A stretch of 63,970 bases of DNA, counting the filler, from Squatina squatina (Eukaryota), in the NCBI GenBank assembly GCA_031763465.1. It is 3 parts of 3 records of this genome, joined end to end, with 100 filler letters (N's around TTAATTAATTAA, not from the genome) between each part and the next. Parts side by side here need not be neighbours in the genome. Positions count along the whole stretch, not along the records: positions 51,245 to 63,970 come from JARFOE010000058.1; 2 more parts are not named here. One strand, given 5' to 3'. Position 1 is the first letter of the stretch, and the number at the start of each line of letters is the position of its first letter. Positions 1 through 63,970 of this stretch are shown here, one piece after another. A model generated the notes under the pieces. That model did no database searches. It saw nothing but the letters and a program-made list of their open reading frames with translations, and was not told where the DNA came from. The translations under genes were made by a program, and so were the position numbers.

Positions 1-1692
1 ACAAGGAACAACAAGACTTGCGGAAAGGAAGTCAAAGAACAAAGATGACATGTAATAAATGTATCCCCTGCAGAGGCTTACCCTCAAACTGCCTCTCACA
101 GCTGGAACGGCCGAGTAAGTAGGTAGCACAGGATATCCCAGTCTGACAGAAATGTCAGTTTATGGATAACCAGGTGGTAAGTTTTTTTTTTTAAAACAGC
201 ATTAAATAGAGATGGAGACACCCTGAACAAATGTCTCAGGGATGAGAAACTGACTATAAAGTTAATGCATTTATTCTTGGTACAGTCCGAGCTCATACCT
301 ACAACCTCAATAGTGTGAAGCAATCACATCAATAGAAACTATTGGCCCATTTTAGCCTCAAGTTACAACAGATATACAGATATTTTTAAATATAGATTCT
401 TTTAAACTATAGCCACAGTTAAAAGCTACAGAAACTAGAATGCTGGATTTGAAGTCTGTGCAGGGAAGAGGGTGGGGAGGGAACAAAGAGTGCAGCATAG
501 CTGTGCCGAATCCTGCCTTCATCCAAGGTTCATATATGTACACTTGCAGCACTGAGTCAGAGATACAGAGACAGACAGACATAGGCTTGCCAGATATTAA
601 CACAAGATGGCATGATTGAAGCTAACAAAAAAATTTAGTTACCAAGTTAAAGGGTGGCGGGGGGGACAGTAATTTTATTTATGCTAATCAACTCAGGTAA
701 AGGTATAAAGATTGTTGAAATATAAAAATGGGGAAGCTTGCAGGAATAGATACCGTCACTAGAGGGCAGCAATAAACAGAGAATGAAGGGACTGCTTCAA
801 ACAAGCGCACGGAACCAGTCGGGGTTCTCGTTAAAACTGTCTTCCTATTTGCACTGGTGGCGGATAAACATAAGCGTTAATGCTCAAATAAAGGCGTTGA
901 TTCGCATAACGTTGGCTGGTAGACTTCGTTCAGTGCCAAACTCATGAGATACCGCATTGTTGGAAAACAGTTTAATCGCCCGGATAAAATTACTGTGATC
1001 CATTCCGTTAGCTTTAGATTTCAGCATCCTTTTTTACACTAAGTGCAGATTTTTTTTAAAAAAAAGACTGTATAATTCTTAAATGTATTTATACAAAATA
1101 GCGAATAAAGGATTAAACAATATCAATTATAACTTACTGCTGCACTCCGTCCAGGAAAGTTGAAGAAGGTATCTGGGCCTTGTCTTTGTGGCATCTGATT
1201 CAGAATTGACAGCAATTTAACTGCATGTCTTGGCTGTGAAAAAGATCAGAATTAAAAGTGTTCAACCTAGATGTGTATGATTGATCATGCATCTGTGGCA
1301 ACATTTTACCATTGCAAGTTAGTTAATACATTTATTTTGAGCAAAAGACTGGTCAAGCCAGAAGATCTAAACATAAACAATTCATATGGCCAAAATCACT
1401 ACTATATGCCATGACACGTTTATTTGTAACACCTAAAGCTCTGATTAGGTCCCCTTGATCACAAAACATGATTGCTGATTGGTCCCCTTGGAGGATAAGA
1501 CAAACGCAGCAGTTTCTCTGGAACATGTACCGAGAACCGCCCTGTCAACATAATCAGTGCTTTTGCAAAGTGTATTCGAGCCATTCTGACTGCTGACTCT
1601 AGACAGAACAGAGCTCACTTGGAACAGACAGGGCTCACTCTCACGGGTAAAGAGCTTCTCCCACCCACCTCCCCCCTACAAGTTCCTGCCCC

Positions 1693-1727
1693 CATAAGAA
1701 ATAGGAGCAGGAGTAGGTCATTCAGCC
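1693..1727 (-). mobile_element. CR1-type LINE/SINE 3' terminus, cut by gap
   Basis: cataagaaataggagcaggagtaggtcattcagcc is the reverse complement of the CR1 3' tail that recurs at 10863, 18326 and 37892. Confidence 0.75.
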
Positions 1728-1827
1728 NNNNNNNNNNNNNNNNNNNNNNNNNNNNNNNNNNNNNNNNNNNNNNNNNNNNNNNNNNNNNNNNNNNNNNNNN
1801 NNNNNNNNNNNNNNNNNNNNNNNNNNN

Positions 1828-1935
1828 AACTCCTCTGCTCTTCTTCCAATAGTGCCAAGGGATCTTTAATGTCCACCTGAACTGTTTTAATGTCTTATCC
1901 GAAAGACATAAACTTGGAGAGTTGCTGCAGTGTAT
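1828..1935 (-). mobile_element. Deu-domain SINE fragment (SacSINE1/AmnSINE1-like)
   Basis: Reverse strand reads tctttcggataagacattaaaacag...caggtggacattaaagatcccttggcactattggaagaagagcag, matching the recalled Deu core (CTTTCGGATGAGACGTTAAAC...AAAGATCCCATGGCACT). Confidence 0.7.
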
Positions 1936-2123
1936 CATGTTGATCGTACAGCCAGTGAGCTAGTGGTAGAGGGGCAGATATTGATCCCAGAGGCATGAAC
2001 ACCGATTGAGCACACTGCTCTGCTCTGCCCTGGATGGTTTTGTGCCAGGAGAAATCCCCTGCTGTTCTTTGAGTAAGATCTTTTACATCCACTGACTAGA
2101 TAGACAGAGAGATAGTGCCTCTG

Positions 2124-2470
2124 AGAATTCCAGATTTCCACTATCCGTTGTGAGAAAAAGTGCTTCCTGAATTCACTCCTGAATGGCCTAGCTCTAATTT
2201 TAAGATTATGTCCCCTTGTTCTACACTCCCCCACCAGAGGAAATAGTTTCCCAGTTCCTACCCTATTGAATCCTTTTATTATTTTAAATACCTTGATTAG
2301 ATCATCCATCAACCTTCTAAACTCCAAGGAATACAAGCCAAGCTTATTTAACCTGTCCTCATTTTTAAGCCCTGGTATCATTCTGGTGAATCCATGCTGA
2401 TCCCCCTCCATGACCCCTCCTGACGTGCAGTGCCCAGAAATGAACACAGTACTTCAGATGGGGTCTGAAG
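2124..2470 (-). mobile_element. CR1 LINE ORF2 C-terminal fragment
   Basis: FTRMIPGLK...LGLYSLEFRRL..DLIKVFKI...RTRGHNLKI...RKHFFSQRIVEIWNS is the typical CR1 ORF2 C-terminus. Confidence 0.9.
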
Positions 2471-2631
2471 CGTCATTTCCTCCCCTTTGAATTCAAGCGG
2501 CGACCCCCCCCCGCCCCCCCCAACCCCGGGANNNNNNNNNNNNNNNNNNNNNNNNNNNNNNNNNNNNNNNNNNNNNNNNNNNNNNNNNNNNNNNNNNNNN
2601 NNNNNNNNNNNNNNNNNNNNNNNNNNNNNNN

Positions 2632-3041
2632 TGGTACCAGGGATGAAAGACTTTAGTTACATGGAGAATCTAGAGGAACTGGGGTTGTTTTCCTTAGAGC
2701 AGAGAAGGTCAAGGGGAGATTTGATAGAGGTGTTCAAAATCATAAAGGAGGAGAAACTGTTTCCAGTGGCAGAAGTGTTGGTAACCAGAGCACAAAGATT
2801 TAATGTAATTGTCAAATGGTGAAACAAGGCAGAAAAAATTTACACAGCGAAATGTTCATAGCTGGAATGTACTGCCTGAAAAGGGTGGCAGAAGTAGATT
2901 CAATAATAACTTTCAAAAGAGAATTGAATAAATACTTGATGTGCAAAAATGAGCAGGGCTATGGGGAGTGAGACTAATTGTATAGCTCTTTCGTCATGAG
3001 CCAAATAACCTCCTTCTATGCTGTATCATGCTATGATTCTA
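2632..3041 (+). mobile_element. CR1 LINE 3' end (ORF2 end, 3' UTR and tail)
   Basis: VPGMKDFSYMENLEELGLFSLEQRRSRGDLIEVFKII, ending in a ctatgattcta-type tail. Confidence 0.88.
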
Positions 3042-3633
3042 TAATTCTTCAGTCACCAGAGCAGTAACATTGAAATCAGAACTGCAAGATACTTAATTGT
3101 GCAATGTAATCATTCTACACAATACAGACTTGTTCTTTTTGTAGGTAATTTAACTTTGTAAAATGTCTGCTTAACCCTGCACAGAAAATTAAGCTTTTCG
3201 TGTTTAACACTTCTGGAAAGCACTTCACGCAAATCAATAACACAGCAGTCAATTTGTGGTTTCTAGGATGTTGGCGATATCTCTCAATCATTACCTTCAC
3301 AATTGACAAGTTTCAGATTAAGTTGAGGTGAATAGTATAGCAGTCATTCGTCAATTTCAAACAAGTCTGGTAGTTTTCCAAAATGCACAGTGGTCCTCCT
3401 GCCCATCTGTTCAGGATTGAGGAAGTGTGAGCACACTGCTTCTGCGCTACCTTCCAAACGCTGAGTTGGAATTCAAACCAGTAAAGTGCCAGCAAATGCA
3501 CTATCATGGTCTGTGTGATTCGTGTGCATTCTGNNNNNNNNNNNNNNNNNNNNNNNNNNNNNNNNNNNNNNNNNNNNNNNNNNNNNNNNNNNNNNNNNNN
3601 NNNNNNNNNNNNNNNNNNNNNNNNNNNNNNNNN

Positions 3634-4045
3634 TGACAATTACATATGTCCAGAATGTCATGTTGAATTTGCTGAAAAGCCAAGGTTGCTTAAAAATGCC
3701 AAGCTTGCTGAAAAAGTCGAGAAACTGTCAAACTGCCAGGAAAGGAAAACCGTCTGTGACTACTGCTTTGAGAAATCCGTACCTGCTGCAATGAGCTGTA
3801 TCCAGTGTGAGACCTTCTTTTGCGTAACCCATCTTCGCCCACACAGTGAGAAAGCATCACTAAAGGATCATGTTTTAGTTGACCCCACAGAAGCAATGTC
3901 TTTGCGGAAGTGTGAAGAACACAAGGAAACGCTCAAGCTCTATTGCAAACAAGATCATGCAAGCATTTGCAGTCTTTGCAGTATTATAGGGAAGCACAAG
4001 AAGCACTCAATCTTGACTATAGAAGAAGCAAAAAGTGAAATCCAG
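3634..4045 (+). CDS. TRIM E3 ligase N-terminal exon (RING end, B-box1, B-box2); TRIM25/47/16/finTRIM-like; 5' truncated by gap
   Basis: YICPEC (last RING CxxC); CDYC..SCIQCETFFCVTHLRPH (B-box1); CEEHKETLKLYCKQDHASICSLCSIIGKH (B-box2). Donor CAG|GTGAGT at 4045/4046. Confidence 0.9.
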
Positions 4046-5393
4046 GTGAGTGTGAATTAAGCTCACTTAATACTGTGGTGACAGGCTTGAGCATCCACAT
4101 TGACTGACTCTAGATTGTTTACTATCTCCATACATGAGATGTCTTGTCAGTTCTTGTTTGAGCAGCAAGTTGGGGTGATATAGTGTTTAATTGCTGCAAG
4201 TGAATAGGGAGTGACATTGCTAATTAAAACATAGTTGAGGTTTTCAGCTAATTTTTCCTTCTCCAACTTAAGGAGGTAGCAGGATGGAGGTAAAATATAA
4301 ATAGCACATAAGTGGAGCAAAAAGAANNNNNNNNNNNNNNNNNNNNNNNNNNNNNNNNNNNNNNNNNNNNNNNNNNNNNNNNNNNNNNNNNNNNNNNNNN
4401 NNNNNNNNNNNNNNNNNNNNNNNNNNTTGGTTTTGATAAACCGCATTTAATACAGGTAATCTTAAAATAACTTACCAATTTAGACTATGCTAGTTGTTAG
4501 AGCAAGTAGCACTGTATTTCAAACCTCACCAGTGTTAAAACACAAGTATTTAAGAGGAAACTAGATCATTCTGATCAAGCATATAACCAAAGTTGCTAAG
4601 TTGAGGGAGGTGATTCTACACTTGTCTGTTATCGTTTGGTCAGTGTTTAGGGCTTTAAAACTGGTGGCCAAGAGCAGATGAGGGACAACTGTTAAATTTA
4701 CTCTGCAACAACGTCACAAACAGAGAATAGGAGTAGAATTCAATCTGGAGACTGCACATCAACCTTCACTATCTCGCTGCAAGTGACAGCTTACAAAAAT
4801 AACTGGCTCACTCTGTGTAGCAGCAGCAGTTTTACACCAAATAGGAACTAGGGAGAACAAAGAGACATCGTGAGGGAACACATGAAGCTCCTTTTTTTGG
4901 AGCAATTCAACTGAGCACAGCACCTTTTGGTAACATGCAAGCCTTGACAGTGAGTGTGAGCAGGCTATTTAATGGTGGGGGAGGGGAAATCACTGCTGAG
5001 CCAATTCCTTTCTTCAACCATGTCACACACGCACAGATACAGAAGGGTTCTGTAGAAAGCGATCAGGAGCCAGAGACCTGATTCCTCATATAGAAACACA
5101 TGTACAGTCACCTTACACAAAGCCAGATATGAAAACCCAGTGCTTAATTCCTCAACTGATGAGGAACCAAGATTTAAAATGTCTTGTTCTCAACATGAAT
5201 CCCAGCAAGTTTTCAAATCATTCAGCATCTGCACCAAAAGGCAACACATTCCACAATTAAAAAACACTTAACTCCATCAAGGAAATATCAAGCATTAAAC
5301 TCCAATTATGCTTTTTGAAACTGCCAACATATTCTGAAAGACTATCTTCACTTAATTGCAGGCATTTGAGGGATTTCTTTTTAAAAAACACAG

Positions 5394-5864
5394 ATGCGAC
5401 TACTGTTACTTTTGACCCTCTAACTGCAAATGAAAACCTTATCCTTTCAGAAGACCGAACAATTGTACGCTACACTGATGAGATTATAAAGGCTCCATAC
5501 AGCCCCAAACGCTTTGATGACACTTTATATGTGCTTGGCTCGCAAGGCTTTACATTTGGCAATCATTACTGGGAGGTGGTGGTGAAGAACAAGTCTGATT
5601 GGGAGATTGGGGTTGCTTATTCCTCCATACCCAGGAAAGGCAAATGTTGGTTAGGCAGGAACAATGTGTCATGGTCTCTGGAATGCAGCTGCGAGCAGTA
5701 TACCGCATGGTACAATAACATACCACTAAAAGTTACTGTCAAGGGAAAACTGGAACGGGTTGGGGTTTATTTAAATTACACAGGGGGAGTGCTAGCATTT
5801 TACGATGCTGAGAAAATGATACTTTTAGTTCCCTGTTATCATAAATTTACTGAAGCACTTTACC
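5394..5864 (+). CDS. PRY-SPRY (B30.2) terminal exon, probably the same TRIM gene; 3' truncated by gap
   Basis: Phase-1 acceptor cacag|AT, then TVTFDPLTANENLILSED..RFD..VLGSQGFTFGNHYWEVVV..WEIGVAY..ERVGVYLNYTGGVLAFYD..KFTEALY with no stops. Confidence 0.92.
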
Positions 5865-8800
5865 NNNNNNNNNNNNNNNNNNNNNNNNNNNNNNNNNNNN
5901 NNNNNNNNNNNNNNNNNNNNNNNNNNNNNNNNNNNNNNNNNNNNNNNNNNNNNNNNNNNNNNNNAGGCACAATCCCAGCAGTGATATTAGATTGTGACCC
6001 GTGGATTTTTGGGCCTCTCTATATTTTTTAATAGACTCAATGACGAAGAGAATTCACATCCACATTTGTGGCTGGAAATGTCATAAGGGATTGTTCTGTT
6101 TTTTAATAGGTCTGGACTTTGGACGCAATCATCGCAACTGTTTTGATTGTTTACTTATTCACCTCAGGCTTATAGCAGTATATTATGTGTCTGGATGCCA
6201 AGGGTAGACATCATCATCCCCAGTGGCTGGGCTATCAGAGCCGCTTTGTTTTGCAAAAGGAAAAAACAGGTGCCATTGTATCTTCTGCTTGAAGAATAGC
6301 AATCTTGACTGCCTGTGAAACTTGAAGTTAAGTAACCTGGTTCTCATAATAGGGGTGTCCACAGGATATGCTGGGGAAGGGGGGCTGATTAATAGCTCCA
6401 TGTCCAGGCAGAGGAATATATTTGTCAGCCTTTGGCCAACTCAGTAGTTCTGCCTGTTTTATCTTTGGAAAATGAACCTGTGGGGTGGACACAACCTTGC
6501 GTGTCTTTTGTGTTGTGGATGCTCGTCCAGATTCAGTGTTGTTAGAATTGTTAATGAAGCATCGCTTTGTTTATTGCCTTGCGAAGCATCAGTTCATTAA
6601 TTGTTTTGCAATGATGAGTTTTAAATTGTAAGTTTTAATGAACTCTGCTGTTCAAACTCCTTGCCACAATTTGTCTTTTACTGATTCATAGGATCTAGCT
6701 AAAAACCATGAATAAAGCCTGATTTTGTTTCTTGGTATTTCCATATGCACTGTACTAACTGATTTGCCTATTTAGCAGCTGCACACAATGATGCCATTGC
6801 TACAAACAGGAGTATTTCATTTAAAACAATGGATAGTTTAAAAAAGCTTTTACTTCATGACCCAGTCCACTAAGGTTTTGCTTTGAAACAAATTGTGGGC
6901 ACTCCCTGCTAGCATATATTCTTTGTCCACCTAAATCATCAACAGGCTTTGTTCATGCATTGCACAGACAGCAGATGTAAGAGACTGTCTTCATTTTGCT
7001 TAATGTACAGCTGGCTCCACCAGCCCCTGCTGCTGCACCAGTTAGTAAAGATTACACAATAGTGTACCCTGAACTTCACGAATGAATGAATGCTCCCAGC
7101 AGTGATGTGATAATTACAGAAATCCATTACAAATTCAGGCTTGCATGTCTCACATTGATTNNNNNNNNNNNNNNNNNNNNNNNNNNNNNNNNNNNNNNNN
7201 NNNNNNNNNNNNNNNNNNNNNNNNNNNNNNNNNNNNNNNNNNNNNNNNNNNNNNNNNNNNTACCTTCGGGCAGCTGCTGGGCAGGCAGGCTGCCTCATAA
7301 TCTTCTAAGTAAATGCTTGAGCTGCTTGTAGATGTGTGACAACCACCGACAGCTCATGCAAAGAAATTTAATGAGGCCCGCGGCCCAACTTCAGGCGCGA
7401 AATTGAGCCCAAACGAATTTCCACCCCTTAATGCCCTCAAGGCAACTAGGAATGAGCAATAACTGCTGACTTGCTCGTGTTGTCCACATCGCAATAACAA
7501 ATTTTAAAGAAGTGCCTGTGCTGGTAAAATTACAATTTCCCATAAACATCACCATCATACATCAAAATCCTCCCACTTCTACCACCCGCCCCCTCCCCAC
7601 CATCGCACCTGCCCCACCACCACCAACACCAAACCCTTCGCATGACCGCGACAGCAAATGTGGCAAACATTGTAAAGTGTGGTGTGTCAATTGACTGTGA
7701 AAAACAAGCCATTTGTATAGATAATTTAGGTTGACAGAATACATCAGGATTGTTATATTTCATCTTAAGAGCAGTGTGTTTAGCTGCATAACTGTGAAGC
7801 AGAAGATTGTGAAATTTATTGAATTTCTTTTCATGCAAACATTGCAGAGTATATATAAAATTGGGTCTGTATGAAAATTGTTCCTTCAGCCAAACATGAA
7901 TTATAGAGTGGGTGTTAGCCTGTCCCATCTGTGGCGTACAAGCTCATAATTCTTCATCAACCCACTGATGTGTGTGAGATTATACAGGCTTGTTATTGCT
8001 TGATTTGTCTATCTAAACACATTATGAATCAGAACATCTCTTTCAACCAATTAGGACTGATGATTGTGTTCGTAAGAATAAATTATGCAACAGCATATAG
8101 TGTAAGGTACTCAAACCTCTCTCTTATGAGTCCCATGTGTCTGGTAACCCTGTCAACCAGAGCATGCCGTTCAAGAAAAATTCTTAAATGAACTTAAAGG
8201 TGTGCTATCCTCAAAGGCAAACTCATTATTCTCCTGCTTGTTTACAAAGACACGTCAATATGATGTAAATGTGACACGTGTTGTGCTACCTTAATGAAAA
8301 GGTGCACTGTACTCTGCTTCTTCTGCTCAAAGGTAACAAAGGTTTGAAGAACACTTCTTCTCATGAAGAGAATGCCCCTTTAATGGCTCAAACCATTGCT
8401 TGATATGTGTGCAGCACTTTTCATGTTTGTTTATGCATATTTTCATTAACAAAAGTTACAAATTCACTGTGTACTTCATTATTGAGACTTTTTTTATGGC
8501 CAATGGGAGAAATAGGCCTGTACCCAAAAAATACTGTCTGTTCTTTAGAACTTTCAAATGTGATAGTGTCAACAAAAACTTTCACCAGCAAATGGGATAT
8601 TTTGCAGCAAAAAAAAATGTTTCCAGTGCATCAAACCTTGTTGAATGGATTGATCGCCAGTAAAATGATTATNNNNNNNNNNNNNNNNNNNNNNNNNNNN
8701 NNNNNNNNNNNNNNNNNNNNNNNNNNNNNNNNNNNNNNNNNNNNNNNNNNNNNNNNNNNNNNNNNNNNNNNNNNNNNNNNNNNNNNNNNNNNNNNNNNNN

Positions 8801-10104
8801 NNNNNNNNNNNNNNNNNNNNNNNNNNNNNNNNNNNNNNNNNNNNNNNNNNNNNNNNNNNNNNNNNNNNNNNNNNNNNNNNNNNNNNNNNNNNNNNNNNNN
8901 NNNNNNNNNNNNNNNNNNNNNNNNNNNNNNNNNNNNNNNNNNNNNNNNNNNNNNNNNNNNNNNNNNNNNNTTATCAGAGTTGGAGACATAGATGAGTTCA
9001 ATTATCAGCCAAGTCAATGGGATTTGGAAAACATTGCATACTCCCTTGTACAATATGTTATTATTTTAGCAGAGCTCTTTGTTAACTGTAGCAGTTAAAC
9101 TGGCAAAGAGACTGCCGCACAAGCTCCACCGTCACCCACAGAATCAATAGGGATATCAATCTAGCAGAACAGTCTGCCGCAAGGCCAGTGGAGATTTCTT
9201 ACTTGACTCAAATCATGCTGCATTTTTCTAACGTAATGATGACAGGCAGTCCATTAATTCCTTTAACTTTCGGAAAGGCCACTGCATTTCTGCCATCATT
9301 TTTCATTCCGGCACTCCTCACACGCATGTGTTGCGTGTGAAGAATCCATGTACCGCTGATCTATTGCTGCTGCAATCTGAGAAGCTCAGAGTTAACCAGT
9401 TACATCATATAATCTTCTCCAAAAGATCAAACAGATAAGATTTAAGGTGTAATGTAGTGTTGAAAGTGCCACAATTATAATTTTAATCATCCACCCTGCA
9501 ATGTGGCGATGCCAGAATCACTGCAAGCTCTCAGACTAGTGCAGAGTTCAATAACAATCCATATTCTCAGAAATAGCAAGAAGATGGCAGCAAATTTCTT
9601 AAAAACTCTGATCTACAAGTAATATGTAGAGGGGTGGATGTTGCCATGAATATCCAAAGATAAGCCCATATTGAGCCTTACTCTGCAGCACTGCATTAAC
9701 TAAGGAAGCCTTGGCTAATTGTATCAATTTTGCAGGCTAGGCGAAGTTAGGGAACAATGGAAATGAGGAGTAATTAAAAGATAAAAAATGTCCTTATTCA
9801 TAGGTGTGGTCCTGAATTTCTAACATTGAATTATAACACACGATTTATTTCATTAAATTAGGAAAATAGGTAAAATAATCCCTGATTAGTGACAGCCTTT
9901 AAAAGGGCTTGTGAAGAAATCAAAGTGCAAATGTCTTNNNNNNNNNNNNNNNNNNNNNNNNNNNNNNNNNNNNNNNNNNNNNNNNNNNNNNNNNNNNNNN
10001 NNNNNNNNNNNNNNNNNNNNNNNNNNNNNNNNNNNNNTCTGAAAAGGCATGATTGGCAGGGAATGAGTAGGGAAAGCAAACTCCAATGGGGTCCTCCTCA
10101 TAAC

Positions 10105-10862
10105 CAACATCCTATTTCATCAGAAAGACAAGCACAAGACCTAATGGCAACACCCTTGCTCCAGGCATTGGCACCTGCTGGACTACGTCATCGTTCGAGC
10201 GAGGGACCGCAAGGATGTCCGCATCACCTGCGTCTTGACAGGAGCTGATGACTGCTGGACTGATCACCACCTAATATGCTCTTATCATCTCCCTCAACCT
10301 GGCCCAAAAACGACAGCGGCAACAGAAACACTGCCACAGGAAAATCTATGTTGAAGGTCTCAAAGATCCAGCAAAGAAAGGTCTACTCAGCCAAAGCCTC
10401 ACAACCAACCTGGCTATGCTCAACGAATTGGAGCCACAGAGTGTCCAGTGCGTGGTCCGCCCTCAAGCCTACGATTACCAGCACCTGTGAGGAGACTCTT
10501 GGTTTCTCTACCAGGAAACATCAAAACTGGTTTGATGAGAACGGCCAGGAGATCCAGGCGCTGATAAACTGCAAACGCAAGGCGTTCTTGAATTGGAAGC
10601 ACCACCAAAGCTCAAGGGAAAGAAAACAAGTCTGCAGACAAATGAAGGCCGAGGTCCAACAAAAAACCAGGGACCTAAAGAATAGATGGTGAGTGGAAAG
10701 AGGGCAGGAGATCCAGCAACTTGCCGACAACCACGATATGCGTGGATTCTTCAGCACAGTCAAGACTATCTACGGCCCAAACACCCAAGGACCTACCCGC
10801 TGAGAGCTAAGAACAGAGAGGAGCTCATCATGGACAAAAAGGTAGTCAGCGCCCGCTGGAAA
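10105..10862 (+). mobile_element. RTE-clade LINE fragment (APE endonuclease end and linker), degraded
   Basis: HWHLLDYVIVRARDRKDVRIT..GADDCWTDHHLI motif, followed by RKHQNWFDEN..AEVQQKTRDLKNRW. Confidence 0.88.
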
Positions 10863-10933
10863 CATAGAAACATAGAAAATAGGTGCAGGAGAAGGCCATT
10901 CGGCCCTTCGAGCCTGCACCGCCATTCAACACG
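10863..10933 (-). mobile_element. CR1-type 3' terminus inserted antisense into the RTE copy
   Basis: acatagaaacatagaaaataggtgcaggag(t)aggccattcggcccttcgagcctgcaccgccattc, near-identical to 18326-18396. Confidence 0.85.
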
Positions 10934-11204
10934 NNNNNNNNNNNNNNNNNNNNNNNNNNNNNNNNNNNNNNNNNNNNNNNNNNNNNNNNNNNNNNNNNNN
11001 NNNNNNNNNNNNNNNNNNNNNNNNNNNNNNNNNACCTCACGCTGGACGCTGAGTTTCTAGCCCCAAAGGTTTAACGCCCATTTAGCGCCAACGTTAAGGG
11101 GGGTCGAATTTCCCATTGCTACATTTAGCACCCAAAATCGGCGTTAGGCCATTATCGCCGATTTAACGCTAGTTTAATGCCCAAATAAAAGGATGAATTG
11201 GCTG

Positions 11205-12034
11205 CCCGTGGTTTCTCTACCAGGCAACATCAAGACTGGTTTGACAAAATCGACCAGGAGATGCAGGAGCTGGTAAACCACAAACACAAGGCATTCTTGA
11301 AGTGGAAGCACCACCAAAGCTCAAGGGAAAGAAAACAGGTCTACAGGCAAAGGAAGGCGGAGGTCCAGCAAAAAACCCGGGACCTAAAGAATAGATGGTG
11401 CGCTGAAAGAACACAGGAGATCCAGCAACTCACCAACAACTACAACTTGCATGGATTCTTCTGCGCAGTCGAGACCATCTACAGCCCAAACACCCAAGGA
11501 CCTACCCCACTGAGAGCTAAGGACAGAGAGGCAATCAGCGCCCACTGGAAGGAGTAGTTCAAGGAGCTCCTCAACCAAGACTCAGTCCTCGATGTGAGAG
11601 CCCTCGATTTCATCCCACAGCATCCTACCTGCCACTACTTCCGCACAATCCCTGCCCTATATGAGGTTGTAAGGGCTGAATAACTACAAGGCCTCCGGCA
11701 CAAAAGGAATCCCCGCAGAAATGCTAAAATACGGCGGAGAAGCACTCGTGGCATGAATCCATGACCTCATCTCCCTCACTTGGGAGGAGGAGAGCATGCC
11801 TGGAGATCTCAGAGATGCCATAGTCATGACCATCTTCAAGAAAGGAGACAAATCCGATTGCAGAAACCACAGAGGGGTTTCCCTGCTGTCCACCACAGGG
11901 AACGGCTTTGCAAGAATTCTCTTGACTCCTCCCAGAGTCACAATGCAGATTCCGCCCATCAAAAGGCACAACGGACATGATTTTCAGTGCATGGCAAATC
12001 CAAGAAAACCTCTGAACATGGCCTTCTTTGACCT
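11205..12034 (+). mobile_element. RTE-clade LINE fragment (linker and start of RT)
   Basis: Homologous to 10500-10860; continues into MPGDLRDAIVMTIFKKGDKSDCRNHRGVSLLST and LNMAFFD. Confidence 0.9.
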
Positions 12035-12134
12035 NNNNNNNNNNNNNNNNNNNNNNNNNNNNNNNNNNNNNNNNNNNNNNNNNNNNNNNNNNNNNNNNNN
12101 NNNNNNNNNNNNNNNNNNNNNNNNNNNNNNNNNN

Positions 12135-12510
12135 GCCTCTCTGCCGTAATTTTGTATTTTGGCAGGGATTTAGTCTGCGCCAGAGACCTTGTTGTTTTTC
12201 AGCTGTCGAATGGGCTTTTCAACTTCGTGTCGGGCTGGGGTTGTGTGGAGATAGTGGCGGGTATCATGGATGGAATCAAGGGCACTCACGTCGAATATGG
12301 GACCTAAAGAATAGATAGTGGGTGGAAAGAGCACAAGAGATCCAGCAACTAGCCTTCAAACACGATGTGCATGGATTCTTCAGCGCAGTCAAGAACGGCC
12401 CAAACACCCAAGGACCTACCCCACTGAGAGCAAAGAATGGAGAGGTGCTCATCAGGGACAGAGAGGCACTCAGTGCCCGCTGGAAGGAGCACTTTGAGGA
12501 TCTCCTCAAC
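12135..12510 (-). mobile_element. RTE LINE copy with internal inversion
   Basis: 12299-12510 matches 11379-11575 on the + strand; 12135-12294 matches 11589-11743 on the - strand. Confidence 0.85.
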
Positions 12511-12630
12511 CTCAACGGTCTCCCTCCACAACTAGTGGAACAAAATCACCATTCCCTGCTGTCCCTGGTGCTTTTTTGCAAAGGCTTTAACAGACTCATG
12601 TTCACTTTACTCCACTGGAGACCCTCTTAC

Positions 12631-12739
12631 CTCGATTTTGTATCCTCCCGCCTGTGACAGTCCAATTGATGGGTCTGCTTTCCAAATACCGGCATTGCCT
12701 TTCTTCAGCCATGTTTGTGCTGCGCGCTCCTGCACTCAT
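12631..12739 (-). CDS. Candidate first coding exon of an unidentified gene (MSAGARSTNMAEERQCRYLESRPINWTVTGGRIQNR)
   Basis: Two in-frame ATGs (12739 and 12712, the latter in an aaacATGG Kozak context), an open frame to a phase-1 donor GAG|GTAAGA at 12631/12630, and a CpG-enriched upstream region. Confidence 0.4.
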
Positions 12740-12969
12740 CCCCCTTGCTCACTTTCCTTTCAACCATTTCTTAAACAAAAGAGGCTGTTGCTCCGATTGC
12801 TTCCGATCGGGTTTGGTCTGGGAAGCTCGGAATTACACTCGGTTTGTACGTGGATGGGAGACGGATTGTGAATACCGGGGAAAGTGAGCTTTACTTGCCA
12901 CCTGAGGCTGCTCTCAGATCTGTACTTTCAATCATCACTCACTCTTGCATTCACTCTCCCTCTCTCGCT

Positions 12970-13200
12970 ATCCATTGACTCATTACTTCACTGCACATTC
13001 TCCACTGATTCACAAAGGCAGGGGGAGTCAAGAGTGAGTGAAAAAAGAAAACCGTGTCGGCTGGCAAAAATGGAAACAGAACAGGGAGCCTTTAAGTAAA
13101 CTAAAAGCAAACGCTCACCCACCTCCACGGCCTGCTGATTGGAAATGCCTGGTTTACGGGAAGGGGTAGGGGGAGTGGTCGGAGGGAAGCCCATTTAAGG
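12970..13200 (-). promoter_or_regulatory. Candidate promoter with CArG box, CCAAT box and AP-1 site
   Basis: CCATTTAAGG (13191-13200) fits CC(A/T)6GG; CCAATCAG on the - strand at about 13135-13142; TGACTCA at 12976-12982. Confidence 0.35.
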
Positions 13201-13274
13201 TGGTGGAGGTTCTGAAAGTTGTGGGGGGGGCGCAAGGCCAGAGACGAAGTAGATCAATTAAATTGTGAGCCGAA

Positions 13275-13480
13275 CGTTAGGAAAATTAAAAAGATTCTAG
13301 GAAGATGGAAGCAAAGGTGTTTCAAAGTTGAAGGAGGAGCGGCAATGGTGTCAGCTCTCCTGTTGTCCAAACTACAGTACATGTTGACAGTGGGGGATAT
13401 TCATGGAACAGTGCACCTGAGAGACTTGGCCTTTATGGGAAAGGAAACCAGCCTTGGTTGCTTACAATACCATCACTGGA
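13275..13480 (+). mobile_element. L1/Tx1-clade LINE ORF2 fragment
   Basis: KIKKILGRWKQRCFKVEG..MVSALLLSKLQYML resembles the post-RT W..R.L...G......L.SKL.Y motif. Confidence 0.55.
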
Positions 13481-13484
13481 CAGA

Positions 13485-13570
13485 GAGAATGAAGCGGGGC
13501 AGGTGGAAGGGCACTTAGTGGGAGAACATTTTGGTGGCTGTGATCATAATTCAGTTAGATTTAGTGTAGT
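13485..13570 (+). mobile_element. CR1 endonuclease C-terminal fragment
   Basis: NEAGQVEGHLVGEHFGGCDHNSVRF corresponds to the CR1 APE GEHFGxSDHN motif. Confidence 0.75.
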
Positions 13571-13705
13571 TCCGAACTGCACTACCGGTCGAACTCCAGC
13601 GGAGATGATGCTCGGACACCAAGTGCGTTCTCCCCTATCTGCCTTGAAACCGACCGGTAACTCATACACTCAGCCAACGAAGCCGAACGAGCCCAAATTT
13701 GGCAT
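13571..13705 (+). mobile_element. Gypsy LTR retrotransposon integrase C-terminal fragment
   Basis: PNCTTGRTPAEMMLGHQVRSPLSALKP fits the P..TTG.TPAEL..G..LR..L..L.P motif. Confidence 0.7.
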
Positions 13706-14827
13706 NNNNNNNNNNNNNNNNNNNNNNNNNNNNNNNNNNNNNNNNNNNNNNNNNNNNNNNNNNNNNNNNNNNNNNNNNNNNNNNNNNNNNNNNNNNNNNN
13801 NNNNNATGCTTTGAGGTAAGATAATTAAGTTGGAATGAAGGAATTAATGGAAAGATAGAACATGCAAGTATCTCCATACTGAGGTATTCAAATAACAGGG
13901 CTTTAATAGGCGCTAAAGTTAATAATGTATGAAATGTTAACAAGGATACAAAAGAGCTCAAGAAATGGTTCAATGACCTTAGACTTTAGGTGGACACAAG
14001 TAATGAGGGAAAAGGAGCTGTGGTTGATTAAAATTGTAGCCTTATGTTACCGCAGGGTTCCCAATCAACTGACTTCTGTGATTCAGGTATGTTTATTTAC
14101 AACTAGTCGATCTTCCATGCCATCAGTCAGTTAGACAGAGGCTATAGTGTGTTTTGGTACAGGAGCATTATACCATGTAACACACAATGTAATGTTTTGC
14201 TTCTAAGGAAGAGCTATATTTAACCTCCTTTTGAGGCCATAAACATTGCCTGGTTTCAATTAGAGGTTAAGCACATCCTAAGGTCCATTAGTGGGTTATT
14301 GTTTCTCATTAGATTGACAACTACTTGTAAGCCCCTTGCTCTTCCTGAGGCTGGCAGGACTTGACTGGGTTTCCCTTCACCTTTTTCTACTTAAAAAATG
14401 AGTGATACATAATTCCGCACGTGTCACAATGTGTGATTTCTAAAATGTGACAGATGTGTCTCACAACAAATATCGTTTTTCATTCTAGATCAGCTACAAG
14501 CTAATTGAATGGTGGAGCAAGCGCGAGGTAGTGATTGGCCTATTCCTGGACCCAATGTACCTATTCAATCTAAATAGATATAAGACACATGTGATGTAGG
14601 CTAAACTGATATGAATGACAATACCAGTGATAATTTTTTTGTACAATGAATATTGCCAATAACAGTGCAAGGTCGATTGTTTTCTCATCTACATATAACA
14701 AGGGCTCTGTGTCAAAAATAGGAGATANNNNNNNNNNNNNNNNNNNNNNNNNNNNNNNNNNNNNNNNNNNNNNNNNNNNNNNNNNNNNNNNNNNNNNNNN
14801 NNNNNNNNNNNNNNNNNNNNNNNNNNN

Positions 14828-15162
14828 GGGTGTGTTTGTGAATGTGTGTGTGTGTATGTGTGCATGCATTTTTGTGTGTGTGAGTGTGTGTGTATGTGTG
14901 GGTGGTGTGTGTGTTTGTGTGTGTGCGAGCGTGCATGTTTTTGTGTGGAGTGTGTGTGTGTGTGAGTGTGTGTGTTTATATGTGTATGTGAGTATGTATG
15001 TGCATACCTGTGTGTGTATGTATGTGTGTGCATGTGTGTGAATATGCGGATGCGCGCGCGTGTGTATACGCGCATGTGTGTATACGTGTGTGTGTATACG
15101 CGTGTCTGTGTATACGCGTGTTTGTGTGAGTACATGTATGCGTGTGTGTGTATACGTATATA
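14828..15162. repeat. Degenerate (TG)n / alternating purine-pyrimidine microsatellite
   Basis: Directly visible TG, TA and CG alternations over about 330 bp. Confidence 0.97.
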
Positions 15163-17439
15163 TCCAAAAGTCACATAAACAGTCATTAGGAATTTTAAAA
15201 TATATATAAATGTGTTCTCAAATAGTGACATTAATTCCTTTTAGACTTCTGATGTACAGAAACCAGTTCCTCTTTTTTTTATCCTATCGGCCTGGATAGG
15301 TTTATTTTACTTTGTTCTTTAGTTCAGTTTCCTGCCTGGGACTGACACCAATAGGCTGTATCTAGGTCAGTGCGGTACATCTTGTCAGGAAAGGTGGAGC
15401 TAACTGAGTGCTAAAGGCAATATGTCTAATGCTATTTTGTTTAAAGGTGCAATGATGCATATAGAACACCGATCATTTGAATGTCAAAGCCTGAAAAGCT
15501 CATGTCAGCTAACAGCTTAAAATGACCTTTGTCACAAATTTACAAAGCCTCATCCACCATGCTGGGGCACAGTCTCAATATTGTAAGATGAAAATGTAGG
15601 TTTTGCATCACAACCTGATTCTTTGCAGAAGAGAAGAATTTCTCAGAACTTCAACATTGCATTTGCAGTAAATACCTGCATTATTTCTGAGTAATTGCTT
15701 TCCAATCAGTAGTTGCTTTCGTGCTATTGNNNNNNNNNNNNNNNNNNNNNNNNNNNNNNNNNNNNNNNNNNNNNNNNNNNNNNNNNNNNNNNNNNNNNNN
15801 NNNNNNNNNNNNNNNNNNNNNNNNNNNNNAGCACGCAACGTGCTGACGCGGCACTTTGGACGCCAATGACTTGGCGCTGAAGCCACACCACCGGCACCCG
15901 AGTCCTGCCACCCCAGGTGTGTCCGGGTGCGCGCTGTGTCCCACAGGTGCCCCGGAGCACTGAATTCCGGGAGGGGCGGAGCAGGGTGGGCGCCAGCGAG
16001 GGAAATGCCGGCACCGCCCCGTACATGTTTTAAATGTGTCACACCTCAATTTCGGTCACCTCCAGTCTGAAAACAAATTGGGTAATTTTCACTCCTGTGG
16101 CATCAAAGCACTGGTGGCATTGGATGTGGTGCCCAATATATACACTCTGCCCAATTTTCTTTTCCATCAAACAGGATATGTGCGGCAGAGCTGTGGATAA
16201 TTTGATGTTTATGGAGGGTGCAGAATGCAAGGTCAGCAAGAAGAGAGTCAAATCTGGAGGTGCCTAAGGGTTTCAGTGGCAGAGGGACTAAGATGGAGAG
16301 GAGAAGGCAATATTACAGGGGAGAGAGAGAAGGGTGAAGCCCATTCCCCTCGCTGTCTCACAGCCACTTCAATAATAACAATGTAGGGTTAAATTGCTTG
16401 CTGATTTTTTTCTTTCTCCACACATACATCCAGCTCTCTGTGGAAATATCTTTCCGATGGTTAATGATTCTTGTACCTACTTGACAGATTTGACTCACAA
16501 CACAAGAGCTGTTCCAATTCCAGCCCTTTAATTAAAGCTTTCATTCATTTATAGATTCTTTCTGGAGCCAGAGCACATAATGATTCTCCCTGGGTTTCTT
16601 TCTCACTTTTTGCTAGAATTAATTGTGAATTATTGGCTCAGGACATCAGGATGCATTTGACACCTTAAGGGTATTTGTAGCCTTTGCTGCAAAATTATAT
16701 ATCTATAAGTGAAATCAATTAAGGGCAGAGTTGGATATATTGGCCTGGAATTTCCTGGAAACCTGAGCCATTACAGCATGCACAATTATTCCAATGTACA
16801 AGCTCCAGGAAGTAATTATTTACAATGCACCATAATTTTCTGGGACAGATACCCTCGCCGAGTCTGAGAAAAGGCTGTTATCACAGCTCTGCCTGCCATT
16901 ACAGTCAATGGTGATTGCGAATTTTCTCGCCGCAGTCACTTAGACTGAAAAATAATGGTGCAGGTGACCTGATATTGATGTGACTTATGGCCCTCACATG
17001 ACTCTTAACCTTGGAGGACAACAGCGGCCACTAAACCCGTGGAGCCTCATCCTTGCAGTCTGATTTTCTTTTCTGATTCTTTCAGTTTTGGCAGTTTTGC
17101 CATCAAGATTCCAGTGAGTGAGTGAATGACGACAATACCTTTAGTGCCCCTACCCTTAATTATGTGTTGAGAAGGCGAAAGGATTTCAATGGTTTCTCTG
17201 CTAGCGGTTANNNNNNNNNNNNNNNNNNNNNNNNNNNNNNNNNNNNNNNNNNNNNNNNNNNNNNNNNNNNNNNNNNNNNNNNNNNNNNNNNNNNNNNNNN
17301 NNNNNNNNNNACAAACCCTCCTCACCCACCAACGATCTATGATTTGACTGACCTAAGCATTGTTTGTGTCTCCAGAATGAACCCCTTGTTCAGGCTGAAG
17401 TTGGCCTGACACTTGATAGCAGCTCCTTAGATCCGTTCC

Positions 17440-17650
17440 ACAATTCACCTGCTGAAGTAAACTAATATAATCAGTACTAAGTAAGTGCCCTTTAGCGCTA
17501 AAATTAGGATGGTTTTTAAAGCTGTCTGAGATTTTTTCAAAGTGTCAAATTGCCAGCCTTAAAACTAAATTTCAAAGATCTGAGCTTCACGCTCCCCAAT
17601 TTGTCCCTTAGCGCCAGTAACTCAGGGCAATCTAATTGGCTGCCCCATGT
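17440..17650 (-). mobile_element. Subterminal region of a Harbinger-type DNA transposon
   Basis: Clearly homologous to 25050-25240, which lies upstream of the Myb/SANT ORF at 24656-24898. Confidence 0.65.
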
Positions 17651-18325
17651 CTATTGTTGCTTTGTCAATGGTGGGATTGTTATCAATGTCATTATGTTAT
17701 GTTCATACATGAGTGTGGAAGTTATGTTTTTGCACGTGTATTACTGCACATTGTAGCATCACATTTTACTTGCTAGAATCCCACATACTGAGATACATAA
17801 GATAAACAAGCTGGCACTGCAGAACATCCATATGTCAGGAAGGATCACGGTGCTGCCAATTCTCCTCCATGGTACTTTAAATTTGACATTAAACTGTATC
17901 TTTCACTAATACCCTCAATGCACTAGATGACATTTCAAATCCTGGGAATCCAAGAAGGACTGAGGAAATATTTATTGCAGGGTCATATTCAGTGATGCTG
18001 AGGCTTTAACTACCAGAGTCTAGTTCACTTGACATCTTTACCGATCTCTTTGTAGCCCTGTGCTTTAGGAAAAAACTAAGCCAAATTTAAGGGGCAGCTG
18101 CACTCAATTATTTTGCTAAATATTATTAAAAAATAAAACAAATAGGGCAATTATCATCCTCTCTTTGTTCCATGAGGTGAATTTGATTGCTAAAGACAGA
18201 TTCTTGCCATCAACACTCCTCTAAAATGCAGTTACTAAGAACTGGAACTAGCATTCTTTTTCCCTACTGCATTTGTTCGTTTTTTTTAAAAAGTAATTAG
18301 CCAATGCTGATCAAATGGAAGAGAA

Positions 18326-18396
18326 TAGAAACATAGAAACATAGAAAATAGGTGCAGGAGTAGGCCATTAGGCCCTTCGAGCCTGCACCGCCATTC
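18326..18396 (-). mobile_element. CR1-type 3' terminus with (TTCTATGT)n tail
   Basis: Same tail as 10863-10933. Confidence 0.85.
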
Positions 18397-18882
18397 NNNN
18401 NNNNNNNNNNNNNNNNNNNNNNNNNNNNNNNNNNNNNNNNNNNNNNNNNNNNNNNNNNNNNNNNNNNNNNNNNNNNNNNNNNNNNNNNNNNNNNNNCCAT
18501 CCTTCTCTCCCCCTCACTCTAACATTCTTTGACTTCTTTCACTCCTCTCTCCCTCTCCCTCTCCCCCCCACTTCCATTTGCCTCCTCTCCTCTCCCCCGC
18601 CTTGGTTCACTTACTCCCATCCTCTAACTCTGCATGACCTGGACGGTGCAACACCATGGGAGATCGAGGTCCACCGGTATATATAGAAAACTAAAGAGAT
18701 CCTGGCACAAGTTCTTGGGGCATGCCACTGCCCACGCCATTTTAATATTTAAATGTATCTATTTTCCCCAACTCTTCTTTCTGCCCCCAAATTATCTCTC
18801 GATCTATGTGGCTGCATTCCCTTTTAATAATATTGCACCTTAATTTTCATTCTGATACAAAGTTTTGCATCCCTTGAGAAGG

Positions 18883-19022
18883 TCACCTCCAACAATGCAG
18901 CACTCCTACAGTACTGCACTGAAAATGCCAGCCTCGATTTTGTGCTCAGGTCCTGGAGTGCAACTTGGAATCAGAATTGTCTGATTCAGAAGGCACAATG
19001 GTACCAGCTGTGTCAAGCTGAC
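18883..19022 (-). mobile_element. Deu-domain SINE 5' part
   Basis: Reverse strand reads cagtgcagtactgtaggagtgctgcattgttggaggtgac, matching the recalled SINE body cagtgcagtactgagggagtgctgcactgtcggaggtgcc. Confidence 0.7.
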
Positions 19023-19689
19023 GTAAATTCAGTTCTTTAAACAATAAAACAGCCCTCAGCTCAACTGTAAATAGATCTAAATAGGCAGAACTCAGAAACA
19101 CAGCAATACCTTCAAATTAGAGCAATTTAGATTCAGCAGCTTCAGAACTCATCCCTATCCATCAGAAACCTTCATCCTGTGTGCCTGCATCCACAGGAAA
19201 TGCTGATCTAGTTTAACCTGTGCCTATTCTTAGTACTACACTTTCTCCTTTATTCATGATTATCCGCCAATTTGTCCCGCTGTTGTTACACTTCTGCTGA
19301 TCCTCCCTCAATGCCCAGTTATTCAGCGATATCAGTCTGCANNNNNNNNNNNNNNNNNNNNNNNNNNNNNNNNNNNNNNNNNNNNNNNNNNNNNNNNNNN
19401 NNNNNNNNNNNNNNNNNNNNNNNNNNNNNNNNNNNNNNNNNCACCCATGGCACTGCTTACATCAAAGAGCAAAATACCTTTCAAATTAGTGAAGCATTTG
19501 GAAAAGTTAAAGTTCAGTCAAGTTATTCTTACTCTGCTGCGGCTAATGCATCTGCAACTGCCATTTCACACACTCCTCCTCCTCTTCCTCGCTGCCCTGT
19601 CAGCGACTGACCTTTTTATATTAAACAAAAATGGCACTAGGTCAGGGGCCACCTCTGCAGTGACAGCTTTTCCTGTCGCTGCTTACCCC

Positions 19690-19958
19690 AGGCGACCTCT
19701 GCGTTTTCTGCAGTGAATTTAGTGCCGGCTCACTCAGAGGGCGTTGCGCACGATGATGACGTCACCATCACCGTGCGCCGCCGAAAAGGGCGTTGCACTG
19801 GTCCGCGGAGGCGTCTCCTGTGGACTCCTCCACAAAGCGGGCCGGGACTCTCCCGCTAGGCGGCAGATCTGCCGCCAACGTGAAAAATCGTCTTTGTGCT
19901 CCAATAGCGACTATGTCCGGTGAGATACGTGCGCTAAAAGTCAGCGAATTTTGGCCCC
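19690..19958. mobile_element. GC/CpG-rich MITE-like end (Harbinger-type terminus)
   Basis: Ends in gcgaattttggcccc-ta; similar termini occur at about 7412-7430, 33628 and 45596. Confidence 0.45.
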
Positions 19959-21288
19959 TAGCTTTTTCTGGGCAGTAACATCGAGCAGATCACTCACTCA
20001 CCAATTATAGAACCCATGCCATTTTAATTTCTGTTGAAATCAATAGAAAAAAAAATTGGGCAAGTTGTAAAATGGGTGGGAAATCCACTCTACCAGTTTA
20101 CTGCCCAAGCATTGAATGTAAAAATTACCCCCAATAAATGTAATTTATTCACCCCCTTACCTGTAATTTGTTATTATTTTGTTTCTTTTCAGAGAAGTCC
20201 TTCCAAGAATCCATGAAGCCAGTCATACCAATTGGGAATAAATAATGTAAATTATGTCCAGAAGAGGAACTCTTACAGTGTGCATGCGATTTCTGGCACA
20301 AGTTAGAGACTAACTGAGAACCAGGTTTGCTAAATCTACCTTTGATTGATTGAAAGGGCTTTCAGTTGTCCCTGCCCCACTCTTCAGAATTACCCTCCCA
20401 AGATCTTTGCATTGCTACTTCTCTCCATCTTCAAAAGCCTTCTTTGACCTTCCCTTTGGTCACCACCCCTCAAACTTTCAACTTTTCCTCAGTTGTCCAA
20501 ATTTTTCCCCATTCTCCTTATGAAGCACTTTGGGGTGACTTGCTGCATTAAGGTTGCTAAGTTCATTTAGTTGTTCTAATCAAATGAGCTGAATACTTTT
20601 TCATGAATACCATGCCTCTTTAAAAGTTTCTTGGCTCTTGTCACATAACTAACACAAGATATCAAGAAAATAAATTTGAGATTAAGTTTCATATTAAACC
20701 CTTCTTTAAATGTCTATAACCTATACAAAAACCAACCTCAATTGTGCTTTTCCAGTGGTGTGTGTTCTTAGACACTGCTTCCTCTTGAGGAGACAGGAGC
20801 TGATGGCTTCATTACAGCCTGTACAGTAAATGCCACCATTAACATAATGATGAATACATAATATAATAGATGGTTGGCAATGAGCTGCAAGGCAATAATT
20901 CAGTTGAGGGTTCCTGACAATTTTATTGATTGAGAATGAAGCTCCAAGATTGGATTTCTGCCTTAATGTCACAGCCAGACAGTTATTCTTTTTAATACTG
21001 GTATCGAGAGAAGTTTTTTTTTAAAACTTTAAAATAACATTTATTTTAACCGTTACACTGTGCCAAAATGTAGATGAAGGAAAATAGTGATGCAGAACCC
21101 AAAGATATCTGAGATCATATGGTAGGTGTTACCCTAATACACGGACCTGTAATTTTTCTCCAGCAGATGAAGAAATAAATTGTATATCNNNNNNNNNNNN
21201 NNNNNNNNNNNNNNNNNNNNNNNNNNNNNNNNNNNNNNNNNNNNNNNNNNNNNNNNNNNNNNNNNNNNNNNNNNNNNNNNNNNNNNNN

Positions 21289-21512
21289 GAGCAGCCGAAG
21301 GAGTCATGTGACAGCGCCGTCCAATGAGCGCTCTCTGCTGAGCCGGAGTGGGCTGTGTTGTTTGCCCATTGCTGTGTGACAGCGCGCGGCCGTCGCTAAG
21401 TTACAGCAACCGGCCGCGTTCGAATCCCGGTCAACGTTCCAAACATGCCTGTCGTGGCGGCGACAGCAGCCGCCGCGATCAGATTACAATAACCATATTC
21501 CGGCAGGTACGT
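21289..21512 (+). promoter_or_regulatory. CpG-island promoter and probable non-coding first exon with uORF
   Basis: GTCATGTGAC extended E-box (21303-21312), CCAAT (21321), high CpG content, 15-aa uORF (21445-21492) and donor CAG|GTACGT at 21506/21507. Confidence 0.55.
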
Positions 21513-22454
21513 GGACTTTTGTAGTTTTAAATGCGGGCTTCGATGTTTTTGCGAAGGTCCACGTTCTGAGCACTCAGCAAAATAAGGTGACGGCACTGAA
21601 ACTTGTGTCGGGTGGAAATATACTTCCATTGTGCAACAAATGAGATGGACTTGTTGCTAAACAGAGTCAGTCAACGCTCATGAGGCACGACTGCTTGAAA
21701 CTCACACTGAAAGGCTTCTAAAACCCTGCAAATGCGGAGATTAAAATCGAAATTAATGATCTGTGGTGTTTCAGNNNNNNNNNNGATGAAAATAAAAAAA
21801 CTGTTGAACTTTTTGTTCCTTTTTTTTGAATGAGTTTTTGCTGTGAGCATTGTTATGACTTGTATTCCGGTCCCATAGCATTAGTGTGATCAGTACCTGC
21901 CTAAATCATGTTCTCACTTTTGTGGACACCCTAATCATTTTGCATTAGTGTAAAAATGGCAGTATGACTGCATTTTAATATAATTAACGCATCAGAACCG
22001 AGTTGCCTGTATTCTACAGCAGTTAAACGGACCATCCAGCTGGCATTTGTCACATGCTTCTGTTCCACTTTATTTGCTTAGGTCACAGTGCTAGGCTCCC
22101 AGTGGTAGAATAACTGTTGTATCTAGGATATCACTGGAAAAAGATGGGATCCAGCAAATAAAAATGTATTTGCCTGTATTAATGCGGAAAGCATTTAAAT
22201 ATTGATGAGCTGCCTTGTAACTTTTTACTGGCCTGCTGCCAATGTTCTTGCACACAAAGCAAATGAATATATTTTTGCTTTTGTGTGCTTGCGGTTTTAT
22301 TGTCCCATCATATTTTATTTAAATATTATTTGTTTAGCATTTCATTTTACAGAANNNNNNNNNNNNNNNNNNNNNNNNNNNNNNNNNNNNNNNNNNNNNN
22401 NNNNNNNNNNNNNNNNNNNNNNNNNNNNNNNNNNNNNNNNNNNNNNNNNNNNNN

Positions 22455-22577
22455 ACTATGTTCATAGTGTGTATGAGAAGATTGCCCCTCATTTCAATGA
22501 TACTCGTTATAAGGCCTGGCCCCGAGTACGTCAGTTTCTGCTGGAACAAGAACCTGGCAGTCTCATTGCTGATGTTG
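22455..22577 (+). CDS. TRMT9B: Probable tRNA methyltransferase 9B family, first coding exon (5' truncated by gap)
   Basis: YVHSVYEKIAPHFNDTRYKAWPRVRQFLLEQEPGSLIADVG matches TRMT9B KAWPRVRQFL.EQ.PGSLIADIG. Phase-1 donor G|GTTAGT. Ortholog versus paralog is unresolved. Confidence 0.82.
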
Positions 22578-23182
22578 GTTAGTATATCGTCCAGTTGCTA
22601 ACCTGTTTTAAGCAATAAGATGTTTTTGAGTCAGAAGGTAGCTGCTGTTTGACTTAAGTGCTGAGAGAGCTTTAAATGTTATTACCCATCTCTTCTGAGT
22701 GCTTATTTCCATCTCGCAGTAATGTAAAAACAGCCTGCTGTAATTAAGGTTTTCTTCCCTCAGGTGGTTATTGCATAACAAGAGCATTATGCAACACCTT
22801 CAGCTCAACACCTTCAATACTGAAGCAATCCTGTTCAGCTCCCATCAGAAAATGCTGTCTCAGGCACCGATTCTAATCCCCTTTGCTAGCCTGACTGCTA
22901 GCCTTATGATTTACTTACCCTTGAGCTCAGCTTCAAATGCCACATCCTTACAACTGAACCACTCGGCTCAGACACTGCTCAATTCATCACACCCTGTTCA
23001 CTCACCTACCAACAATTTCTATCAATCACAACTCATTCTTCATATTCCTAGCTTCATCTCACCCTCACACACTTAGCACTGCTGCGAGCCTCACAGCCAC
23101 ATCTCTCAGCTTGCAGATGTTGCCAGCTATTCAACCAGGCATATCACCCAAAGACATTGCAACACACTCACTTACACACTTC

Positions 23183-23282
23183 NNNNNNNNNNNNNNNNNN
23201 NNNNNNNNNNNNNNNNNNNNNNNNNNTTAATTAATTAANNNNNNNNNNNNNNNNNNNNNNNNNNNNNNNNNNNNNNNNNNNN
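23183..23282. other. Artificial scaffold linker 44N-TTAATTAATTAA-44N
   Basis: A 12-mer with stops in all six frames, centred in an exactly 100-nt spacer and repeated at 51145-51244. Confidence 0.95.
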
Positions 23283-24655
23283 ACATTTACAGGTCATTGT
23301 GAGCTGATGACCTAGTGACTAATGGGTGATAATTTTTAAGTGCCGCTTCAAAGTAGAGGCATATCCATTTACAGCTCCTTTCTTTTTCTGAATCGGTGCT
23401 TCAGATTTACTGTAACAGTCCAGATACGTGGGCACTTGAGATTAAAGTTTTTGAGCATTGCTGTTCAAATTAAAAAAAAAATTGGAATCGAAGCGGTTGG
23501 CGTAATATTCTGAATCTAGCATTGGAGTTTGTTTTCCGCTGGTGATAATACTAGTGTAGAATAGTGACACGTTTTGACCATTTAATTTAAATTGCACAGT
23601 ATATACACAATATGTGTTTCTGCAGGTCCAAGCCAAAGGAATTATAAAACAATGCTGCGCAGTCTTGCCAGTCTGTTTTCTTAGAATCATTTCTGTTTAA
23701 AAGCACCTTTTTACCAACCACTGTACTTTAAAAGGATAAAAGTGAAGAGAAGTTTTATATGTGACCACACTCAATATTTTTGCAATGTTTAACTGGAATA
23801 ATTGATTTACAGCTGTTTATTTTTCCTGCTGGTTTTCTCCTCATCCCAACCCTCCTGGAAGGCTGGTACATGGTATCATGGATACCAGTTGCCCTCTGGT
23901 ACTTTGCTCAGGTCATTGGTCATTGTTCCTGCATGAGCCTTGATGGAGCTGGAAGGCACTTCAACTCTGGAGGGCACCACAGTCAAACCCAATCCTGGCC
24001 ACACCCATTGTCCACACAGGGGTCTTTTGGGAACATCAATCAGGAACAGGGACCCTGGCCAGTTTTCCTCTCCCCAACCCAGGACGCTGAGGCCTTACCG
24101 TAGCCATGGCTGATGTGAATTAACTCCGTGCAGGCTGGGGATTCAGCCTGGGACAGTTTGGTCTGTACGGTTCAGTGGCTCGATTATAAATGAGCTGAGC
24201 TGATAAGTTTGAAAAAATAATTTAAAAGGAGCAGGGACTTGGTACTGTGTGAAAGGCTTTCATTCTTACTCCTATTTTTATACATATATACCATTTTTTA
24301 ATGTAGTTTAACTGCTTTATATATAGAAACTGTTAAATTCAGGGCAGTTAACTTACAGTTGTGAAATTTAGATTGCGTGCCGCTCGTGAAGCAAGACTTT
24401 CAACAGCTCTCAGTTAGAAAGTGAACTAAAGCTTACTGCAGGATGTCTGGGNNNNNNNNNNNNNNNNNNNNNNNNNNNNNNNNNNNNNNNNNNNNNNNNN
24501 NNNNNNNNNNNNNNNNNNNNNNNNNNNNNNNNNNNNNNNNNNNNNNNNNNNCAGAGTCCCTGCGTAAGCAGCTCTTCCACTGTGTAAGGACTATGGAATT
24601 GTACAAAAGAGAAAACTCCCGATGAGGCGGCCATTGTTACAAGACTTGCACTCAT

Positions 24656-25240
24656 CTTCACAATCCGCGTGAGATCATTAAATTTCTTCCGACACTGATC
24701 ACCATTCCTGGGAGTCACATCGGTCTAAGCCACTTCAGTGGCTATGTCCCTCCAGTCTCACCTTATCACCTTAGCAGTCCCCCGTCTGACCACAGGAAAG
24801 AGGTTTGCAGCCCTCCTGTCAACTGTGTCAACGAGTGCCTCAAGTGCTTCCTCCGTGAAGCGGGGTGCCCCGACTCTGTCTCTGTCTCTCGGTGCCATTT
24901 CGTCCTCTATTCAGCACTATTGGGATTATTAGTTTTCTCACCTCCTCCACCAAGACAGACCTAAGCAGTGGTTGGGTATGGGAAAGGCCCCCTTAAGTAT
25001 TGATGTGGGCTGATAGTTGATTGGAATCAGTTAGGCCTATTGAGCAATTGGACTGGTGAAATGAACTAAGATAATCAGTGCTAAGTAGGGGCCCTTTAGT
25101 GCTGAAATTAGCACATTTTTTAATTCTGAGGTTTTTTCAAATTGCAGGCCTTAAAGTGAAATTTCAAAGACTTGAACTTTGCGCTCCCCAATTCGCCCCT
25201 TAGCGCCACAAACTCGGCAATTTAATTGGGCGCCCAAAAT
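24656..25240 (-). mobile_element. PIF/Harbinger transposon remnant with Myb/SANT-like DNA-binding ORF (pseudogenised)
   Basis: 24898-24656 translates MAPRDRDRVGAPRFTEEALEALVDTVDRRAANLFP..*DWRDIATEVA*TDVTPRNGDQCRKKFNDLTRIVK, with two in-frame stops. Confidence 0.82.
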
Positions 25241-25269
25241 ATTTACCAGTCGTTTGAGACCAATGTCAA

Positions 25270-25550
25270 AGCTTGAATATCATCTGACATTTCTGCAAGG
25301 TGGATTCAAAAACTCGATGGAAAGATAACAACGTATGGTTGGCAAATTATATTATGAATGATGGCTCTGCCCACCCTCATGTTAATGGTATGTATTAACT
25401 TTGTTTTTCTTCCTCCAAATACCACATCCTTAGTTCAGCCAATGGATCAAGGGATTATTCAAAATCTTAATTACCACTACCAAAAGCGATTCGCTCATTA
25501 AATAGTTGGTGGCTATCGACACCAAGGAGGAGTTTATGGAAAACCTACTG
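25270..25550 (+). mobile_element. pogo/Tigger transposase DDE fragment, degraded
   Basis: [23 protein letters not shown] at about 25400-25470. Confidence 0.85.
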
Positions 25551-25809
25551 GGGCCGTTGTACAATTTTAAAACCAGCCTGGAAATTGGTAAAACAAGAAA
25601 CAATTCAAAATTGTTTGTGCTTTTTTTCTGCGACCTACGCAATGATGACTTCCGTGGATTGACAGTTGGTAGTGTTGAAGAACACAGAATCATAGGAGGC
25701 CATTTGGCCCATCGTGCCTGTGTTGGCTCTTTAAAAGCTGACCAGTTAATCAAAGTTTTAAAAAAAATATATATAGTTATTGTGTTTTTGTTTCCCTCTA
25801 ATGACTTGC

Positions 25810-26145
25810 TGATTTACACCCTATCTAGACTCATCTTTTATTTCTTAACTTGCCCATTACCATCTCCTTTTGCCTTGCACCATCTCTTAATGTCCCTTAA
25901 TCTCTTCTGCTTTCCACCCTATCACAGACCTTCCCTTTTGTTCTTTCTCCCCTCCCGCCTTTCCCTGCCCCTGCACTTGCTTAAAAACCTGCTCCATTTC
26001 TAACTTTTTCCAATACTGACGATGGGTCACAGACCTGAAACGTTAACTCTGTTTCTCTCTCCACAGTTGCTGCCTGGCCTGCTGAGTATTTCCAGCATTT
26101 TCTGTTTTAATTTCAGATTCCAGCATCCACAGTATTTTGCTTTTG
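25810..26145 (+). mobile_element. Penelope-like element terminal repeat with minimal hammerhead-ribozyme motif
   Basis: CTGACGA-t-GGGTC-aca-GACCT-GAAACGTT at 26016-26044; downstream sequence is homologous to 62201-62293. Confidence 0.7.
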
Positions 26146-26227
26146 TAGAATGAGTCATAGTTGTTGAGGGCATGATGAAGATCTGGCCAGGACTGTTAAT
26201 GTATTGGGAATGCTACCAAGTTTCAGT

Positions 26228-26335
26228 TCAAGAAGGCGGCTCCTCACCACCTTCTCAAGGGCAATTATGGATGGGCAATAAATGCTGGCCTTGCCAGCGG
26301 TGCCCACATCCCAGGAACGACGAAAGCAAAAAAAA
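26228..26335 (+). mobile_element. LINE/SINE 3' tail shared with the SINE at 59415-59823
   Basis: caccttctcaagggcaattatggatgggcaataaatgctggcc...poly(A); a degenerate copy lies at 7432-7510. Confidence 0.7.
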
Positions 26336-26864
26336 GGTTATGAGTGCTCCTGTACGACAGTTTGCCGGATGGCTCTCAGAGCAAAAATTGCCTGCTTCTC
26401 ATCAACCTCTTCAGGGTCCTGCTGCTCCCATTGATTGTCCCTTACTGTGACTGATCCATGCTGATGCCTCTGGACGTACAGCCCCACTGACAATTAGTGT
26501 ATCGTGGGCCTTTACCTTTCGAGCCAATCTGAGTTAGAGAGGGATTCCCAAAGGGAAAGCCATCATGTTACATTTATAATAACATTTGAAAAATGCCACT
26601 GACAGACCAATTGCTCTAAAAGCCCAGCCAACCTAAGTGGCAATAAAACAAATCACAAAATAACAAGAACAACATTATGGAAATAGCCTCCAAAACCCCA
26701 TACCAAACTCCTTACATAACTGTTTAAACAGCCCAAGAAGCCAATTTAAACATGTATTATAAATTAATCCCCGCTGTGCCAATATGATTGCCAGGAGTTT
26801 AATGTTGTAAGGTCATTTTGATCTCATTTGAATGGTTTGACCATTGGAGGATTCAGGAAAGAGT

Positions 26865-27258
26865 AAATTTCAAAGCAGCAAGAGAAATGTCAAGGCTCCA
26901 GAGCAGAGTAGAGTTTTGGGTAAAAATAAGCAGTGTGGGTCAGGATGGGACAGAGAGAGTAACAAAGGTAATAGGCCCTCAGTGACTAAGGTGACTCAGA
27001 GAAAAATATTTAAAAAGTCAAAGCTAAAGGCAACTATATCTGAATGCGCGAAGCATTTGCAGCAAAATAGATGATTTAATTGCGTAGATAGAAATTAATA
27101 GGTTTGATCTAATAGCCATTACAGAGATATGGTTGCAAAGTGACCAAGGTTGGGAATTAAATATTCCAGGATACTTAACTTTTAGAAGAGGTCGGCAAAA
27201 TGGAAAAGGAGGAGGGGTAGCCCTGATAATAAAGGATAGGATAAAGGCAGTAAAGAAA
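26865..27258 (+). mobile_element. CR1 LINE inter-ORF region and endonuclease N-terminus
   Basis: YLNARSI..FDLIAITEIWLQSDQGWELNIPGYLTFRRGRQNGKGGGVALIIK. Confidence 0.9.
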
Positions 27259-27759
27259 AGTATTGTAATAATGGGTAAAATGCATTTCAGACCAGTAAAT
27301 CCCAGGTATGTTAAGATTACCATGTATCCACTTACAAAGTAATGCTAATCCAAAATGCTACATTACACATGGACTCTAGAAGATGCATCACTTGGCATGT
27401 ATAGTTCCTGTTTAGCAATGAATGTTGTCTGAGGTTTAGTCTGTGCTAACACAAAAGGCTTCAAATGTGTCTGACCTCTATACCTGTCTCACAGCTATAC
27501 CACCCTTTACGTAATGCCTTTCACACAAAGTAAGATGTCGCGATTTTGCTCTGGCTACATTTTTAGACTTCTTAAAAAAAAAATCAACCCTCCGCCACCA
27601 CTGGCGCACTGTGGCTACATAACATCCGATCTAGAGGATGTACTGCAGCAACTCACCAANNNNNNNNNNNNNNNNNNNNNNNNNNNNNNNNNNNNNNNNN
27701 NNNNNNNNNNNNNNNNNNNNNNNNNNNNNNNNNNNNNNNNNNNNNNNNNNNNNNNNNNN

Positions 27760-28078
27760 CAATATGTACGCACTTCACAGGAAGGGGTGTTTCAGGGCAC
27801 ATCAAAGCGTGGTCCCACTACAGCTGAAGAATGCAGAGCAAGACCACAGCATATGCAAATGCTTAACTCTCATTTCACCTGGACAGCCAAATGGCAATGA
27901 AATGAGGCAGTTGGAGAAAGATTTGATACATACATCCAGCGTGCTTCAGGAGCCTTCAGAGGTTGATGTAAGAATGATAGACTTTGCACATGTGTTCCCT
28001 AGCAACACAAAAGACGAGGAGTACATTTATGGGCTAAAACATTTAATCAGTGTGTTGCAAAATATGCTGGATGATTAA
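27760..28078 (+). CDS. IPMK: Inositol polyphosphate multikinase, C-terminal part of last exon
   Basis: MYALHRK...NGN...QLEK...EVDVRMIDFAHVFPSNTKDEEYIYGLKHLISVLQNMLDD* matches the recalled IPMK C-terminus (IDFAH motif). Non-coding, UTR-like sequence follows. Confidence 0.93.
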
Positions 28079-30262
28079 TTTTTTATTTTTGGGGGGTGGG
28101 TGGAGGAAATTGGGAGCAAGGAAATAAATGAGGAGCAATTATATTGATTTCTGCACAAGTTCTGATGCATCATTTTGTGTTTATAATGTGATTCAAGGTG
28201 TATTGTATGTGCTTTTCATTGTACAGTACTTCTGGTGATTGATTTGATGTTTATAATAGCTCAGGAAAATTTACCAACTCATCATTGACAGCCGCTGAAA
28301 CTGTTCCAAAAACGTACAGAGGGGAGCTCAAGCCTAGCAACTACTGACAAGGAAATTTATGAGCTCCCACTGTTTGTAACAAACCCACAGACTTCAATGA
28401 TGGTAATTGGTTTTTCAGATATGTAACCAACTGCCTGCCAATCCTAGGCATGGAACTTGTGCCTACGGACTAATTCTATCTTCAGTGAAGACCAGGTTAG
28501 TCAGACTTAAGATTGTTTTGGGGATGTTGCTGCAACTTTTCTGGAGACACGTATTTTATTAGCCTTTTTTTACAGTTGAATTACTGCAATTCATATAAAA
28601 TGTTTGGTCCTTTCTATGTATAATAGAAATTGTCAATTGCCTCGTTGTTTTGACACGTTCAGCTAGGATTCCTGGAGAATTTCAGTCTCGCAACGGTTTA
28701 TTAATTTATGAATGTAATGAAAGCTAATGCATAATATCACCATCAAGCTTCGGGCCCCCTACTGACTAAGGTTTTCTGCAGGATAGAGCAACATATGCAT
28801 GTTATGTATACATTTTTAAAAACATTTTTTCCTTCAGTCATTACACCTACTGGGTTCTGCAGAAGCTGAGGTGAGAGAGGACGAGGCAAAACGCTTTTTG
28901 GTGCAGTCCATCCATTTACCAGCCTTTGGAGTTCAATTTGCACCTCTAAATGAAATGCACCATAAGATTTTCATTAAAGTTTTAAATGTCTTCTCTCCTA
29001 ACACTGGGTTCCTTTCAAAATGAGCGAACGTTGCTCATTGTCTCATTTGCTCACCTATGAGAAGTGATATATCCTGTGAATAACTTCCAAAGTTAACATT
29101 TGAACACCCAGTTAAACAAGTTATTGATTTGATTTCATCTCCATATTCTCTGGCCTGCTGTGTGTTGAGGCTTCCCTTTATAAAACTGGCATGCTAGGAA
29201 TTGTTGTTGTGTTGGGCCGACTATATGACTAAGAACATTTCAGTACGTGAACACTAACTTCTCAGATCAACAACTAATGGTCTCTTANNNNNNNNNNNNN
29301 NNNNNNNNNNNNNNNNNNNNNNNNNNNNNNNNNNNNNNNNNNNNNNNNNNNNNNNNNNNNNNNNNNNNNNNNNNNNNNNNNNNNNNNNNNNNNNNNNNNN
29401 NNNNNNNNNNNNNNNNNNNNNNNNNNNNNNNNNNNNNNNNNNNNNNNNNNNNAAATTCTTGGCGCTACTCAAAATGTGTATTTGAAAATAACATGCAAGC
29501 ACTAAAAAGCAAACCTTTTTGCAGTTCTTAAAAATGCACTAGATTTCAGAATATTGGGTTCCTTTCACTTACAGTTTACATTTGCACAGATCTATGTACT
29601 TTCGTTATTTTGATAGCTTTTAAATGATTTCCACATCACTATCACTTATTTTACCAAGGTCCAGGAGGTGAATTTTGTGACCTGAAGTATGGCAGAGCAG
29701 TAATATGTAGTACAAGTGGATAATGCACGTGAAGATTATGTTAGTCATTTAAATGTATTTACCAAATAATGTGTGCATTTTCTAAAAAAAAAATTATTTC
29801 TGAAATATTTTTTAATTGTAAACAATGCTTTTTGTATGTTTGTTAACAGAGGTTTACATTATGCAGCTGTACATTCCTCATAGACCTGCTACATGTTGTA
29901 TCCCTCAGTACTACTGACTATTTGTGCAGACTTCAAACAATGATTGACAGCTTGCCTGTTTTGGTCCTTGAAGAATGTGGATGATTTGGATTTGATTATT
30001 TTCTGCCTGGTATCAGAACAAGGCGCCCGCATGTCAGAGCTACATCCTCCTCTGAGCATCTACATGCTTACATAGGGGAGGGATGGAGATGGATTTTTTT
30101 TTAAGCAGAGCATCATTTCAGTCAGACTTTCACTGAATCAGTTGGAGTCTAAGAAATGATGCNNNNNNNNNNNNNNNNNNNNNNNNNNNNNNNNNNNNNN
30201 NNNNNNNNNNNNNNNNNNNNNNNNNNNNNNNNNNNNNNNNNNNNNNNNNNNNNNNNNNNNNN

Positions 30263-30545
30263 GCCATGCTTCTACCCATTTCACCATCCTGTCTATGTTT
30301 TCCTTAAGCCTGTAACTATCCTCATCATGATCTACTACTCTGCCAAGTTCATCTGCAAACTTTATAATGCTGCTTCATACACCAGAGTCTGGGTCGTTTA
30401 TAAAAATTGCGAAGAGTAATAAACCCAAAACTGTCCCTTGGGGAACACCACTGCAAACCACCTCTCAGTCTGAAAATCATCCATCCACTACCACCCTTTG
30501 CTTCCGGTTACTCAGCCAATTTTGTATGCCACTTTCCCCTTAATT
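30263..30545 (-). mobile_element. CR1 RT core fragment
   Basis: Reverse strand gives SGVPQGTVLGLLLFAIFIND..IKFAD. Confidence 0.85.
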
Positions 30546-31160
30546 CTATACACTGCATAGTGAGGAGGTCATAAATATACCTGAACAAAATCATGCACCC
30601 CACCTCTGGATTGGTGTTCACCAATTGATTTACCTCACAGAATTACTGAAAGCAAATATGCCAGAATGCAATGTAATCCTTTTGCACAATCTAATCTACA
30701 TTAATAGCAAATGGGAAAAACAGTCCACAGATAAAATATGTATTTCTTAAACTAGAACAGATAAGACAGTCATGTACAGACTGGGTCAACCTGGGCAGCT
30801 ACAACACTGTTTAGAATCCAACTTCAAAGGATATAATGACATTATTGTTTCTCTACTGGCTGTAATAATCATGTGCAAAATAAATTTTGGAACTTTTTTC
30901 CCCAGCTTCTTGTACAGACCTCAAGAATAAAACTGACCTCATTAGGTTAATCAGGAATGAGAATCCTAGCTGATTTTTATCCTCCTTGGTCCAGGGATGC
31001 TAAGGCCAATTCCAGCACCCCAACTATTGCACCAATTTAGACCAGTTAACTCAAAAGATCAGTGTTTGGGGCTTTTTGGTCAGTAGCACACTGGTCGACA
31101 CTTTTACCATTAGTTCACCAGTGCAGCATTAAAAAGAACTTTTATAAACAACATGGTTAC

Positions 31161-31271
31161 CTCATGTAGTGGGATCCAGGGAGGAGGATTCTCGTACGGT
31201 GGCAAAAACACTACTGGATACTGATAGTCATCATAAGAGCCTTTTGGGTCTACATATACCCGGTTCGACAT
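31161..31271 (-). CDS. PDZD11: PDZ domain-containing protein 11, first coding exon
   Basis: MSNRVYVDPKGSYDDYQYPVVFLPPYENPPPWIPLHE versus human YDDYPVVFLPAYENPPAWIPPHE; phase-0 donor GAG|GTAACC. Confidence 0.92.
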
Positions 31272-32139
31272 TGGTCTACAATCTCTGAAATCCAGTAGAA
31301 TCTGTAAACAAAGGATCACAAACTGCAGTGAATGTATAACATTTTTACCCAATACACACACTACATAGTGAGAAGTCATAAATATACCTACACAAAATCA
31401 TGAGATACAAACGAGAAAGGCCATTCAGCCTATCTTTGCTCATTAATAGAAATAACCTACAGTCCATGTGTCTTAAATAATTCGAGTATTTGCCTCCACT
31501 GCCCGACTAGATGATAACAGTGCGTGAAGAACTATGCATCAGTTGTAAATTTGCATGTTCTTAATTTGAACCTGTGTCCCTTGTCCTGTCTTGATTTAAC
31601 TCGGAAGTAGTTTCTTGANNNNNNNNNNNNNNNNNNNNNNNNNNNNNNNNNNNNNNNNNNNNNNNNNNNNNNNNNNNNNNNNNNNNNNNNNNNNNNNNNN
31701 NNNNNNNNNNNNNNNNNNTTGCAGCTGTGCCTCATTGTCCTGCATCTTACGTCTCATGTCTTGGAGACCAAGACTTTCTGGCCGCTGACGGGGATCAGTA
31801 ATTAGAAGGTCCTTATTGGGCTTAAATATCCTGGGAATGGGATGTGGGGGGATTAAACAATGTAAGAATAGTGCTCACCTTAACTCTTCAGTCTGCCCTC
31901 AAACATTCATTGATGCTACGAGAGTCTCAGGCAGGCCATATCTTTATCTTCTTGAACCAGTGCCCTGCACTGGGTGCCCAGCAAGTAGTTCAATAAGGAA
32001 ATGAGGTAAGAGGCCAGGAAGTCCCCCACATTACTCTATCAGGCTTACACAGGGCAACTTAAAAGAGGCGGAGACCCAGCGATCCAGATCTCCACCGCTT
32101 TCTCCTGAAGATACCTTGAGGTCTTCAGCATTCTGAGCA

Positions 32140-32275
32140 GCTCATTCAACAGGTAAATCATCTCTTGTGATTGGCCTAATCTTCTTCAGCTTCTTGCGAA
32201 CTTTCTTCTGCTGGTTGCTCCATCATTCGACTCCCTTTTCCAAGACAATGTTGTGGGGGACACAGCAGATAACAT
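32140..32275 (-). mobile_element. Harbinger transposase C-terminal remnant
   Basis: ICCVPHNIVLEKG (compare xCCxLHNxxxxRG) followed by an acidic tract in a shifted frame. Confidence 0.55.
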
Positions 32276-34051
32276 GAATCTTTTAGGCATTGAATGAGCA
32301 ATACTGTTAAAGTGATTGAACTATTGCTTCTGTATTCACATCATTTTTGTTTCCAGCAATGTGGTGAATCAGCAGTTTGCTCTGTTTTGTAGAAATAACT
32401 TAGTGATGCTAAAATAAGTCAATAGCTCATTAGTAATTATAATGTTGTAAGTATTCATTGATGTCCACTAAAGACCAATCACCAGTTACTTTATTTATCT
32501 GGCGAGACGCCTGCAGTTCCTATAAGAATAAAGTGGAGAAAGTGAAGAGGAAGCAGTGCAATGAAGATTGGTCGACACTGGTGAGTTCTATTCACAAGGG
32601 GGCACAACTTCTCCAGGAAACGTTACTCGAGGAATCACATGAGTTTAGTATTCCAGAGTGACGCCAAGGATTTTCAGCAAACAAAGCCTCTTTTTGTGTC
32701 CTGATTAAATGTGTGCTGTTTGAAGGCTTGTCGTTCAGATGGTCAGCGATGCTTTCCTTTATCTCTTTCATCAGGTGTCTGGGAAACAGACTGAGACAGC
32801 GCGTGTGTAACAGAAAAGAATCAACATGAGTGGCACAATCATGTTTGCTGACCCTATAGTCCAGGTAGGTTAGAAAGCTCTTAATATTCAAGGGGACTTT
32901 TTTTTCCAGTCGCTCCAGATGCACAAATTATGCCCAGTAACTTGCCTACTGAAATCTTGAAGTAATGACTCATTGATAAAGGGATGCAGACAATGAAAGC
33001 ATTGCCAGGTCTAGAAAGTTCTGTCTTTCTGATTTTTAGCAGAATTAAATGATATATTTTGAAGATATTAGTGAGTAGCTTTATCGTGTTAATACAACCA
33101 CACGTTAAACTAGAAGCATTTAATAAAAAAGAGGCTCTCTTGCTGTGTTATCTGTGATTACTTATCAATCATGCCAGAGAGGTGCATTTACCTGATTGCA
33201 CTCAATTCCCGTTTCCACCCAATTATCTGACTTAAGAATCCACTGTAAAACCACAAAATAATCATTGCAAGCATCCTGGTATTTAATGAGTCTCAGCAGT
33301 GGTAATTTTATAATGAAATTGTACAACCACAATAATTGACAGTCCTATTGTATCTATTCAAAGAATGCCACAGGTACTTAAAATCATTTCTTTAATACAA
33401 TTTATAAATAAAAGTTTTGCAATTAATATCCCACTGGACGATTTCAGTAGTAGATTAAATACACATAGTGACAGGAAGATGAATTGTTTGCAATAATAGT
33501 CCGCGTTCTATTGAAAACTGTTGCGGATTTGCCCCAGTCTATATCATGATCATAACTTACATTCAGTGTCAAAACAGAAATACACTGGTTCAACACATTT
33601 ATTGATCAATCACATTCAAAACACAATGGGCCAGATTTTGCTGTTGCAGGGCATCGAATAGTGTCTGCCGTTAGTTAGACTTGCCCCTGCACCCGGCAAG
33701 CTCAAATGTTTTTTGCCCGCTAAGTTTCTGAAAGGGCAACAAGGAAAACAGGGCATCTGGGACCTGAGTGAACAGGACACCTCGTTAATCAAAAAGATGT
33801 AAGGAGTGGGGAAATAAACACAGGATGGACTGAGTAGCGGGGGGCGGGGGAATTAGCGTGGGTAAATTCAATGTTAAATTAGGTACAGAGAGAGAAATAA
33901 AGAGAGGGAAAGAAAAATGAATTAAGAGTCGGGTGACCAGATTGGCCAGGANNNNNNNNNNNNNNNNNNNNNNNNNNNNNNNNNNNNNNNNNNNNNNNNN
34001 NNNNNNNNNNNNNNNNNNNNNNNNNNNNNNNNNNNNNNNNNNNNNNNNNNN

Positions 34052-34100
34052 ACACTAATCTCTTGTGTGGGACCTTGTCAAAAGCCTTCTGGAAGTCCAA
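34052..34100 (-). mobile_element. CR1 RT fragment
   Basis: LDFQKAFDKVPHKRL. Confidence 0.85.
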
Positions 34101-34390
34101 TTGAATATTGGGAAGACCAAAGCCATTGTGTTCGGTCCCCGTCACAAACTCCCTCGCCACTGGCTCCATCCCTCTCCCTAACTTCTGTCGGAGGTTGACC
34201 CACACGGTTCGCAACTTTGGTGTCATATTTGACCCTGAAATGAGCTTTCGACCACATATCCGCAGCATAACCTACTTTTATCTCTGTAACATCGCCCGTC
34301 TCCGCCCCTGCCTCAGCTCATCCGCTGCTGAAGCCCTCATCCATGCCTTTGCTACCTCTAGACTTGACTGTTCCAATGCTCTCCTAACCT
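34101..34390 (+). mobile_element. L2-clade LINE RT C-terminal fragment
   Basis: TVRNFGVIFDPEMSFRPHI..NIARLRPCLS..AEALIHAFATSRLDCSNALL. Confidence 0.9.
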
Positions 34391-35371
34391 GGGATGGAGC
34401 TCATAATATAACAAACAGGTATCACGCAAAATTAAAAACAGCCAGTGTTGTAATCCCACACGAAAATGTGTCTTCAGTTTTTAATCCTTTCTTTCCATCT
34501 GTTGTGTCAGCGTTGTCCTACTGTTAACCGCCTCATTGCGTTGGCGAGGGGTGGGGAGGGAGTAAGAGCTTTTCTTTAAATATCATTTAAGCATATTCAC
34601 AAGACACCAATAATTTAAGCATTCAAACAATAACAGAGAATGAAGATTAAGTATCCTTATCTTGGAAACAACTGGAGGTGCTTAAATCGGATTGCAGTGC
34701 AGGTCCATTTCAGTTGGTTATTATGTTAATGAAAAGAGAAACGGAATGTAAAATAGAACTAACCGCAAGGCATGAATTATAAATAATGGTACAAAATATT
34801 AATCATTTATCAGATTGAGATGTGGCACCAGCAAATACCAGCACTGCAACTGAAGGAACTTTAATTTATCAGACTGATGTGTTCTAACCAGCAAAGATAA
34901 TACTCCAGTGTCAAGTGCACTCTGTTCCTGCTTACGATGACTTCTAACACTGACAGGAGTTTGGAAGCAGCCACCATCAGGATACAATTACTGAGGGAGA
35001 AATGAAAATATCACCACAAGTATAGGAGACCTGGTATTGTCATTGAAGAATCACCTTTAATCAATCTATTTAAATTGTATTTCAAAACTAAAATTAGAAT
35101 CTGCAAAGCACCTGAGGCAATGACACCTTTGGAAAATGTTAACATACAGAAACATATCTACTTAATACTGTATGTTGTACAGTGCCTTTCTGTGTAATAA
35201 TTATTCTGTCTTAGAGAAACTTTAATGTCAGCAGACATGAAATAATCTTTTTCACTTGTGTAAAAACATAANNNNNNNNNNNNNNNNNNNNNNNNNNNNN
35301 NNNNNNNNNNNNNNNNNNNNNNNNNNNNNNNNNNNNNNNNNNNNNNNNNNNNNNNNNNNNNNNNNNNNNNN

Positions 35372-36410
35372 CTCTATCTACATTATCACTTTCCCCATCT
35401 CACTAGCTACCCGTCACCCTCACCCTCGCCCTCGCCCTCGCCCTCATCCTTGTCCAATCATACAAACTAACAACACACAAGGGTAGGCACTTGGGTGTTT
35501 TAGCTAATGTTCATGTAAAATTCCTGCTAATGTGTTGTCAAACATTGAAATGTTTATTTTGAACACTTTGTGGCTTAGTGAGTTGTAGTGAATGGTGAGA
35601 CATAAGGGTACCCCATGGTGATGTGTGAAAGGAGCAGCTTGGGCATTGCAGGGATGCTTTATGGTGCTAGTGTGGGTGGTGCCAACCTGATGCATCATGT
35701 GGCAGCCAGGGTGCACAGCATCAAGTGAAGTAAATGTGGTCATGGTGAGGCCATCCCTGGACTTCCAGGCAGCAATGTGGTCAGGTGCTGATGCCCCGTG
35801 TCCTGTGAAGCATCAGGTGATTGCGGAGAAGGTCGGTGTTGGTGATGCTGGTGTGTTTCGTGATGTTGGTGTTGGGGCTGATCGTGGTGGGATTATGAAG
35901 ACCAAGGTGAGATGTTTTCAAGGGCACTGATGCAGCTGGAATAGATGGCAGGTGAGATGACAAGTGATCTGTCAGTGGTGAGAGGTTGCTCCAAGGAGGT
36001 GACAGTGGATAGAGAGTTCACTGCAAACACTTCCAAATTGCATACAGCTCAAAAGTGTCTTCCAATTCCTGAAGCATTCAGCTTATGACATTGGAAAGTG
36101 AGCAGCTGTAAGATGATAGCTTTTATACAACTTCTACACCTGTCAACTTGTTAAAGCAATGGAGAGTCATTGAGAACCTGACACACTCGTCAAAAACTTG
36201 ATAAAATGATAAGTGCCTGGTTAAAATCCTTTTAAATACCTTTAAAGTACCTGTTTAGCAACTTAATTGACTGGCTCACTGCTTTCCTGATGCAGATCCG
36301 GCACTTGAGAAACTGACATGGAGGCAGGTTCAGAACGGACTTCCGATCAGGGCCATTTTGACACTGGGCTCGCCCCCAAACCCACTCACAGGGCTGGTAA
36401 GATTCCAGCC
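35372..36410. mobile_element. Probable non-autonomous Harbinger-type DNA transposon
   Basis: Ends in a gtaagattccagcc terminus like other MITE ends in the window; weak transposase C-terminal remnant at about 35725-35775 (-). Confidence 0.4.
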
Positions 36411-36620
36411 AAAGGGTGTAGAAGTTGGGAACTCTCTTCTGCAAATGGCAACTGACGATAGATCAATTGTTAATTTTAAATCGGAGATTGATAGGTTTCT
36501 GTTAACCAAAGGTATTAAGGGATATGGGCCAAAGATGGGTATATTGAGTTAGATTGCAGATCATTGAATGGCGGAGCAGGCTCGAGGGCTGAATGGCCTA
36601 CTCCTGTTCCTATGTTCTAT
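36411..36620 (+). mobile_element. CR1 3' end
   Basis: ..NSL...FKSEIDRFL..KGIKGYG, followed by the gaatggcctactcctgttcctatgtt tail. Confidence 0.85.
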
Positions 36621-37891
36621 TCTGAGTCATGAACACCTCACAATTTAATTAGAAAAAAATTCCGAAAACTTATTTAAAAATACAAGACTGCCAGTTTCTG
36701 TTCAACTCAAAGGGTGCATTTGACTTTTATGGGATTCCTTTATAAAATCATGATATATTTTCTCATACATACAAATTAATTGCAGTCAAGTAAGCCATCT
36801 CTATCATGCGTCAAGTCACAAAAAACTGCATTTAATTTTCTGTTCAAATCTGTTTTCTAAAATCCCTGTTTTTATGTGAATTTGTTTTGATATTCAGTGG
36901 TTGATGCACACAGATACCATTGCAGACTGCTGTGGTTAGCTGTGTACTCATTCAGTGTCTCCATTGAAGTTACACATAACAGTAATAGCAGAACATTTGA
37001 TGTATGTACAGTAGTAATGTGTGTGAAAGGCTAAAAGGATCAGGGAAATGGAGGTTGTAGGAATTAGAGCGGGGTCTCAAAAAGATCAGGAAGACAGGAA
37101 GGAACAGTGGGAGAGAGGTTTTACACAGAACTTCATTGTGGTTGTGCGTTCTCTGTGGCTTTTGATAGAGACTGAGAGAGAAGAATCAAAGGATGAGGAC
37201 AGGATGGAGCAGCAGGAGAGAAATAATTTAAATCTAGTAATGAGTTTGTTTCATATTTTCACAAGGGAATAGTATGGAGAGCAGTGCGTACAGGAGTATA
37301 TCTGATTTTCTGTAATTCCCGGTACACACTCAGTCACACTGAAAATGCAATCATAGGTCCTGTAGATGAAAGAATAATATTTAAACCTACTGTGTCTTGT
37401 TATATTTATGTACTTTCTACTTCAGAACATAAGTTTTAAAAGCAGTATCTAAATAAATCTCATCCAACTGAGAATTAGTGCCAATAGGGAATAAACCAGT
37501 AATGACAATTTAATGCGCAGCTGCATGATTTAAGAAAATGTATTGGAGGCAATTGAAAACCTGCACTTTCTCATGGGGCTTGATACAGAATGTGTGGAAT
37601 ACTGCAGGACAAATAATTCTAAATTATTTTGATTACATTTTAAATTTTATAAGGTTCTGTAGGTCAGATTTAATAATGTGGTATGGGACAATTTCAAAAC
37701 ATTTGAGGTTTTTTTAATGCAGCTTTTGTATTGGATGGATTGAGTTATTTTGAAAATCGGTCCTGTTTAAGCCTCTTTGTTTTTCTATCAAGCCTATTAT
37801 GAAGTGTGAGGGAATTCAGTATTAATCTATTCAATTGCAAATATCAATAACCTTGATGTTAGCAATACTGGAATTATTTTAAAACCCTTAA

Positions 37892-38034
37892 GACCATAAG
37901 AAGTGGGAGCAGGAGTAGGCCATTCGGCCCGTCGAGCCCGCTCCGCCATTCAATTGAATCATGGCTGATCTGACATTTCTCAAGTCCACCTCCCCGCCTT
38001 CTCCCCATAACCCTTGATTCCCTTACTGATTAGA
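37892..38034 (-). mobile_element. CR1 3' end
   Basis: Near reverse complement of the 41065-41210 copy. Confidence 0.85.
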
Positions 38035-38174
38035 NNNNNNNNNNNNNNNNNNNNNNNNNNNNNNNNNNNNNNNNNNNNNNNNNNNNNNNNNNNNNNNNNN
38101 NNNNNNNNNNNNNNNNNNNNNNNNNNNNNNNNNNAGAACCTCTTAAAATTCAAGCTGGTTATTTGCTGTTTCAG

Positions 38175-38330
38175 AACGCACTGGAGCCGATGTTGTGGTT
38201 TCTTTGCGGAAGGATATGAGTAGTGATTCTACCGGTTTCGGTTACATGCTGCTTGCATGTGGAAGATTGGACGAATTCGCTTATTCATTCTATCAGCTAA
38301 CAGAGAGTGTGAGTGGAAGGTTAATACAAT
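38175..38330 (+). CDS. Candidate internal coding exon (156 nt, phase 1-1), gene unidentified
   Basis: Acceptor tgctgtttcag|, donor |GTAAGT, and an open frame RTGADVVVSLRKDMSSDSTGFGYMLLACGRLDEFAYSFYQLTESVSGRLIQ; GC and CpG are higher than in the flanks. Confidence 0.6.
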
Positions 38331-52890: not shown

Positions 52891-53106
52891 GTGACAAACA
52901 TGGCAGCAACCAATGGGAATGCAGAGTGACGCACACATGCAGCAGCCAAGGGGAAGGCAGTGACACATGGCAGTGGCCAATGGGAATGGGAAAAGCCCAG
53001 TCACCTGGATCCTTATACACAAACCAAAAAGGGAAGTACAGCCTTTGAAAAGGTCCAAAAGGGAAAATAATGAGGATAAATAATCATTAATGGTAGAGTT
53101 CAGTAC

Positions 53107-53240
53107 CTGTAGATCCCTCGGTCAAGATTCTCAATGAATTTGGCTCTATCTTCAACTGCACAGTGGTAATGGTACGTCTTGATGCAAGCTTTAATTTCAC
53201 AGCCAATGGTTGCACCTATTTGACTGCATAACGTACATTT
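53107..53240 (-). CDS. PHF6: PHD finger protein 6, exon in second ePHD (134 nt)
   Basis: [45 protein letters not shown] with AG/GT boundaries. Confidence 0.96.
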
Positions 53241-53996
53241 CTGAAATTTAGCAAACAAGCTAGAGTTATGAAAATAAATCATTGGTTACCCAAGTACTAC
53301 AAAAAGAACTTACTTCTAAGCTTCTCCCCCATTTCTACCACACCTCTCAAGACAGCCCACTAAACTGCTAAGAGCCCACAGTCTGGAACACTACCACAGC
53401 ACGCTCAGATCATTTCATGCTTACTGAATTGCTGGCATGACTTGTGCAAATAGTTATTCTATAATCGAATTAACTGTGTGTAATGCTAAAATACATTGGA
53501 AGCAAAACATTTTGATTACATGCTTGAAGAGGACAAAATTGCAGGGCTATTGGGAAAGAGCAGGGGAGTCGGATTAATTGGATCACTCTTTTAAAGAGCC
53601 AGCAGAAGCATGATGGGCCAAATGGCCTCCTTCTGTACTATATGATTCTCTGCTTATACCCAATATTACCAACACAGCAGCAACATGATCTGTGTCCGCT
53701 CAGAGTAAAATACACTGAACACAAACACAGGCTCGACGGGCCAAACGGCCTCCTTCTGTGCTGCAACCATTCTCTAATTCCATAGCATGAGCTTTGTCAA
53801 GTCAATGTAGTAATCAAACGCGGTTATTAATTTGTTGGTCAATGAAATGCATCATAAACTAAACGGCCAACATTCTGAAAAATACAAGATTTGGCAGTAA
53901 TTACTTTTAAAATGTTGGCTGAACAGAAACAAAGGCAACTAGTCAGAGTGTTAGTCCACATTACAAGTTTTGTACAAACTGCATTAAGATACAAAC

Positions 53997-54101
53997 CATT
54001 CTTTTGCCCCTTTTGATTTCTTGAATGACCGTTTTAATATCAAAATCACCAAAATCTTTTCTGGATGAAGTTGTGAGTTGGACAGTACCAGAAGAAAATA
54101 G
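53997..54101 (-). CDS. PHF6: PHD finger protein 6, preceding exon (105 nt; not in ORF track)
   Basis: [35 protein letters not shown] with boundaries tttcag| and |GTTTGT; splices in frame to 53240. Confidence 0.96.
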
Positions 54102-55881
54102 CTGAAATTAAAAACAAAATGTTTGTTAAAATATTGTGTCACATATGGCAATGTTTAACTAAAGATCTTTGGGGTGCGAGGGGAACAGACCCTGTTTTTA
54201 AAAGATTGCCGAAGTGCTTTTAGCTCTCAAGCAGTGGCATGAATCAGGTTGAAGATACCACAAAACAAAACACTGAGCCAACAGTTAAAGTTCTCTCACT
54301 CATCACTGCCGGGAAGTCCACCTCGAGACAGGAAGCAGTTTGAAGAGACATTCTCATCAGACTACACAGAATGTTTACGCTATTCCTAAAGATGGACAAA
54401 GTACTGTAAATGGACAAACAATATTGACTGTTCGCGTCAGGAATATTTCCACCATATGTAGATTCAAACCCAGGGATGCAAGGAGGGAGTGAAACCAAAT
54501 TTCTTTCCAAAAATTCTATTATGGAAGTTGGGTAGGATTGTAAATGTGGTAAGTCATTTAAATAAATACTTGAGGATTTCCTGTGGCTCATTTTGCTGCT
54601 ACAGTTTAACACATCACTGACTCACCCATCATTAACACAGCAAATGCAATGCAGCAATCCAATTGACTGGCCAGATACAAATATCAGAGCAGACGGCAGA
54701 AAGATACAGCCAGTCGTACAGCTATACTGAACACTGTGACTTTACAACGCATGCCAGTAACTGCAATTCTTACTTTGCCAAACATCAGTTATTTTACATA
54801 ATAGATGCTTTGCACCTCATATCCTCTGTAGAATTACATTTGCTTGAGATACAATTAATTTGAAGTTGCTTTACTTGAATGATCTAACGGGAAATGAAAA
54901 CAGATGCTCATTGAAAATTGGTTGGTGAATTCAAACTGATCCCAAATGGGTCACAAGAAATGAAATCTGCTGCTGAGCTCAAACCAACCCTGTGATGACC
55001 AGCAGGCACTTGGTGAGTGGCTGCCCTGCTCCCCTAGCTCACTGCACTGGACCAGTCACTGGAGACAGAGCCCTTTGAGAGAGAAATCAACAGCATGGCT
55101 AGCCAGAAGTGCCAGACCCCCCCCCACCACGGGGCCAAGTGCCAGACCCCCCCGCCCCGCCCACCACAATGGGCAGGGGAGGGTTGGGGTGATTAGAAAC
55201 TTAAAATCGCGTAATGTGACACCAACCCTTGCGTACGCGCATACCATTTTTTTTGGCGGCAGTTTGCATGGCGTGTGTGCGTCCTGCTCGCAAGGCGAGA
55301 CACCTCGTTATAATATTTAAATCAGGCTACCACAGTGTAGTTGGGAACCTGATTGCCATTTAATGCTGGCTGGCCGGCCGGCTGGGTTTCCCAGAGCTCA
55401 GGAAACCCGGAAGCTAAATGGAGGCGAGAGCACAACAGACGGGCAAGCAGCTAAGTGCTTTTTATAGAAATGCATGTGAGTCAGGAGGAGCAGGAGTGCT
55501 CTCTCTGGCTCTTCAAGCAAACCTTCTGCTGATTGCGGCCTCTCCTCACTACCGCGATTGGCCGACCACCCCCCACCCTCCCTTCAACCCGCAATATCTC
55601 CCTCCCNNNNNNNNNNNNNNNNNNNNNNNNNNNNNNNNNNNNNNNNNNNNNNNNNNNNNNNNNNNNNNNNNNNNNNNNNNNNNNNNNNNNNNNNNNNNNN
55701 NNNNNNACAGGTACAAACGCAAAATCTCCAAATTTAACACATGGGTTTATTTAGCATTTGGACCATGATCCCCCGGGAGTCATGGTGAATGGGAGCACTG
55801 AATCTGAAGGCAGGGGAAGCACCATTGTCAACCTAATTGTTAGGTTAGGGCTCCAAAGGATTGCCATTTCTATTCACTTAC

Positions 55882-56022
55882 CATACATCTGTGGTGTGCT
55901 GCCATCTTCTGGCTTTGGGCTACTAACAACTGGCCACAATGCTCCTCTTTATTTAATTTACAGAAAGCACATTTTGGTTGTCTTGAACCTCTTCTCTTCC
56001 CCTTGGAATCAGCCGCCATCAT
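55882..56022 (-). CDS. PHF6: PHD finger protein 6, first coding exon (not in ORF track)
   Basis: MMAADSKGKRRGSRQPKCAFCKLNKEEHCGQLLVAQSQKMAAHHRCM|GTAAGT versus human ..[34 protein letters not shown]; acceptor at 56046/56045. Confidence 0.93.
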
Positions 56023-56364
56023 TCAAATTGTCCTCAAACTGGAATCTTAAAAAAAGTAAATAGAAAAACAAGGAGTGAATGAATAGAATGGATTAGCAAG
56101 ATTAGTTGGAACAATTATAAGTTTTGCATTTACAATATCAGGCTAGTAAGTGCCTAGTTTTGAAAAGTTTAATTTAGTAAAATGGGGGAGAAATTCGTTG
56201 AATGGAAACTAGTATCAAGAAATGTCATCATGCTTAGTCAGTTTCCTGCAATGAATCTTAGTGTACATAACCTTTTTTTTACATATTGGAATGCATTTAA
56301 CAAAATCCAAGCAATTTAAAGCTCTGTGGAAATGCTGAGTTATCTTTTTAAAGGTTATAATTTA

Positions 56365-56548
56365 GAATCATAGAACGGTTACAGCACAGGAGGCCATTCG
56401 GCCCATGTTGGCTCTCTGCAAGAGCACCTCAGCTAGTCCCACACTCCCGCCCTTTCCCCGTGGCCGTGCAACTTTTTTCCCTTCAGGTACTTATCCAACT
56501 CCCTTTTGAAAACCGTGACTGAATCTGCCTCCATCTCCCTCTCAGGCA
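56365..56548 (-). mobile_element. CR1 3' end
   Basis: LPEREMEADSVTVFKRELDKYLK with a ttctatgattcta tail. Confidence 0.85.
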
Positions 56549-56668
56549 GCACTTTCCCGATCATAACCNNNNNNNNNNNNNNNNNNNNNNNNNNNNNNNN
56601 NNNNNNNNNNNNNNNNNNNNNNNNNNNNNNNNNNNNNNNNNNNNNNNNNNNNNNNNNNNNNNNNNNNN

Positions 56669-56740
56669 GTGCAAAAGTGCTTACAGTGCAGGTAGCAGAC
56701 TGCATCTACTGCAGTGCAAGCACTTCTTGCATTACCTTGG
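56669..56740 (+). ncRNA. MIR106A: pre-miR-106a (mature 5p 56673-56695); basal stem clipped by gap
   Basis: AAAAGTGCTTACAGTGCAGGTAG with a complementary 3' arm actgcagtgcaagcacttcttgc. Confidence 0.95.
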
Positions 56741-56846
56741 CAGATATGTTTAACTGCAACTAGCCCAGGCCTCCTAACCCCATCCTAACACTGCGCTGCT
56801 GTGTTACTTGCTTTGCGAGCCATGCATGCAGTTTGCTAACGTACCC

Positions 56847-56923
56847 CTTGTGTTAAGGTGCATCTAGTGCAGTTAGTGAAGTAGCTTAGAATCTACTGCC
56901 CTAAGTGCTCCTTCTGGCACAAG
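56847..56923 (+). ncRNA. MIR18B: pre-miR-18b (mature 5p 56854-56876)
   Basis: TAAGGTGCATCTAGTGCAGTTAG, loop tgaagtagcttagaatc and 3' arm tactgccctaagtgctccttctggc. Confidence 0.96.
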
Positions 56924-57686
56924 ATGCTACGCAGTCAGCCTGGTAATCCGACTTGGCACATCTTAAAGAATGTAAATTAAACTTTCTGTTGACAACTTAG
57001 GAGCACACTCACTGTTTAATGTGATTATTCTGCTTGTATCCTGTTCTGTAAATGACTTGGAAGTTTTGCTTTGAATTGAAGTGATTAGAGTTTAAGGACC
57101 AAGATGTGTTGCTTTGATTCTGTAGTTTATTGAATGTGAGCTGACAGTAATTCATGGCTGTGTGCAGCCTGTAAATGTTTGAGGTACTGTGGTACTGCAG
57201 TGATCTGAAGATAATCCATGAGCTGTACTTTTAAGAACTATACATGGGAATATTTTTAAAAAGTGGATCAATCTGTAGTGTAGTTTTAGCATAATTGCTA
57301 TGTCTCATGCACCATTTCTCAGCGTGAATCGCTGTGGGAATGCGTGGCTTCATGTATCCGGCCAATATTTAACCTGCGAGACAACCACGCTCCCACCAAT
57401 CTGCCACATGTTGGCAGGAAATCGGAGTTCTTGGCATGGTTAAGGTCGGAGTGTTCAGATCATGTGGGATGTGTTTACAGAACACTTGAATTCCCAAAGT
57501 AATTAGGGGGTGTCCTGTTAAAACACCCTTCAAATGTACAGAAAATGGGGGTCATGGTAAATTGAAGGGGCAACACCGACATAAGGCCAACCAAATCTTT
57601 GCCTCAGCCACATTATTAAGTCAAAGATGCCAACTTGCTTTCATTTGAAGATGTGCTTTAGTTGCAATTGCCTCAATGATACTCTT

Positions 57687-57768
57687 GCAACTCTCTGCTC
57701 GTTTTGCAGTTTTGTACTACAGGAAGAAGTGACCTGTGCAAATCTATGCAAAACTAGTAGGGAACTGT
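57687..57768 (+). ncRNA. Extra miR-19a-type pre-miRNA (mature 3p 57735-57757)
   Basis: TGTGCAAATCTATGCAAAACTAG with a pairing 5' arm ctctgctcgttttgcagttttgtac and a miR-19a-like loop ctacaggaagaa. Confidence 0.9.
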
Positions 57769-57887
57769 ACTGCTGCTTGCTGTTTACCTTGGCTGCTGCC
57801 CCTTTATCTGCTTAGCGGGCAACCTTCAGGTGCTTTCCTTTTCATTAGCATTTCTCTTTGACATCTACAGGAACGTCACCTGTCCAT

Positions 57888-57960
57888 GCAGTACCAAAGT
57901 GCTCATAGTGCAGGTAGTAGTGTATGAAATCTACTGTAATATGAGCACTTGTAGTCATGC
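57888..57960 (+). ncRNA. MIR20B: pre-miR-20b (mature 5p 57895-57917)
   Basis: CAAAGTGCTCATAGTGCAGGTAG with 3' arm actgtaatatgagcactt. Confidence 0.96.
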
Positions 57961-58012
57961 TAGACAAAAACACAGTGGTCTCAAGTGGTGGAGAGATGGA
58001 AATCTTCATTGG

Positions 58013-58103
58013 TTACTGTTTACAGTTAGTTTTGCAGGTTTGCATCCAGCTGTCAAAGTACCAGGTGCTGTGCAAATCCATGCAAAACTGACTGTTGCAG
58101 TGG
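58013..58103 (+). ncRNA. MIR19B2: pre-miR-19b-2 (mature 3p 58069-58091)
   Basis: TGTGCAAATCCATGCAAAACTGA with 5' arm agttttgcaggtttgcatccagc. Confidence 0.95.
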
Positions 58104-58178
58104 TTTCTGAAGAGCTGAAAGTTTATTTTACCCAATCAGTGATGGTACTTGTGGTGTGTTTCAACAATGTAGGCTGGT

Positions 58179-58255
58179 TTCTGCATGGGTGGGGATTTGT
58201 TGCATTGCTGGGTATTTTGTTAACAGTATTGCACTTGTCCCGGCCTGTGGAGGAA
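58179..58255 (+). ncRNA. MIR92A2: pre-miR-92a-2 (mature 3p 58227-58248)
   Basis: TATTGCACTTGTCCCGGCCTGT; the 5p arm GGGTGGGGATTTGTTGCATT is diagnostic of the 92a-2 paralog. Confidence 0.96.
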
Positions 58256-58338
58256 AAAAGGACTTGACGGCAAATGGACTGATTTTGTCAAATCTGCTAA
58301 GTGTTCCCCTCCTTTCAGGAGCCTTATCTCCCGTCGTC

Positions 58339-58421
58339 TTGCTGTTGTCGGGTGGATCACGATGCAATTTTGATTCTTTTTCTTTTGTAAAATTGCACGG
58401 TATCCATCTGTAATCCGCAAG
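58339..58421 (+). ncRNA. MIR363: pre-miR-363 (mature 3p 58391-58412)
   Basis: AATTGCACGGTATCCATCTGTA, with 5p arm CGGGTGGATCACGATGCAATTT. Confidence 0.97.
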
Positions 58422-59414
58422 ACATTTGCATGATAAAGCTAAATATTTTATGGTTTATTGTTGGCCTTTATTGTGACATTTAAAATAAAGGCTGACTAAC
58501 TTTTGGCAGTCTTATTAAAGATGGCAACTGGAGATCATTGTNNNNNNNNNNNNNNNNNNNNNNNNNNNNNNNNNNNNNNNNNNNNNNNNNNNNNNNNNNN
58601 NNNNNNNNNNNNNNNNNNNNNNNNNNNNNNNNNNNNNNNNNCTTGTTCTCCAAATTCCAAAACTTTGGAGTCTGCATACTGTAAAAGCATGAAAACCTGT
58701 CTTCATGAAATGTTAGCATTTAGTTGGCCTTTTCCTTCTCTCTTTGCTGGAAGTATGCAGCCCATCCTAATTCCACTGATGTGGCTGTGAAGGAAAAACA
58801 GCTTGAATTTAATAATTCTGTTTTCTTTGGTGTTTCTCAATCCTGCAGCTCAGACAGTGGTTTGGCACAGACAGATTGTTTTATAAACTGCTAAACTGTT
58901 CCAGAGAAGGATCATTGGACTTTGTTAATGACTGTTTTTGCTCCAGATGTCTGGGCTTGTGATGCCTCAACGTGGGTTATTACTGTACGCTGCAATCTAA
59001 CCGTGTGGCTTTAGAAATTGGACCACATCGTTTACATTCACTGCACTGTTTTCGGAAGCCTCTCCTTCCTGTTCTTTGGATGCAATTAAAGCCCCTTTCA
59101 TGAATTTTTATTAATGTTGGGCCTTTGGTGAAGGTCACTGAAGATGGGAAAGAATGTTTGGAAGTTTATCCAGTTATTTGGTGGCTGTGGGATATTTCAC
59201 TGACCACTCCTACAGAGTCCATATCCATTGACACGCCACTAATTTTAAATCATTGGTTTTGGACGTGGGGGGGCGGAGGGTAGAGAAGGGCGGAGAGGTG
59301 AAGGCTCCGTCTGCCTTTAGCAACCAAACTAGTTGGCCATGTGTGAATGTGTCAGCAGGACGTCCAACCACTGAGGGTGTCAAGCCCAACTCCATTCTTA
59401 AACCTTCAGCAGAA

Positions 59415-59823
59415 GCGTAGTGGTTATGTAGCTGGGCTAGTAACCCAGAGGCTTGGGCTAATAATCCAGAGACCATGAATTCAAATCCCACCATGGCAGT
59501 TTTAAGAATTTGAATTCAGTTTCTAAAATAATAAATTAACAAATCTGGAAATAAAATGCTGGTATCAGCAAAATTGATCATGCAGCTGTTAGATGGTCAT
59601 AGAAACCCACTGGTTCATTCATGTCCTTTTGGGGGAAGGAAACCTGCTGCCCTTACCCGGTCTGGCCTATGTAACTCCAGTCACACACCAATGGTTGATT
59701 CTGGACTACTTTCTGAGGTGCCATAGTAAGCCGCTCAGTTGTATCAAGCAAGAGAAGGACCACCACCACTTTCTTAGGGCACCTGGAGATGGGCAATAAA
59801 CACCCTGAGAATAAAAAAAAAAA
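59415..59823 (+). mobile_element. Near full-length tRNA-derived SINE
   Basis: A-box-like tagtggtta, B-box-like attcaaatccc, a 3' tail homologous to 26240-26335 and a terminal poly(A). Confidence 0.75.
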
Positions 59824-59934
59824 TGTTGGTCTGANNNNNNNNNNNNNNNNNNNNNNNNNNNNNNNNNNNNNNNNNNNNNNNNNNNNNNNNNNNNNNNNNN
59901 NNNNNNNNNNNNNNNNNNNNNNNNNNNNNNNNNN

Positions 59935-60235
59935 GCCTGCCTGGCCTGTACAGGGCCCACTTCCCCCAGAACTCGTCCCAATGTCCCAGGAATCTAAAGC
60001 CCTCCCTCCTGCACCATCTCTCCAGCCAAGCATTCATCTGCTCTATCCTCTTATTTGTATACTCACTAGCTCATGGCACTGGGAGCAATTCAGAGAGTAC
60101 TACCTTTCGAGGTCCTGCTTATTAATCTCTTTCCTAGCTCTCTAAAATCTACTTGCAGGACCTCATTCCCTCTTTCTACGTATATCATTGATACCGATAT
60201 GGACCACGACCCCTAGCTGTTCACCCGCCTCTCAC
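59935..60235 (-). mobile_element. CR1 ORF1 (SGNH esterase-like) fragment
   Basis: MNAWLERWCRREGFRFLGHWDEFWGKWALYR. Confidence 0.88.
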
Positions 60236-60292
60236 AATGTCCTGTTGTTGAAATGTGTAGAGATTTCCTGTACTTCCCATTTCTTTTTACAG

Positions 60293-60423
60293 ACGCGATG
60301 TTGATGGTTGCAGAGAGGTTGGAGGGACCATTCAACATTGAAACAGTCATGGACCCCATTGATGTCAAGATTTCTGATGCAATCATGAACATGCAGGAGA
60401 ACAGCATGCAGATCTCTGAAAAG
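60293..60423 (+). CDS. GPC4: Glypican-4 internal exon (131 nt)
   Basis: [44 protein letters not shown] with boundaries tttacag| and |GTACGT. GPC4 is preferred over GPC6 from the LMV/ISDA residues and PHF6/miR-106a synteny. Confidence 0.9.
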
Positions 60424-60724
60424 GTACGTTCATGATTTGGTGTCTGGGAGAATTAACCCTTTCTGCTTTTCCATTAAACCGGGGAATTTTCAGAATGTAG
60501 CGCATTTCACCCTTCTCTCAGACCCATGTAACTCCCAACAAGCTGAGCTCTGCAATAACACCAGCTTTTCCCAGGGCAATCTTTCTCTTTATTTTTTGTT
60601 AAAAGTATTTGAACATTTGAAGTTTAAAAAAAAGAATTATACCTGCATCATTCATTGTTAAATGTTGGCATCCGGGTCATTAACTGTTAAATGTTGGTAC
60701 CTGGGCCAAATTAGAACAGTCATT

Positions 60725-61195
60725 GGTCCAGATGGGGGATACATCCTAGGTTACTGTGGGAAGTAAGGGTGGAAATTGCAAAGGCTCTGGTCACAATCTT
60801 CCAATCCTCCTTAAATATGGGGGTGGTGCCAGAGGACCGGCAGATTGCAAATGTTTAATAAAGGGGAGGATAAACCCAGCAACAGCGGGGCAGTCAGCTT
60901 AATGTCGGTGGTGGGGGAACCTTTAGAAACAATAATCCAGGACAAAATTAATTGGCATTAAACAAGTGTGGGCCAATAAATGAAAGACAGCACGGCTTTG
61001 TTTGATCTAGTTCTTTGATGAAGTAATGGAGAGGGTTGGTGAGTGTAGTGCGGTTCATGCTGTGTTTATGGACTTTCAAAAAGCACTTGATAAAGTGCCA
61101 CATAATAGACTTGTTAGCAAAATTGATACCCATGGGATTAAATGGACAGCAGCAGCATGGATACAAAATTGGCTAAGGGACAGAAAGTAGAGTGT
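60725..61195 (+). mobile_element. CR1 RT N-terminal fragment, degraded
   Basis: GIHPRLL..IFQSSLNMGVVPED..MDFQKALDKVPHNRL. Confidence 0.88.
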
Positions 61196-61772
61196 NNNNN
61201 NNNNNNNNNNNNNNNNNNNNNNNNNNNNNNNNNNNNNNNNNNNNNNNNNNNNNNNNNNNNNNNNNNNNNNNNNNNNNNNNNNNNNNNNNNNNNNNAAAGT
61301 CACCCATGATTACTGTAGTACCCTTGTTCTATGATGTGTCCAATCAGTCATAATATTCCATTCCCCAGTACTGACATGCATCACTTCAACCAGCAGAAGA
61401 ATGTCTATCTCCTGAGGTCATCTGCAAAAAGTATACTTGTGATACCTGATACACTAACAAAATTCTGTGCTACCAATTAGCCGCACATCCTGCTACCCAA
61501 GATGGGAAAATTTACTAAACCTGTGGAGAGAGAGACTGACCACATCATCCATTTAGGCAGCCGGTTGAGGTGATTTGCTATGGGCATTCTTGAGCTAGAT
61601 AAAGGGTTTAGAGTTTACGTTTCGCTGGGTGGACACATATGCTGAAGCAATGAAGAACGTGGCTCGCTGTAACTGATGTGTTTGCTCCATTTTATTCAAC
61701 GGGTTTTTAGTAGACCAAGGAATCCCCAATGATCAATCTTATTGTTAATATGGGAATTTCTTTCTAATTCAG

Positions 61773-61906
61773 GTGACAGATGTAAAAGAAAAACTTAAGA
61801 AGGCAAAGAAGTTTTGGTCGAACCTCCCACACAACATGTGCAGTGGCAACAGCTCAGCAAGTGTCGTTGAACAGGACGAGTGTTGGAATGGAAGTGACAA
61901 GAGCAG
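61773..61906 (+). CDS. GPC4: Glypican-4 internal exon (134 nt; not in ORF track)
   Basis: [45 protein letters not shown] with boundaries ttcag| and |GTGAGA. Confidence 0.92.
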
Positions 61907-62065
61907 GTGAGAATTGAGGCAAATCATTGCAATTTTATACAGCAGTTTATACATTTTATTGTCCCAATACAGTGTTCAGCTAGTCCATGTGACACAAGTT
62001 AGAATAAATCAGGATGGAACTCCATCACTGAAGCTGCCTTTAAGAAGCTCAGTGACATGAAAGGC

Positions 62066-62293
62066 AAAAGCAAAATATTGTGGATGCTAGAATCTGAAAT
62101 AAACACAGAAAATGGTGGAAAATCTCAGCAGGTCAGGTGGGCAGTATCTGTGGAGAGAGAGAAAGAGTAAAGTTTTCAGGTCGATTACCTTTTTCCAGTT
62201 CTGACGAAGGGTCATTGACCTGAAACGTTTACTCTGTTTCTCTCTCCACAAATGCTGCCCTGCTGAGATTTTCCACCATTTTCTGTGTTTATT
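62066..62293 (+). mobile_element. Palindromic Penelope-derived repeat with hammerhead-ribozyme motif
   Basis: Inverted arms 62098-62132 and 62259-62293; CTGACGA-a-GGGTC-att-GACCT-GAAACGTT at 62201-62229. Confidence 0.75.
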
Positions 62294-63970
62294 ATAAGAC
62301 ATATAAGGACCCTGCACATATATTTAACCACTGACCTTGCACCTCAAGTTTAAGTGTTTCCTCCTTTCTTCTCTCACTTCCCCGGGACTGTAATCAGAAG
62401 GTTTAACTTTCAATGGTTGGTGCTCTGATAAAAGACTATAAACCCCCCACACNNNNNNNNNNNNNNNNNNNNNNNNNNNNNNNNNNNNNNNNNNNNNNNN
62501 NNNNNNNNNNNNNNNNNNNNNNNNNNNNNNNNNNNNNNNNNNNNNNNNNNNNCAACAGTTGAGATAATCACACAAGGTGCAGAGAAGAGTCTTGGCTCGG
62601 GGCTTTTTTTTAAACAAAGAACTATTCTCGCTTATACCATCTGGTGACTTTGCCTTTAATTTTAAACTTTTTTAAGGTCTTGACCGTGATGTGTGGTTGC
62701 TGCTTCAAATGTAATCAGATTGCCGTTGGCACCACAGTATTTGTCATTCTGCTTAATTACATGATCCACCCACGTGAACACTGGGCATCCACATTTTAAC
62801 ATGTGGACCCCAAGGTAAATGCAGACCTGTAGTTAGTGAATCTTGTAGTGCATTTTTTAAATCATTATCTCATTTTACCATGTTAAAGAAACCAGGACTG
62901 TCTGCAAGAAAATACATGTCTGTATTCAACAAATGATGTCATGGTGAATATCTGTACAGAAGCAAGCTTATTTATCTTGAAATCACTTGGAATAATGCTG
63001 CACCTATTGATACATGAAAGTAACTGTGTTCTGTAGTTACAGTTTTTAATATCTGCTGAACACCTGGTCTAATTTTAGCTAGTTATCTTGGTTATATATA
63101 GTTGCACAGTGATTAGAGCTGTGACTGGTGAGCCCTTTCATAAAGCAAAGTGTTGCATGGATTTTGGACATTGTTTTACAAGTGTTGGGAGGAGAGGCTG
63201 CAGCACAGGCACCAGAACTGGACCCAGTGTTAATGGTGCTTGACGTGTAGGACAATTGGATTTGTATTTACAAGAGATAAATCTGGAAGTTAAGTTTTGA
63301 AATTGATGAGGTGCCAAATTTGCCCATGTGTTGGGTTTTATCAGCTCCCTGAGCTGCTTCTGACAGTTCAACAGCCTGTAGCATCCTCCTGGGATTTATT
63401 TCCAGCTATAAAGTCTGAACACAATATTTGCCCTGTTTTGTTTCCGCTTTCGTTGTAATGTTAATTATATTTTTATATCAGAATTTTAACTACTTGTAAT
63501 TGGTAGCTCAGGGTCAATACATTGTTTTCTAAAATTCTGTGCTGTAATTTTGACAGGTCTTTCAGTCGACAGAAGACTGATATATATTTGCTGTTTATAA
63601 ATCATCCTGGGGGCTCTCATTTATTTGCAGCAACTGGTTAAGTTTAAAATAGTGATTTTTCCAGGAGAATAGATTGTATATAGCTGAGCCACTGCTGAGT
63701 GTGTAGCAGAGCTAGCAGAAGGTGTTGTAAAGTTTGCTGTTCTTTTTAGACAAGGTAGAATTTAGTTTTGGCTTTCTGTAAGGGAAAGAACAGTTGTGTC
63801 TGAAATGTCCACTCACTAGCTGAAATTGCGCTGGGAGACCAGCAAAGTTAACAGCATGGTTCTGAGGGACAGCCAACTCTCCAACCGCCCACTGGCTCAA
63901 GTGCTTATCTCTCAAGACAAACTTGTAAATTCTGCTTTGTCATCTTGCAAAAGCCTATTCTAATTCCAGG

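Follow-up and report, generated by a model that had tools for sequence, protein, structure and literature searches.

What is the hairpin that occupies the third position of the miR-106a~363 microRNA cluster of Squatina squatina, and where did it come from? The cluster lies in a stretch of DNA of 63,970 nucleotides (hereafter the window), and a sequence-only reading of that window had proposed that the hairpin is the counterpart of miR-19a, retained in this lineage and missing from the human cluster. In our analysis, this hairpin is very likely Mir-19-P1c, which carries the miR-19a seed and is sister to miR-19a through the second vertebrate genome duplication; it is predicted to be processed out of a transcript shared with the rest of the cluster. 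The sections below set out the evidence for this identification and weigh three other origins or fates for the hairpin, and also an improbable view of its product.

A seven-member miR-106a~363 cluster

Seven Rfam matches were found in the window, all of them on the + strand and all within one cluster, in the order mir-17 family, mir-17 family, mir-19, mir-17 family, mir-19, mir-92, mir-363. The seven hairpins occupy a single gap-free stretch (56669–58541) in the third part of the window, which maps to contig C58. We number them as slots 1 to 7; slot 3, our subject, is itemized in the next section. The other six, and two coding exons that lie 3′ of them, are:

56669–56738, + strand: slot 1, mir-17-family hairpin (Rfam RF00051, 64.1 bits), its 5′ flank truncated at an assembly gap
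56844–56925, + strand: slot 2, miR-18b type, Mir-17-P2c (Rfam RF00051, 59.8 bits)
57885–57963, + strand: slot 4, mir-17-family hairpin (Rfam RF00051, 72.6 bits)
58018–58099, + strand: slot 5, miR-19b-2 type, Mir-19-P2c (Rfam RF00245, 80.3 bits)
58177–58257, + strand: slot 6, mir-92 hairpin (Rfam RF00464, 83.1 bits)
58341–58419, + strand: slot 7, miR-363 (Rfam RF01898, 88.1 bits)
60286–60432, + strand: glypican coding exon 3′ of the cluster (Pfam PF01153, E 5e-16), reached across assembly gaps
61770–61907, + strand: second glypican coding exon (Pfam PF01153, E 7e-13)

The presence of miR-363 in slot 7 identifies the cluster as miR-106a~363. We take slot 1 to be of the miR-106a type by its position, slot 4 of the miR-20b type and slot 6 of the miR-92a-2 type; the order of the six hairpins other than slot 3 is that of the human miR-106a~363 cluster. 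Slot 2 has a counterpart in the second position of another cluster of this genome, on contig C80, and the two hairpins share 95% identity across 77 bases. Part of the cluster stretch recurs in 20 of 23 sequencing runs listed, and half or more of its words in none; no RNA run is among those that contain it, and these runs were left out of the evidence.

The spacer between miR-18b and the slot-3 hairpin (56926–57689) is tenfold longer than that in the C80 cluster: 765 nt separate the miR-18 hairpin from the slot-3 hairpin here, versus 76 nt there. A remnant of Mir-17-P3, which would make an eighth hairpin, was sought in the 765-nt spacer, which gave no Rfam match at E up to 1. A fold scan of this spacer in 90-nt windows gave no segment with z < −3; this is a weak scan, because it also missed three true members of the cluster (slots 1, 2 and 4).

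The glypican exons at 60286–61907, which are presumably GPC4/6-like, come from the middle of their gene; they follow a nominal 2–4 kb past the cluster across 100-N gaps, with none of the first exons between. The scaffold between the cluster and these exons probably omits much sequence.

The slot-3 hairpin and its predicted processing

An intact hairpin had been claimed between miR-18b and miR-20b, and folding, a check that the same reading had suggested, bears this out. When 57680–57775 is folded, 57686–57769 is paired (−31.9 kcal/mol; z = −4.09); none of 200 shuffled versions is equally stable. The Rfam covariance model RF00245 (mir-19) matches 57690–57765 at 52.3 bits, above its curated cut-off of 50 (E 2.8e-7), which places the hairpin in that family; mir-17-family matches (56844–56925 and 57885–57963) flank it on either side. 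In both the 3p arm and the loop, the sequence is the one given in the earlier reading. The parts of the hairpin are:

57686–57769, + strand: whole hairpin, Mir-19-P1c type, from the fold and the Rfam mir-19 match at 57690–57765
57700–57757, + strand: predicted pre-miRNA of 58 nt, with ends set by analogy with the slot-3 paralog on contig C80
57735–57757, + strand: predicted mature 3p arm, UGUGCAAAUCUAUGCAAAACUAG, with the miR-19 seed GUGCAAA
57700–57721, + strand: predicted 5p (star) arm, its 3′ end placed to within a few bases
57686–57687, + strand: basal UG, at −14/−13 from the predicted cut, also present in the slot-3 paralog on C80
57773–57776, + strand: CNNC motif, at +16 past the predicted precursor end (+17 in the C80 slot-3 paralog)

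The basal UG and the CNNC are Microprocessor motifs. Both are found here, together with a lower stem of eight pairs (57692–57699 with 57756–57763), the cut sites being placed by analogy. A canonical microRNA has about 16 or more pairs between its arms and a loop of at least 8 bases; the best fold of the slot-3 hairpin has a 9-nt loop and 16 of its 23 mature bases paired to the 5p arm, which agrees with that description, at a marginal pair count. The seed, at positions 2–8 of the 3p arm, is the same in all five mir-19 copies of the genome. Furthermore, the fold has a 2×4 internal loop, and the first base of the predicted 5p arm is a C opposite U, i.e., a mismatch at the end of the duplex. Among the five copies, this hairpin has the lowest Rfam score (52.3 versus 64.2–86.8 bits) and the weakest precursor energy (−17.5 versus −22.2 to −25.0 kcal/mol).

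Kinship with miR-19a

A genome search located five mir-19 hairpins: two in the present cluster, two on C80 and one on a short contig. A degenerate pattern of the 3p arm, run across the 1.5-Gb genome, returned five sites, which are these same five copies, and its reversed control returned none; the slot-3 hairpin is thus not a chance match. The miR-17~92 cluster had been said to hold miR-19a in exactly this slot, and the C80 cluster, which is the miR-17~92 cluster of this genome (order 17-18-19-20-19-92), does carry a miR-19a copy (Mir-19-P1a) in its own slot 3. The two slot-3 precursors, both of 58 nt, align without gaps at 45 of 58 identical bases, the other 13 being different. In a tree of the five copies they pair at 99/99 support, so that the tree proposed earlier as a check groups the hairpin with miR-19a and not with miR-19b; bearing in mind that this tree has five short rows from one genome and no outgroup, we give slot and length as much weight as the tree itself.

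Besides slot and length, the two hairpins share the seed, mature bases 1–21, the basal UG and the CNNC. The U that had been read as typical of miR-19a is at mature position 11, both here and in the C80 slot-3 copy, and the other three mir-19 copies have C; this U, the 58-nt precursor and the grouping with miR-19a all mark the hairpin as P1 (miR-19a) rather than P2 (miR-19b). Although 11 of the 35 bases that precede the 3p arm differ from those of the C80 sister, mature bases 1–21 are unchanged, a pattern that is expected of a selected mature strand. Near the loop, one change on both sides, from A-U to G-C, keeps a helix. The distinct 3′ end that had been noted for the hairpin is confined to the last two mature bases, AG in place of the GA of the genome's miR-19a, and in the fold this changed AG takes part in the lower stem. 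The 5p arm also starts differently, with C, and the fold is weaker than that of Mir-19-P1a.

Another observation concerns the neighbours. Human clusters lie close to glypican genes, and in this genome glypican exons are found near the present cluster, the C80 cluster and a further cluster on contig C115, as is expected for copies that arose by whole-genome duplication. The gap-free alignment, the shared precursor length and slot, the tree and the glypican genes nearby thus support the hairpin being the genome-duplication sister of miR-19a, rather than a local copy of miR-19b. On this evidence the proposal of an ohnolog of miR-19a stands as to its duplication origin. The word itself needs a small correction, since MirGeneDB classes the 1-alpha and 1-beta copies, products of the second (hybrid) duplication, as homeologues and not as ohnologues (PMC8728216).

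Three other loci emerged from the genome search. The fifth mir-19 hairpin, on the - strand of contig C761838 (720–800 of 866 nt), has C at 3p position 13, versus U in the other four copies; it is probably Mir-19-P2b or P2d. A lone mir-17-family hairpin on the short contig C453310 (1060–1137) probably comes from the fourth (miR-106b~25-type) cluster. The glypican-linked cluster on C115 (11111332–11114701) consists of three mir-17-family hairpins, of which the second is divergent and scores below the cut-off, at 41.8 bits. This cluster is in keeping with the 2-alpha cluster with Mir-17-P3b, reported as lost in bony fishes (PMC8728216), and on that ground the host is probably a cartilaginous fish.

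Mir-19-P1c in the catalogues

It had been anticipated that the hairpin may already be catalogued for chondrichthyans, and so it is. In the MirGeneDB 2.1 name tracker (PMC8728216, Supplementary Table S2), 'mir-19-p1c' occurs twice among 66 occurrences of 'mir-19-p1' (63 of the 66 were inspected), in the Sto and Cmi sheets only. The two entries are Sto-Mir-19-P1c (Scyliorhinus torazame) and Cmi-Mir-19-P1c (Callorhinchus milii), from catshark and elephant shark. The search of shark, chimaera, gar and coelacanth entries that had been advised therefore finds P1c in the first two of these groups, and in the tracker none of the coelacanth's four Mir-19 rows (0/4) or the gar's three (0/3) is so named. 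In the Sto and Cmi sheets, Mir-19-P1a is given two processing variants (v1 and v2) and Mir-19-P1c is given none.

Peterson et al. 2022 (PMC8789304, SuppFile2/SuppFile3) include Mir-19-P1c as gene 63 of 254 ancestral jawed-vertebrate miRNAs, with 58 alignment columns each for Mir-19-P1a and Mir-19-P1c. Their gene counts for the 1-beta cluster are seven in the jawed-vertebrate ancestor, seven in Callorhinchus, six in human, five in coelacanth and four in gar (PMC8789304). The statement that the human miR-106a~363 cluster has six miRNAs and none of the miR-19a type is consistent with that count and with the human sheet of the tracker, which is without Mir-19-P1c (PMC8728216); in both respects the human cluster differs from the present one. 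According to these two sources (PMC8728216, PMC8789304), Mir-19-P1c has been kept by cartilaginous fishes and is absent from the bony vertebrates sampled. The MirGeneDB authors employ the present cluster as their naming example, and as a worked case of loss after genome duplication, in which Mir-19-P1 was lost from cluster 2 only, so that copies a and c were inherited (PMC8728216).

The suffix c denotes the miR-106a~363 cluster, because miR-19b-2 is Hsa-Mir-19-P2c (PMC10142546) and the X-linked miR-18b is Hsa-Mir-17-P2c (bioRxiv 10.1101/2021.12.09.471935). Our hairpin has the placement of Mir-19-P1c, in slot 3 of a cluster that holds miR-18b, miR-19b-2 and miR-363. It resembles Sto- and Cmi-Mir-19-P1c in belonging to MIR-19, in being the P1 paralog on the c cluster, in being part of a cluster of seven genes, and in its 58-nt precursor versus the 58 alignment columns. 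By name, slot and length, the gene thus matches one that cartilaginous-fish catalogues already list as Mir-19-P1c, which removes its novelty.

In the papers searched, the name 'Mir-19-P1c' is absent from the main text and present in supplements only, and we found no dedicated study of shark or elephant-shark miR-19 clusters in the literature searched. What we obtained from three further sources (bioRxiv 10.1101/2021.09.01.458616, PMC7564603 and PMC11848845) added nothing on Mir-19-P1c; the additions that MirGeneDB 3.0 names are invertebrates and mammals.

Alternative explanations

The hairpin might instead have arisen recently by tandem duplication of the neighbouring miR-19b, and have gained the U at position 11 independently. 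Its 5p arm does open with GUUUUGCAG, as in miR-19b, and not with GUUUUGCAU, as in the miR-19a sister; furthermore, on bare precursors the AU test does not reject the trees that describe a local duplicate (p = 0.065 and 0.068), although the KH and SH tests do (about 0.04). Once 12-nt flanks are included, however, the AU test too rejects both of the trees that join the hairpin to the neighbouring miR-19b (p-AU 0.009 and 0.008). The precursor has only 38 of 64 bases identical to that neighbour, with a 6-nt difference in length (37/62 and 35/63 for the remaining two copies), versus its ungapped 45/58 to miR-19a, and it occupies the miR-19a slot; we regard a tandem duplicate as very improbable. Still harder to credit is an artefact in which miR-19a of the miR-17~92 cluster was misplaced here during assembly. 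The assembly is highly fragmented (1,152,659 contigs, with 100-N gaps every 1–2 kb), but no gap interrupts the cluster, and the genome contains both copies, which differ at 13 of 58 bases.

A fate other than the one we favour could also follow from the same origin: the copy may be decaying in this lineage, poorly processed or silent, and on its way to a loss of the kind seen in bony vertebrates. The low Rfam score and weak fold would be in keeping with decay, as would the larger internal loop, the terminal C-U mismatch and the long branch of the slot-3 hairpin in the tree (0.30 versus 0.04 for its C80 sister). Yet the first 21 bases of the 3p arm are intact beside the changes that precede them; the basal UG, the CNNC and the eight-pair lower stem are all in place; the best fold keeps 16 of the 23 mature bases paired to the 5p arm; and both of the cartilaginous fishes in MirGeneDB 2.1 carry an annotated Mir-19-P1c (PMC8728216). 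We therefore judge decay to be unlikely, and retain the identification of the hairpin as Mir-19-P1c with its predicted processing.

Predicted function and significance

As Mir-19-P1c, the hairpin would be carried with the whole cluster on one polycistronic transcript. Drosha, positioned by the lower stem together with the basal UG and the CNNC, may then cut at 57700 and 57757; Dicer would free the 3p arm, which in Argonaute could repress, via its seed, the usual targets of miR-19. The slot-3 gene would in this way add to the miR-19 dose wherever the cluster is expressed. Because mature bases 1–21 equal those of miR-19a, the effect predicted for this product is, most likely, added miR-19 dose on the same targets as miR-19a. 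Peterson et al. (PMC8789304) contend that dosage is the main basis on which miRNA paralogs are kept after genome duplications. There is a small chance, slightly below that which we give to decay, that the copy has been retuned: the stronger G-C helix by the loop and the C-U mismatch might move the site of Dicer cleavage or change which arm is selected, and so yield a seed-shifted or a 5p-dominant product. If that were true, the slot-3 locus would have targets outside the set of miR-19a.

Under the preferred reading, as Mir-19-P1c with the targets of miR-19a, the finding adds one more genome with the ancestral seven-gene miR-106a~363 cluster, and little that is new. The AG end provides a handle by which reads from slot 3 can be told from those of miR-19a. 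The value for the family is modest: a further data point on the rate at which the beta-side copy evolves.
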